In this document: in pieces, positions 1 through 53,752 of the stretch
How the letters are laid out: each line of letters starts with the position of its first letter
Numbering within the stretch: position 1 is the stretch's first letter
Assembly (NCBI GenBank): GCA_012728565.1
Contig: JAAYEV010000032.1
Location: 1 to 53,752, forward strand
From: Clostridiales bacterium
Lineage (GTDB): Bacteria; Bacillota; Clostridia; Ch29
Length of the DNA stretch: 53,752 nt
Direction of reading: 5' to 3'
Notes under the pieces: generated by a model
Told to the model about the DNA's origin: nothing
Seen by the model: the letters and a program-made list of their open reading frames with translations, nothing else
Databases searched by the model: none
Made by a program: the position numbers and the translations under genes

Positions 1-227
1 ATGCTGGCAAGGCTGATTCCTAACCCTATCTGCTGCGGGTTGGTACCGCCCCTGCCGCCCTCCGGCGCCCCTGCTCCTTTAAGGGTTTCGCTGAATATTT
101 CCTGGAATGTCGCGCGGGAAGACTTGTACCCCACCGTGTTGACATTCGAAATATTATTGCCTATCACGTCCATTCTTAACTGGTGGGCTCTAAGGCCCGA
201 AACACCAGAAAAAAGCGAACGCATCAT
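1..227 (-). CDS. flgE: Flagellar hook protein FlgE (FlgE/FlgG family), 5' part only; runs off the window
   Basis: Not in the ORF track. Manual translation MMRSLFSGVSGLRAHQLRMDVIGNNISNVNTVGYK matches the rod/hook N-terminal motif. SD AAGGAGGT upstream; follows flgD. Confidence 0.9.
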   Translation of the reverse strand, partial: MMRSLFSGVSGLRAHQLRMDVIGNNISNVNTVGYKSSRATFQEIFSETLKGAGAPEGGRGGTNPQQIGLGISLAS

Positions 228-309
228 AATGCATGACCTCCTTTTTTTCGAAGCTGCATTGCTTTCCTTCGGTCGTTCCGGAAAGCGGTGCCCCCTTATG
301 AAGGTCCGG

Positions 310-693
310 CTACACTATCACAGCTCCGTCAATATTTGTAAATACTCTATCCTTTAACGTTTCGCGGTTGGCCGCGGTGATTATGGTGGTGCTCTTTACG
401 TTGACAACAAAAGCATTACCGTCCATAAGTACCAGCGTATCCCTGATGCCCTTTTGCCTTGCCCTTTCCACCGCCGTGTTAAGCCGTTCCACCTGGCTTT
501 TGTCCAGCACAATGTTCCTGGTCATCATCCTTGCCTGGGCATGCTTTGACAGTGTTATTCCGCCTTGGCTGCCAACCGCTTCAAGCACCTCTTTGAAGCT
601 TTTCCCCTGCCTGTCCTCCAACTTGGGAGGCTTTGTGGCAGGCCTTCCTGCTGCGGGTATTATCCTGTTGTTTATATTGTTTACTCCGCCCAT
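310..693 (-). CDS. Uncharacterised flagellar operon protein (TIGR02530-type)
   Basis: LSKHAQARM...VVNVKSTTIITA...VFTNIDGAV pattern; sits between flgD and flgE. Confidence 0.85.
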   Translation of the reverse strand: MGGVNNINNRIIPAAGRPATKPPKLEDRQGKSFKEVLEAVGSQGGITLSKHAQARMMTRNIVLDKSQVERLNTAVERARQKGIRDTLVLMDGNAFVVNVKSTTIITAANRETLKDRVFTNIDGAVIV

Positions 694-722
694 TTTCCCC
701 GCCTCCTGTTATCGGTCCTTCT

Positions 723-1229
723 TTAACCTATTATTTCGAACTGTACAGCTTCGTCCATGTAAATCAGCCTTCCGTCTATCTCCATCTGTACCCTACCATC
801 CTTAAAGGCCACCCTTTGGACGGTCCCCGCGACGGTTTCTTCCCCTTCTGCGGGCTCCAGCACCACCGAGATTTCCCTGCCCAGCAAGTTCATGGCCTGG
901 AAATTCTGCTGCATTATCAGGTTATTGTTAATGCTCATCAGGGCCTTGAAATTGTCGTAGAGCCCTATATCCACCGCTTCTATAATGCCTGACAGGCCCT
1001 TTTCGAAGCTTTGGTTCAGGTTCTGCATTTGCTCCAGCGTGCTGAACTGGGCCATCTGCGCCAGGAATTCCTTGTCGTTTACCGGGTTAAGCGGGTCCTG
1101 GTTTCTAAGCTGGTTCACCAGCAGCTGAAGGAAGGCGTCCTTACCCATGCCGCTTTTATCCAGTACCGCGGAGCTGTATGTTCCCTGGTACCCGTTTCCC
1201 GCCGCTGCGCTTACCTGCATTGTCATCAC
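723..1229 (-). CDS. flgD: Flagellar hook capping protein FlgD
   Basis: [21 protein letters not shown]...[14 protein letters not shown] signature. Confidence 0.95.
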
Positions 1230-1232
1230 CTC

Positions 1233-2486
1233 CTATGCCAGTAGTTCTATGGTGCCCTCTCCCATCCAGGTCAGTAATTCCCGGTTTTCCTCCTGCTCGT
1301 ATGACCTTAGTTCGGTCCTTGCATGGTATGCCTGGCGGCTGCCCTGGAAAAGCTGCTGCTGGCCGTGCCCGCCGTCCCTTCCCACGTCCACCAGGAACTT
1401 GCTGACCGGTATTCCCTGCTGCTCGAGGTTTTCCTGGAGCCTTACAATATTTGACTGTATTAGGGCTCTTGTCTCATCGTTTTGTGCAACTATCCTGCCG
1501 GTTAGTATTCCGTCGGTTACCGTAAGCTTCACCTTTACCCTTCCAAGGCTCTCGGGTACAAGCTGCAGGCTTATTTCGGATTTTCTAGCTCCCAGCATGA
1601 CTCTCATTTTTTCCGTCACCTGGTTTATCACCTCAGCACCAAAATCCGTGGTGGCCTGTTCCTGACCTTGGGCCTGCCGGCTTTGCATATCCTGTCCTAT
1701 ATCGGCCCACCGACCGGTTTTTGGTCCCTCCGCCTGCGTGTCGTACTGCACTGCTTCCGGTTTTAAGCTTACAGTTTCCGGGTCCGGTCCGGCTCTTTTT
1801 CCCTCCGGCCGCTGGCCTTTTGCCTTAGCAGCATCAAGACCACCGCTGTCCGCCCTTACACTGCTTTTAGGCTGTTTACCCGTCTCTACTTCAGGCCGGT
1901 CCTTTGGCTGCCTATCCAAAATAGCGTCGGTAACGGGAGGATTATCCCCGGGCTGTATCCCTTCACTGCCCGCTTCCACCTTTAGTTCTTGTCCCTGGGA
2001 CAGGCTGTCCTTTGTCGGGAATACCCGTTCCCCCTTACGGTCTTCCTCCGCCGGCTGCATAATCCCAATACCGGCTTCGGCCTCCGCCACACCTTCCGGT
2101 ACTTCGTCCGGTGCTTGGATGTCGGTATTCACCTGCAGCCCCGTTCCGGCAGCCGATTGAACCCCCAAACACTCGTCCGGTCCAACCGCTCCACAGGACA
2201 CCGTCGTATCAACTTCAGTCGGACCCTGGATTTCACAGTCAGCCTGGAGCGGCAGACCCGGTCCCGCCAGCATAAGCATTGAGAGGCTTTCATTGTTTCC
2301 CTGTCCCGGACTTTCTGTCTGCTTTTCTCCGGCTGCTCCCCGGGATTTCTCTTCGTCCATACCCAGCATGAGGCTTTTCAGCAGCCCGGAGAAGGGCCCC
2401 CCGTCCGGTACCGTTTCACATGAAAGCGCCCCCTTATCCCTTGTCGGCGGATTCTCAACCGCGGTGTATAGTGCCGTAACCTGCAT
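1233..2486 (-). CDS. fliK: Flagellar hook-length control protein FliK
   Basis: Low-complexity N-terminus; C-terminal LQLVPESLGRVKVKL domain; directly upstream of flgD. Confidence 0.9.
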   Translation of the reverse strand: MQVTALYTAVENPPTRDKGALSCETVPDGGPFSGLLKSLMLGMDEEKSRGAAGEKQTESPGQGNNESLSMLMLAGPGLPLQADCEIQGPTEVDTTVSCGAVGPDECLGVQSAAGTGLQVNTDIQAPDEVPEGVAEAEAGIGIMQPAEEDRKGERVFPTKDSLSQGQELKVEAGSEGIQPGDNPPVTDAILDRQPKDRPEVETGKQPKSSVRADSGGLDAAKAKGQRPEGKRAGPDPETVSLKPEAVQYDTQAEGPKTGRWADIGQDMQSRQAQGQEQATTDFGAEVINQVTEKMRVMLGARKSEISLQLVPESLGRVKVKLTVTDGILTGRIVAQNDETRALIQSNIVRLQENLEQQGIPVSKFLVDVGRDGGHGQQQLFQGSRQAYHARTELRSYEQEENRELLTWMGEGTIELLA

Positions 2487-2549
2487 ATGCTCACCTCCTT
2501 TCGCAAGTTGTTATATGTATAAGGGGCATTTAACCCGTTATACTCCTCT

Positions 2550-3134
2550 TCACTGGGCAGACATTATTTCCATTAGCCTTGCGGCTTTTTTGGGGTCCAT
2601 GGCCGCCAGTATCTCCGAGCATTTCCGCTCCTTCATGTTACGGAGGATTGTAATAACAAGCTGGTTGTCGGATATATTGCTAAGGATTTCCACCGCATCG
2701 GCGGCGTCCATGTTTTCATAGTATGTCACCAGTTCCTCCACGCTTCTTGCACGGGCTTCCAGTCTCTGCTGAAGGTCTTCCACCGCTTCTTTCTGCTTTT
2801 CGAGGTCTTCCTCCTTAGCCTTGAGCTGCAGTTCCCACGAAGCAAGGCTTGAAGCAAGTTCATCCAGGTTTGCCCTTTCCTGTTCCATAAGCCTCTTTGC
2901 CTTTTCCAGCTCTTCCCTTTGAAGCTGTTCCGGGCTCTTGGCCTCCTCTACCGGTTTGAAAAAGCTTCCCACCCCCGGCAGTGAAGCCAGGGTATTACTA
3001 ACCTTTACGCCCAAGTCGGCAAAGTTGAAGGCGATACCGAGGCACAAAAGCAGTATAATTATCGCTATGGCCACGGCTGTCACCAGCCGTATCTTTCGCG
3101 TTTTTTTCGAACCCTCCCTTTCCTTCTTAGCCAT
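2550..3134 (-). CDS. YlxF/MotE-family flagellar protein (N-terminal TM, coiled coil, MgtE-N-like C-terminus)
   Basis: YENMDAADAVEIL...ILAAMDPKKAARL; between fliJ and fliK. Confidence 0.85.
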   Translation of the reverse strand: MAKKEREGSKKTRKIRLVTAVAIAIIILLLCLGIAFNFADLGVKVSNTLASLPGVGSFFKPVEEAKSPEQLQREELEKAKRLMEQERANLDELASSLASWELQLKAKEEDLEKQKEAVEDLQQRLEARARSVEELVTYYENMDAADAVEILSNISDNQLVITILRNMKERKCSEILAAMDPKKAARLMEIMSAQ

Positions 3135-3143
3135 GACTACCTC

Positions 3144-3587
3144 CTAAATAGTAGACCGCCTGTTATTCACAAGGTCCTCCAACTGCTTTTCCTGTTCCTT
3201 GGATAGATGATACGCAAACCTCTCATAATGCCTGGCCCTTAACCGGTCCATCATCTCCTTTTTCTTGGAAGCATCTATAAGCTGGTCACGGCATATCTCC
3301 ACCTGTTTTTCAATGTCGGACACGTTTGCCGTCTGCCTGTCAATAAAGTCCTTAAGCCGGTTCATGTACCGGCTGCATTGGACCAGGTACGCAGCCGTTA
3401 CACCTTCACTGCATTTTTCATCCATTTCGCCTGCAACCGTCCTTTTTTGGTCCTGAAGCCGATGCAAAGTATTCTTTTCCAGTTCAAGCATCTCGCGGTA
3501 TTTTGCCAGTTCCTCGCACTTTTTGTTCTTTACGTACTCCCTGTAGTCCAAAACCCTCTGCAGCTTGAAATCAAACCTGTCATTCAT
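3144..3587 (-). CDS. fliJ: Flagellar export protein FliJ
   Basis: FDFKLQRVLDYRE N-terminus, coiled coil, EQKQLED-like end; follows fliI. Confidence 0.92.
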   Translation of the reverse strand: MNDRFDFKLQRVLDYREYVKNKKCEELAKYREMLELEKNTLHRLQDQKRTVAGEMDEKCSEGVTAAYLVQCSRYMNRLKDFIDRQTANVSDIEKQVEICRDQLIDASKKKEMMDRLRARHYERFAYHLSKEQEKQLEDLVNNRRSTI

Positions 3588-3598
3588 CTACAACACCC

Positions 3599-4912
3599 CT
3601 AATCCAGCAGCATTTTCATCTGTTCCAGAGTGCCCTCGAAACTAATTTTTTCGTTTATTTCCTGCTTTAGAAATGCATTTATGTCCTCTATCTTTTCAAT
3701 GGCATAGTCTATTTCGGGATTGCTTCCCGGATTGTACGCTCCTATGCTTATCAAGTCCTCGGCGTTTTTGTAAACGGCCGCAACGTCCTTTACCCTGCGA
3801 GCATACTCCAAATGCTCCTTATCCACAATATTCGGCATCACCCTGCTTATGCTCTGCAGTATATCCACCGCGGGGTAGTGGCTTTTATTTGCCAGGTTTC
3901 GCGAAAGCACTATATGCCCGTCCAGTATTCCCCTCGCGGTGTCAGCTATGGGTTCGTTCAGGTCGTCCCCGTCAACCAGGACCGCATAAAGCCCCGTAAT
4001 GGAGCCCTTTTCCGCTGTCCCGGTTCTTTCGAGCAGCTTTGGCAGCATAGCGAAAACCGATGGCGTGTATCCCCTTGACACGGGGGGTTCCCCAATGGCC
4101 AATCCTACTTCCCTCTGGGCAAGGGCTACCCGGGTCAGGGAATCCATCATCAGTATCACGTCCTTGCCCTGGCTGCGGAAAAACTCGGCTATAGCGGTAA
4201 CAAGCTGGGCGCTCTTCAACCGTACCAGGGCCGGCTGGTCGGAAGTCGCCACCACCACCACCGACCTTTTTAAACCCTCCTCCCCAAGGTCGTTCTCTAT
4301 AAACTCCCTTACCTCTCTGCCCCTTTCCCCTATAAGGCCTATAACATTTATATCGGCAGAAGTGTTGCGGGCAATCATACCCAGCAGCGTACTTTTTCCC
4401 ACGCCGCTGCCTGAAAAAATGCCAACCCTCTGGCCTTTACCGCAGGTAAGCAGGCCGTCAATGGACTTAATTCCCAGCTCCAGCACTTCTGTTATCCTTT
4501 TTCTTGCAAGGGGGTTTGGGGGTGAATTGCTCACCGGGTAAAGGGTGCTGAAACGGAGAGGCCCCCGCCCGTCAATGGGCACCCCCAGGCCGTCCAGTAT
4601 CCTGCCCAGCATTCCTTCCCCAACCGGCACCTTCAGCGTGCCCCCGTTGGCGGCTACACCGCTCCCGGGACCTATGCCTTCCATGTCTCCAAGGGGCATA
4701 AGAAGCACTATGTTATCCCTAAAACCCACCACTTCGGCCTTTATCGGCTTTCCTCCCCGGGCGGGAGTAATCTCACAGATCTCCCCGATATTCACCGGGG
4801 GACCTATTGATTCTATTGTAAGGCCGATTACCTTGCTAACCCTGCCGCTGTATCTAAGCGTGTCCACGTCCTTTAAAGCACTGCTGTATTTTTCAAGCAC
4901 AATGCTACTCAT
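3599..4912 (-). CDS. fliI: Flagellar export ATPase FliI
   Basis: Walker A GSGVGKS, MDSLTR and GEPP motifs. Start moved to MSSIVLEK. Confidence 0.97.
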   Translation of the reverse strand: MSSIVLEKYSSALKDVDTLRYSGRVSKVIGLTIESIGPPVNIGEICEITPARGGKPIKAEVVGFRDNIVLLMPLGDMEGIGPGSGVAANGGTLKVPVGEGMLGRILDGLGVPIDGRGPLRFSTLYPVSNSPPNPLARKRITEVLELGIKSIDGLLTCGKGQRVGIFSGSGVGKSTLLGMIARNTSADINVIGLIGERGREVREFIENDLGEEGLKRSVVVVATSDQPALVRLKSAQLVTAIAEFFRSQGKDVILMMDSLTRVALAQREVGLAIGEPPVSRGYTPSVFAMLPKLLERTGTAEKGSITGLYAVLVDGDDLNEPIADTARGILDGHIVLSRNLANKSHYPAVDILQSISRVMPNIVDKEHLEYARRVKDVAAVYKNAEDLISIGAYNPGSNPEIDYAIEKIEDINAFLKQEINEKISFEGTLEQMKMLLD

Positions 4913-5672
4913 AACTCGTAAGCTCCCTGAATACATGTTCTATTCTGGTCATCTGCGCCTCAATACCGGCGTCTATGAACCCCGCATTGGTTTCAAGCAG
5001 GCAGCTTCCCTTTGGCATGGTCTCCTCCGCCTCGATATCCAGTTGGGTTATACCTTCAACCTCCGCCAGGAGTCTTTTCTTGGAAGAAACAACCACATCA
5101 TAATCATCGGGGGAAACTTTCAAGGTTACGATGTTGGTAAAGGTGCATTTCTCCATGGCCTTCCTTACCAGGCCCAGTACTGCCTCCCGGTCGGTTTTTA
5201 CCTGTTCTCCCAATACCTTTCTTGCAATTTCAATGACAACCCTGACAACTTCCTCTTCCGCTTCCCTTACCATGCGCTCCTTTGCCTCAAGGGCCCTACG
5301 CCTGATTTCCACCGCCTCTTCCATCATCCTGTCCACTGTTGCAAGGCCCTGCTGTCTTCCCCTGTCATGGCCCTCGTCAAACCCCCTCCGCTCGCCCTCT
5401 TCATAACCCTTTTCATAGCCCTGCTCGTATCCCTGCTCCTTGGCCCTCTCGTAGATTTCCCTGCTTTTTTCCTCTGCATGGGCTATGATTTGCGCAGCCT
5501 TTTCCCTCGCCTCCTCCAGTATCCCCAGCGCTTCTTCCCGGGTGCTGTCTTCAAGCGCCGGTTGCTCCAAGGGCTCCTCTTCCGGGCATCCGTTATCAGC
5601 CGTCAAATCCTCCATTTTTATTTCCAAGGGGTCTCCCAGTACTATTGAACGGGACTTAATTAGGCTAGACAA
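4905..5672 (-). CDS. fliH: Flagellar assembly protein FliH
   Basis: GYEQGYEKGYEEG GxxxG repeats. TTG start after a GGAGG SD, overlapping the end of fliG. Confidence 0.92.
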   Translation of the reverse strand: MSSLIKSRSIVLGDPLEIKMEDLTADNGCPEEEPLEQPALEDSTREEALGILEEAREKAAQIIAHAEEKSREIYERAKEQGYEQGYEKGYEEGERRGFDEGHDRGRQQGLATVDRMMEEAVEIRRRALEAKERMVREAEEEVVRVVIEIARKVLGEQVKTDREAVLGLVRKAMEKCTFTNIVTLKVSPDDYDVVVSSKKRLLAEVEGITQLDIEAEETMPKGSCLLETNAGFIDAGIEAQMTRIEHVFRELTSYE

Positions 5673-6678
5673 TAATTTCGTCCCCTCCTCCCCTTGAAAT
5701 AACAATTTCGCCGGCATCCTCCAGTTTTCTTATGATGTTCACTATCTTCTGCTGTGCTTCTTCCACGTCCCTCAACCTTACGGGACCCATAAACTGCATG
5801 TCCTCGTTTATCATTTCGGCAAGGCGTTTTGACATATTGCTGAATATTACGCCGGCAACCTCTTCGTTTGCTCCCTTGAGGGCGGTGGCAAGAACATCGT
5901 TTTCCACTTCCCGCAGGAACCTTTGGATTGACCTGTTGTCAAGGGTAATAATGTCTTCAAATACAAACATCCTTTTCTTAATCTCTTCGGCCAGTTCGGT
6001 ATCCTCCACCTCCAGGGTTTCCATGATGTTCTTCTCTGTACCCCGGTCCACCGAGTTCAGTATGTTAACAATGCTCTGTATCCCCCCTGCGGAGGTGTAG
6101 TCATGGGTCACAAGGGAGGATATCTTTTTTTCCAGAACCTTTTCCACCTGTTTTATTACATCCGGTGAAGTCCTGTCCATTATGGCAATCCTCTTGGCAA
6201 CCTCCGACTGTTTTTCCGGCGGAAGGGAAGACAGTATCGCCGCAGCCTGCTGAGGGTTAAGGTAAGCCAGTATTAGGGATATGGTCTGGGGATGCTCGTT
6301 TTGTATAAAATTCAGTATTTGGTTTGGATCGGCTTTCCGTACAAAATCAAAGGGGCGGACCTGCAAATACGATGTAAGCCTGTTGACTATATCAAGGGCT
6401 TTCTGGCCCCCAAGGGCCTTTTCCAGCACCTCTTTCGCATACTCGATTCCGCCCTGCGAAATATACTCCTGGGCGACGCATATTTGGTAGAACTCTTCAA
6501 TCACCTTGCTCTTTTCCTCCGGAGTAACCTTCCGCATATTGGCTATTTCCAAGGTCAGCTCTTCAATCTCTTCATCCGTCAGATGCTTGAATATTTTTGC
6601 CGAATTCTCAGGCCCCAGGGCTATCAACAGAATAGCCGCTTTCTCTTTTCCGCTTAACCCGCCTTTTGTTCTAACCAT
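5665..6678 (-). CDS. fliG: Flagellar motor switch protein FliG
   Basis: KAAILL, EHPQ, MFVFED and GPVRLRDVEEAQ motifs. Confidence 0.98.
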   Translation of the reverse strand: MVRTKGGLSGKEKAAILLIALGPENSAKIFKHLTDEEIEELTLEIANMRKVTPEEKSKVIEEFYQICVAQEYISQGGIEYAKEVLEKALGGQKALDIVNRLTSYLQVRPFDFVRKADPNQILNFIQNEHPQTISLILAYLNPQQAAAILSSLPPEKQSEVAKRIAIMDRTSPDVIKQVEKVLEKKISSLVTHDYTSAGGIQSIVNILNSVDRGTEKNIMETLEVEDTELAEEIKKRMFVFEDIITLDNRSIQRFLREVENDVLATALKGANEEVAGVIFSNMSKRLAEMINEDMQFMGPVRLRDVEEAQQKIVNIIRKLEDAGEIVISRGGGDEIIV

Positions 6679-6686
6679 TGTCTCAC

Positions 6687-8240
6687 CTACTCTTCATGAA
6701 GCCAGGTCTTCAAGAGCTGTGCAGCGGTTTCGGGCTTTTTGCTGATAAACCTCTCCACCTGCTTGCGCGCTCCTGTCTGGCCTTGGGTAAGGTCAATCTC
6801 TTCCACTTCATCCGTAACTGCCACATCCAGCTGTGATGTCAGGACCTCTTCTTCTCTTTGCTTTCTCTTTCTCAAAACAAGTAATGTACCTATAATTCCA
6901 ATAAGCAGCAGTGCCCCAATTCCTCCCAGGTAGGTATAGAACTTTATCTTTTCCATACGCTGCCTGTCCTCGAAGCCCTGGGCAATTTCCGCTGCCAGGC
7001 TTGTATCAAAGGGCAGCGATTGTATCCTTACCACCTGGCTGTCAATGCCCGCCGCCGCAGCAACAATGTCCGCAATATTGTCCATATCCTGCTGCGTAAG
7101 CTCCTGGGCAAGGGCAGTGCTGTTAATAAGAACCGCCACCGAAAGGCTTTTCACCTGGCCTTGGGCTTTTACTATCTCTTCCTTGATTTGGTTTAGTTCA
7201 TAATTCACCGTCCGGCTGACACTGTCATACCTGGACTGGTCGGTTTCAAGCTCCGCGTAGGACACAATATCGTCCATATTGCTGTCGGTACCGGGAACCC
7301 CTCCGCCGCCCATATTTTGCGCATGTTCCTCCAGTTCCTGAATACTTCTAATAAGTCCGGAATCTTCGCCCGGTATCGGGGGCTCGAACCTGACTATACT
7401 GGTAACCTGGCTGTCAAAGTCAAGTTTTAGGTTTACCCTGACATCCACGTTGTTCTTTCCGTAGGCGGTTTCCAGAAACTCCCTGATGCTTTTTTGCATC
7501 CGTCCCTGCATATCCTGTTCAATTTCCATCTGCTTCAAAAGCTTTCCCTGCTGCGTTTCCACCTCGGAAGACAGCTCCTGGCCTGTCTGGTCAATTATGG
7601 ATATGTTCTCCTTTTTAAGTCCCTTAACACTCTTTGAAACAAACTGTATTATCCCGTCCACCTGCTCCTGTGAAAGAACAGCCCCCGGCTGCAGCTTAAT
7701 TAAAATCCCGGCACTGGACTGGTATTCGCTTTCGCTTAGCGCAAATACGCTGTCACCGGGAATATAGAGGTTTACCTGGGCGTATTCCACTCCCTCTATG
7801 GTCTCTATGGCTTGGGCTATTGCGTATTCCTGGCCAACCCGTATCCTTTCCCTTCTCTCCAGGTCGGTCGTTCCCAGGCGTGTATTATCCAGTGCCTCCA
7901 CCAGGCTGAAACCGTTCCTGGGTAGACCTTCGGTCGCCAGCTGCATCCTCAGCCTGTTTACCTCCTGTTTTGGCACCAGTATTGTGGAATCATCATCAAT
8001 TTCCCATTTCACCTTGTATTCGTCCAGTTTCTGGGTTATGGCTCCCGCGTCCTCCATTTCAAGCTTACCGTACAGTGGAACCATTTCCGGTCGGGATGTG
8101 AAAAAAACCAGCAGTGCCATACTGGCAACGAAAATCGCCGCGCTTATACCTATCTTCAGCTTTTGTTTTTTTGTCCTGGCCTGCCAAAACTCGTTTAGCT
8201 GATTTTTCACTCTTTTCAGGGTCTCTTCCAATGCGTCCAC
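6687..8240 (-). CDS. fliF: Flagellar MS-ring protein FliF
   Basis: Two TM segments, GGVPGTDSN, TVNYELN, C-terminal AAQLLKTWL. Confidence 0.96.
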   Translation of the reverse strand: MDALEETLKRVKNQLNEFWQARTKKQKLKIGISAAIFVASMALLVFFTSRPEMVPLYGKLEMEDAGAITQKLDEYKVKWEIDDDSTILVPKQEVNRLRMQLATEGLPRNGFSLVEALDNTRLGTTDLERRERIRVGQEYAIAQAIETIEGVEYAQVNLYIPGDSVFALSESEYQSSAGILIKLQPGAVLSQEQVDGIIQFVSKSVKGLKKENISIIDQTGQELSSEVETQQGKLLKQMEIEQDMQGRMQKSIREFLETAYGKNNVDVRVNLKLDFDSQVTSIVRFEPPIPGEDSGLIRSIQELEEHAQNMGGGGVPGTDSNMDDIVSYAELETDQSRYDSVSRTVNYELNQIKEEIVKAQGQVKSLSVAVLINSTALAQELTQQDMDNIADIVAAAAGIDSQVVRIQSLPFDTSLAAEIAQGFEDRQRMEKIKFYTYLGGIGALLLIGIIGTLLVLRKRKQREEEVLTSQLDVAVTDEVEEIDLTQGQTGARKQVERFISKKPETAAQLLKTWLHEE

Positions 8241-8306
8241 CCCATCCTTGTTTGGTCGGTGCTACCCTGCTTCAGCCGTAGGGCTAAGCAGCGCATCTAC
8301 TTGCTT

Positions 8307-8603
8307 TTATATCTGCATCCTCATGATCTCCTGGTATGCTTCTATTACCTTGTTTCTTATCTGCAGGGTGAACTGCAGCGCTATGTCCGCCTTTAACGAA
8401 TCTATCGTCACCTGGTGCAAGTTTTGTATTTCTCCCGTTGCAAGGGCTATAGCGGAATTATCCGCCGCATTTTGCAGATCGTTAACCTTGTTTACGGCTT
8501 CGCTAAGGTACTGGCTGAAGCCCACGGTTTGCTGCCCATCGCCTGAAGTCCTTTGTACGGGTATGCTTAACGGCTTAATGGGACTTTGAACATCTATTCT
8601 CAC
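8307..8603 (-). CDS. fliE: Hook-basal body protein FliE
   Basis: C-terminal IRNKVIEAYQEIMRMQI. Confidence 0.97.
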   Translation of the reverse strand: MRIDVQSPIKPLSIPVQRTSGDGQQTVGFSQYLSEAVNKVNDLQNAADNSAIALATGEIQNLHQVTIDSLKADIALQFTLQIRNKVIEAYQEIMRMQI

Positions 8604-8617
8604 TTATTCCAACCTCC

Positions 8618-9067
8618 CTATGACCTTCCAATCTCCAGTGCTTTCTGGGCCATCCCCTTGGCTGCGTTAAGCGCAGTTACATTCGCCTCGTACGCCCTTG
8701 CGGCGGAAATCATGTTTACCATTTCCACAACGGCATCCACGTTGGGCATAAGCACGTAACCCTCCTCGTCGGCATCCGGGTGCCCCGGGTCATACATGCG
8801 TTTGAAAGGGGATTTGTCGTCCACTATCCCCTTGACCTTAACCCCGCCATCCTTAAGGAAAAGCCTTCGGCTTTCCTCAGAAAGGAATTGGGAGAAGGCT
8901 TTATTCCTGCAGTTTTCCTCGAATATAACCACCTGTCTCCTATAGGGAAGCCCGTTCTCGGTCCTGGTGGTACTGGCGTTGGCTATGTTTTTGGCAATAA
9001 CGTCCATTCTCAGCCGTTGGGCGGTCAGCCCGGTGGCACTTACGTTAATGGCGTTGAAAATGCCCAT
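8618..9067 (-). CDS. flgC: Basal-body rod protein FlgC
   Basis: RMDVIAKNIANA, YDPGHPDAD, EMVNMISAARAYEAN. Confidence 0.97.
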   Translation of the reverse strand: MGIFNAINVSATGLTAQRLRMDVIAKNIANASTTRTENGLPYRRQVVIFEENCRNKAFSQFLSEESRRLFLKDGGVKVKGIVDDKSPFKRMYDPGHPDADEEGYVLMPNVDAVVEMVNMISAARAYEANVTALNAAKGMAQKALEIGRS

Positions 9068-9071
9068 GGGT

Positions 9072-9479
9072 CTACCTCCTACCTTCGTTTATTACCGTTC
9101 TGAGCCTTGCAAGTCTTGCCGATAGCTGGTCTGTCAAAGCCATGTACATAATAGTGTTTTTGGCCAGGTTTGCGGTTTGAACGTCAATGTCCACGTTGTT
9201 CCCGTCAATCCTTGTCCTTGTGCTTCTATCCCTTGTTATACGGGGAGAGAGCCTATCAAGGCTTTTGTTTGATATGGGAATATGCATCGGGTTTTCGCTG
9301 GACACTTTAAAGTCCCTGTTTCTCATCGCATCCTTCAGAAGGTCCTCGAATTCAACTTTGTAGGCTTTATAATTGGGGGTGTCAACATTTGCTATGTTGT
9401 TGGAGATTACCTGGTTCCTCAGCCAAGAAGCATCCAAGGCTTTCTGAAGAATTGTGAGCACTTGGTTCTCGCTCCGCAT
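9072..9479 (-). CDS. flgB: Basal-body rod protein FlgB
   Basis: ISNNIANVDTPNYK and DGNNVDID. Start moved to the ATG after GGAGGTG. Confidence 0.96.
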   Translation of the reverse strand: MRSENQVLTILQKALDASWLRNQVISNNIANVDTPNYKAYKVEFEDLLKDAMRNRDFKVSSENPMHIPISNKSLDRLSPRITRDRSTRTRIDGNNVDIDVQTANLAKNTIMYMALTDQLSARLARLRTVINEGRR

Positions 9480-9524
9480 TTTTCCCACCTCCAGGCTTTT
9501 GAATTGACCCATACTTTAATACAT

Positions 9525-9550
9525 ATTCGATGATTTTCATCATATTCCTT
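9525..9550 (-). promoter_or_regulatory. Putative sigmaH-type promoter for flgB
   Basis: AAGGAATAT...TCGAAT, i.e. AGGA-N17-GAAT, matching the Bacillus/Clostridium SigH consensus. Confidence 0.55.
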
Positions 9551-9646
9551 CATGTATATCTAAAAATAACCCCCTTTTCTATTTTTTCATACATCATTCC
9601 TCAAATTTCCTAAATCTTTGCAGCGGGCTCTTTAAGGTCCGGCCTT

Positions 9647-9680
9647 AAAAAAACCTGCCGCCCGGAAGCCGGCAACAGGT
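9647..9680 (-). terminator. Intrinsic terminator forming the riboswitch expression platform
   Basis: ACCUGUUGCCGG-CUU-CCGGGCGGCAGGU followed by UUUUUU. Confidence 0.85.
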
Positions 9681-9707
9681 AAATAAACCGTTTTATAAAA
9701 AGCGGCT

Positions 9708-9800
9708 GTATCCGGCAACCCGGCTGCCATAGCAATGACCTTGCCTTAGGCCCGTGGCTTTGCGTCCCCACCTTTTGATGGGTTTGCCTTTATCGAACAC
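9708..9800 (-). ncRNA. Cyclic di-GMP-I (GEMM) riboswitch aptamer upstream of flgB
   Basis: GGCAAACCCAUC-AAAA-GGUGGGGACGCAAAGCCACGGGCCUAAG...UAUGGCAGCCGGGUUGCCG. Has the GGCAAA/GACGCAAAGC core and the CCUAAG/UAUGG 11-nt receptor. The G20 and C92 equivalents are present, indicating c-di-GMP rather than c-AMP-GMP. Confidence 0.95.
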
Positions 9801-9817
9801 TGTCATATTATTAATAT

Positions 9818-9826
9818 ATTCTATCA
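9818..9826 (-). promoter_or_regulatory. Extended -10 (TGnTAGAAT) sigmaA-type promoter for the riboswitch/flagellar operon
   Basis: TGATAGAAT lies just upstream of the aptamer, preceded by a long A/T-tract region. Confidence 0.55.
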
Positions 9827-9953
9827 TATATTTCTATATATTTTTACTTTTTCCTCCTTTTTTCGTAAAAATATTTTTTATTTTTTCTATTTTTTGTTAT
9901 ACCGACCGTCGTCTCGCCGCTTTATTTCGTTATATATAAGCCCGGTAACTGCT

Positions 9954-11345
9954 TTATATTATGAACCGACCTATGTCCTTCCCGGTTATCAATTCCTTAA
10001 GCTGCGCCTTAACGTATTCCCCGTCAATCACCATGGTTTTCCCCGTAAGCTCGGGTGCGGAGTAGGAAATCTCTTCGAACAACTTCTCTACAATGGAATG
10101 CAGCCTTCTTGCTCCTATGTTTTCATCCGCCTGGTTGACGGCATAGGCTATCTCGGCTATTTGGTCTACCGCGTCGTCCTTGATTACCACCTTCACTCCT
10201 TCGGTATCCAGCAGGGCCGTGTACTGGGTAATAAGGGCGTTTTTTGGCTGGGTCAGTATCCTTTTGAAATCTTCTACCGTCAGGCTGTCAAGTTCCACCC
10301 TTATCGGAAAGCGGCCCTGGAGCTCGGGTATCAGGTCGGAGGGCTTTGATATGTGAAAGGCCCCCGCTGCAATAAACAGTATATGGTCGGTCTTTACCGG
10401 CCCGTACTTTGTCATCACGGTACTGCCCTCCACCAGCGGCAGTATATCCCTCTGCACACCCTCCCTGGAAACGTCCGGCCCGGCCTTGTAGTCCCTGGAC
10501 GCTATCTTGTCTATCTCGTCCAGAAATATTATCCCGTTTTGCTCGGCCTGTTCTATGGCCTCGGCAACCACCTGGTCCATGTCCACCAGTTTGTTGGCTT
10601 CTTCCTGCACCAGCAGTTTCCTTGCCTCCGCCACTGTTACCTTTCTTTTTTTCTTTTTGCCGGGAAGCATTCCGCCAAGGAGGTCACGGAAATTTATAGA
10701 CATCTCTTCGATACCCACCCCGGTGAAAAACTCCACCGGTGTCCCGCCCCTGTCCTCTATTTCAATCTCAACCATTTCATTCTCCAGCTCGCCTATTTTC
10801 AGCTTTGACCTTACTATGTTTCTCTCCTCATGAACCGCCTTCATTCTTTCCCCGTCGCCGGTGTTCTGCTGTTCCGGCGGCTGGCCGAACAAAACCTCCA
10901 GCGGGTTTTTATAGGACGCTTCCTTTTTCGGCGAGGGGACTAAGAGCTCAACTATCCTTTCCTCCGCCGCCGCTTCGGCCTTGCCCCGGACCTGCTCCAC
11001 CATCCTGTTTTTTACCATTCTTATGGAGGTTTCCACCAGGTCCCTAACCATGGAATCCACGTCCCGGCCCACGTAACCGACCTCTGTGAACTTGGTGGCT
11101 TCCACTTTGACGAAGGGCGCATCAACAAGTCTTGCAAGCCTCCGGGCAATCTCGGTCTTGCCTACGCCGGTAGGGCCTATCATTATTATGTTCCTCGGTT
11201 TTATCTCCTCCTGGAGTTCCTCCGGCAGTCTCCTTCGCCGGTACCTGTTTCTAAGGGCCACCGCCACCGACCTTTTCGCGCTGTCCTGGCCTACTATGTA
11301 CTTATCCAGCTGCTTTACTATCTCAGAGGGAGTTAGTTCTCTCAA
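9954..11345 (-). CDS. hslU: ATP-dependent protease ATPase subunit HslU (ClpY)
   Basis: [41 protein letters not shown]. Confidence 0.98.
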
Positions 11346-11366
11346 TTTTTCACCTCTCCTTTAACA

Positions 11367-11897
11367 TCATAGCTCCAGTACGGTTATGTCATCATTGGTA
11401 TATACACAAATACCGGACGCTATCCTCAGGGCCTTTTCAGCAATTCCGGCCGCGTCCAACCCGGTGTTTTCGTATAGGGCCCTTGCCGCCGCCAGCGCAT
11501 AAGGCCCGCCCGAGCCAACGGCAATCACGTTGTCGTCCGGTTCTATTACTTCGCCGTTCCCGGAAATAACCAGCAGCGATTCCCTGTCAAGGGCTATCAG
11601 CATTGCCTCCAGCCTTCTTAATACCTTGTCGGTCCTCCAGTCCTTGGCAAGCTCCACCGCAGCCCTCTTAAGGCTTCCCCCGTACTGCTCCAGCTTGCCT
11701 TCGAACTTTTCGGTCAAAGTAAGGGCATCCGCCACCGAACCGGCAAACCCTACCAGGACCCTGTCGTTGTATATCTTCCTTACCTTTTTTGCACGATGTT
11801 TCATTATGGTATGTTCGCCCAGCGTAATCTGGCCGTCTCCAGCAATGGCTCCCTTGCTTCCTTTCCTTACAGCCACAATTGTGGTCCCCTTTATCAC
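11367..11897 (-). CDS. hslV: ATP-dependent protease subunit HslV (ClpQ)
   Basis: [31 protein letters not shown]. Confidence 0.98.
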
Positions 11898-11940
11898 AAT
11901 AACACCACCTTCAATATGAATTGCGTATGCTCACCGGCAC

Positions 11941-13248
11941 CTAGTCCAGGTCCCGGACCATCCGGTCCAGGTATTCCAGCGACCTTTCGGCAAGCATTCT
12001 ATTTCGCATTTTTTTGTCCCTAACCCTTTCCTCCAGCGGCGGCAGCAGGCCAAAATTGGCGTTCATGGGCTGAAAACCGTCACCGGCGGTACCGGTGGTA
12101 ATATACTTTAAAAGCGAACCTATAATGGTTTCCCCCGGCAGCACCGGCAGGGGCTTTCCCTCCATCATCCTTGCCATGCCAATACCGGCAACAAGCCCCG
12201 AGGCAGTGGATTCTATATACCCTTCCACACCCGTTATCTGACCTGCAAACATTATGCTGGGGTCGGTTTTTAGCTGCAGCGTATCAAGCAGCAGCCGGGG
12301 GGAATTGATATAGGTGTTCCTGTGCATAACGCCGTACCTTACAAACTCCGCATCCTTTAATCCAGGAATCATCCTAAACACTCGGTTTTGTTCAGACCAT
12401 CGCAGGTTGGTTTGGAAGCCCACCAGGTTGTACAAGGTACCCTGGGCATTGTCCTGCCTCAGCTGCACCACGGCATAGGGCGTGCGGCCGGTACGGGGGT
12501 CGATTAGGCCCACCGGTCTTAAGGGCCCGTACAGCAGCGTATCCTTTCCCCTTTTTGCCATCACTTCCACCGGCATACACCCCTCGAATACCTTTAAGTC
12601 TTCAAACCGTTTAAGCGGATAGCCTTTAGCCTCCACCAGTTCCGACCAGAACTCTTCGTATTCTTCCCTTGTGAAGGGGCAGTTGAGGTAGTGGTCCCCG
12701 GCCTTTCCATACCTGGAGGCCCTGAATATCACATCCATGTCAAGGGAATCCGCCGTTACTATCGGGGACGCCGCGTCATAGAAATACAGGTATTCACAGT
12801 CCAGTACTTTTGCCAGGGCCTTGGCAAGCCCGTCGGAAGTCAGAGGGCCGGTGGCGATTATCGCAGGCCCTACGGGGAACTCTGTAACCTCCTGCCTTAT
12901 AACTTCTATGTTGTGGTTTTCTTCAATCATGCGGGTTACCTGCCGGGCAAAGCCCTCCCTGTCCACCGCCAGCGCCGCGCCGGCGGGCACGGTGTTGTTG
13001 TCGGCGCATTTTATAATGAGGGAATCCAGCCTTCTCATTTCTTCCTTAAGAAGTCCCGCCGCATTCTCCAGCAGGTTTGACCTTAAGGAATTGCTGCAGA
13101 CAAGCTCTGCAAACAGGTCCGTATGGTGCGCCGGCGTCATTTTTTCCGGTCTCATTTCATAAAGCTTAACCTTGATACCCCTTTTCGCCAGCTGCCATGC
13201 CGCTTCACTTCCGGCCAGCCCTGCTCCTATCACAGTTACCGATTTCAT
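11941..13248 (-). CDS. trmFO: tRNA (uracil-54)-methyltransferase TrmFO
   Basis: [33 protein letters not shown]. Confidence 0.97.
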
Positions 13249-13320
13249 GATGTTTCACCCGTCTTCATATAAAGTTACCGTTCCTAATGCATCCGTACAT
13301 AAATAATACGTCACACCGTA

Positions 13321-15384
13321 TCATCCGCCGTAGTTTTCGCATTCTTCGTTAAGGCACACCGGCCCGTTTTCCTTCCTGCCCTTGGCCTCCCACAGGTTTT
13401 GGCCGCATTCCTTGCATTTTTCCGTCGAAGGCTTGTTCCATGTCATAAAGTCACAGTCGGGATAATTGGCACACCCGTAAAAGGTCCTCCCCTTTTTGGT
13501 CCTTTTGACAACAATGTCGCCACCGCACTTGGGGCATGGGACCCCCGCCTTTTCCAATAGCGGCTTGGTGTTCCTGCATTCAGGGAAGCCCGGGCAGGCA
13601 AGGAATTTACCGTATTTCCCGTGCTTTATCACCATATTCCTGCCGCAGCGTTCGCATACTTCATCGGTTTCCTTTTCCTTGATGACTATCTTCTCCATTT
13701 TTTTCTCCGCCCTGGACACCATTTCCTCCAGGGGGCGGTAAAAGTCCTCCACGACCTTTCTCCATTCAATCCCGTTTTCTTCTATTTCATCCAGCTTCTC
13801 TTCCATGTCCGCCGTAAAATCCACGTCCACGATATCGGCAAAGTATTCCTCCATAACCTCGTTCACCACCTTGCCGAGGTATGTGGGCACAAGGGACTTT
13901 TTATCCTTTTCCACGTAACCCCTCTGCAAGATGGTGGATATTACTGGGGCATAGGTGCTGGGCCTTCCGATCCCGTCATCCTCAAGAGCTTTAATAAGCG
14001 AAGCTTCGGTGTACCTTGCCGGGGGCTGTGTGAAATACTGTTTGTCCTCCAGCTTCTTAACCTTCAGCAAGTCCCCCTTTTCCAGCGGTGGTATCTCCTC
14101 CTGCTTGTTCTCGGCATCATCGTCCATTACCTGCAAAAACCCCTTGAAGGTAAGTGACATGCCGGCAGCCTTAAACAGGTACTGCCCGCACGCTACGCTT
14201 ACATTCACCGTGTCGTACAGGGCATCCACCATCTGGGACGCAACAAAACGTTTCCAGATAAGGCTGTATACCTTGTACTGGTCCGGGGTAAGGGAGTCCT
14301 TTATGCTGTCGGGGGTCCTGCTGACCGACGTTGGCCTTATGGCCTCGTGGGCCCCCTGGGCGCCCTTTTTACTCTTATAATAACGGGGCTTTTCGGGCAG
14401 GTAGCCCTCTCCCCATTCTTTTTTGACATAGTCCCTGACCTGGGCCAGGGCCGTATCCGATATGCGCACCGAGTCGGTCCTCATGTATGTTATAAGCCCC
14501 TCGGTGCCGGCACCCTTTATATCGACACCCTCGTACAGCTGCTGGGCGGCGGTCATGGTCCTTTTTACCGTAAACCCCAGTTTATTGTGCGCATCCTGCT
14601 GCAGGCTGCTGGTAATATAGGGAGGGTACGGGCTTCTTGCCTTTTTGCCCTTCTTTATCTCGGTGACTTCATATTTTCCGTCCTTTATTTCCTTGAGTAC
14701 GCTGTCCATTTCTTCCCTGCTGCCGATGGATATCTTCTTTCCGTCCCGGGAATGAAGCTCCACCTTGAAGCTTTCCTTGCGGTCCTTTTTGTACAGTGTC
14801 GCAAACAGCCGCCAGTATTCCTGAGGAACAAACTTCTCTATTTGCTCCTCGCGGTCGCAAATAAGCCTTAGGGCAACCGACTGGACCCGGCCGGCGCTTA
14901 AGCCCTTTTTTACCTTTTTCCACAATAGCGGGCTAATCTCGTAACCCACCAGGCGGTCCACTATCCTTCGCGCCTGCTGGGCATCCACCAGCCTGCCGTC
15001 GATGGGCCTTGGGTTTTTCAGCGCCCTTTTTACCGCGTCCTTTGTGACCTCGTTGAACTCAATCCTGCACGGCGAAGAGGTATCCAGGTCCAGTATATGG
15101 GCAAGGTGCCAGGAAATTGCCTCCCCTTCCCTGTCCGGGTCGGTGGCAAGGAGAATTTTGTCCGCCTCCTTGGCTTCCTTTTTTATCTTGTCCAGAACCG
15201 GTCCCTTTCCTCTTATTGTAATATACTTGGGCTCAAAACCTCTTTCCTTGTCAACCCCCATCTGGCTCTTGGGCAGGTCCCGCACATGGCCCATGGATGC
15301 TTCCACCTTGTAGCCCCTGCCAAGAAATTTTTTTATCGTCTTTGCCTTGGCGGGGGATTCCACTATAACCAGGCACTTTGTCAT
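13321..15384 (-). CDS. topA: DNA topoisomerase I
   Basis: IVESPAKA, DPDREGE, GRVQS, ITYMRTD and C-terminal zinc ribbons. Confidence 0.98.
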   Translation of the reverse strand: MTKCLVIVESPAKAKTIKKFLGRGYKVEASMGHVRDLPKSQMGVDKERGFEPKYITIRGKGPVLDKIKKEAKEADKILLATDPDREGEAISWHLAHILDLDTSSPCRIEFNEVTKDAVKRALKNPRPIDGRLVDAQQARRIVDRLVGYEISPLLWKKVKKGLSAGRVQSVALRLICDREEQIEKFVPQEYWRLFATLYKKDRKESFKVELHSRDGKKISIGSREEMDSVLKEIKDGKYEVTEIKKGKKARSPYPPYITSSLQQDAHNKLGFTVKRTMTAAQQLYEGVDIKGAGTEGLITYMRTDSVRISDTALAQVRDYVKKEWGEGYLPEKPRYYKSKKGAQGAHEAIRPTSVSRTPDSIKDSLTPDQYKVYSLIWKRFVASQMVDALYDTVNVSVACGQYLFKAAGMSLTFKGFLQVMDDDAENKQEEIPPLEKGDLLKVKKLEDKQYFTQPPARYTEASLIKALEDDGIGRPSTYAPVISTILQRGYVEKDKKSLVPTYLGKVVNEVMEEYFADIVDVDFTADMEEKLDEIEENGIEWRKVVEDFYRPLEEMVSRAEKKMEKIVIKEKETDEVCERCGRNMVIKHGKYGKFLACPGFPECRNTKPLLEKAGVPCPKCGGDIVVKRTKKGRTFYGCANYPDCDFMTWNKPSTEKCKECGQNLWEAKGRKENGPVCLNEECENYGG

Positions 15385-15401
15385 ATCATTCACCTCCGTC
15401 G

Positions 15402-16502
15402 TTATCTGGCCACGAAATAGTTGCCGGGCAGCCTTTGAATCAGTCCTTCCACCTCGTAATGGGTAAGCAGCGCGTTCAGCTGGTTTATTCTAAGGCCGCT
15501 CTCGGAAAGGAGGTCATCTATATGAACCGGCTGCTGTCCAATCATCCTTAGAACCTTGTCTTCAGTTTTTCCCGTCCCGGCTCCAATTAACCCGTTGTCG
15601 TCGTCTTTTTTTTCTCGGCTTTGCAGCATCGCAAAGGGGAACTCTTCCAGGATATCCTCCACCCGGTTAACAATTTTTGCACCCTGTTTTATCAGGTTGT
15701 TGGTACCGGCGCTGGTGGCACTGTTTATATTGCCCGGCACCGCGAATACTTCCCGGTTCTGCTCAAGGGCAAAGTCCGCGGTAATCAATGCGCCGCTCCT
15801 TTCGGAAGCCTCTACAACCACCACCCCCAGCGACAGCCCGCTTATCAGCCTGTTCCGGGCAGGAAAGTTACCCCTTAAGGGACTGGTTCCCGGCGGGTAC
15901 TCGCTAAGCAGCAGCCCGCCTCCGGATATTTCCTTCATAAGCTGATAGTTTTCCCTGGGATATACAACGTCCAGGCCGTTACCCATAACCGCTATGGTCT
16001 TTCCCCCTACCGCCAGGGCACCCTTGTGGGCATAGCTGTCAATACCCCTGGCGAAACCGCTTACTATGTTAAACCCTGCCCTTGCCAGCTGTTCCGCCAG
16101 TTTAAAAGCCACCTTTTTTCCATAGTAACTGGCGTTCCTTGACCCAACAATGGCTATACAGTTTCCCTCCAGTGCCTTCCTGTCTCCCTTTACGTACAAA
16201 AGGTACGGTGGATTGTATATCTCCTTAAGCAGTGCGGGGTAGTAATCCGAGGTTATCGGGATGGTTGAAATATTGTGCCTCTCAAGGCTGTACAGGCAGT
16301 GTTCCAGCCTTGCCTCGTTCTTGTGTGCAAGAATCTGCCTAATAACCCCACGATCAATTCCCTTTACTTTTTCAAGGTCTTCACGGCCGGCTTCCCAAAC
16401 CGATTTAGCCGAACCGAAATGTTCAATGAGCCTTTTGATCCTAATGCCGCCAATATTCCTTATCCCGGACAGCCAGATTAAGTACTTATCCTGTTCCATC
16501 AC
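15402..16502 (-). CDS. dprA: DNA-processing protein DprA
   Basis: IAIVGSR, VSGFARGID, FPARNRLISGLS; upstream of topA. Confidence 0.97.
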   Translation of the reverse strand: MMEQDKYLIWLSGIRNIGGIRIKRLIEHFGSAKSVWEAGREDLEKVKGIDRGVIRQILAHKNEARLEHCLYSLERHNISTIPITSDYYPALLKEIYNPPYLLYVKGDRKALEGNCIAIVGSRNASYYGKKVAFKLAEQLARAGFNIVSGFARGIDSYAHKGALAVGGKTIAVMGNGLDVVYPRENYQLMKEISGGGLLLSEYPPGTSPLRGNFPARNRLISGLSLGVVVVEASERSGALITADFALEQNREVFAVPGNINSATSAGTNNLIKQGAKIVNRVEDILEEFPFAMLQSREKKDDDNGLIGAGTGKTEDKVLRMIGQQPVHIDDLLSESGLRINQLNALLTHYEVEGLIQRLPGNYFVAR

Positions 16503-16518
16503 GTATCCCTCCTTCAGT

Positions 16519-18030
16519 TCAACTTGTAATTCTATATTGAAGTGCTTCGGCTATATCCTCCACTTCAACGCCGCCCTTTTCCTCAAGGTCGGCTATGGTT
16601 CTTGCAACCTTCAGCACCTTGACATATCCCCTGGCACTTAAACCCAGCCTCCTGTAGGTGCTGTTCAAAAAGTCCATGGCCCTTGCGCTTACCCGGCAAT
16701 TCTGTTCTATATCCTTTATTGATAGCTGGGAATTGTACAACAGTCCTTTGCCTTTCAACCTATTATATTGTATTTCACGGGCCCTGATTACTCTTTCTTT
16801 TACCTCGGCGGAAGTTGCCCCGCCTTTTCTCCGGTCAAGGTCCTGCACAGGGACCCTTGATATTTCAACCTGCAGGTCAATTCTATCCATTAACGGCCCG
16901 GATATCCTGCCGAAATACTTCTGAATATCCCTTGGCGAGCACCGGCATTCCCGCGTATGGTCCCCGTAATAGCCACAGGGACACGGGTTTGCGCTGGCCG
17001 CCAGCAAAAATTTCGCCGGAAAGGAAAAGGTTGCATTCACCCTTGAAACGGTAATGACTTCGTTTTCCACTGGCTGTCTCAGGGCCTCCAGCACCCTCCT
17101 GGAGAACTCCGGCAATTCATCCAAAAATAAAACACCCTGGTGGGCAAGGCTTATTTCTCCCGGCCTGGGGATGGTGCCCCCGCCTACCAGTGACGCCGCC
17201 GAGATGGTATGATGGGGCGCCCTGAAGGGAGGTACCCTTATAATGGATTTTCCCTCCAACTTGCCTGCAATACTGTAGATCTTGGTAACTTCCAGGGCCT
17301 GCTCCTCTTTTAGGTCGGGCAAAATTGTAGGAAGCCTCCTGGCAAGCATTGTTTTTCCCGAACCGGGGGGGCCTATAAGTATTATGTTATGCATGCCGGC
17401 GGCGGCTATCTCCAGCGCCCGCTTGGCGTTTTCCTGACCCCTGACGTCGCTTAGGTCCAATTCGGCTCCGGGTGCCTCCGGCGGATGCTCGCTTTTCTTG
17501 GGCTGCTTGTATTTTTCAGGTGCCTTTAGATACTCGACAGCTTCATCCAGCGACTTTATCCCGATTATCTCCATGTTCTCAACTATGGAGGCTTCTTCGG
17601 CGTTGTCCCGGGGAAGTATTATTCTGGAAAACCCCATTTCTTTAAGGGCTATTGCCATGGTTAGGATGCCCTTTACCTTTTTTACCTCCCCCCCGAGGGA
17701 CAGTTCGCCAATAATGGCGGTGTCCTCCATCGGAAATGCCGGTTCCACCTGTCCCGAGGACAAAAGTATTCCAACGGCAATTGGGAGGTCATAGAAAGCC
17801 CCCTCTTTTCTTATGTCGGCGGGCGCCATGTTTACCGTTATCCTTTTTAATGGAAACTCCATGCCCGAATTCTTTATGGCGGACCGCACCCTTTCCTTTG
17901 ATTCGTTTACCGCAGCGTCGGGAAGGCCCACTATTTGGCAGGACGGAAGGCCGTTGGAGATGAAGGTTTCAATTTCCACGCAGTATCCGTCCATCCCAAA
18001 AAAACAGCAGCTATACACCTTTGACAGCAT
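16519..18030 (-). CDS. comM: YifB/ComM Mg-chelatase-like AAA+ ATPase
   Basis: VGLPDAAVNES, GPPGSGKTMLA, FRAPHHT, LFLDELPEF, NPCPCG. Confidence 0.93.
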   Translation of the reverse strand: MLSKVYSCCFFGMDGYCVEIETFISNGLPSCQIVGLPDAAVNESKERVRSAIKNSGMEFPLKRITVNMAPADIRKEGAFYDLPIAVGILLSSGQVEPAFPMEDTAIIGELSLGGEVKKVKGILTMAIALKEMGFSRIILPRDNAEEASIVENMEIIGIKSLDEAVEYLKAPEKYKQPKKSEHPPEAPGAELDLSDVRGQENAKRALEIAAAGMHNIILIGPPGSGKTMLARRLPTILPDLKEEQALEVTKIYSIAGKLEGKSIIRVPPFRAPHHTISAASLVGGGTIPRPGEISLAHQGVLFLDELPEFSRRVLEALRQPVENEVITVSRVNATFSFPAKFLLAASANPCPCGYYGDHTRECRCSPRDIQKYFGRISGPLMDRIDLQVEISRVPVQDLDRRKGGATSAEVKERVIRAREIQYNRLKGKGLLYNSQLSIKDIEQNCRVSARAMDFLNSTYRRLGLSARGYVKVLKVARTIADLEEKGGVEVEDIAEALQYRITS

Positions 18031-18090
18031 ATTACCACCCCAGCTTGCCGTACTTTTAAAAAATCCTGCAGGGCACCCTTCAGCCCCGGC

Positions 18091-18468
18091 TCAATAATAC
18101 CCCGGCCAAGCATCGAAGGCATCCTTTATAAGCCTTAGCTGTTTTGCTTCACTGTCCTTTATTAAAACTTCCACCACGTCAAACCTAACCTGCCGGTACG
18201 GTACTTTATGCCGCGCAATATAGGACAGCGCAATCCTGGTAAGCCTTCTTTGTTTTTCCCGGTTTACCGCCTCGCCGGGGGTGCCGCACCTCGTGCTCCT
18301 CCTGGTTTTCACTTCCACAAACACAAGGACTTCACCGTCATAAGCTATAATATCCGCTTCGCCCTGTTTGTCCCGGTAATTGGCCTGGATTATCCTGTAC
18401 CCCATGTTTTCCAGGTACTCTTTTGCGGCGTCCTCCCCCATTTTACCCGTTCGGAGGCCGGAAGTCAT
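18091..18468 (-). CDS. yraN: YraN family (UPF0102) putative endonuclease
   Basis: GEADIIA..LVFVEVKTR..RFDVVEV. Start moved to MTSG. Confidence 0.92.
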   Translation of the reverse strand: MTSGLRTGKMGEDAAKEYLENMGYRIIQANYRDKQGEADIIAYDGEVLVFVEVKTRRSTRCGTPGEAVNREKQRRLTRIALSYIARHKVPYRQVRFDVVEVLIKDSEAKQLRLIKDAFDAWPGYY

Positions 18469-18736
18469 CCCTTTCATCCCCTTCTTTTTTGTTGAGCATG
18501 TAAATAAACGATAAAACCTCGGCAACAATACCGTACAGTTCCGGGGGAATCTCCCTTCCTATTTCAACCCTGCCTAGCATCTCGGCCAGGTTTTCTTCCC
18601 TGTAAAGCGGCACACCCGATTTCGCCGCAATCTCCAGTATTTTATCCGCCACAATGCCCCGGCCGTACGCGGTGAGCCTGGGTGCGCTGTCCCCCTCGCC
18701 GTATTCTATTGAAGCTGCAATGCGCTTGTTATCCAT
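18443..18736 (-). CDS. Stand-alone FlhB C-terminal-like protein (EscU/YscU/HrcU family, YlqH-like)
   Basis: APRLTAYGRG..A.KILEIA...VP...EIPPELYGIVAEVL. Confidence 0.9.
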   Translation of the reverse strand: MDNKRIAASIEYGEGDSAPRLTAYGRGIVADKILEIAAKSGVPLYREENLAEMLGRVEIGREIPPELYGIVAEVLSFIYMLNKKEGDERDDFRPPNG

Positions 18737-18738
18737 GT

Positions 18739-20085
18739 TTACACCCTCAAATCCAGGAACCTTCTTACCGTTTCCGGCTTACTCTCTTCCATCCTGCGGC
18801 AGGTTATACGGTTAACCGAAAAACCGCTTCTTTCTATGCTTCGCCTTAAGCTTTCCTTTTCCCGTTCTATCAGGCTTTTGGTCTGCTCTTTCGATACAAA
18901 AAAGTTAAGGTCTACCCTTTTTTCTTTAAGCTTTATTTGGACCCTTATGCTGCCAAGGTATTGCGGTTCGGCTTCCACCACCAGTTCCAGCACATCACCC
19001 TGCTGCTTGGATTCGCCGTTCCCTTGGTTTACCCTTATCCAGCACTCGGAGATTTTTCCATCGAATAAAAAAGGAAATACAAAAATGTTCCGCCCGGAAA
19101 GCACTTCTTCCAAGAAGTAAATCCTTTCCACCAACAGCTCCGCCGCCGCCCTCTGCCTCGGCGCGGCCCTGTTGTTTTCGATTATCCCTTTAAGCAAATT
19201 TTTAAGGTCAAGGGGCTCCGCCTTCCGACCGTCTCGGTTTTGGGCTTCGGACCTCATCCTGTGCTCCCTTGTGCCCTTTGCGGTATCCCAAAACGCCGTT
19301 TCCTCTTCAGCCCCTGGCTGTTCAATGGGCTTTTGGGTTATATCCTCGCTCCTGGGTTCTTCATAAATGCTTTTCAACAATATACCTGGAAATCCTTTAT
19401 TTTCCCTTAAATTTTTTGCCAGTATTAGAGACCCCGGGGTGATTTTCAGTCCGAACCTCATAAGTGTTATTATATCCTCCACCTCTACGCCGGCCAGCTC
19501 TTCCAATATAAGCATAAGCTTCTGATGCTGTGCATCCAATCCTTCATTGGATTCCTGCTGCTTTGACCCGATCAGCCAATTCACAAGCCGATCAATTGGC
19601 TGGTGGATTAAGTCTTCTCCCTGGGATATTGGCGGACCCTTCGCCGCCAGGGCACTGTTTTTTAAAATAAGGGTCAGAAGCGTAAGCTTACTTTTTACTT
19701 CCTTTATATTTTCCGGGGCAGCCGGCAGCCCTCTTTCAAGAAGCTTGCATATAATGCCCGCATCCTCCCGGTCCGCCCGAATCCGGTACCCCGCCTCCGT
19801 ATTTTTCGAAGCGTCCGGTACCCCTTTTTCGCCGGTCACCACCGACAGTTCAATCCTTCCTTCCGTTATGCTTTTTACCTGGAAAATCATTTCTTCTCCC
19901 TGCGGCAATTCAAGTTCCGCATTAAGCCTTGCCCTTAGGAGCGTACCGTCCGCAAGCAGCAGGTAAAAAAGCCGGCCTTCCACCTGTAGTACCCGTGCAG
20001 CCAGCAGCTCCCCCACCTTCAACGGCAGGGTATCCATTATCCTTTCTGTCATAGGTTCCGGGTTTATCGGGTTTAAGTTCACCAT
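18739..20085 (-). CDS. FliK C-terminal-domain-like protein (YlqG-like)
   Basis: C-terminal EPQYLGSIRVQI...FLDLRV. ATG overlaps the rnhB stop (TAATG). Lies upstream of the FlhB-C-like gene. Confidence 0.7.
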   Translation of the reverse strand: MVNLNPINPEPMTERIMDTLPLKVGELLAARVLQVEGRLFYLLLADGTLLRARLNAELELPQGEEMIFQVKSITEGRIELSVVTGEKGVPDASKNTEAGYRIRADREDAGIICKLLERGLPAAPENIKEVKSKLTLLTLILKNSALAAKGPPISQGEDLIHQPIDRLVNWLIGSKQQESNEGLDAQHQKLMLILEELAGVEVEDIITLMRFGLKITPGSLILAKNLRENKGFPGILLKSIYEEPRSEDITQKPIEQPGAEEETAFWDTAKGTREHRMRSEAQNRDGRKAEPLDLKNLLKGIIENNRAAPRQRAAAELLVERIYFLEEVLSGRNIFVFPFLFDGKISECWIRVNQGNGESKQQGDVLELVVEAEPQYLGSIRVQIKLKEKRVDLNFFVSKEQTKSLIEREKESLRRSIERSGFSVNRITCRRMEESKPETVRRFLDLRV

Positions 20086-20858
20086 TACCGCCTCCGGATG
20101 TTCTGTATAAAGGTGCGCCTGTGATAAGGACACGGGCCGTACCTCAATATCGCCTCCACGTGTTCACTGGTGCCGTAACCCTTGTTTTGCAAAAAATTAT
20201 ACACAGGGTATCGCCGGTGCAGCTCTTCCATAAACCGGTCCCTTGTCACCTTTGCTATGATGCTTGCGGCTGCAACCGACAAGCATTTTTGGTCCCCCTT
20301 TACAACGCTCTGCTGGTAAAGGGAGCAGCCGGGAAGTGTCATGGCATCCAGCAGCAGGCAGTCGGGTTTTTGGCTTAAATCTTTCAAGGCGATACCCACC
20401 GCCCTGTAGGTGGCCTGCAATATGTTTATCCTGTCAATCTCGCCGCTGTCCACCATGCCCACACCGTAGCAAAGGGCTTTCTCCTTTATATCTCGGCACA
20501 GCAGTTCCCTTTTTTGCGGGGACAGCTTTTTGGAGTCGTCAACCCCGGCCAGGAAAAAATCCTCCGGCAGTATAACCGCCGCCGCAACCACCGGTCCCGC
20601 CAGCGGCCCACGCCCAGCTTCGTCAATGCCGGCCACCAACCTGTACCCTTTCTTTTTAAGCTCTTTTTCAATTACTCTCATCCTATTGATTCTTTCGAGT
20701 TCCGCCGCCTCTTTCTTTAACTTTCCCTGTAGGGTTTTTCCGATCCTTCTTACCCCCGCCCTGCCGTCCGAAAGCAGCTCGGGTATAAGACGGTATTGTT
20801 CCTTGGTGTTAAGCCCCTCTATGTATAGCTTTATTTCTTCTATACTCCCGTTTAGCAC
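20085..20858 (-). CDS. rnhB: Ribonuclease HII
   Basis: GIDEAGRGPLAGPV, DDSKKL, VAAASIIAKVTRD, KGYGT. Confidence 0.98.
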   Translation of the reverse strand: MLNGSIEEIKLYIEGLNTKEQYRLIPELLSDGRAGVRRIGKTLQGKLKKEAAELERINRMRVIEKELKKKGYRLVAGIDEAGRGPLAGPVVAAAVILPEDFFLAGVDDSKKLSPQKRELLCRDIKEKALCYGVGMVDSGEIDRINILQATYRAVGIALKDLSQKPDCLLLDAMTLPGCSLYQQSVVKGDQKCLSVAAASIIAKVTRDRFMEELHRRYPVYNFLQNKGYGTSEHVEAILRYGPCPYHRRTFIQNIRRR

Positions 20859-20905
20859 CCACCCTCACCCCCCAAATTCCGCCCTCTTTGACAAAAGCCC
20901 CAAGT

Positions 20906-21760
20906 TTACGGGGCGTCCTCCGGCAGTTCAAGCGTTATTCTACCCAGCCTGCCGCTTCTAAAGTCCTCCAGCAGTATTATCGATGTTCTTAGGGTATCAA
21001 TTCTACCACCCCTTACCATGCAGCCCCGGGCACTCCCTACCTGTTCCAGGACCCGGTAAGGGGTTTCCTCCAATTGTACAATACCATACCCGCGCTTTAA
21101 AAGCTCCGGGTCCAGTTGGAAAAGCCTTTCAATAAGTTTTAGGGCAAGTTCCTCCCTGTCCAGGACCTCTTCCTTAATGGCCCCGGTAATGGCAAGGTTA
21201 ACCCCTACCCTCTCTTCGTCGAATTTTGGCCACAGCACCCCCGGTGTATCCAATAGGTCAATTCCTTCGGCCACTTTAACCCACTGCCTGCCCCTTGTAA
21301 CCCCCGGCTTATCCCCGGTCCTTGCCGAAGCCTTCCCGGCAATCCGGTTTATCAGCGACGACTTGCCCACGTTTGGGATACCGGCTATCATGACACGTAT
21401 ACGTTTGTTCTTTCTACCCCTTTTCTGCCACTTTTCCCGGACCATTTCTCCCCGTTCGGTTATCTTAAGCATCAGCTCCCGAACTCCGCTTCCGCTTAAA
21501 GAGTCTATGGCCAGGGCCGTTATGGACCTGTTTTTGAAATGCTCGATCCAACGCGCTGTGGCTTCGGGGTGGGCAAGGTCCGACTTGTTAAGGACAGTTA
21601 TCCTTTTCTTGTCCGGGAGTATCCTTGCCAGCTCCGGGTTACCGCTGCTGTACGGTATCCTGGCGTCCAAGAGTTCAATGACAAAGTCCGCCAGCGCCAG
21701 GTTTTCCTTTATCTCTTTAATTGTCTTTGTCATATGGCCAGGAAACCACTGAATATTCAT
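20906..21760 (-). CDS. rbgA: Ribosome biogenesis GTPase RbgA/YlqF
   Basis: IQWFPGHM, NKSD, GIPNVGKS, DTPG (circularly permuted GTPase). Confidence 0.97.
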   Translation of the reverse strand: MNIQWFPGHMTKTIKEIKENLALADFVIELLDARIPYSSGNPELARILPDKKRITVLNKSDLAHPEATARWIEHFKNRSITALAIDSLSGSGVRELMLKITERGEMVREKWQKRGRKNKRIRVMIAGIPNVGKSSLINRIAGKASARTGDKPGVTRGRQWVKVAEGIDLLDTPGVLWPKFDEERVGVNLAITGAIKEEVLDREELALKLIERLFQLDPELLKRGYGIVQLEETPYRVLEQVGSARGCMVRGGRIDTLRTSIILLEDFRSGRLGRITLELPEDAP

Positions 21761-21773
21761 TTCTTTTACACCT

Positions 21774-22295
21774 TCAGTCGATTATTGTTGGGGGTATAGG
21801 CCATAACCTTAAAACGGCCTCTCCGCGGATATTCTTAAGCGGTATAAACCCTACGTCGGCATACCGGCTGTCCCTGCTGTCATTTCTATTATCACCCAGT
21901 ACAAACACTGTATTCGGGGGAACCACCACTTCCGGAAAGTCCCCGAGGGGTCTTTCGCTGATGTAAGGCTCCTCCAGTTCGGTGCCGTTCACGTACACCC
22001 TGTGGTCCTTTATCTCCACTCTGTCCCCTTCCACCGCAATTACCCTTTTAATGAAAATAAGGGATGGGTCGGAGGGATACTCAAATACCACTATATCCCC
22101 GTGCTTTGGTTTGCCTAATAGATAGCCAATTTTGTTGACCGCCAGTCGATCGCTGTCCTTAAGAGTGGGCAGCATTGAGGAACCTTCCACCAAAACCGTT
22201 TCAAACACAAATGTCTTTATGACAATGGCTATTACCACCGCTATAACAATGGATTCCAGCCATTCCCTTGCCTGGCTCTTGGCACCTGAAGTCAT
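21774..22295 (-). CDS. lepB: Signal peptidase I
   Basis: GSSMLPTL, IKRVIA, LGDNRNDSRDSR. Confidence 0.96.
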   Translation of the reverse strand: MTSGAKSQAREWLESIVIAVVIAIVIKTFVFETVLVEGSSMLPTLKDSDRLAVNKIGYLLGKPKHGDIVVFEYPSDPSLIFIKRVIAVEGDRVEIKDHRVYVNGTELEEPYISERPLGDFPEVVVPPNTVFVLGDNRNDSRDSRYADVGFIPLKNIRGEAVLRLWPIPPTIID

Positions 22296-22324
22296 GGCCT
22301 ACCCTCCTAATTAGATGAAGCATT

Positions 22325-22358
22325 AAACAAATTATGGGACTGCCGTCAGTCCCATAAT
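22325..22358 (-). terminator. rplS terminator
   Basis: Perfect 12-bp stem ATTATGGGACTG/CAGTCCCATAAT followed by UUGUUU. Confidence 0.8.
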
Positions 22359-22363
22359 GCCTG

Positions 22364-22705
22364 TTATTTTCTTTCTTTAACCCTGGCAGACTTACCCAGC
22401 CTGTCCCTAAGGTAGTACAGCCTCGCCCTTCTGACTCTGCCTCTCCTGACCACTTCTATGTTATCCAGCTTGGGAGAATGCAAAAGGAATGTCCTTTCAA
22501 CCCCTACTCCGTATGAAATCCTTCTTACGGTGAATGTTTCATTGATACCGCCGTGCTGCCTTTTTATAACGGTACCTTCAAACACCTGTATTCTTTCCCT
22601 GTTTCCTTCCTTTATCTTCACATGCACCCTGACGGTGTCTCCTACCTGAAACTCGGGAATATCCTTTTTCAGTTGCCCACTTTCCACCATTTTTATAAGG
22701 TCCAT
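22364..22705 (-). CDS. rplS: 50S ribosomal protein L19
   Basis: [33 protein letters not shown]. Start moved to MDLIK after AAGGAGG. Confidence 0.98.
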
Positions 22706-22725
22706 ATTGTACCTCCTTCCCTCCT

Positions 22726-22762
22726 GGACGTTCGTACTGCCCGCGGCAGAATAGGACCGTCC
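22726..22762 (-). ncRNA. L19 ribosomal protein leader-like RNA
   Basis: GGACGGUCC...CUGCC/GGCAG...GAACGUCC stem directly 5' of the rplS SD; resembles the Firmicute L19 leader. Confidence 0.7.
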
Positions 22763-22777
22763 GTTATGCCAAGTGCT

Positions 22778-22806
22778 ATTATAGCACATAGTCCACGGTA
22801 TAACAA
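22778..22806 (-). promoter_or_regulatory. sigmaA promoter of rplS
   Basis: TTGTTA-N17-TATAAT with extended TG. Confidence 0.75.
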
Positions 22807-22820
22807 TAAATTTTAATTGG

Positions 22821-23528
22821 CTAGTGGCCTGGTTCCTCGGGCTCTAAGCCTTTGCCGGCCAAAAGGTCCGGCCTTATGCGCCGCGTTATCTCAACGGCTT
22901 TTCTTCTTCGCCATTCCTCGATTCTTTTATGGTTGCCCGAAAGCAGCACCTCCGGCACCTTCATGCCCAAAAAGTCCGCCGGTCTCGTATACTGGGGGTA
23001 TTCCAGCAGCCCGTTTGTAAAGGATTCCTGCTCCAGCGAGCGGGGACTGCCAATGGCGCCCGGCAGCAGCCTTGCCACCGCATCCACTATTACCATGGCC
23101 GGAAGCTCACCACCGGTCAGGATATAATCGCCAATGGATATTTCTTCGTCCACCATGGTGTCTATTATCCTCTGGTCTATGCCCTCGTAATGCCCGCATA
23201 CAATTACCAGGTGGGGTTCCTTGGAAAGCAGCCGGGCCTTTTCTTGGTCAAAGGGTTTTCCCCGGGGACTTGTTAAAACCACCCGGGCATCGGGGCTTTT
23301 ATCCTTGACGGACTTTATCGCGTCATACAGGGGCTGCGGCATCATCACCATGCCCGCACCACCGCCGTAGGGGTAGTCATCAACCCTCCTGTGCCTGTCC
23401 TTGGAAAAGTCCCTTATGTTTATTACGCCCACTCTCAGTATGCCTTTTTCTATAGCTTTCCCCAGAATACTGCTTTTCAAGACTGCGTCGAACATTTCAG
23501 GGAAAAGGGTGAGTATGTCTATTTTCAC
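22821..23528 (-). CDS. trmD: tRNA (guanine-N1)-methyltransferase TrmD
   Basis: [31 protein letters not shown]. Confidence 0.98.
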
Positions 23529-24031
23529 TCAACCAACCCCTCCGGAAGCTGTACCCTTATAATTTTTTCCCGGATATTTATCTCTTTTACCATTTCCCTT
23601 ACCGCGGGTATCAGTATTTCCCCCTTATCTCCCTTCACAACATAAACGTCATGGGCACCGGGCGAGAGTACCTCCACTACTTCTCCGAGCATGGACCCGT
23701 CGGCTTCCAGTACTTTACACCCTATTATGTCGAAAACATAGAATTGGCCCTCCTCCAGCCGGGCCAGGTTGTCCCTGTCCACCTCGAGGTATTTTCCCTT
23801 GAAAGGCAGCACTGAATTCGCATCGTCGTACCCTTTAAGCTTCAGCACTATGCTGCCCGTCTTGTAGGGCCTGTACCTTTCCACTTCAACCCGCTGCCTG
23901 CCGGTGCCGGTATTTATATAACACTCTTCGAGGTCCTTGAAACGGTCGGGGATGTTGCTCAGCAAAAGCACCTTCATTTCCCCCTTTATTCCAAGTGTAT
24001 TCGCAATGTACCCAATTTTATAGTATTCCAT
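23525..24031 (-). CDS. rimM: Ribosome maturation factor RimM
   Basis: IGYIANTLGIKGE, GAHDVYVV, ILIPAV; expected synteny. Confidence 0.95.
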   Translation of the reverse strand: MEYYKIGYIANTLGIKGEMKVLLLSNIPDRFKDLEECYINTGTGRQRVEVERYRPYKTGSIVLKLKGYDDANSVLPFKGKYLEVDRDNLARLEEGQFYVFDIIGCKVLEADGSMLGEVVEVLSPGAHDVYVVKGDKGEILIPAVREMVKEINIREKIIRVQLPEGLVE

Positions 24032-24081
24032 ACCGACACCACCTGGTAATCCTGAACATCCGGTCCGCTGCTTGTTCCGCC

Positions 24082-24312
24082 CTATTCTATTATTTCCACC
24101 ACTACCCTTTTATCCTGTTTTACCGCCGAGGCCTTGACTATGGTTCTTATGGCCTTTGCGATCCTTCCATGTTTGCCAATAACCTTGCCCATGTCTTCGG
24201 GGTCTACTTTAAGTTCCACAATTATTGACTTTTCACCGTCCACCTGTCTTACTTCCACGCGTTCCGGGTGGTCAACAAGGGACCGGGCGATAAATTCAAC
24301 CAATTCCTTCAT
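24082..24312 (-). CDS. khpA: KH-domain RNA-binding protein KhpA
   Basis: DMGKVIGKHGRIAKAIRT. Confidence 0.95.
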   Translation of the reverse strand: MKELVEFIARSLVDHPERVEVRQVDGEKSIIVELKVDPEDMGKVIGKHGRIAKAIRTIVKASAVKQDKRVVVEIIE

Positions 24313-24326
24313 TACCGCACCTCCAG

Positions 24327-24599
24327 TTACTCCTCATTGCTTACCTCTCCGAGGTTTTGGTAAACCCCCTCGGACTTGAACAATGCTTTTACGGTGTCCG
24401 AGGGCTTTGCACCCCTTTTCAGCCACTGTGCCGCCTTCTCATGGTCTATTTTTATCTCCCTGGGCTGGGAAATAGGGTTGTAGTAGCCAATCTCCTCTAT
24501 AAATCTCCCGTCCCTGGGGGCTCTTGAATCCGCCACCACAATCCTGTAAAAGGGTCTTTTCTTGGCTCCCATTCTTCTAAGCCTTATCTTGACTGCCAT
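24327..24599 (-). CDS. rpsP: 30S ribosomal protein S16
   Basis: [26 protein letters not shown]. Confidence 0.99.
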
Positions 24600-24644
24600 T
24601 TTTTCACCTCCCCGTCGTCACGAATGCATGATGTTTCCTTTTAT

Positions 24645-25985
24645 CTATATGAAAGGGAAACCGGGCTTTCCTTTCCTTGGGCCCTTTCCCATTTCAGCGA
24701 GCTGTTTCATCAGTTTCCTTGTCTGTTCATACTGCTTTAATAGCCTGTTTACCTGCTGTATGGTGGTGCCGCTGCCGGCGGCTATCCTCCTTCTCCTGCT
24801 CCCGTTTAGTATGGACGGGTCCCTTCTTTCCTCCGGCGTCATGGAACTTATAATTGCCTCCACCCTGGCCAGTTCCCTGTCGTCCACTTCCACCGGTCCC
24901 ATCTTTCCGGTTTTCATGCCGGGTATCATGTCCATTATCTTGTCTATCGGTCCCATATTCCTTACCTGGTTCAGCTGCTCTAAGAAATCCTCCAGCGTAA
25001 ACTGCTGGCTTTTAATCTTACGGGTAAGCTCGGCGGCCTTTTTTTGGTCAAAGGATTCCTGGGCCTTTTCTATAAGGGTCAGCACGTCTCCCATACCCAG
25101 GATGCGGGACGCCATGCGGTCGGGGTAAAACAGTTCAATGTCCTCCACCTTTTCCCCGGTACCGGCAAACTTTATCGGTTTACCGGTAACCGCCTTGACA
25201 GAAATGGCCGCCCCTCCACGGGTGTCCCCGTCCAGCTTGGTGAGGATCACTCCGTCTATGCCTATTCTCCGGTTAAAGCTTTCCGCCACGTTTACCGCGT
25301 CCTGCCCTGTCATGGCATCCACCACCAGCAGTACCTGGTCCGGCTTTGCCTGGGCCTTCATTTCCTCCAGTTCAAGCATAAGCGCATCATCCACGTGAAG
25401 CCTTCCGGCGGTATCGAGGATTACCACGTCCCTGCCGGTTTTTTTTGCCTCCGAAACTCCCGCCTTTGCTATATCGGAGGGCTTGGCCTTATCGCCCATA
25501 GAAAACACCGGTATGCCGGCCTTTTCACCCACAACGTGCAGCTGTTTTATCGCCGCCGGGCGGTACACGTCACAGGCCACCAGCAGCGGATGTTTCCCGT
25601 GGTGTTTCTCCAGGTACTTTGCAATCTTGGCCGCGGCGGTGGTTTTGCCCGCCCCCTGCAGTCCCACCAGCATAATGATGGTAACACCGGAGGGAGAAAA
25701 CACAATCTTGCTGGGGACAGTTCCCATAAGTTCTATTAGCTGTTCCCTAACTATCTTTATAAGCTGCTGGCCGGGGGTCAGGCTGTCCATTACTTCGCTG
25801 CCCACCGCCCTGTCGGTGACTTTTTTAATGAAGTCCTTAACCACCAGGAAATTGACGTCCGCCTCCAGCAGGGCCAGTTTTACTTCCCTCATGCCCTCCT
25901 TGACGTCCTTCTCGGACAGCTTTCCCTTGCCCCTTAGTTTTTTGAAGGTATTCTGCAGCTTTTCGGTTAATCCCTCAAAGGCCAT
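24645..25985 (-). CDS. ffh: Signal recognition particle protein Ffh
   Basis: GLQGAGKTT, DTAGR, TKLDGD; M-domain SRRRRIAAGSG. Confidence 0.98.
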   Translation of the reverse strand: MAFEGLTEKLQNTFKKLRGKGKLSEKDVKEGMREVKLALLEADVNFLVVKDFIKKVTDRAVGSEVMDSLTPGQQLIKIVREQLIELMGTVPSKIVFSPSGVTIIMLVGLQGAGKTTAAAKIAKYLEKHHGKHPLLVACDVYRPAAIKQLHVVGEKAGIPVFSMGDKAKPSDIAKAGVSEAKKTGRDVVILDTAGRLHVDDALMLELEEMKAQAKPDQVLLVVDAMTGQDAVNVAESFNRRIGIDGVILTKLDGDTRGGAAISVKAVTGKPIKFAGTGEKVEDIELFYPDRMASRILGMGDVLTLIEKAQESFDQKKAAELTRKIKSQQFTLEDFLEQLNQVRNMGPIDKIMDMIPGMKTGKMGPVEVDDRELARVEAIISSMTPEERRDPSILNGSRRRRIAAGSGTTIQQVNRLLKQYEQTRKLMKQLAEMGKGPRKGKPGFPFI

Positions 25986-25990
25986 GAGCC

Positions 25991-26359
25991 CTAACCTCCC
26001 GTTGCCGTTTGGATATACTCCCTTATCTCCCGGAGCTTTTCAATAATTTTCTCTTTGCCCTGTTCCCTTTCCAGGGCTTTTATTATTCCGTCAAGGTTTC
26101 CTAAAACTTTTGTCTTTTTTTCCGAATCCGTCCTGAACCTTTTTACCAGGCCCAGCCTGTCCTCCATGTCCCTCAGCTGCACCTTTGCCCTTTTCAGGTT
26201 ATCAAACACCGCCTGCCGACTGGTGCTCAAAAGCTCCCCAATTTCACCCAGAGAATAGTCCTTCATATAATAAAGGTCCATTATCTCCTGCTGCCGCGGT
26301 GTCAGTACCCCGCCGTAAAAGTCGTATAAAAGGGCCATTTCCACGAACTCTTCATTCAT
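25991..26359 (-). CDS. ylxM: YlxM family putative DNA-binding protein
   Basis: LYDFYGGVLT...DYSLGEI...SRQAVFD; precedes ffh. Start moved to MNEEF. Confidence 0.93.
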   Translation of the reverse strand: MNEEFVEMALLYDFYGGVLTPRQQEIMDLYYMKDYSLGEIGELLSTSRQAVFDNLKRAKVQLRDMEDRLGLVKRFRTDSEKKTKVLGNLDGIIKALEREQGKEKIIEKLREIREYIQTATGG

Positions 26360-26408
26360 ATATCCATCATCCCAATACGCCTGTAAAGGCATTTTGCTTT
26401 ACAGGCGT

Positions 26409-26437
26409 ATTTTATATTATTATTATGCTCCTGTCAA
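26409..26437 (-). promoter_or_regulatory. sigmaA promoter of ylxM-ffh
   Basis: TTGACA-N17-TAAAAT. Confidence 0.8.
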
Positions 26438-26444
26438 CAATAAA

Positions 26445-27368
26445 TCATCCCAATATGGCATCCACGAAAATTTCCCCGTCAAAGGGCTGCAGGTCTTCAA
26501 TCCCTTCCCCGATGCCAACATATTTCACAGGGACCCCCAGTTCCCTGCCTATGGCAAACACTATCCCTCCCTTTGCGGTGCCGTCCAGCTTGGTAAGTAT
26601 TATGCCGGTTATGTCGGTAATCTCCTTGAAGGTCTTGGCCTGCGCAAGGGCGTTTTGGCCCGTTGTGGCATCCAGTACCAGGTATGTCTCTACCCTGTAC
26701 CCTTCCGCTTCCCTGTTTATTATCCTCTTTACCTTTTTCAGTTCTTCCATAAGGTTCTTTTTATTGTGCAGCCTCCCGGCGGTGTCAATGATGAGCACGT
26801 CCGCCTTCCTTGCCTTGAACGCACCCAGCGCGTCAAACACTACCGCGCCGGGGTCGGAGCCCTCGCTGTGCTTTATTACGTCCGCGCCGGCCCTTTGTCC
26901 CCAGACTTGCAGCTGCTCGATTGCCGCCGCCCTGAAAGTGTCTGCGGCGGCCGTCAGCACTTTTTTGCCCTTTGACCTGTAGAGGGCCGCCAGTTTGCCT
27001 ATGGTGGTGGTTTTACCCACCCCGTTTACTCCCACCACCAGTATTATCACGGGAAAGTCTTCCCCGTCGGCAGACAGGTCATCTTTTTCCAGCATTTCCT
27101 TAAGTATTTTTTTGAGTTCTTCCTTTATTTTTTCCCCGGTTATGCTCTTATCCCGCCTCATCCTTTCGCCCAGCGTGTTTATCACCTCAAGGCTGGTATC
27201 CACCCCCGCATCGGCGGTGATAAGCACCTCTTCCAGTTCCTCCAGCATCTCCGGGCTGGGCTTGCCGCCCAGGGCCAAAATACCGTCTAGCTTTTTCCTG
27301 ATATCCTCCCTGCTCTTTACAAGGCCTTGCATAAGCCTCGACAGAAGTCCGGGATGTTTGTCCTGCAT
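26445..27368 (-). CDS. ftsY: SRP receptor FtsY
   Basis: GVNGVGKTT, DTFRAAA, DTAGR, TKLDGTAKGG. Confidence 0.98.
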   Translation of the reverse strand: MQDKHPGLLSRLMQGLVKSREDIRKKLDGILALGGKPSPEMLEELEEVLITADAGVDTSLEVINTLGERMRRDKSITGEKIKEELKKILKEMLEKDDLSADGEDFPVIILVVGVNGVGKTTTIGKLAALYRSKGKKVLTAAADTFRAAAIEQLQVWGQRAGADVIKHSEGSDPGAVVFDALGAFKARKADVLIIDTAGRLHNKKNLMEELKKVKRIINREAEGYRVETYLVLDATTGQNALAQAKTFKEITDITGIILTKLDGTAKGGIVFAIGRELGVPVKYVGIGEGIEDLQPFDGEIFVDAILG

Positions 27369-27381
27369 ATTTTTCTCCTCC

Positions 27382-30300
27382 CTAACTGACCATGTCCTCC
27401 AGTCTTACCGATACCAGTTTCGAAATCCCCTTTTCCTGCATTGTCACGCCGTACAGGTTGTTGGCTGTTTCTATTGTTCCCTTCCTGTGGGTGATTACTA
27501 TGAATTGTATGTCGGCGGAAAGCTTTTTCAGGAACTCACCGAACCTCTCCACGTTTGCGTCGTCAAGGGCGGCTTCAATTTCGTCCAGTATGCAGAAAGG
27601 CGACGGCTTAACCGAGAGTATCGCAAACAGCAGCGCTATCGCTGTCAGGGCCTTTTCTCCCCCCGACAGCAGCGATATTTGCTGCAGTTTTTTACCCGGC
27701 GGCTGTGCTATTATATCAATACCCGATTCCAGTATGTTGGCCTGGTCGGAAAGCAGTACCTTGGCCTTCCCGCCGCCGAACAGCTCCCTGAAAACCTTGT
27801 TGAAACTCTCGTTTATTACTTGGAATTGTTCGGCGAACTGTTTCTTCATCGTATCCGTCATCTCTTTTATTATCCTGTTCAGGGAATCCCTGGCCTCCTC
27901 CAAGTCCTTTTTCTGGGAATTCAGAAAGTCAAACCTTTCCTTAACCCTGGCATACTCTTCAATGGCGTTAATATTAACGTTGCCCAGTTCCTTAATGTTT
28001 GCCTTTAATTCTATAATCCTGCTGCGTGCCGCCTTCTCGTCCTTTATTTCGCACTTGTAGTCAAGGGCATGGATGCGGGTTACCTCGTACTCTTCCCACA
28101 TCCTGTCATGAAGGTTTCCTATCTCCATGTCCACCTTGGTAAGCTGTACTTCATACCGGTGAAGCCTTTTTTCCAGCTCGGAGATTTCCTTATATATTTC
28201 TTTAACCGCCTGTTCCTTTTCCTTCATTCTATGCTGGCATTCGGACTTTGTTTGCTGCAGCTTTGTCATTTCCATGCTGTCCCTGTTTCTTTCCTCGACC
28301 AGAACTTCAATCTCCTGCTGCAGCGCCGATATCCCGTCCTCCAGCTTCTCAATATTTTTCCTGTTTATCTCTATCTCCTTTTCCCGGTCTATAACCGACA
28401 TACGGGCCTTCTGCAGCATAGAAACCGCCCTCTGGAACCCCGACTGAACGTCTTCAAGCTTTTGGGCGATTCTTGCCGCCTCCACCCTGTGGGCCGTTAT
28501 CTGCTGCATAATGTTATCCCGGTCCTGTTTTTTCTCGGAGCTTATCCTCTGCAAATTCCTTATTTGCTCCTCCATTTGCTTGTTCTCGTTCTCTTTCTCC
28601 TTTATACTTTTTTGTATTTTCTCTATTTGCTGCTGGGTTTCATAATAATCGGATTCCAGTGTAAGCTTCTCGGATTCAAACTGAAGCTTTTTGGCTTCCC
28701 TGTCCTCCAGCTCCTTTGCCTTTGCTTCCAGCATCTCGGTTATCCTAATCCTTTGCAGGTCAAGCCGGTGATATGCATCCGCCATCTCCTGTATCCTCAG
28801 CTCAATATCCTGCTCCATTTCGGCCAGCTCCCTTATCGTGTGGTCCAGCCGCCCTGTTTCATCCGCCTTGCTGTTCAATGTGCTTTGCAGCGATTGGATT
28901 TCCCCTTTTCTCTGCAGCAGCCCCGCCTCTTTGCTGTAACTGCTTCCCCCGGTCATGGAACCCCCGACGTTTATTATGTCCCCGTCGGAGGTCACTATCC
29001 TGAACCCGTACCCGAAGGCCCTTGCCATTTTTATGCCGCTGTCAAGGCTGTCCACAACCACTACCCTTCCCAGCAGGTTGTCAATTATGTTACGAATCCT
29101 GTCCGGGCAGTTTACAAGGGAAGACGCCCTACCGATACACCCTTCCATACCAAGGGCCTTTTCCTCGTCCCTGCTTAGGTTTCTCGGCTTTATTGAACTT
29201 ATGGGCAGAAAGGTGGCCCGTCCCAGGTTGCTGCGTTTCAGGTAGTTTATCGCCGTTTTGGCATCCTCCTCGGTGTTTGTCACAATGCTCTGTAGGTTAT
29301 AACCCAGGGCAGTTTCTATGGCCCTCTCCAGTCCCGGCCGGACTGTGATCAGCTTTGCAACAGCCCCCACTATTCCCTTTTCAAGGCCCTTTACCCGGCC
29401 ACACGCTTCCAGCAGCGACCTTACGCTTCTTGAATATCCCTCGTACTCCCTTTCCATCTGCTGGAGCAGGGCCAGCTTTGACCTGCTTATCCCCAGTTCT
29501 TCCCTCAGGTTTTTTTGTTTTTGCTCCAGCTGCAACCGCCGGTTCCTTAAATCGTTCAACTTGTCAACCATGCCGCTCCGCTGCCGGGTATTCTCTGCCA
29601 GCTGTTTTTCCAAGCCACCCAGCGTTCTTTTAAGGTCATCCCTTTCGGTCTTTAAAACCCCAATCCTTTCGTCTACGTTTTGCATTTCCTCAAGCAGCTG
29701 AGCTTTTCGCGTATAAATGGTCTGGTTAAGCGTTTTCAGGCTGTTTGCATTACTGTTTAGTTCGGAAATCCGGTTTAAGTTCTCAATTATGCCTGTTTTT
29801 ATCTCCTCAACCTTTGCCTCGTCCTTTCCCACCTGCGCCCCTATGCTGTCCAGGTTGGCCTGGAAGGCATCAATTATCTGTTTCTTTTCCTCCAGTTCCT
29901 TTTTCAGGTCCTGCATCTCCTGCATTCTTTTTTGTTTTTCTTCCTCCAGCGCGGCGGTTTCATTTTCCGTTTCGGCGATTTCCGCCTTATGCCTTTCAAT
30001 ATTCTCCTTTTCTCCCTGTATCCTCTGTTTAAGTACCTTTACCTCGCCTTCCTTTTTTTCAGCCAGGTTGAGGCTTCTGAACACCCTCTCCTGGACCTCC
30101 TTAAGTTCCTCCTCCAACTGCTGTATTTTTGTTTCAAGGCTTGAGAACTCCGTTTCCAATTGGTTAACCGTATTATTTTTATTGTTAACCAGTCTCCGGC
30201 ATTCCTTTATCTTTTCCTGTATGCCGGTTTTTTGCCTGTTCAGCTTTTCAAGATTGTCTATAAAAAGGCTCAGTTCAAGCTTTTTGAGTTCATCCCTCAT

Positions 30301-30951
30301 CAATATGTAGGACTTTGCCACTTCGCTTTGTTCAAAAAGGGGACCCACCTGCCTTTGGAGTTCATCAATGATGTCCCCCAGCCTCAGAAGGTTTTCCTCG
30401 GTCCTTTGGAGTTTTCTTTCCGCTTCGTCCTTCCTGGTTTTATACTTTACTATTCCCGCGGCTTCTTCGAATATTTTTCGCCGGTCCTCGGCCTTTGAAC
30501 TGAGGATTTCGTCTATCCTGCCCTGTCCTATTATCGAATATCCTTCCTTGCCTATGCCGGTATCCATGAAAAGCTCGTTAATATCCTTCAGCCTGCAGCC
30601 GGTCCTGTTCAGGTAATACTCGCTCTCTCCCGACCGGAAAAGTCTCCTTGTTACCACCACTTCGGAATACTCTATGGGCAAAAAGCCGTCCCCGTTGTCC
30701 AGCGTTATAGAGACCTCGGCAAAACCCAAGGCTTTCCGGTTGTCGGTACCGGCGAAGATGACATCCTCCATCCGGCTGCCCCTTAAGTTCTTTATGCTTT
30801 GCTCCCCCAGCACCCACCTGACAGCGTCGGCTATGTTGCTTTTGCCGCTGCCGTTGGGCCCGACGATGGCCGCTATGCCTTTGTCGAATTCAAGATTGAT
30901 TCTCTCGGCAAAGGATTTGAACCCTTTTATTTCTATGCTCTTAAGATACAT
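27382..30951 (-). CDS. smc: Chromosome segregation protein SMC
   Basis: GFKSF, GPNGSGKSN, hinge GRATFLP, LSGGE, LDEIEAALD. Confidence 0.99.
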   Translation of the reverse strand: MYLKSIEIKGFKSFAERINLEFDKGIAAIVGPNGSGKSNIADAVRWVLGEQSIKNLRGSRMEDVIFAGTDNRKALGFAEVSITLDNGDGFLPIEYSEVVVTRRLFRSGESEYYLNRTGCRLKDINELFMDTGIGKEGYSIIGQGRIDEILSSKAEDRRKIFEEAAGIVKYKTRKDEAERKLQRTEENLLRLGDIIDELQRQVGPLFEQSEVAKSYILMRDELKKLELSLFIDNLEKLNRQKTGIQEKIKECRRLVNNKNNTVNQLETEFSSLETKIQQLEEELKEVQERVFRSLNLAEKKEGEVKVLKQRIQGEKENIERHKAEIAETENETAALEEEKQKRMQEMQDLKKELEEKKQIIDAFQANLDSIGAQVGKDEAKVEEIKTGIIENLNRISELNSNANSLKTLNQTIYTRKAQLLEEMQNVDERIGVLKTERDDLKRTLGGLEKQLAENTRQRSGMVDKLNDLRNRRLQLEQKQKNLREELGISRSKLALLQQMEREYEGYSRSVRSLLEACGRVKGLEKGIVGAVAKLITVRPGLERAIETALGYNLQSIVTNTEEDAKTAINYLKRSNLGRATFLPISSIKPRNLSRDEEKALGMEGCIGRASSLVNCPDRIRNIIDNLLGRVVVVDSLDSGIKMARAFGYGFRIVTSDGDIINVGGSMTGGSSYSKEAGLLQRKGEIQSLQSTLNSKADETGRLDHTIRELAEMEQDIELRIQEMADAYHRLDLQRIRITEMLEAKAKELEDREAKKLQFESEKLTLESDYYETQQQIEKIQKSIKEKENENKQMEEQIRNLQRISSEKKQDRDNIMQQITAHRVEAARIAQKLEDVQSGFQRAVSMLQKARMSVIDREKEIEINRKNIEKLEDGISALQQEIEVLVEERNRDSMEMTKLQQTKSECQHRMKEKEQAVKEIYKEISELEKRLHRYEVQLTKVDMEIGNLHDRMWEEYEVTRIHALDYKCEIKDEKAARSRIIELKANIKELGNVNINAIEEYARVKERFDFLNSQKKDLEEARDSLNRIIKEMTDTMKKQFAEQFQVINESFNKVFRELFGGGKAKVLLSDQANILESGIDIIAQPPGKKLQQISLLSGGEKALTAIALLFAILSVKPSPFCILDEIEAALDDANVERFGEFLKKLSADIQFIVITHRKGTIETANNLYGVTMQEKGISKLVSVRLEDMVS

Positions 30952-30983
30952 GGACTATACCTCCGGCACTGGTGTCCAATGGA

Positions 30984-32057
30984 CTATTTGATGCTTTTTA
31001 TCACCTGGCGGTAATCCGCCTCAAACATTCTTTTCCCATTTATAAACCGAATTTCGCTGCGACCCAGGTCTTTATTCTTTAACACTTTAATCTCCAGCCC
31101 GGGATATTCCCTTTCCAGGGCCTTTATATTTTCCTTGCCAATCCCCTTAAGCGTCGAAAGCAGCTTGGGATTTGTCTCCATCACGATTCCCACTTCCGGG
31201 TCCATTCCCCTTTGGTCCAATATCCATTTAACCGCCCTAAGGACCAGCCTGGAATCAACAAGCTGCCTGAAAGACGGGTGGAAGGGCCCTGCAACCACCT
31301 CTCCGCCTTCGCTTATCAGCTCAGTGGGCTGCAGCCCCATTCGTATTATGGCAATGTTTTCCCTTATAAACATTGCCGCCAGGACAGCGCACAGGTCAAC
31401 CGCCTCTTCCAGCGAAGGAGGCTTGTACATTCCTTTTTTGTACATTGTTTCAAGGGCGGTACCCCTTATTACCAGCGTTGGATATATCCTCACAAAGTCC
31501 GGTTTCAGCGCACATATCCCGGACGCGGTTTGCACCTCGGTATCCGGCCGGGAACCGGGAAGCCCTACCATCATCTGCAAACCAAGCCGAAACCCGTACT
31601 CCCGTATTTTCCTGGAAGCCTGTACAACGTCCGCGCTGCTGTGTCCCCTGGCACTTTTTTTCAGTACCTCGTCGCTCATGGACTGGACTCCCAGCTCTAT
31701 AGTGTCCACGCGGAATTCCGAGAGCCTTTCCAGTACTTCTTGGTCTATATAATCCGGCCTGGTGGAAAGCCTTATCCTATCAATAAGCCCCTCTTTTTTT
31801 GCAAGGTAAGCTTCTTTTAAAAAAGCCGTCTGGAGCGGTGCCGGTATGCCTGTAAAACTGCCGCCGAAAAATGCCGCTTCCACCATCCTGGCATTTCGGG
31901 GAAAAGTGGCGCGGTACTCTCGTATTATGGGAATGACTTCTTCCGGTAACACCGGGCGCTCTTTACCGGTAATTTTGCCCTGGCTGCAAAACACGCAGTC
32001 ATGGGGACAGCCGACGTGGGGGATGAAAAAAGGAACAATAAAATGGGTTTTGGTCAT
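30984..32057 (-). CDS. Elp3-like radical SAM protein
   Basis: FIPHVGCPHDCVFC (CX3CX2C), FFGGSFT, STRPD, ELGVQS; usual position after rnc in Clostridia. Confidence 0.9.
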   Translation of the reverse strand: MTKTHFIVPFFIPHVGCPHDCVFCSQGKITGKERPVLPEEVIPIIREYRATFPRNARMVEAAFFGGSFTGIPAPLQTAFLKEAYLAKKEGLIDRIRLSTRPDYIDQEVLERLSEFRVDTIELGVQSMSDEVLKKSARGHSSADVVQASRKIREYGFRLGLQMMVGLPGSRPDTEVQTASGICALKPDFVRIYPTLVIRGTALETMYKKGMYKPPSLEEAVDLCAVLAAMFIRENIAIIRMGLQPTELISEGGEVVAGPFHPSFRQLVDSRLVLRAVKWILDQRGMDPEVGIVMETNPKLLSTLKGIGKENIKALEREYPGLEIKVLKNKDLGRSEIRFINGKRMFEADYRQVIKSIK

Positions 32058-32058
32058 T

Positions 32059-32769
32059 TCAGCCCTCCAGCCTTTCCAACGCTTTTTGTGCAGCGTTTTG
32101 TTCCGCTTCCTTTTTGCTTTTCCCGGTACCTTCCCCGTAAACCCTGTCCCCTATTAATACTCTCACCCGAAAGGTTTTGTCGTGGTCCGGCCCTTCCTGG
32201 TCTACAAGCCTGTACTCAACCGTATTATGGCCGGAGGCCTGGACGGTTTCCTGGAGCTCGGTCTTATAATCCCCTGCTAAGCTTTGTTCCGCCAGCTCCC
32301 GTGCACTGGCCTGCAAGTATCCCAAAACAAATTCCCTGGCCGGCGCGTACCCCCCGTCAAGGTATATGGAGCCAATACCCGCCTCTAAGGTGTCCGCAAG
32401 GATTGAAATCCTGCTGCGGCCGCCGTTTTGATCTTCTCCCTTGCCCATTTGAAGGAAATCCCCCAGGCCCAGTTCCCTGGCACGCTGCCCAAGGGCCTTG
32501 CCCCGCACCAGGGCGGCCCTCATTTTGGTTAGCGTTCCCTCCGTACAATCGGCAAATTCATTGAAAAGGAATTCGCTGGTTATCATCTCCAGTACGGCAT
32601 CCCCCAAGAACTCAAGCCTTTCATTGTACTCGTCCTTACCAAGACCCTTTTCATTGGCATAGGAACTGTGGGTTAAGGCACAGTTCAACAGGGCAATATC
32701 CTTGTAGCGATACCCGAGGCGGTCCTGCAGTTTCTTAAGTTCCTCCAGCCTTGGCCCTTTTATCCTCAA
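32059..32769 (-). CDS. rnc: Ribonuclease III
   Basis: NERLEFLGDAVL and dsRBD (YKTELQE, GKSKKEAEQ). Extended -10 TGCTATAAT at 32817-32825 upstream. Confidence 0.98.
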   Translation of the reverse strand: MRIKGPRLEELKKLQDRLGYRYKDIALLNCALTHSSYANEKGLGKDEYNERLEFLGDAVLEMITSEFLFNEFADCTEGTLTKMRAALVRGKALGQRARELGLGDFLQMGKGEDQNGGRSRISILADTLEAGIGSIYLDGGYAPAREFVLGYLQASARELAEQSLAGDYKTELQETVQASGHNTVEYRLVDQEGPDHDKTFRVRVLIGDRVYGEGTGKSKKEAEQNAAQKALERLEG

Positions 32770-32853
32770 AAACCGACATCCTTTCCGGCATCATTCGATA
32801 CAAAACATCCTTGTATATTATAGCATATTTCTACCTTAAAATAACCAAGGGTC

Positions 32854-34092
32854 CTATTCAAACCTTTTAAAGCATATGGTGGCGTTATGGCCTCCAAAAC
32901 CCAGCGAGTTGGATATGGCGTAGTCTATATTTCGCTTAACTCCCTTGTTGGGCGTATAATCCAGGTCACAGTCGGGGTCGGGGGTGGTATAGTTCATGGT
33001 GGGCGGCACAAACCCTTCATGTATTGCCAATACAGCAGCTATCGCCTCTATACCTCCGGCCGCCCCCAGAAGGTGACCGGTAACCGATTTTGTCGAGCTT
33101 ATGGCAAGCTTGTAAGCATGCTCTCCGAACACCTGCTTTATTGCCTCGGTTTCAAACTGGTCGTTGTACTTGGTGGAAGTTCCGTGGGCATTTATATAGT
33201 CTATCCTGTCCGGTGTAATACCGGCGTCTTCCAGGGCCTTTTCCATGGCCGACGCAGCCCCCGCCCCGCCCGGTGCCGGCGCGGTTATGTGATAGGCATC
33301 GGCGGTCCTGCCGTAGCCCACAAGCTCTGCATAAATCCTTGCGCCCCTTTTAAGCGCGTGATTTAGTTCCTCCAGTATCAGGATACCGCAGCCCTCTCCC
33401 AGCACGAAGCCGTCCCTTTCGCCGTCAAAGGGCCTGCTGGCGCCCCGGGGGTCATGGTTGCGGGTGGACAGGGCTTTCATGGAACAAAAGCCTGCTACCG
33501 CAATAGGGGTTACCGCCGCTTCGGTACCGCCGGTTATAACCATGTCGGCATCCCCCCGCTGTATAACCCTGAAGGCATCCCCGACAGCGTTTGTTCCCGA
33601 AGCGCAGGCAGTGACCACTGTCTCATTTGGCCCCCTGGCGCCAAAGGCTATTGCCATCTGCCCCGCCGCCATATTGGAAATCATCATGGGTATGAAGAAG
33701 GGACTTATCCTGGATTGCCCCTTTTCTATCAGCACCCTGAACTGGCTCTCCAGTGTCTCAATGCCCCCAATACCCGATCCCAGTATAATACCAAGCCTGT
33801 CCTTGTCAACCCTACCCAGGTCGACACCGCCGTCTTCCAGGGCCATCCTGGCACCGGCAACGGCATACTGGGTAAAGGTGTCCATACGCCTTGCTTCCTT
33901 TTTATCCATAAAATCACCGGGCACGAAGTCCTTGACCTCAGCGGCTATGGTGCACTCGTACCCTTCGGTATCAAATTTTGTTATTTCTCCTATACCGGAT
34001 ATCCCGTCCTTAATCGATGCCCAGAACCTGTCCTTCCCCAGTCCGACGGGTGTCACAGCCCCCAAGCCGGTAACCACAACTCTTTTTTCCAT
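32854..34092 (-). CDS. fabF: 3-oxoacyl-ACP synthase II
   Basis: [32 protein letters not shown]. Confidence 0.98.
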
Positions 34093-34161
34093 TCCGGCGA
34101 CCTCCTTTTGTTATTTCTGTTGCTATATATTAACAAATCGCAGTGATTTGCCTTTTTACTT

Positions 34162-34187
34162 AAGAAAGTCCCGATTTCAATCGGGAC
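34162..34187 (-). terminator. Probable (leaky) terminator after acpP
   Basis: GUCCCGAU-UGAA-AUCGGGAC stem followed by UUUCUU. Confidence 0.65.
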
Positions 34188-34194
34188 CTTCGGA

Positions 34195-34422
34195 CTAGCT
34201 ATTGTTTTTTATGTATTCTACAGCATCCCCAACGGTGCTGATTTTTTCAGCGTCCTCGTCCGGGATCTCCAAATCAAATTCTTCTTCCAAAGCCATTATC
34301 AGCTCAACCAGGTCCAGGGAATCGGCTCCCAAGTCTTCTATAAATCGTGCATCGCTTGATATCTCCTCTTCGTCCACACCCAGCTGGTCTGCAATAATCT
34401 CCCTCACCTTTTCAAATATCAT
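34195..34422 (-). CDS. acpP: Acyl carrier protein
   Basis: [12 protein letters not shown]. Confidence 0.99.
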
Positions 34423-34470
34423 CTTGTCACCTCCTTCCGGGTACTTGCTATAAAATATATATTAAATATA

Positions 34471-35217
34471 TTACATAACAATTCCACCGTCAACGCCAAT
34501 TATTTGTCCTGTAATGTATGAAGCAAGGTCGCTGCTTAAAAACGCGACAAGGTATGCAACATCCTCAGGGGTACCCGGCCTGCCCAACACAACCCTCTTT
34601 GTCATCTCGTCCCTTATATCCTGTGACAGTTTCATGGTCATGTCGGTTTGGATATAGCCCGGGGCAACGGCGTTAACGGTTATTCCCCTGCTGCCCAGTT
34701 CCTTTGCCACCGCCTTTGTAAAGCCTATTACCCCCGCCTTGGAAGCACAGTAATTTGCCTGGCCGGCATTCCCGTATATGCCCACCACCGACGATATGTT
34801 TACTATTCTTCCCCATCTTTTCTTAATCATAAGCCGTGACGCAGCCCTGGTACAGTTAAATACTCCCGTCATGTTTATATCAATAACCTGCCGCCAATCC
34901 TCGTCTTTCATTCGCAAGAGGAGCCCGTCCCGGGTTATGCCTGCGCAGTTCACAAGGATGTCCACTGCCCCAAAACGCGCGGCGGCCCTTTCTATAAGGC
35001 TGTTAGCCTCGTCCGGGTTTGCAACGTTAGCAGCAAAGGCTTCAGCGTCCCCGCCAAGGTTTTTTATCTCCGTTACCGTTTCCTCCGCCGCCTTGGAGCC
35101 GCTGGCATAATTCACCGCCACAGCCGCCCCCAGCCGCGCCAGGGTTATGGCTGTGGCCTTTCCGATACCCCTGGACCCGCCGGTAACTACAGCTACCTTT
35201 CCATTTAGATTTAACAT
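34471..35217 (-). CDS. fabG: 3-oxoacyl-ACP reductase
   Basis: TGGSRGIG, GQANYCASK. Confidence 0.97.
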   Translation of the reverse strand: MLNLNGKVAVVTGGSRGIGKATAITLARLGAAVAVNYASGSKAAEETVTEIKNLGGDAEAFAANVANPDEANSLIERAAARFGAVDILVNCAGITRDGLLLRMKDEDWRQVIDINMTGVFNCTRAASRLMIKKRWGRIVNISSVVGIYGNAGQANYCASKAGVIGFTKAVAKELGSRGITVNAVAPGYIQTDMTMKLSQDIRDEMTKRVVLGRPGTPEDVAYLVAFLSSDLASYITGQIIGVDGGIVM

Positions 35218-36155
35218 TTGACCCCCTCCAATTCCAATAGGGCATTATTCAGGCTTTCCAAGTTTTCAATGTTCAATACCCGTACTCCCTTATCTATTTT
35301 CTTAACAAAGCCGGTCAGCGTTTTCCCCGGTCCTATTTCAACGAAGGTGTCCGCCCCCAGCTCAATCATTCGCTTAACGCTCTCCTCCCACAGCACCGGC
35401 CTGCTTACCTGCTTTACCAGGTTACCTTTTATTAAGTCACTACGGGTCTCCTCGGTGGCGGTAACATTTGCAATCACCGGTACTACGGCATCCATTATTT
35501 TTATCCCTTCAAGAGCCTTTTCCAGCTTTTCTTCCACCGGTCTCAGCAGACTGCAGTGGAAGGGTGCGCTTACCGGCAGCATTACAGCCCTCCTTGCCCC
35601 CATCGTCTTTGCCATCTCAACCGCGGCGGCCACCGCCTTTGTTTCTCCTGAAACGGCGGTCTGGCATGAGCAGTTGTAATTGGCCGGTTCCACCACGCCC
35701 TGGTTTGAGGCCCTGCGGCAGCATTCTTCAACCAGTTCCTTGTCAAGTCCGATAATTGCCGCCATCGTGCCGGTGTTTACCGGTACGGCATTCTGCATAA
35801 GCTTACCCCTTTTATGCACCAGCACCACAGCGTCTTCGAACTGCAGCGAGCCCGCTGCTATAAGGGCGGAATACTCGCCAAGGCTAAGTCCCGCCGCCAT
35901 GTCCGGTCTAAGACCGTGTTTTTTTATAATTTCAAGTATGGCGGCGCTTACAGTTGTTATGGCCGGCTGTGTAATCTCCGTTTCGGTAAGTTTCTCCTCC
36001 GGGCCCTCGAATATTATCCCGGTTAGGTTAAATCCCAGCGCCCGGTCCGCCCTATCAAAAACCCCCGCCGCCTCGGGGAACTCCTGGTATAGGTCCTTGC
36101 CCATACCTATATACTGTGCCCCCTGGCCGGGGAAAATAAACGCAACTTTGCCCAT
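35211..36155 (-). CDS. fabD: Malonyl-CoA:ACP transacylase
   Basis: FPGQGAQ, GLSLGEY, SAPFH. Confidence 0.97.
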   Translation of the reverse strand: MGKVAFIFPGQGAQYIGMGKDLYQEFPEAAGVFDRADRALGFNLTGIIFEGPEEKLTETEITQPAITTVSAAILEIIKKHGLRPDMAAGLSLGEYSALIAAGSLQFEDAVVLVHKRGKLMQNAVPVNTGTMAAIIGLDKELVEECCRRASNQGVVEPANYNCSCQTAVSGETKAVAAAVEMAKTMGARRAVMLPVSAPFHCSLLRPVEEKLEKALEGIKIMDAVVPVIANVTATEETRSDLIKGNLVKQVSRPVLWEESVKRMIELGADTFVEIGPGKTLTGFVKKIDKGVRVLNIENLESLNNALLELEGVKC

Positions 36156-36158
36156 AAT

Positions 36159-37106
36159 TTACCTCCCAAGCACCTTTGCGGTGATTTCTATTATATCCCT
36201 GGCTTCCTTTGTTATTCCTTCTATTATTTCTTTTACCGGCTTAATATCGTTTATAAGGCCTGCAATCTGCCCGGACATGACCGAACCATCCTTGGTATTG
36301 CCTTCCACCACTGCTTCCCGGAGCTTTCCGGCACCCAGCTTTTCCAGTTCTTCCGCCGGGGTCCCTGCCCTCTCCAGCCTGTCAAACTCGCGGGTCAGCT
36401 TATTCTTTAAGCACCTTACCGGATGGCCGGTGGTCCTGCCGGATACAACCGCATCCCTGTCACCGGCTTTAAGCAGGGCTTCCTTGTAATTGGCATGGGC
36501 GGTACATTCCACCGAGCATACAAACCTCGTTCCCATCTGTACCCCCTCGGCACCAAGCGCCAAGGCCGCCGCAAGACCCCTTCCGTCGGCAATTCCGCCG
36601 GCGGCAATAACCGGTATCTCAACAGCATCCACCACCTGGGGCACCAGGCACATGGTGGTTAATTCACCTATATGTCCACCGGCTTCGGTACCCTCGGCTA
36701 TCAGTGCATCGGCACCCACCGACTGCATTCGCTTTGCCAGGGCAACGCTTGGAACCACCGGTATGATTTTTGCCCCCGCTTCCTTAAGGCCGCCGATATA
36801 TTTCCCCGGGTTGCCGGCCCCGGTGGTCACCACCTTAACCCTATGCTTTATTATTACTTCCATCACCTGGTCCACAAAGGGGGAAAGCAGCATTACATTT
36901 ACGCCAAAGGGCTTTGTTGTAAGCTCTGAGGCCTTTATAATTTCCCTTTCCACCACGTCCGCGGGAGCGTTTCCGGCACCTATTATTCCAAGGCCCCCCG
37001 CGTTGGACACCGCCGCCGCCAGTTCGGCGGTTGCCACCCATGCCATGCCCCCCTGAAGGATAGGATATTCTATACCCAGTATTTCACATATCCTAGTATG
37101 TATCAT
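36159..37106 (-). CDS. fabK: Enoyl-ACP reductase II
   Basis: YPILQGGMAW, EAGGHIG, AAGGIADGRG, QMGTRF. Start moved to MIHTR. Confidence 0.95.
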   Translation of the reverse strand: MIHTRICEILGIEYPILQGGMAWVATAELAAAVSNAGGLGIIGAGNAPADVVEREIIKASELTTKPFGVNVMLLSPFVDQVMEVIIKHRVKVVTTGAGNPGKYIGGLKEAGAKIIPVVPSVALAKRMQSVGADALIAEGTEAGGHIGELTTMCLVPQVVDAVEIPVIAAGGIADGRGLAAALALGAEGVQMGTRFVCSVECTAHANYKEALLKAGDRDAVVSGRTTGHPVRCLKNKLTREFDRLERAGTPAEELEKLGAGKLREAVVEGNTKDGSVMSGQIAGLINDIKPVKEIIEGITKEARDIIEITAKVLGR

Positions 37107-37134
37107 TTCCACCACTCCCATTGCTATATTGGAA

Positions 37135-38133
37135 TTATTTGCTCCATTTAATGGCACAGGCACCCCAGGTCAGCCCAGCACCGAAGCCCACCAGCACCAG
37201 GTTATCGCCATTTTTGACAAGGCCATGCTTCACCGCTTCGTCCAATGCCACCGGGATGGAGGCCGATGACATGTTGCCGTACCTGCTTAGATTCATAAAT
37301 ATCTTGTCCTGAGGTATGCCCAGCCTTTTCGCCGCGGAATCCACGATCCTCTTGTTGGCCTGGTGCGGTATAAGAAGGTCAATATCGTCAAGGCTTAGGC
37401 CCGCCTTTTCCAAAACCCCCAGCGTGGCCTGCGGCATCACGCCTACCGCGAATTTATAAACTTCCCCGCCATCCATGTGTATGAAATGCTTGCCGGACTT
37501 TACCGTATCAATGCTGGCCGGCATCCTTGAGCCCCCGGCGGGCAGTGTGAGGTACTGGCCTTTCCAGCCCTCCGCTCCCAGAAGGGTGGCAATAATGCCG
37601 CTGTCTTTCGGTGCCTCCCTTAACACCGCTGCCCCTGCGCCGTCACCAAACAGTACGCAGGTACTGCGGTCCTCCCAGTTACATATCTTGGAAAGGGTTT
37701 CCGCACCTATCACCAGAACGTTTTTTGCATCCCCGGTGGAAATAAACTTTTCACCTATGGAGAGCCCGTATATAAAACCGGTGCATGCGGCCTGCACATC
37801 AAAGGCGCTGGCCTGTAGCGCCCCGAGGTTGGACTGCACTATACAGGCGGTGGACGGAAAAGCCATGTCCGGCGTTGCCGTCGCCACTATTATTACATCA
37901 ATTTCCCCGGCGGTTATCCCCGCATCCTCCATGGCTTTTTTCGCCGCCTCCGTTGCAAGGTCGGAGGTGGCGGTGCCCGCATCGCTTATCCTGCGCTCGG
38001 ATATGCCGGTGCGGCTTACTATCCACTCGTCGCTGGTATCCACCATCCTTTCAAGGTCGAAGTTTGTGAGTATCCTTTCGGGAAGGCACCTGCCCGTCCC
38101 GGCAATGCCAACAGGCTTTAACATCTTATCCAT
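37135..38133 (-). CDS. fabH: 3-oxoacyl-ACP synthase III
   Basis: AACTGF, LFGDGAGA, PHQAN, YGNMSSAS. Confidence 0.97.
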   Translation of the reverse strand: MDKMLKPVGIAGTGRCLPERILTNFDLERMVDTSDEWIVSRTGISERRISDAGTATSDLATEAAKKAMEDAGITAGEIDVIIVATATPDMAFPSTACIVQSNLGALQASAFDVQAACTGFIYGLSIGEKFISTGDAKNVLVIGAETLSKICNWEDRSTCVLFGDGAGAAVLREAPKDSGIIATLLGAEGWKGQYLTLPAGGSRMPASIDTVKSGKHFIHMDGGEVYKFAVGVMPQATLGVLEKAGLSLDDIDLLIPHQANKRIVDSAAKRLGIPQDKIFMNLSRYGNMSSASIPVALDEAVKHGLVKNGDNLVLVGFGAGLTWGACAIKWSK

Positions 38134-39124
38134 TACCATCCTCCGTCTTAACATTTTCAGTTATTGTTTGTTCCACTTTGTTTTCTATAAACCTTACCGC
38201 CTGCATTATTGCGTTTTCAATAGCCAGCGCGTCGGAACTGCCGTGGGCTTTTATACAGCCACCGGCGATACCCAACAGCGGCGCTCCGCCGTACTGCTTG
38301 TAATCCATCCTTTCTTTCAGCTTTTTAAGTCCCGGCTTGAGCACGGCCGCAGCCAGCTTGGATGCGGTACCGGCTGTGAATTCCGCCTTTAGCTGCGAAA
38401 ACAATGTCATTGCAAGTCCCTCGGTAAGCTTTAATATTACATTGCCGACAAAACCGTCACAGACCAAAACGTCCGCAGCTCCCTCGGGGATGTCTCGTGC
38501 TTCAATATTGCCGATGAAGTTAAGCCCGGACTTTTCAAGCAGCGCATAGGCCTCCTTGGTAAGGGCATTTCCCTTGCCCTGCTCGGTACCGATGTTAACC
38601 AGCGCAACCCTTGGGTTTTGCACCCCCAGGACACCCTGCATATAGGCCGAACCCATCACACCGAACTGCAGAAGGTTTACCGGCTTGCACTCGGCGTTTG
38701 CACCGGCGTCTATCAGCATCGCCCCTCCCCTTAGGGTGGGAAGAACCGGTGCCAGCGCCGGGCGGTCTATGCCCTTTATCCTGCCTATCCTAAACAGCGC
38801 TCCCGCCAGAAGCGCTCCCGTATTGCCCGCCGAAATAAAGGCCCCGGCTTCCTTTCTTTTAACAAGGTCCATCCCAACCACCATTGATGAATCCTTCTTT
38901 TTCCTTATGGCTTCCACCGGCGCATCCTCTGCGCTTATCACCTGGCCGGCGTTTACTATGCTTATCCTTTCGGTCTGGTACCCGCCAAGGATATCCCTTA
39001 TATTTTCCTCTTTTCCCACAATAATTAACCTAAGCCTCTTATCCCTTTCCAGGGCCCCAATGCAGCCCTTCACCACTTCCACCGGCGCATTGTCTCCGCC
39101 CATGGCGTCAACGGCAATTCTCAT
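38126..39124 (-). CDS. plsX: Phosphate acyltransferase PlsX
   Basis: IAVDAMGGDNAP, SAGNTGA, DGFVGN, KAHGSS. Confidence 0.98.
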   Translation of the reverse strand: MRIAVDAMGGDNAPVEVVKGCIGALERDKRLRLIIVGKEENIRDILGGYQTERISIVNAGQVISAEDAPVEAIRKKKDSSMVVGMDLVKRKEAGAFISAGNTGALLAGALFRIGRIKGIDRPALAPVLPTLRGGAMLIDAGANAECKPVNLLQFGVMGSAYMQGVLGVQNPRVALVNIGTEQGKGNALTKEAYALLEKSGLNFIGNIEARDIPEGAADVLVCDGFVGNVILKLTEGLAMTLFSQLKAEFTAGTASKLAAAVLKPGLKKLKERMDYKQYGGAPLLGIAGGCIKAHGSSDALAIENAIMQAVRFIENKVEQTITENVKTEDGNG

Positions 39125-39136
39125 TATAATCCCCCC

Positions 39137-39700
39137 TTACTCGTCCAGGGACACCAGTATGAACTTGCCCCTGAACACTTCCTGCATCTTGAGCTTTATT
39201 CTTACCCATACGAAAAATTTGTTTCCCCTACGCTTTATTATTTCCGCATGGGCAACCAGTTTCTGTCCCGAACGGACCGGCTGCTTGTATTTGATGTTTG
39301 CTACCCCGATAAGGGCCACGTCAGCATCTATCACGGCTATTGCGAGGGATTCCGCCTGGGCGTATATGAACTGTCCCCGCACTATGTTGGTCTTTTCAAA
39401 GGCCATTGAGTCATCCGTCTCCAGCATGGACATTCCTTTCTTACCCAGGTCTATGTCCAGAAGTTCCCCAACAATCTCCTTTCCGGATATGGACCTTACC
39501 TTTGCGTATGTACCCTCCGCCACGCTTTTTATCCTTTCCCTAAGCTCCGGTATACCCAGCTCCAGCCTGTCCAGCCTTATGGTTTGTATGCTTACCCCGA
39601 AGTGCTCGCTAAGCTCCTCGTCGGTGAGAAACGGGTCCTTGACGATTTTATCCATAAGGCTTTTCTGCCTCTCCTTCTTTTCCTTCCCTTTTCCCGCCAA
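39137..39700 (-). CDS. fapR: Malonyl-CoA-responsive repressor FapR
   Basis: PFLTDEEL...[25 protein letters not shown] plus hot-dog domain. TTG start after AAAGGGGTG gives 187 aa. Confidence 0.95.
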
Positions 39701-39782
39701 AATAACACCCCTTTCCCGTTCACCGGCCGGTGCCATTGTCCAGGACACGGCCTTGCGCAGCATAATACCTTATTACTAACAT

Positions 39783-39799
39783 TTAGTACCTGGTATTAA
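39783..39799. promoter_or_regulatory. FapR operator
   Basis: Near-palindrome TTAGTACCTGGTATTAA matches the FapR box and sits at the fapR transcription start. Confidence 0.85.
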
Positions 39800-39804
39800 T
39801 ATTA

Positions 39805-39833
39805 AGTATATATTATATCCCTTGGTGAATCAA
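39805..39833 (-). promoter_or_regulatory. sigmaA promoter of the fapR-plsX-fab operon
   Basis: TTGATT-N17-TATACT immediately upstream of the operator. Confidence 0.75.
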
Positions 39834-39849
39834 CAGAAATTTTACCGGC

Positions 39850-39901
39850 AAAAATGGGACATGCCCGCAGGAGGGGAATTCCCCCGCTGCGGTATGTCCC
39901 A
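39850..39901 (-). terminator. Terminator of the sigma54 activator gene
   Basis: Long imperfect hairpin UGGGACAUACCGCAG...CUGCGGGCAUGUCCCA followed by UUUUU. Confidence 0.7.
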
Positions 39902-39964
39902 AATCAGTATCCCTGTGCCACAGGGATATGCCAACGATAAGGCCAAAAAGATGCGTCGCCGGGT

Positions 39965-42046
39965 TTATACCACTTTTAAGCCCTCGGTTTCCAGTCTTCT
40001 TTGCAATATATTGACACATTCCTCCCCTTCCATGGACAGCCTTGTGCCCTTGGGCCCTTTACGGGTCACCACAAGACCGTACTTTGCCAAGATGTTAAGC
40101 CGGTTTCTTACCATTTGTTCTGTCATCTTGGTGCCCCCGCCGCAAAGCTGCGCAAGACTTCTCCTGCTTAAGTAAGCCCTGCCTTCTTCCTGTGCTTTTT
40201 TCATAGTTGAAAGGATAAGGAATGTTTCGTCCATGGGCATTTCCTTTTCCAGCAGCTGCAGCAGCTTTTCCTTTTGCATAGTGCTGTCCTTTGAAACAAA
40301 GGGCAGGTCCTTTACCCTCACAGGACCTTCTCCAACAATGTGATAAAGGTACTCGATTACGTTTTCCAGCTCGCGGATGTTTCCCGGCCAGTCGTATTCC
40401 ATGAACTTTTCCATGGCCTGGTCGCTTATTATAAGCTCCTTACCCCCGGGGAACCTTTCCAGCATCTTTTCAATCAAAAGCGGTATATCCTCCTTGCGCT
40501 CCCTAAGGGGCGGTATTCGAATGGGCAGCACTTTAAGCCTGTAAAACAAATCCTCCCTGAACTTGCCCGCACTCACAAGGTCTTCCAAGTTTTTATTGGT
40601 GGCGGCTATAATCCTTACATCTATAGGTATAATCTTTGTGCCGCCTATGCGCAGCACTTCCTTTTCCTGCAAAACCCTAAGCAGCCGGGCCTGGATCTTC
40701 ATTGAGGCATCCCCTATCTCGTCCAGGAATATGGTCCCCTTGTGGGCCTGCTCGAACAGCCCTGCATGCCCGCCCTTCCTCGCACCGGTAAAAGCGCCCT
40801 CCTCGTAGCCGAACAGTTCGCTTTCCAGCAGGTTTTCCGGCAGAGCCGCAAAGTTAACCGCCACAAAGGGCCCGTGCTGTTTATTGGATGCCCTGTGTAT
40901 TGCATGGGCGAACAGCTCCTTTCCTATGCCACTTTCGCCTATGAGAAGAAGGGTTGAATTGCTCTTGGCAAGTTTCCTTGCTATCTCCTTTGTCTCGGTT
41001 ATTTTCTTGCTTTTACCTATTATATTTGAAAAATCGTACTTGGAGGTGTGACCCCTTTTCATCAGGTTGGTCCTTACTATATTCTCCATCTCAATAATTT
41101 CCGAAAGGTCCTTGAAAGTTATTATAACCCCGTTGTATACGTCATCTTTGATAATGGGCATCATGGTGAGCAAAATCTTTTTACCCATTATTTCATGTAT
41201 TTTTCGATAAAGGCCGAAATTCTTCCCCAAAAGGCTCTTTGCCTCGAAGTCCAAAACATCGTCCAGGTTTATGTCTCCATTCTTAGTCTTTCCCCTTGAA
41301 CCAAACAGTTTTTTTGCATTTTCATTGCTGAACATAATACTGCCATTGCTGTCTACGCCCACTATGCCGTCGTTTATTACGTTGAGTATGGTATTTAATT
41401 GCTTCATTATATTATCGTTGGTTTCCAGGGCCTTTACCACTTTTTTGCTGGAATACACGAAGTCCTGCAGGAACCTTACCGACAACAGGTTTGTTCTCTC
41501 GTCCATGATTTTCAACTTCATCATAATCTCGGTTATGGTGGTAAGGTCAATCTTGCTGTAACCCAGGTCTATGACGTTTTCCACGTAATCGGGAACCATA
41601 TGGGTTTCCCCCGTTGTGATTGCATAATTGGCGTGCAGTGAAAACCTCTGCCCCGGGTAATACGGGTACATCCTTATATGGGTTATGCCCAGTCCTTCCA
41701 GGAGGGATATGGAGTTTTCGGCAAGGTACTTGTTAACGTCTACAAACAGTACGTCTTCTCCCTTGGGTATTCTAAGCACATCCTCCAGCTTGGAATGGTT
41801 CAGCGCACGCCTGGCCACCAGCACCTCCGACCTGGGGTCGATATACTTCATGGCCGCTTCCCTAAGGTATTCATGGCTAATCAGTACCAGCTTGTCGTAT
41901 ATTTTTTCATTTATGCCCTCCAGTATGGAATACCCCCTGATTGTCACCTCCGGGCCCAACAGGTTGGTAAGCTGGTTTATCACGTTTTCCTTATGTTTCT
42001 CGGAACGGGTTATGATGGACAGGCCGGATGGAATTTCGGTTGACAT
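39965..42046 (-). CDS. Sigma54-dependent enhancer-binding protein (N-terminal sensory region, PAS-like, AAA+, winged-helix-like C-terminus)
   Basis: GESGIGKE Walker [40 protein letters not shown]. Confidence 0.96.
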
Positions 42047-42110
42047 GGTATTTGCCCTCCTTCCTGAGATATAGCGCCTTTATTTATTGTATTGTATCAA
42101 AAAATTACCG

Positions 42111-42148
42111 GGTTTAAAATGGTTTTATTCAAAAAACCTTTTTGAACC
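42111..42148. promoter_or_regulatory. Candidate activator binding site 1 (UAS)
   Basis: GGTT-N6-GGTT-N10-AACC-N6-AACC; arms are complementary at 14 of 16 positions. Confidence 0.7.
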
Positions 42149-42265
42149 AATTATATCGCCGTTATACTCATTTCAAACAACGCTGTCGTGCCCCGGTGTA
42201 CCACAGCCAATAAACGGGGATAGAGCTTTTGCAGCCACAGTTTCCCGCCGGAGGGCTGTCTATTT

Positions 42266-42303
42266 GGTTTTTTATGGGTCATATCAACAACCCATTATCA
42301 ACC
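42266..42303. promoter_or_regulatory. Candidate activator binding site 2 (UAS)
   Basis: GGTT-N6-GGGT-N10-ACCC-N6-AACC; same 38-bp geometry as site 1. Confidence 0.7.
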
Positions 42304-42384
42304 TATATGCCAAAAGCTACGCATTATAAGCCCTGCCAAGAGGCTGTTATCGCCTATAGACGCCCCCCTGCCTTATAAAAAAAC

Positions 42385-42401
42385 TTGGCATGAATATTGC
42401 T
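42385..42401 (+). promoter_or_regulatory. sigma54 (-24/-12) promoter of the eam-TRAP operon
   Basis: TTGGCATGAATATTGCT = GG-N10-GC; divergent from a GAFTGA activator. Confidence 0.93.
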
Positions 42402-42516
42402 TATTTCATTAGCAGGCTGATCAGCGAAACCATTTTTAGGGGGTGGTATTGGAATTTAATGACATTAAGGAATGGGCATAATCATTCGAATTATTTATCC
42501 AATAGGAGGTCAAGAA

Positions 42517-43779
42517 ATGGATACTGCTAATAAAAGCGCAAGACAGATTTCCCTGGAAAGGGCCGAAGTTTTAAAAAGCCGTATAGACCCCTATCTTGAA
42601 GCTAAAATGCATATCCCTACCGGACTTGAACAGGATGAAGTAATCAAGGCAAGGCAGGCTAAGATAAAAGAAGGTTTAGGGGCTACCGACGCCGAGTGGA
42701 ACGATTGGAAGTGGCAGATAAAAAACAGGATAACAGATTCGGATACCCTTGCAAAATTTATCAATCTAACTCCCAAACAGAAGAAGGATATTGATGCTGT
42801 CACGAAGAAGTTTAGATGGGCAATTTCCCCTTACTATTTATCGCTCATAGACCCGGAGGGAGACCATTACAAGGACCCGATATACCTTCAGTCCATTCCT
42901 ACGGGCCTTGAACTAAAAGAGGGTATCGGCGAGGCCGATCCTATGGCAGAGGAATTTACCAACCCTGCCCCCTGTATTACACGCCGGTATCCCGACAGGC
43001 TTATAATTAACGTAACAAACCAGTGCGGAATGTACTGCAGGCACTGTCAAAGGAGAAGGAATATCGGAGAAATAGATTCACCACAACCTAGGGAAAACCT
43101 GCAGCAGGCTGTCGACTATATTAAAAATACTCCTGAAATAAGGGATGTTTTAATAACCGGCGGCGACCCCTTCACATTATCCGATGAGAATCTTGACTGG
43201 CTGCTGGGGGAACTTGACAAGATACCGCATCTTGAGTACAAGCGTATTGGCAGCCGGATGCCGGTTACCTTGCCCCAGAGGATAACACCCGAACTGTGTG
43301 CCATGCTCAAGAAACATCATCCGCTTTATATCAATACGCATTTCAACAACCCGATGGAAGTATCGGCCGAATCCAAAAAGGCCTGTGAGATGCTTGCCGA
43401 TGCGGGAATACCCCTGGGGAACCAGGCAGTACTTTTGAGGGGAATAAACGACCATCCCTTCGTGATGAAGAAACTTTGCCAGGAACTTTTAAGAATAAGA
43501 GTTAGGCCCTATTATATATTCCACGCTAAGGGTGTGGTGGGAACCCTTCACTTCAGAACCAGCGTTGACATTGGTATTGAAATCATGGAACACCTGAGGG
43601 GCTACACATCGGGCCTGGCAATACCCACATTTATAATAAACGCTCCCCAGGGAAGGGGCAAAACGCCCATGCTTCCAGAGTATTTAATCTCCCACGGCAG
43701 GGACACCATAACCATAAGAACCTGGGAGGGAGAAATCATCACATATCCTAACAAGGATGCCGAAGTGGAATACGAATAG
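42517..43779 (+). CDS. eam: Glutamate 2,3-aminomutase (radical SAM/PLP, KamA family)
   Basis: CGMYCRHC; PLP lysine in APQGRGKTP; Eam-type N-terminus RQISLERAEVLKSRID. Lys (YIFHAK) and Asn (FIINAP) replace the two Asp residues that bind the lysine side chain in lysine 2,3-aminomutase. SD AGGAGGT. Confidence 0.9.
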   Translation: MDTANKSARQISLERAEVLKSRIDPYLEAKMHIPTGLEQDEVIKARQAKIKEGLGATDAEWNDWKWQIKNRITDSDTLAKFINLTPKQKKDIDAVTKKFRWAISPYYLSLIDPEGDHYKDPIYLQSIPTGLELKEGIGEADPMAEEFTNPAPCITRRYPDRLIINVTNQCGMYCRHCQRRRNIGEIDSPQPRENLQQAVDYIKNTPEIRDVLITGGDPFTLSDENLDWLLGELDKIPHLEYKRIGSRMPVTLPQRITPELCAMLKKHHPLYINTHFNNPMEVSAESKKACEMLADAGIPLGNQAVLLRGINDHPFVMKKLCQELLRIRVRPYYIFHAKGVVGTLHFRTSVDIGIEIMEHLRGYTSGLAIPTFIINAPQGRGKTPMLPEYLISHGRDTITIRTWEGEIITYPNKDAEVEYE

Positions 43780-43881
43780 AAAACATTTAAAGCTCAAAGA
43801 TATACTTTAACGATTCTCTTTAACCTAATCAATTTTTGGTGATAAATCATTACCAAAAATATCAAATAAGGGGGTATATCC

Positions 43882-44931
43882 ATGAGAAAAAAACTAGCTT
43901 TATTTATGGTTCTCCTGTTTGTGCTGGGCGCCATGCTGGCGGGCTGCAGCCCTTCGGGAGGTACCGAACAGCCGGGTGAAGAAGCAGAAGAAAAACCGGC
44001 ACCAGCTCAGAAAATGCAAATCAATATCATCACCGGTTCCACCGGCGGTACCTATTTCGCCCTTGGTGGGGCCATGGCCAACACCTGGAATGAATTCCTG
44101 GACAACATACAGGTGACAAGCCAGCCCGGCGGTGCTTCGGTTGAAAGTATTAACCGTGTGCATGCCGGCGAGGTTGAACTTGGAATGGCTATGAACAACA
44201 TAGCCGACGACGCCTGGAACGGCAGGGGGTCCTTCCCGACCGAGCAGCGTAACTTCAGGGCCATAGGCGTTATATACCCGGAAGTTTACCAGGGTGTTGC
44301 ATTAAAGAGCAGCGGCATAAAAACCATTGAGGACCTGAAGGGTAAAAGAGTAGCCGTAGGCCCGGTTGGAAGCGGTACCGTTGTTATGACCGAGACGGTA
44401 TTTGCGGAAGCGGGCATGACCTTTGACGATGTAAAGGCAGCCTATGACGGGTTTGGCGATGCCGCCAGCAAGATGAAGGACGGCCACCTGGATGCAGCCT
44501 TTAACGTACTGGCAGTTCCTGCCGCTGCAATACAGGACATTATGACCGCCCGTGAGATAGAAGTGATCGAAATAGGTGATGAACTGTTCCAAAAAATAAA
44601 AGCCAAGTCTCCCTTCTTCAGCCAGTATGTGATACCGGCCGGGACTTACGGTAACGAGGAAGACAAACTTACAGTCAACTGCGTGGCAGCACTTTACGTC
44701 GCCCCGGATATGCCGGAGGATGCCGTATACGAAATAACCAAGGTATGGTTTGAGCAGACCGCGCATACTGCAGCCGCTCACCAGGCCGCCCAATGGCTGG
44801 CGGATGAAATTGCCGCGGGCAACAAGCAGGTAATGATAGACGGTATTACAACACCGCTGCATAAAGGTGCCTATAAGTACTTTACTGAAATAGGCCTTGA
44901 TATCCCGGACATGATAAAACCCATAGACTAA
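43882..44931 (+). CDS. TAXI-family TRAP transporter substrate-binding lipoprotein
   Basis: Lipobox LAGC, TGSTGGTYF, GASVE, DLKGKRVAVGPVGSGT, PLHKGAYKYF. Confidence 0.95.
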   Translation: MRKKLALFMVLLFVLGAMLAGCSPSGGTEQPGEEAEEKPAPAQKMQINIITGSTGGTYFALGGAMANTWNEFLDNIQVTSQPGGASVESINRVHAGEVELGMAMNNIADDAWNGRGSFPTEQRNFRAIGVIYPEVYQGVALKSSGIKTIEDLKGKRVAVGPVGSGTVVMTETVFAEAGMTFDDVKAAYDGFGDAASKMKDGHLDAAFNVLAVPAAAIQDIMTAREIEVIEIGDELFQKIKAKSPFFSQYVIPAGTYGNEEDKLTVNCVAALYVAPDMPEDAVYEITKVWFEQTAHTAAAHQAAQWLADEIAAGNKQVMIDGITTPLHKGAYKYFTEIGLDIPDMIKPID

Positions 44932-44982
44932 TCAACAGAGAGGGGGAAGGCCGGGTCGGCTTTGCAGCCCCGGCCTTCATTA

Positions 44983-45516
44983 ATGAAAAAAACTTTTATC
45001 TTACTTTTATTTTTCGGTATAGTTTTTTCCCTTTTGCTGCTACCCATCCTTGTACTTGAAGTAAGGGTTGACGGCTCTGAAGAGCTTGTCTTTCAACAGC
45101 CAGCAAAAGCAGGAAGTTTATTCGAAGTCCACTGGATACATTCGGTTACACTGCAGCCGGTTATAGAAGTTTACCTTTTGGAAGCTCCCGGCAGAATCCC
45201 GATAGTAAAGATGACCTTTGACGAATTTGGGCCAAATCTGCCGGCACACCCCGAGTTTAACCAGTACTGGGTTATTGAAGACGGAAAATATAACGTACTG
45301 GGCTACGATTTAGTATTTGAAAGAGTTCCGGTAACCATAGGTGCCGTTATAGCAGACCATACCCTTGTTTATAACGGGCGCTCCACTCCTTTGGAGGATG
45401 TGCACCGCCCCGGCGGGTATGTGCATATAGGCCTTACAGAAAAAAAACTTTGCCAATTCTTTATTGAGGAGGTAGAAATATGGCAGAAAGGCAGAAGGAA
45501 GACAGCATTTTATTAG
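44983..45516 (+). CDS. DUF1850-like small protein associated with TAXI-TRAP systems
   Basis: N-terminal hydrophobic segment, F.VHWIHSV...V.E.Y and FGPNLP motifs; lies between the binding protein and the permease. Start uncertain. Confidence 0.8.
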   Translation: MKKTFILLLFFGIVFSLLLLPILVLEVRVDGSEELVFQQPAKAGSLFEVHWIHSVTLQPVIEVYLLEAPGRIPIVKMTFDEFGPNLPAHPEFNQYWVIEDGKYNVLGYDLVFERVPVTIGAVIADHTLVYNGRSTPLEDVHRPGGYVHIGLTEKKLCQFFIEEVEIWQKGRRKTAFY

Positions 45517-47465
45517 ACGAAATTAAACTGGACGAGGAAAAGTCTGATGAGATACTTGCCAAGTACGACCGGGAATTCGCCTACCGCAGGCTTGAAGGTC
45601 CGATAGCCAAGTTCGTATTTTTGCTTGCGGTTGCCTGGTCGCTGGCCCATCTGTATACGGCAGCCTTCGGGGTTTTCCCCTCCACGATACAAAGAGCTCC
45701 CCACGTTGGTATTGCCCTGGTACTAATATTTATTATGTATCCGGCCAAAAGAGGCAGTAAAAGCAACAAAGTCGCATGGTATGATTATATTCTGGCCTTC
45801 CTTGGTTTTGTCGTTTCGGCCTACCACGTAATATATTATAAGGAACTGGTTTGGCGAGCGGGAGTATATAATACCACCGATATGATAATCAGTGTTATAG
45901 CAGTTTTATTGATCATTGAAGCTACCAGAAGACTGGCGGGGCCGGTTATGATTTCCTTGGCAACGTTCTTTCTGCTGTATGCATACTTTGGTAAATATTT
46001 TCCGTCCTTCATGGCCCATCCGGGTCTTACAATAAAAAGGATAGCTGTTTTCCAGTGGCTGGGTACCGAAGGCATCCTGGGAACGCCCATCCAGGTATCC
46101 TCAACTTTTATATTCTTATTTATGCTTTTTGCTTCCTTTTTAAAGAAAAGCGGTGTCGGGGATTGGATGACGGAAATAGCGGTGGGTTTAACCGGCGGGG
46201 CCATAGGCGGTCCGGCCAAGGCGGCGGTTATTGCCAGCGCAGCCCAGGGTACCGTGTCCGGCAGCTCGGTTGCCAATACGGTGGGTACCGGGTCGGTAAC
46301 CATTCCCCTTATGAAAAGTATCGGCTATCGTCCTGCCTTTGCCGGTGCCGTTGAGGCGGCCGCATCCACCGGCGGACAGCTTATGCCTCCCATAATGGGT
46401 GCTGCGGCTTTTATAATGTCGGAGTTTTTAAACATCCCGTACGGGACCATTGCACTGGCTGCAGCCATACCGGCCGTTCTATATTTTACAGGGATATTCA
46501 TTACCGTGCATCTTGAAGCCAAAAAGGCCGGGCTTTTGGGATTACCCAAGGATAAGCTGCCCGACTGGAAACGGCTGCTTAAGAGAAAATGGTTCCTTGC
46601 GGCTCCCATATTTGGTATCATTTATCTATTGGTAAGTGGATACACTCCTATGCTGGCCGCTTTTTATGCAATAATACTGTGTATAGGCGCATCCATGATT
46701 CTAAAAGAAACCCGTATGTCCTTAAACGATATCATTTCCACACTGGAGGAAGGCGCCAAGTCCGCTCTGCCGGTTGTTGCAGCCTGCGCAACGGCGGGAA
46801 TCATCGTAGGTATTGTAACTCTCACAGGACTTGGTATGAAAATGTCAGGGGGCCTGGTAAAGCTGGCCGGTGGTAATATATACCTCACCATGTTCTTTAC
46901 AATGATAGGTTCCCTTATACTGGGTATGGGTGTCCCAACCACGGCAAACTATATAATCCAGGCAACGGTTTCCGCTCCTGCTTTAATGACGCTGGGTGTG
47001 CCTCCGCTGGCTGCCCATTTGTTCGTGTTCTATTTCGGAATAGTTGCGGATATTACCCCGCCTGTTGCCCTGGCAGCCTTTGCCGGTTCGGGTATAGCCC
47101 AGTCGGATCCGATGAAGACGGGCGTTGAGGCCTTTAAGCTTGGATTTGCAGCATACCTGGTACCGTACATTTTTGCGCTGAACCCAATACTGGTGCTTAT
47201 AAACCTTGAGGGTCTATCCACCCCGTTGTTCATCTTACGTGTAATCTTTGCATTGGCTACGGCACTGGTGGGTATGCTTTGTATCGGCGCTTCGACAACT
47301 GCCTACTTTGTAACCAACGACAAATGGTATGAACGGATCCTGCTTTTCGTTGCGGGTGTTTCCTTGATACACCCCGGGATTCAAACCGATATATTCGGTG
47401 CGGTGGTCCTGGCGGGAACATGGTTCGTACAGAAATCACGGGTAAAAAGAAAGGCTACAGCGTAA
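45480..47465 (+). CDS. TRAP transporter fused 4TM/12TM permease (TAXI type)
   Basis: GGPAKAAV, SGSSVAN, ASTGGQLMPPIMGAAAF, LGMGVPTTANY, DITPPVALAAF. Confidence 0.96.
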   Translation: MAERQKEDSILLDEIKLDEEKSDEILAKYDREFAYRRLEGPIAKFVFLLAVAWSLAHLYTAAFGVFPSTIQRAPHVGIALVLIFIMYPAKRGSKSNKVAWYDYILAFLGFVVSAYHVIYYKELVWRAGVYNTTDMIISVIAVLLIIEATRRLAGPVMISLATFFLLYAYFGKYFPSFMAHPGLTIKRIAVFQWLGTEGILGTPIQVSSTFIFLFMLFASFLKKSGVGDWMTEIAVGLTGGAIGGPAKAAVIASAAQGTVSGSSVANTVGTGSVTIPLMKSIGYRPAFAGAVEAAASTGGQLMPPIMGAAAFIMSEFLNIPYGTIALAAAIPAVLYFTGIFITVHLEAKKAGLLGLPKDKLPDWKRLLKRKWFLAAPIFGIIYLLVSGYTPMLAAFYAIILCIGASMILKETRMSLNDIISTLEEGAKSALPVVAACATAGIIVGIVTLTGLGMKMSGGLVKLAGGNIYLTMFFTMIGSLILGMGVPTTANYIIQATVSAPALMTLGVPPLAAHLFVFYFGIVADITPPVALAAFAGSGIAQSDPMKTGVEAFKLGFAAYLVPYIFALNPILVLINLEGLSTPLFILRVIFALATALVGMLCIGASTTAYFVTNDKWYERILLFVAGVSLIHPGIQTDIFGAVVLAGTWFVQKSRVKRKATA

Positions 47466-47503
47466 AAGGAAGCAACGGTCAATCCTGTTCATTAAACCCC
47501 CTG

Positions 47504-47548
47504 AAGGGGCCTGCGGCAAAGTGCTGCCGCAGGCCCCTTTCGGTTGTG
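47504..47548 (+). terminator. Terminator of the eam-TRAP operon
   Basis: Perfect 15-bp stem AAGGGGCCTGCGGCA/TGCCGCAGGCCCCTT with a short U-rich tail. Confidence 0.7.
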
Positions 47549-47601
47549 GTTGTTGTACATGATACTCCTTGGATATGAACCGGGCGGCTGTGCTTGACAA
47601 C

Positions 47602-47634
47602 AAAAAAATAGTAACGGTTACCCATTACTATTTT
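47602..47634 (-). terminator. rpmF terminator
   Basis: AAAUAGUAAUGG-GUAA-CCGUUACUAUUU followed by UUUU. Confidence 0.85.
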
Positions 47635-47644
47635 ATTTCCAGCC

Positions 47645-47821
47645 TTATTCTGCCTTGATTATTTCCTTCCCCTTATAGTACCCACAGGACTTGCATATCC
47701 TATGGGGCATCATAAGTTCGTGGCACTGCGGGCATTCCGCAAGGCCGGGCTTTCTCAGTTTCCAATGGGCCAGCCTGTTGTTTCTCCTGGATTTGGAGAC
47801 TCTTCTTTTTGGTACCGCCAT
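47645..47821 (-). CDS. rpmF: 50S ribosomal protein L32 (zinc-ribbon type)
   Basis: Not in the ORF track. Manual translation [58 protein letters not shown] (58 aa); SD GGAGGTG. Confidence 0.98.
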
Positions 47822-47841
47822 ATTAACACCTCCCTGCGCTG

Positions 47842-48333
47842 CTACTGTTCCAACAATCTTTTAAGCTGCTGCATCCTCGGGTCAATCTCATTGATGCTGC
47901 AGCCGCATTCTTCTACGTTCCTGTCGGCACCGCATATTGGACATAGGCCTTTGCATTCCTCGCTGCACAATACCTTCACCGGGAGCTCAAGCAGTATGCT
48001 TTCCATAACCGGTTCCCTAAGGTCAATGCTGTCTCCCTTTACCGGCAGCACTTCTTCTCCGGGTCCGGCCTCGCTGTACTGCTGGCTGAAACCGGTGCGG
48101 AGGGGGTGCCTTATGGTCCTAAGGCACCTGGAGCACTGAAGTACAACCTCCGTCCGGACTTCGCCCGTCACATACAGTAAATCCCCGTCCCGCTCTATAC
48201 TGCCGTTAACGGCCACCGGGCTTTCGAAGTCCAACCTTTCCCCCCTGTAGTCAAGTCCCTCCATGTCTTCTTTTAAGCTAAACGTCATACGGCCGTCGTC
48301 CCCGCGTCTAAGCCTGTTAACATGTATTATCAT
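47842..48333 (-). CDS. yceD: YceD/DUF177 family protein
   Basis: [27 protein letters not shown]; upstream of rpmF. Confidence 0.93.
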
Positions 48334-48363
48334 CGCCAGCACACCCCGTAGTCAACAAATTTT

Positions 48364-48392
48364 ATTATACAAACGGGCCGCATGTTTGTCAA
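48364..48392 (-). promoter_or_regulatory. Consensus sigmaA promoter of yceD-rpmF
   Basis: TTGACA-N17-TATAAT, perfect match. Confidence 0.9.
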
Positions 48393-48399
48393 GGCTGCT

Positions 48400-49593
48400 C
48401 TAGCCTACTATTTTAACCGTTTCCCTGGCAATCATCAGTTCCTCGTTTGTGGGAATTACCACCGCTTTAACCTTGCAGCCGGGCTTGCTTATAATTGCCT
48501 CCTTGCCCCTTACATTGTTTGCCTCAGGGTCAAGTTCCAGTCCAAGGTAGTCAAGGCCGCTGCATATCCTTTCCCTCATGGATATGGAGTTTTCGCCAAG
48601 TCCCGCGGTGAACACCACTACGTCCACCCCATTCATTACCGCCGAGTAGGACCCAATGAATTTTTTAACCTTGTATGCGAACACCTCTATGGCCAGCTTC
48701 GCACCGTAGTCGCCCTTTTCGGCCGCCTGTTCCAAGTCCCTGAAGTCGCTGCTTACACCGGATATGCCCAGCACTCCGGAACGCTTGTTGAGTATGTTGT
48801 TGACCTCTTCTATGGTCTTATTCTCCTTTTCCATCAAAAAGGCTATAATGGCCGGGTCTATGCTTCCGCAGCGGGTACCCATCGCGAGGCCCTCCAGCGG
48901 TGTAAAGCCCATGCTGGTTTCAACCGATTTCCCGCCGTCCACCGCCGTTATGCTGGCACCGTTGCCCAGATGACAGGTTATAATCTTGAGGCTTTCCAAG
49001 GGTTTACCTACTATCTCTGCAGCCCTTTCCGCCACGTACTTGTGCGAAGTGCCGTGGAACCCGTATTTCCTCACGCCGTATTTCTTGTAGTATTCGTAAG
49101 GAATGGGATATATATAGGCGTAATCCGGTATTGTATGGTGAAAGGCCGTATCAAAGGTACCGGCCATCGGCTTGCCCGGCATCAGCTGCTGGCATGCTTC
49201 TATCCCCATAATATTCGGCGGGTTATGAAGCGGAGCCAGGTCTGCGCATTCACGAAGGGTATCTATAACCTCATCGGTTATTTTTACCGAACCGGAGAAT
49301 TTCTCGCCACCGTGTACAACCCTGTGCCCTATCGCATAAATCTCGTCCATATCCTTGATAACCCCTGTTTTCTCATCGGTCAGTACATCGGTTATAAGCT
49401 TAAGCGCAGTTTTATGGTCAGGCATCGGCTTTTCTATAATTACTTCTTCCCTTTCCGAGGCCTGGTGCTTCAGCCTGGACCCCTCTATACCTATTCTTTC
49501 CGCCAGCCCGCGGGCCATAACGCTTTCGTCTTCCATGTTTAGCAGCTGATACTTCACCGAAGAACTGCCGCAGTTTACCACCAAGACTTTCAT
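48400..49593 (-). CDS. ackA: Acetate kinase
   Basis: [39 protein letters not shown]. Confidence 0.98.
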
Positions 49594-49704
49594 TTTTTCT
49601 CCTCCCCTGTAAGATCAGTGATTAACCTATATTAGTTTCTTCATATTTCATAAATATCCTGCCAAAAATCCCAAAATAATATGTATAATTGAATATAAGG
49701 AACG

Positions 49705-49826
49705 GGGACACACCACATTGGGATGTGAGAGGTGGGAGGTTTGATGTGGGGTTTCAGCATTACTCCAAAGTATTGCCCTAGCTCCCACTTCCCTCTTCAC
49801 ACTTCACACTTCCATATGAATGTCCC
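49705..49826. repeat. Inverted arrays of degenerate 7-nt repeats closed by GGGACA/TGTCCC
   Basis: Left arm GGATGTG AGAGGTG GGAGGTT TGATGTG; right arm read as reverse complement GGAAGTG TGAAGTG TGAAGAG GGAAGTG. Confidence 0.75.
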
Positions 49827-49885
49827 AGACTGACAAACTCAAGGGATGGGACATATCAAACTGTGCATGGAGGTGATGAAAAAAT

Positions 49886-51136
49886 ATGAAGGTTTTGGGA
49901 ATAGTCGCCGAATACAACCCGTTTCACAACGGGCACCTGTACCATTTGAAAAAGGCTGTGGAGGCAACCGGCGCCACCCATTCGGTCGCCGTCATGAGCG
50001 GCAGCTTTGTGCAAAGGGGCGAACCCTCGGTGGTGAACAAATGGGCAAGAGCTGAAATGGCTGTTAGGGCCGGCATCGACCTTGTGCTGGAACTGCCTGT
50101 TGTATATGCCTGTCGAAGCGCGGAAGGATTTGCAACAGGTGCTTTAAGCATACTGGATGGAATAGGCGCGGTAGACTTCGTTTGTTTTGGAAGCGAATCC
50201 GGCGACCTGGAAAAACTGCGGACAGTCTCTCGCATCCTTTCCTCCGAGCCTTCGGAATACAAAGACCTCCTAAGACATTACCTGGCAATGGGCCATAATT
50301 TCCCCACCGCCAGGGCAGCGGCGCTGGAAAAATACATGGACCTGCCCGGGCACGACCTAAGAAGGCTGCTTAAATCGCCAAATAACATACTGGCCATAGA
50401 ATACCTTAAGGCCTTGGACAGGCTACAAAGCGGCATTGTTCCCTTTACCCTCCGGCGGTTTGCCGCCGGGTATCACTCACAGTCCCTTGGGCGTACAATT
50501 GCCAGCGCTACGGCAGTACGCAGCGAATTAACCAGTAAAAACAAGGTAACCAAAAGGGTTTCAAGGGTCCTGCCCGGTACCAGTTCTCTTGTACTCCACA
50601 AGGAACTGGCCTCGGGACGGGGACCGGTATCCTTCGGGCTGTTCAGCCTACCGGTGACCGCACAGATAAGAAAACTGGGTTCCGAGGGTATCAGGCATTA
50701 CCCTGAAGTCACCGAGGGCCTTGAAAACAGGATCTGGAATGCCGCCTGTACAATAACGGAGCTTGACGACATGCTGGAGACCATAAAAACCAAGCGTTAC
50801 ACCCGCACACGCCTTGGAAGAATTCTAACCTACATACTCCTTGACATAAAAAAGGAGCTGCTGGACCGGCTGGAGCGTGAAAATTACCCCTGCTATGCCA
50901 GGGTCCTTGCCCTCAATAAGAAGGGCGCAGAAGTGTTAAAAAGGGCCGGCGCTGTCGCCAGGATACCCATAATAACCAGAACAGCCCGGCACGGTTTCCG
51001 GGAAGGGTCCTCCCTCTTCGACATGTTACAAAAAGAGGCCCTGGCTACCGACCTGTATGTACTGGGATATGTTAACCGGAAATATGCCTTCGCCGGCCAA
51101 GACTATGTAACCAGCCCCTTTTTCCTGAAGGATTAA
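49886..51136 (+). CDS. tmcAL: tRNA(Met) cytidine acetate ligase (YlbM-type HIGH nucleotidyltransferase)
   Basis: AEYNPFHNGH, MSGSFVQRGEP, PNNILAIEY, SATAVR, KTKRYT. Confidence 0.92.
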   Translation: MKVLGIVAEYNPFHNGHLYHLKKAVEATGATHSVAVMSGSFVQRGEPSVVNKWARAEMAVRAGIDLVLELPVVYACRSAEGFATGALSILDGIGAVDFVCFGSESGDLEKLRTVSRILSSEPSEYKDLLRHYLAMGHNFPTARAAALEKYMDLPGHDLRRLLKSPNNILAIEYLKALDRLQSGIVPFTLRRFAAGYHSQSLGRTIASATAVRSELTSKNKVTKRVSRVLPGTSSLVLHKELASGRGPVSFGLFSLPVTAQIRKLGSEGIRHYPEVTEGLENRIWNAACTITELDDMLETIKTKRYTRTRLGRILTYILLDIKKELLDRLERENYPCYARVLALNKKGAEVLKRAGAVARIPIITRTARHGFREGSSLFDMLQKEALATDLYVLGYVNRKYAFAGQDYVTSPFFLKD

Positions 51137-51896
51137 GCCCGGAACTTAACTTTTCCATAACCTCCAGCGCGGCGTTCCTACCGGCATGTATGCATTCTTC
51201 CACCTGGTTGAAGGTCACCGGGTTTATGTTCTTTAGATAGGGGTTTATAATCAAATCGGCATCTATGCCCCGCAGCATGATTATTTCATTCTGGAGTATG
51301 TCAATGCTCTGTATTATTACGTCATATATGCTGTCCATCCTTTTGTCCTCAATCCAGGAGCCCAGGTTAACCCCGACGGTATACTCGGCGCCCATTCTTT
51401 TTACAAGGTCAACCGGCACCGGGTCCACCAGGCCGCCGTCGGCAAGGACGCGGCCGTCCAGCTCCAGCGGGGCAATGATTCCCGGGATGGCAACGCTTGC
51501 CCTTACCGCTTTATAGACATAACCCTTGTCCAGCACCACCCTATCGCCTGTACTCAGGTCGGTGGCAACCACCGCAAGGGGTTTTTCCAGTTCTTCAAAC
51601 TTCTTGCCCCCGGTTAGTTTCTTGATTAACAGCTCCAGTTTCCGTCCCTGTACCAACCCCTTTTTGGGCACCGAAATATCTATCCACTCCCAGGGTTCAA
51701 TACCCACTGCCAGGTCAACAATTTCCAGCACCGACATCCCGCTGCAGTACAGCGCCCCAATAAGCGCCCCTATGCTGCACCCTGATATATAGTCTATTCT
51801 TATCCCCTTTTCCTCCAGCGCCTGCAGTACCCCTAGATGGGCAAACCCCCGGGCGGCCCCCGATCCCAATGCCAGGCCCAGTTTTTTCTGTTTCAT
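51072..51896 (-). CDS. Patatin-like phospholipase (YlbK-like)
   Basis: GSGAARG, GCSIG, DGG motifs. Start moved to MKQKK after GGAGGT. Confidence 0.93.
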   Translation of the reverse strand: MKQKKLGLALGSGAARGFAHLGVLQALEEKGIRIDYISGCSIGALIGALYCSGMSVLEIVDLAVGIEPWEWIDISVPKKGLVQGRKLELLIKKLTGGKKFEELEKPLAVVATDLSTGDRVVLDKGYVYKAVRASVAIPGIIAPLELDGRVLADGGLVDPVPVDLVKRMGAEYTVGVNLGSWIEDKRMDSIYDVIIQSIDILQNEIIMLRGIDADLIINPYLKNINPVTFNQVEECIHAGRNAALEVMEKLSSGLNPSGKRGWLHSLGRRRHISG

Positions 51897-51981
51897 AGGA
51901 TTACCTCCCATACTAATCATATTAAAGAGGCGGCACAAATATATTGAATTAGTAGTTAAAACCGACAAGGAGAATTGCGTT

Positions 51982-53295
51982 ATGCCAAACATCCGTATGC
52001 TTCATATATTTCTCGCTGTTATTATTGTTATTGCCCTTTTTTACCTGAAAATATCTGGAGCAGCGCTAGACAGGCCAAAAAAAAATAATTTATTTCTCTA
52101 TTTATCCGCGCTGACGGTATCCCTTTTTGTAATGAGTCTTATTTACTACCCGGAGGAATGCTACCGCGCGGCGGTGGACGGTGTAGACACCTGGATAAAC
52201 GTGGTTCTGCCCGCACTGCTCCCGTTTTTCATCGGCGCAGAGCTTTTAATAGGCCTTGGGGTTATAGACTTTATAGGCACTCTGCTGGAGCCGGTTATGC
52301 GGCCCCTTTTTAAAACCCCTGGCCAGTCAGCCTTTGTATTTGTCATGAGCATCACTTCGGGGTACCCGGTAGGCGTAAAACTCACCTGCGGTCTGAGGGA
52401 GAAAGGCGCATGCACCAGGGTTGAGGCCCAGCCTATGCTTGCCTTTTGCAGTACCTCCGGTCCCCTTTTCATGATAGGCGCAGTCTCCATAGGCATGTTC
52501 GGCAGCAGGCTGGCAGGAACCATAATAGCCGTATGCCACTACCTGTCCGCTTTTTTGCTTGGAATCATCGCCGCCGCGTTTATAAAAGGCGGCAGTGAAA
52601 GTAAACGGCATTCCTTCAAACCGGTGGGAATAAAGCGGGCACTGGATGCCATGCTTAAAAAAAGAAGACTGGACGGCAGGCCCTTCGGCGAATTGATGGG
52701 TGATGCGGTCAGGGAAAGCATAAATACCCTTCTTATGGTCGGCGGTTTTATCATAATGTTTTCGGTGGTTATCCAGCTTTTTTCAATAACCGGGGCGCTG
52801 CAGTTCCTAGCGGGACCGGTTGAAAAACTTTTGAGCAAAACTTCCCTGCCCCACACGCTGGTGCAGCCTGTCCTAAGCGGTATGCTGGAAATAACCATAG
52901 GCAGCAGGCTGCTCTCCCGGGTGGAAGCATTGCCCTTTATCTATACCGTATCCGCCGCCAGCCTTATTATCGGCTGGAGCGGTTTTTCGATACACGCCCA
53001 GGCAATAAGTTTTATAAGCAGGACCGATTTAAGCCCGTCGCTGTACATGCTGTCCAAGCTGGCCCATGGTATCCTTTGCTGTATAATGTCCTACACCGTA
53101 TGCAGGGTTTTCCTGGCCGGCAAATACATGGACGCCAGTATTACAGGCCCGGGCCTGCTTCCTTCCTACGGTTTTCTTCAAAACCTATTGTATTCCACAA
53201 AGGCATTCCTTGCGGTGGCAGGCTCAATGCTTGCTGCACCGCTGCTGGGCATCCTTGTCTCATCGATAACCGGCTTTTACATAAAGCGAAGCTGA
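51982..53295 (+). CDS. ylbJ: Sporulation integral membrane protein YlbJ
   Basis: VLPALLPFF, LEPVMRPLF, SGYPVG, SGPLFMIGAV, LEITIG, WSGFSIHAQ. Confidence 0.92.
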   Translation: MPNIRMLHIFLAVIIVIALFYLKISGAALDRPKKNNLFLYLSALTVSLFVMSLIYYPEECYRAAVDGVDTWINVVLPALLPFFIGAELLIGLGVIDFIGTLLEPVMRPLFKTPGQSAFVFVMSITSGYPVGVKLTCGLREKGACTRVEAQPMLAFCSTSGPLFMIGAVSIGMFGSRLAGTIIAVCHYLSAFLLGIIAAAFIKGGSESKRHSFKPVGIKRALDAMLKKRRLDGRPFGELMGDAVRESINTLLMVGGFIIMFSVVIQLFSITGALQFLAGPVEKLLSKTSLPHTLVQPVLSGMLEITIGSRLLSRVEALPFIYTVSAASLIIGWSGFSIHAQAISFISRTDLSPSLYMLSKLAHGILCCIMSYTVCRVFLAGKYMDASITGPGLLPSYGFLQNLLYSTKAFLAVAGSMLAAPLLGILVSSITGFYIKRS

Positions 53296-53299
53296 CCCG

Positions 53300-53749
53300 T
53301 CAGCTTCTGAGGTTTTTTACCTCTTCCCGGTTTTTCTTGATAAGCTCAATATACTCGTGCAGCTTTTTTTCAAGCTCGGCCAGCAGGTTGTCCGCATATT
53401 CCTTTGTTCCAATCCTTATTTCCCGGGCATTTTTCTTTGCATTTTCTATTATTTCCTCGCCCTGGATATAAGCCCTGCGAGTGACCTCGCTCTCCTCCAC
53501 CATTCTCTTTATATGCTCCTCGGTCTCCTTCAGCATAAGGTCTGCTTCTTTTTGCGCTTCTATCAGTATTCGGTTTCTTTCCTCTTTTATCCAGTTCGCC
53601 TGCTTTATTTCTTCCGGCAGTATGCTCCTTATAGAATCGATGACCTCCAATACCTTTTCCCTGTCCACCCACACCTTGTCCGAAAAGGGTACAGCCCTTC
53701 CTTCGTTTATAATTTCCTCCAGCCTGCCCAGCAATTCGTTAATGTCCAT
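53300..53749 (-). CDS. Conserved coiled-coil hypothetical protein (family often annotated 'ATPase', usually downstream of coaD in Clostridia)
   Basis: LEEII.....VPFSDK..VD......ID.IR..LPEEIKQA.WI..ER pattern; no Walker motifs visible. Confidence 0.75.
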   Translation of the reverse strand: MDINELLGRLEEIINEGRAVPFSDKVWVDREKVLEVIDSIRSILPEEIKQANWIKEERNRILIEAQKEADLMLKETEEHIKRMVEESEVTRRAYIQGEEIIENAKKNAREIRIGTKEYADNLLAELEKKLHEYIELIKKNREEVKNLRS

Positions 53750-53752
53750 GCC

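Follow-up and report, generated by a model that had tools for sequence, protein, structure and literature searches.

The DNA analysed here, referred to as the window, is the 53,752-nucleotide stretch 1-53,752 of contig JAAYEV010000032.1 (assembly GCA_012728565.1) of a Clostridiales bacterium from an anaerobic digester (GTDB Bacteria; Bacillota; Clostridia; Ch29). According to ORF calls and matches to Pfam and NCBIfam, it contains an operon in which a -24/-12 promoter is followed by eam, the genes of a TAXI lipoprotein, a DUF1850 protein and a fused TRAP permease, and a terminator, with an activator encoded divergently (Table 1). This is, part by part and position by position, the anatomy given in the original prediction, including the GAFTGA motif of the activator. 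The TTG start of the DUF1850 gene is uncertain, and its ORF overlaps the permease start; a small gene of this kind commonly separates the TAXI binding protein gene from that of the permease, and homologues are likewise placed in relatives. The terminator hairpin has a z-score of -4.4, and 0 of 200 shuffles were equally stable. The true downstream neighbours lie on the minus strand; a 145-amino acid ORF on the plus strand (47702-48139) was rejected as a neighbour, having no family match. The claim that no other enzyme belongs to the module was found to be right for the window operon and for its relatives, as judged from the neighbouring genes of the linked loci. A literature search found no published description of a sigma-54-controlled eam and TAXI-TRAP operon; as a class, sigma-54-controlled amino-acid utilisation operons are already known.

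Table 1. Features of the eam locus and its surroundings, with positions in the window.
Feature	Position	Strand	Details
Sigma-54 enhancer-binding activator, 693 aa	39965..42046	-	Sigma54_activat, 230 bits
Candidate upstream activator site	42111..42148		Inverted repeat GGTTTAAAATGGTTTT / AAAACCTTTTTGAACC
-24/-12 sigma-54 promoter	42385..42401	+	TTGGCATGAATATTGCT; pattern match TGGCATGAATATTGCT at 42386-42401
Perfect palindrome	42416..42425		GCTGATCAGC; 15 nt downstream of -12 element
eam, glutamate 2,3-aminomutase, 420 aa	42517..43779	+	ORF opens at 42472
TAXI-family TRAP solute-binding lipoprotein, Met-type	43882..44931	+	TIGR02122, 280.9 bits (cut-off 84.35)
DUF1850 protein	44962..45516	+	PF08905, 54.2 bits (cut-off 27)
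Fused TRAP permease, DctQ-DctM type, 661 aa	45480..47465	+	TIGR02123, 739.8 bits (cut-off 320.65); PF06808
Intrinsic terminator hairpin, U-rich tail	47503..47540	+	16-bp G+C-rich stem, -44.3 kcal/mol
Convergent terminator-like site	47634-47605	-	
L32-like gene, presumably rpmF	47645-47821	-	Named from its sequence motif; downstream neighbour
yceD	47842-48342	-	PF02620
ackA		-	Further downstream neighbour, with rpmF and yceD

The ATG listed for eam is its likely start and is preceded by AGGAGG. Against the curated glutamate 2,3-aminomutase model TIGR04368, the product scored 679.9 bits (cut-off 650); the models for lysine 2,3-aminomutase (AblA; 497.6 bits, cut-off 525.4), the arginine enzyme (374.2 bits, cut-off 600) and EpmB (214.5 bits, cut-off 369.3) all remained below their cut-offs. 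The predicted Lys/Asn substitutions are likewise present: by manual residue count on the alignment, Asp293 and Asp330 of lysine 2,3-aminomutase 2A5H are replaced by Lys and Asn, respectively. No variation was seen among 14 homologues at the cluster cysteines C170, C174 and C177 or at K338 and N375. The glutamate 2,3-aminomutase Eam of Clostridioides difficile was reportedly described by Ruzicka and Frey in 2007. It belongs to the same radical-SAM/PLP family and has Lys and Asn for the two Asp residues; the window Eam is 62% identical over the full length to the C. difficile locus. In C. difficile, however, as in most other cases, eam is a lone gene with no adjoining transporter or activator, whereas the window eam opens a transporter operon and falls into a distinct clade of the Eam tree (13 rows, support 100) with a long stem (branch 0.33).

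The coupling of eam to a TAXI-TRAP system is not peculiar to this genome. Among the best 80 eam loci, TAXI and permease genes lie directly downstream in 15; this applies to all 12 loci with an Eam at least 76% identical and to 3 among the 68 with lower identity, and the linked loci are spread over three separate clades of the Eam tree, one being the 13-row clade. In a 400-genome sample of the class, eam lies upstream of each of the best 11 TAXI loci, the window's own among them, which places the linkage in 10 further genomes; a 400-genome sample of the phylum added five cases (G545, G520, G419, G466 and G580). The linkage thus recurs in several lineages, contrary to the refuting case named in the original prediction, in which it would never be seen in other genomes. 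The operon is also present in situ: contigs from RNA libraries, in four runs of four anaerobic-digester studies, cover eam through the permease gene, and single contigs cross the TAXI-DUF1850-permease junctions (e.g., 43848-46118); such libraries can hold DNA, and the contigs are silent on level, strand, single transcript and induction.

A pattern search returned the -24/-12 motif as the sole match in the window. Since about 2.06 chance matches are expected per window (at least one match in 88 of 100 shuffles), only position and conservation lend the motif weight. An alignment of four loci shows it unchanged, and it precedes eam in 7 of the 14 other TAXI-linked loci (L004, L005, L008, L009, L010, L011 and L014); in the remaining seven no such motif was found upstream of eam by the pattern, so that control differs between lineages. 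The inverted repeat, which precedes the -24 element by about 240-275 bp, is a candidate upstream activator site, as judged from its sequence; a related motif, GGTnTnAAATGGTT...AAAACC, turned up in L004 and L008 by pattern search and in L005 by eye. The palindrome, present as a single copy in the window, is shared by L004 and L005, where its relative position is unchanged, and by L008, which has it with a single change; the Tissierellia-type loci L009-L011 and L014 gave no match. It may serve as an operator or mark the position of the transcript start.

The translated activator contains a Walker A and a GAFTGA motif and is composed of an N-terminal alpha/beta domain (residues ~8-178), a PAS domain (~225-313), the AAA+ domain and a C-terminal HTH. 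It lacks a receiver domain and is, therefore, probably a one-component sensor. Its partner sigma factor gene, rpoN, is present in the genome (479 bits, cut-off 277). The top NCBIfam match is PrdR, but identity with PrdR is ruled out (388.5 bits, cut-off 795). In the structure model, mean pLDDT is 63, with N-terminal blocks mostly at 60-88, and the fold search gave PAS matches only; for the sensor region (residues 1-330) only 28 related clusters were found, each at least 61% identical. Amino-acid catabolism is described as the main control target of sigma-54 activators in Clostridiales (PMC6615313). With systems treated there, such as PrdR-prd, OrdR-ord and LeuR-had, the window shares a one-component PAS-AAA+-HTH activator beside a -24/-12 promoter and amino-acid utilisation genes; unlike these, its activator has an additional N-terminal domain of unassigned type. 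Neither "aminomutase" nor "TRAP" occurs in the main text of that study, which describes no eam or TRAP regulon.

A different mode of control is seen at lone eam genes. Rfam searches identified a c-di-AMP riboswitch in the leader of 4 of 7 lone loci, once in tandem with a Na+ riboswitch, and an nhmmer profile built from these hits detected riboswitch leaders at 16 of 64 lone versus 0 of 15 TAXI-linked loci. The window and six linked loci yielded no riboswitch, and the 5' leader in the window has no significant fold (z = -0.5). The riboswitch-led eam and ablA osmoprotectant genes (Na+-I, c-di-AMP; PMC9337991) would have the enzyme family and the metabolite beta-glutamate in common with the window operon; riboswitch-led eam is a lone gene, whereas the window eam has a sigma-54 promoter and an importer instead.

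The TAXI binding protein has a signal peptide with the lipobox LAGC. It belongs to the same fold family as VcGluP of the Vibrio cholerae VcGluQM system (8S4J) and TtGluBP of Thermus thermophilus (1US4), with E-values of ~1e-33 to 1e-40, and the fused permease architecture is common to the window operon and glutamate-specific TAXI-TRAP systems. It differs from both proteins by low overall identity, by being a lipoprotein and by being encoded together with an enzyme. VcGluP binds L-glutamate mainly by Tyr45 and Gln93, the latter holding the alpha-amino group, and the exchange Q93A weakens binding 990-fold (PMC11574862). Alignment to 8S4J, 1US4 and 9OZ4 places Met104 at the site of this main determinant and Asn at that of Tyr200; the equivalents of Tyr45, Ser75 and Glu125 are retained. 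Met is found at the Gln93 site in every eam-adjacent TAXI examined, down to 33-48% identity, and also in a second, distant eam-linked TAXI lineage (L033, L047, G419, G466 and G580), whereas 26 of 26 Gln-type loci, from two sets of the best 30 loci, are without adjacent eam. The Met signature is a correlation that may bear on beta-glutamate binding. A Gln-type TAXI-TRAP system adjoining an aspartate aminotransferase gene is present on another contig of the host genome; a candidate importer of the glutamate type is, therefore, already available.

Outside eam operons, six genomes (G211, G032, G484, G517, G432 and G554) have a Met-type TAXI-TRAP system beside genes of a class-III aminotransferase, a beta-keto-acid cleavage enzyme (BKACE) and a 3-oxoacid CoA-transferase, one cluster also including thiolase and glutamate dehydrogenase. 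Gene orders vary, and -24/-12 motifs occur in two. These TAXI proteins fall into the same well-supported clade as the eam-linked ones; identity between the two contexts is only ~48%. The enzymes read as a set for beta-amino-acid breakdown. None of the five of these genomes examined has an Eam above cut-off, and no BKACE was found in the host genome, so that the two enzyme sets appear to be alternative routes for a single imported beta-amino acid. The nearest known relative of these clusters, not of the window operon, is the lower half of variant lysine fermentation (Kce, Kat, AtoAD, glutamate dehydrogenase and thiolase; PMC3149608), which uses the same enzyme families. The clusters, however, include a TRAP importer; their BKACE scores 311-334 bits, below the Kce cut-off of 382; and their aminotransferase matches BioA/omega-type models, HemL being absent from the best 25 matches, whereas Kat is described as HemL-like (PMC3149608). 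G211 and G032 are genomes of the lysine-fermentation type, and their Kce loci are separate from the TAXI-BKACE clusters. Beta-lysine 5,6-aminomutase is absent from four of the six genomes; in those, the set is thus not lysine fermentation. Of the 46 rows in the Met-type clade, 14 are transporter operons standing alone, and 11 of these 14 genomes have an unlinked Eam, a situation equally compatible with recapture of a self-made osmolyte and with catabolism; Eam itself is widespread in the phylum sample (133 of 401 genomes).

From this scenario, the region is proposed to be a substrate-inducible module for import and isomerisation of beta-glutamate (3-aminoglutarate), a reading to which we assign about an even chance. 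The lipoprotein would capture external beta-glutamate, and the fused permease together with the DUF1850 protein would import it. Eam would then shift the amino group from C3 to C2, and the resulting L-glutamate would enter central metabolism, e.g., via the glutamate dehydrogenase encoded in the host genome. Transcription would be driven by the single sigma-54 promoter and would require the divergently encoded activator, whose N-terminal and PAS sensor region would presumably bind substrate or product. Of the original prediction, import and conversion of beta-glutamate is favoured indirectly by the binding-site signature, the Eam-less catabolic context of the TAXI clade and the regulatory split. 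What the analysis shows are the identities of the genes, the anatomy of the operon, the conservation of the linkage and the promoter motif; the ligand, the direction of Eam, the inducer and the suggested "cross-feeding on neighbours' osmolyte" are what we infer.

Rather unlikely is a role in osmoadaptation, in which Eam would make beta-glutamate as a compatible solute and the transporter would import glutamate or recapture leaked beta-glutamate, the latter resembling the ectoine TRAP system TeaABC. Such a role would agree with the literature, where Eam is read as an osmoprotectant enzyme (PMC9337991, PMC7835215), with the service of glutamate-specific TAXI systems in osmoadaptation of Vibrio (PMC11574862) and with the unlinked Eam of genomes having a stand-alone Met-type TAXI. 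It is opposed by the lack of c-di-AMP/Na+ riboswitch leaders at TAXI-linked eam, by control through a sigma-54 activator whose sensor region is of the ligand type, by a TAXI site differing from L-glutamate binders at the most important residue, by the catabolic genes that the same TAXI clade serves in Eam-less genomes, and by the Gln-type TAXI elsewhere in the host.

It is distinctly improbable that the TAXI-linked Eam clade and the Met-type TAXI have, instead of glutamate and beta-glutamate, a related amino dicarboxylate as their substrate, e.g., aspartate/beta-aspartate-like compounds, 2- or 3-aminoadipate or glutamine derivatives. The Eam cut-off is passed only narrowly, the clade has a long stem, and the second-best model of the linked BKACEs is 3-oxoadipate:acetyl-CoA acetyltransferase (237-272 bits, cut-off 350); yet typical Eams and this clade do not differ in the Lys/Asn pair or the cluster motif, identity to the C. 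difficile locus is 62% over the full length, and two other, ordinary Eam clades have also gained TAXI partners with the same Met. Even less is to be expected of a glutamate fermentation in which imported L-glutamate would be converted by Eam to beta-glutamate and degraded by enzymes encoded elsewhere, e.g., via a CoA ester and elimination of ammonia to glutaconyl-CoA. A preprint assigns bacterial Eam to glutamate fermentation (10.1101/2025.11.21.689712), sigma-54 control is consistent with catabolism, and no methylaspartate mutase was found in the host genome, so that another glutamate route would be needed. Against this stand the lack of any conserved downstream enzyme beside the operon in the 15 linked loci, the host genome without BKACE and with only weak and partial 2-hydroxyglutaryl-CoA-dehydratase-like matches, the TAXI site, which is not of the L-glutamate type, and glutamate dehydrogenase as a direct route from glutamate.

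If import and isomerisation of beta-glutamate is indeed the function of the operon, it would give glutamate 2,3-aminomutase a physiological role, namely, the conversion of the osmolyte beta-glutamate into ordinary glutamate.

The module is compact, spanning positions 39965-47540 of the window, and the promoter, operon genes, terminator and divergent GAFTGA activator named in the original prediction were each located there by means of ORFs, family models and fold statistics (see table). The binding protein and the fused permease are encoded next to each other in one operon, as is found for TAXI-type TRAP transporters, and 470 bp separate the activator gene from eam, the gene of the predicted glutamate 2,3-aminomutase (Eam). 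The region 39965-47600 is flanked by rpmF-yceD-ackA and fapR-plsX, with all flank genes on the opposite strand; the neighbour taken to be rpmF is presumed to be so from a sequence motif. The module has a G+C content of 0.45-0.48 compared with 0.50-0.55 for the flanks, and fapR/plsX and ackA flanks are found again at L005, another locus carrying the operon. The lower G+C content together with these shared flanks suggests insertion of the module as a unit. A 145-aa ORF at 47702-48139 (+) matches no family, overlaps yceD on the other strand and is probably not a gene. The genome comprises 2.2 Mb in 247 contigs and is 98% complete.

Features of the module and of loci compared with it (L, fetched locus; G, sampled genome, G000 being that of the window; C, contig; plain numbers are window positions)
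Feature	Location	Strand	Characteristics
Sigma-54 activator gene, 693 aa	39965-42046	-	Sigma54_activat 230 bits; GAFTGA and Walker A; PAS; C-terminal HTH
-24/-12 element TTGGCATGAATATTGCT	42385-42401	+	1 mismatch to TGGCAC-N5-TTGCW
Perfect palindrome GCTGATCAGC	42416-42425		15 nt 3' of -12 element; single copy in window
eam	ORF opens 42472; ATG 42517 behind AGGAGG	+	first of four + strand genes
TAXI solute-binding lipoprotein gene	43882-44931	+	TIGR02122 280.9 bits, far over cut-off; lipobox LAGC
DUF1850 gene	44962-45516	+	between TAXI gene and permease gene
Fused TRAP permease gene (DctQM-type)	45480-47465	+	TIGR02123 739.8 bits, far over cut-off
Hairpin terminator	47503-47540	+	16-bp G+C-rich stem, U-rich tail; z = -4.4
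c-di-GMP-I riboswitch	9711-9798	-	91 bits; gathering score 35
c-di-AMP leaders of lone eam genes	L061:9658-9789; L039:9746-9879; L080:9726-9853; L069:9447-9507 + 9611-9848 (tandem Na+-I)		Rfam
Met-type TAXI clusters with class-III aminotransferase/BKACE/3-oxoacid CoA-transferase set	L114 (G211:C11), L115 (G032:C3), L147 (G484:C43), L148 (G517:C9), L149 (G432:C65), L153 (G554:C59)
Second KamA-family gene	G000:C51:33-1112 (L002, L172)		507.6 bits with Eam model, below cut-off
Radical-SAM fragment	G000:C51:3752-3871		same short contig
Gln-type TAXI-DUF1850-permease operon	G000:C44:261-5147 (L168)		next to aspartate aminotransferase
Locus with two eam copies	L165 (G419:C1:876000-893000)		copies 4.6 kb apart

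With the Eam model TIGR04368, the window enzyme scores 679.9 bits against a curated equivalog cut-off of 650, while it stays below the cut-offs of the sister models for AblA (497.6 versus 525.4), arginine 2,3-aminomutase (374.2 versus 600) and EpmB (214.5 versus 369.3). It contains the radical-SAM motif CxxxCxxC and is matched by PF04055. Lysine 2,3-aminomutase (LAM) binds the epsilon-amino group of its substrate through two aspartates; in the alignment to the solved LAM 2A5H, their positions Asp293 and Asp330 are taken by Lys and Asn, respectively, and these residues (K338, N375) are, like the cluster cysteines C170, C174 and C177, invariant among 14 homologues. The substitutions by which the original prediction had set Eam apart from LAM were thus borne out, as was the proposed separation from KamA and EpmB by HMM, and assignment of the enzyme to the glutamate 2,3-aminomutase family, by a small margin above the cut-off and as a distinct clade, is sound. 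The second KamA-family gene of the genome, on contig C51, presumably encodes a lysine 2,3-aminomutase.

Conservation of the arrangement was surveyed in the 80 best of 595 eam-like loci (one-genome-per-species contigs) and in samples of 400 genomes each from the class and the phylum. TAXI and permease genes lie directly 3' of eam in 15 of the 80 best loci, comprising 12/12 loci in which Eam is at least 76% identical to that of the window and 3/68 of the more distant ones. Apart from Eam, these 15 linked operons share no conserved enzyme, in agreement with what had been noticed in the window. The remaining 65 eam genes are lone and occur in unrelated settings, the commonest being dprA-topA (8 loci). 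On the Eam tree the linked genes are distributed over three separate clades, a pattern that requires no fewer than three changes across well-supported branches; the clade of the window enzyme has 13 rows, a support of 100 and a long stem. Eam genes are found upstream in all 11 best TAXI loci of the class sample, the window's own included, and adjacency was observed in five further genomes of the phylum sample. The anticipated TAXI linkage is therefore recurrent and has probably been assembled more than once.

Sigma-54 control would rest on several elements. The -24/-12 element is the sole near-consensus one in the window and, as about two such matches per window are expected by chance, it carries weight only for its position 115 nt before eam, the divergent activator alongside and its conservation in relatives. 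Together with the GAFTGA AAA+ activator and an rpoN gene in the genome (479 bits, cut-off 277), it makes up a predicted sigma-54-dependent operon, in which the activator site is a candidate. The palindrome is conserved in place in L004 and L005 and, with one change, in L008, is not found in Tissierellia-type loci, and may be the operator of a second regulator. The activator gene accompanies the operon divergently in L004, L005 and L008 and on the same strand in L009 and L014; in L033 and L047 an RpiR-type gene lies upstream of the linked eam, and the -24/-12 motif was not found in 7 of the 14 other linked loci. Linkage of the activator, predicted along with that of the transporter, thus holds for some lineages, and others control linked eam differently. 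Clusters related to the sensor region number only 28 in a collection of 5.8 billion proteins, all at least 61% identical, and the activator looks like a regulator dedicated to the eam-TAXI module. Its N-terminal domain gave no Pfam match even at E up to 1, PrpR_N being a weak lead at 0.75 (Atlas), and a fold search returned PAS matches only. It is not PrdR (NF041552), as it reaches 388.5 bits against a cut-off of 795, with the match restricted to residues 162-617. Amino-acid catabolism is what sigma-54 activators of Clostridiales mostly control (PMC6615313).

Lone eam genes are led differently. By Rfam, a c-di-AMP riboswitch occurs in the eam leader of 4 of 7 lone loci, in one case in tandem with a Na+-I riboswitch, and no riboswitch was found ahead of eam in either the window or six linked loci. 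A nhmmer profile derived from the Rfam hits detected a riboswitch leader in at least 16 of 64 lone loci versus 0 of 15 linked ones, the former count being a floor since the profile, built on sequence only, is less sensitive than a covariance model. Both riboswitch classes are described as markers of osmotic-stress genes (PMC9337991). The window eam does not belong to this riboswitch-controlled osmoprotectant type, as its leader shows no significant fold (z = -0.5) and no riboswitch by Rfam or with the nhmmer profile. From riboswitch leaders on lone genes, their absence from linked ones and the catabolic habit of sigma-54 control, Eam appears to lead two lives, as a riboswitch-led lone gene making an osmolyte and as a gene tied to a transporter, with control of the substrate type. 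In L064, L067, L073, L075 and L080, the gene immediately preceding lone eam encodes a regulator of the GntR family that bears a TrkA_C (RCK_C) domain, a layout which we take to resemble that of the c-di-AMP-binding osmolyte regulator BusR.

The solved structures closest to the binding protein are TAXI proteins, including the L-glutamate binders TtGluBP (1US4) and VcGluP (8S4J). In VcGluP, Tyr45, Gln93 and Glu125 hold the alpha-amino group of the ligand, and only Y45A (213-fold) and Q93A (990-fold) crippled binding (PMC11574862). With residues mapped through the printed alignment (chain number + 28), Tyr58, Ser86 and Glu134 are conserved in the window protein, Met104 replaces Gln93 and Asn208 replaces Tyr200 (VcGluP numbering). 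Compared with the glutamate-specific proteins, it thus keeps the tyrosine but lacks the second key determinant, for which reason it is not filed among them. The Gln-to-Met change is predicted to fall on the very site at which the position of the amino group is sensed. Met occupies this position (Met-type) in every examined eam-adjacent TAXI protein, down to 33% identity, including those of a second lineage (L033, L047, G419, G466, G580), which the TAXI tree places, with uncertainty owing to its long branch, apart from the main Met clade. All 26 loci with Gln at this position (Gln-type) in two sets of 30 best loci are without an adjacent eam, and the second TAXI copies of L012 and L013 are of Gln-type. 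Five TAXI paralogues were seen in the window's genome, and the Gln-type system on contig C44 is the likelier L-glutamate/aspartate importer. At L165, the second eam copy is followed by a Met-type TAXI-TRAP system of the L033/L047 lineage, and each copy is immediately preceded by the same -24/-12-like motif, lying on the opposite strand.

The main Met-type clade (46 rows, support 100) consists of 26 eam-linked proteins, 14 stand-alone ones and 6 from a second context, the TAXI proteins of the two contexts being only about 48% identical. Two genomes of the family to which the window belongs, G211 and G032, encode next to their Met-type TAXI-DUF1850-permease genes a sigma-54 activator, a class-III aminotransferase and a BKACE (beta-keto-acid cleavage enzyme), and G211 has 3-oxoacid CoA-transferase A/B as well. 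In G484, G517, G432 and G554 the set is found again with its genes arranged differently, accompanied in G484 by thiolase and glutamate dehydrogenase; -24/-12 motifs are located before the aminotransferase (G032) and before both BKACE and thiolase (G484). No Eam over cut-off is present in any of the five genomes tested out of these six, and no BKACE in that of the window. The six clusters may represent an undescribed route for the breakdown of a beta-amino acid, possibly beta-glutamate. Transamination would give a beta-keto acid (3-oxoglutarate in the case of beta-glutamate), which BKACE would cleave with acetyl-CoA to acetoacetate and an acyl-CoA; CoA-transferase and thiolase would complete the breakdown, and glutamate dehydrogenase would recycle the amino acceptor. 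Activity on 3-oxoglutarate is reported for part of the BKACE family (PMC4922564). Beta-glutamate would be the sole compound usable by both Eam and the aminotransferase-BKACE set.

The chief caveat is that this set could instead be the lower half of a variant lysine fermentation, which is made up of the same enzyme families (PMC3149608). That pathway, however, has no place for a TRAP importer, and beta-lysine 5,6-aminomutase is absent from 4 of the 6 genomes; G484 and G517 lack any KamA-like gene and any other BKACE, and G211 and G032 have separate loci for Kce, the BKACE member of lysine fermentation. A rule by which Eam or BKACE would be present in each genome with Met-type TAXI was abandoned, because in G598 and G750 the BKACE adjoins a beta-lysine aminomutase and is probably Kce.

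Import of beta-glutamate and its isomerization to L-glutamate, which would then be used via the glutamate dehydrogenase encoded in the genome, is given an even chance of being the function of the module, and all support for it is correlation; the modest identity between the TAXI proteins of the two contexts counts against it. Eam is found in 13/19 genomes with Met-type TAXI of the phylum sample (including a cut-off fragment in G545) versus 133/401 overall, a modest enrichment among related genomes that is offered as no test. Synthesis or recapture of an osmolyte is rather improbable; recapture of a self-made one would equally account for the 14 stand-alone Met-type TAXI operons, in 11 of whose 14 genomes an unlinked Eam occurs. 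Eam is frequent anyway, as the overall count of the phylum sample indicates. A different substrate altogether is less probable again, and least so is glutamate fermentation through beta-glutamate; methylaspartate mutase was not found in the window's genome. A wider proposal, put forward tentatively and as rather less probable than import and isomerization by the module itself, is that beta-glutamate is traded in anaerobic communities. Met-type TAXI-TRAP systems would then be a Bacillota importer family feeding two mutually exclusive routes, namely the specialised sigma-54-controlled Eam clade of the window, leading to L-glutamate, and the transaminase-BKACE route, in which 3-oxoglutarate and acetyl-CoA would yield acetoacetate and malonyl-CoA prior to the action of CoA-transferase and thiolase. 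The Gln-to-Met change would be the switch between alpha- and beta-glutamate specificity, reached twice independently.

Runs from 13 studies, most of them on anaerobic digesters, contain the stretch. The operon is covered by contigs from RNA libraries of four studies, and the TAXI-DUF1850-permease junctions are spanned, which is evidence of presence in RNA libraries only; at the eam-TAXI junction, no listed contig reaches 31 letters into both sides. The contig starts differ (42424 in run X20, 42463 in X15, 42492 in X18), and the lack of cover in X15 for the bins spanning the intergenic region and the activator gene proves nothing.

Summarizing, Eam, TAXI-TRAP and the sigma-54 activator are all assignable by sequence to known families, with general membership holding and membership failing for glutamate-specific TAXI, PrdR and riboswitch-controlled eam. 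The combination would work like the sigma-54-controlled amino-acid utilization operons of Clostridiales, but would differ in a new substrate and a new role of Eam. A search of the main text of openly accessible papers found no account of a linkage between eam and TRAP genes, nor of the uptake or breakdown of beta-glutamate. Beta-glutamate serves methanogens as a major osmolyte (PMC1224877) and stands out in gut metabolomes, with one KEGG reaction only (10.1101/2024.12.13.628341). If the proposed function is true, the module would contain the first importer for beta-glutamate and give Eam a catabolic role apart from its riboswitch-controlled osmolyte role, and Met versus Gln would be a simple residue marker for sorting TAXI binding proteins. 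With the aminotransferase-BKACE clusters, it would provide the outline of beta-glutamate recycling in anaerobic digesters.
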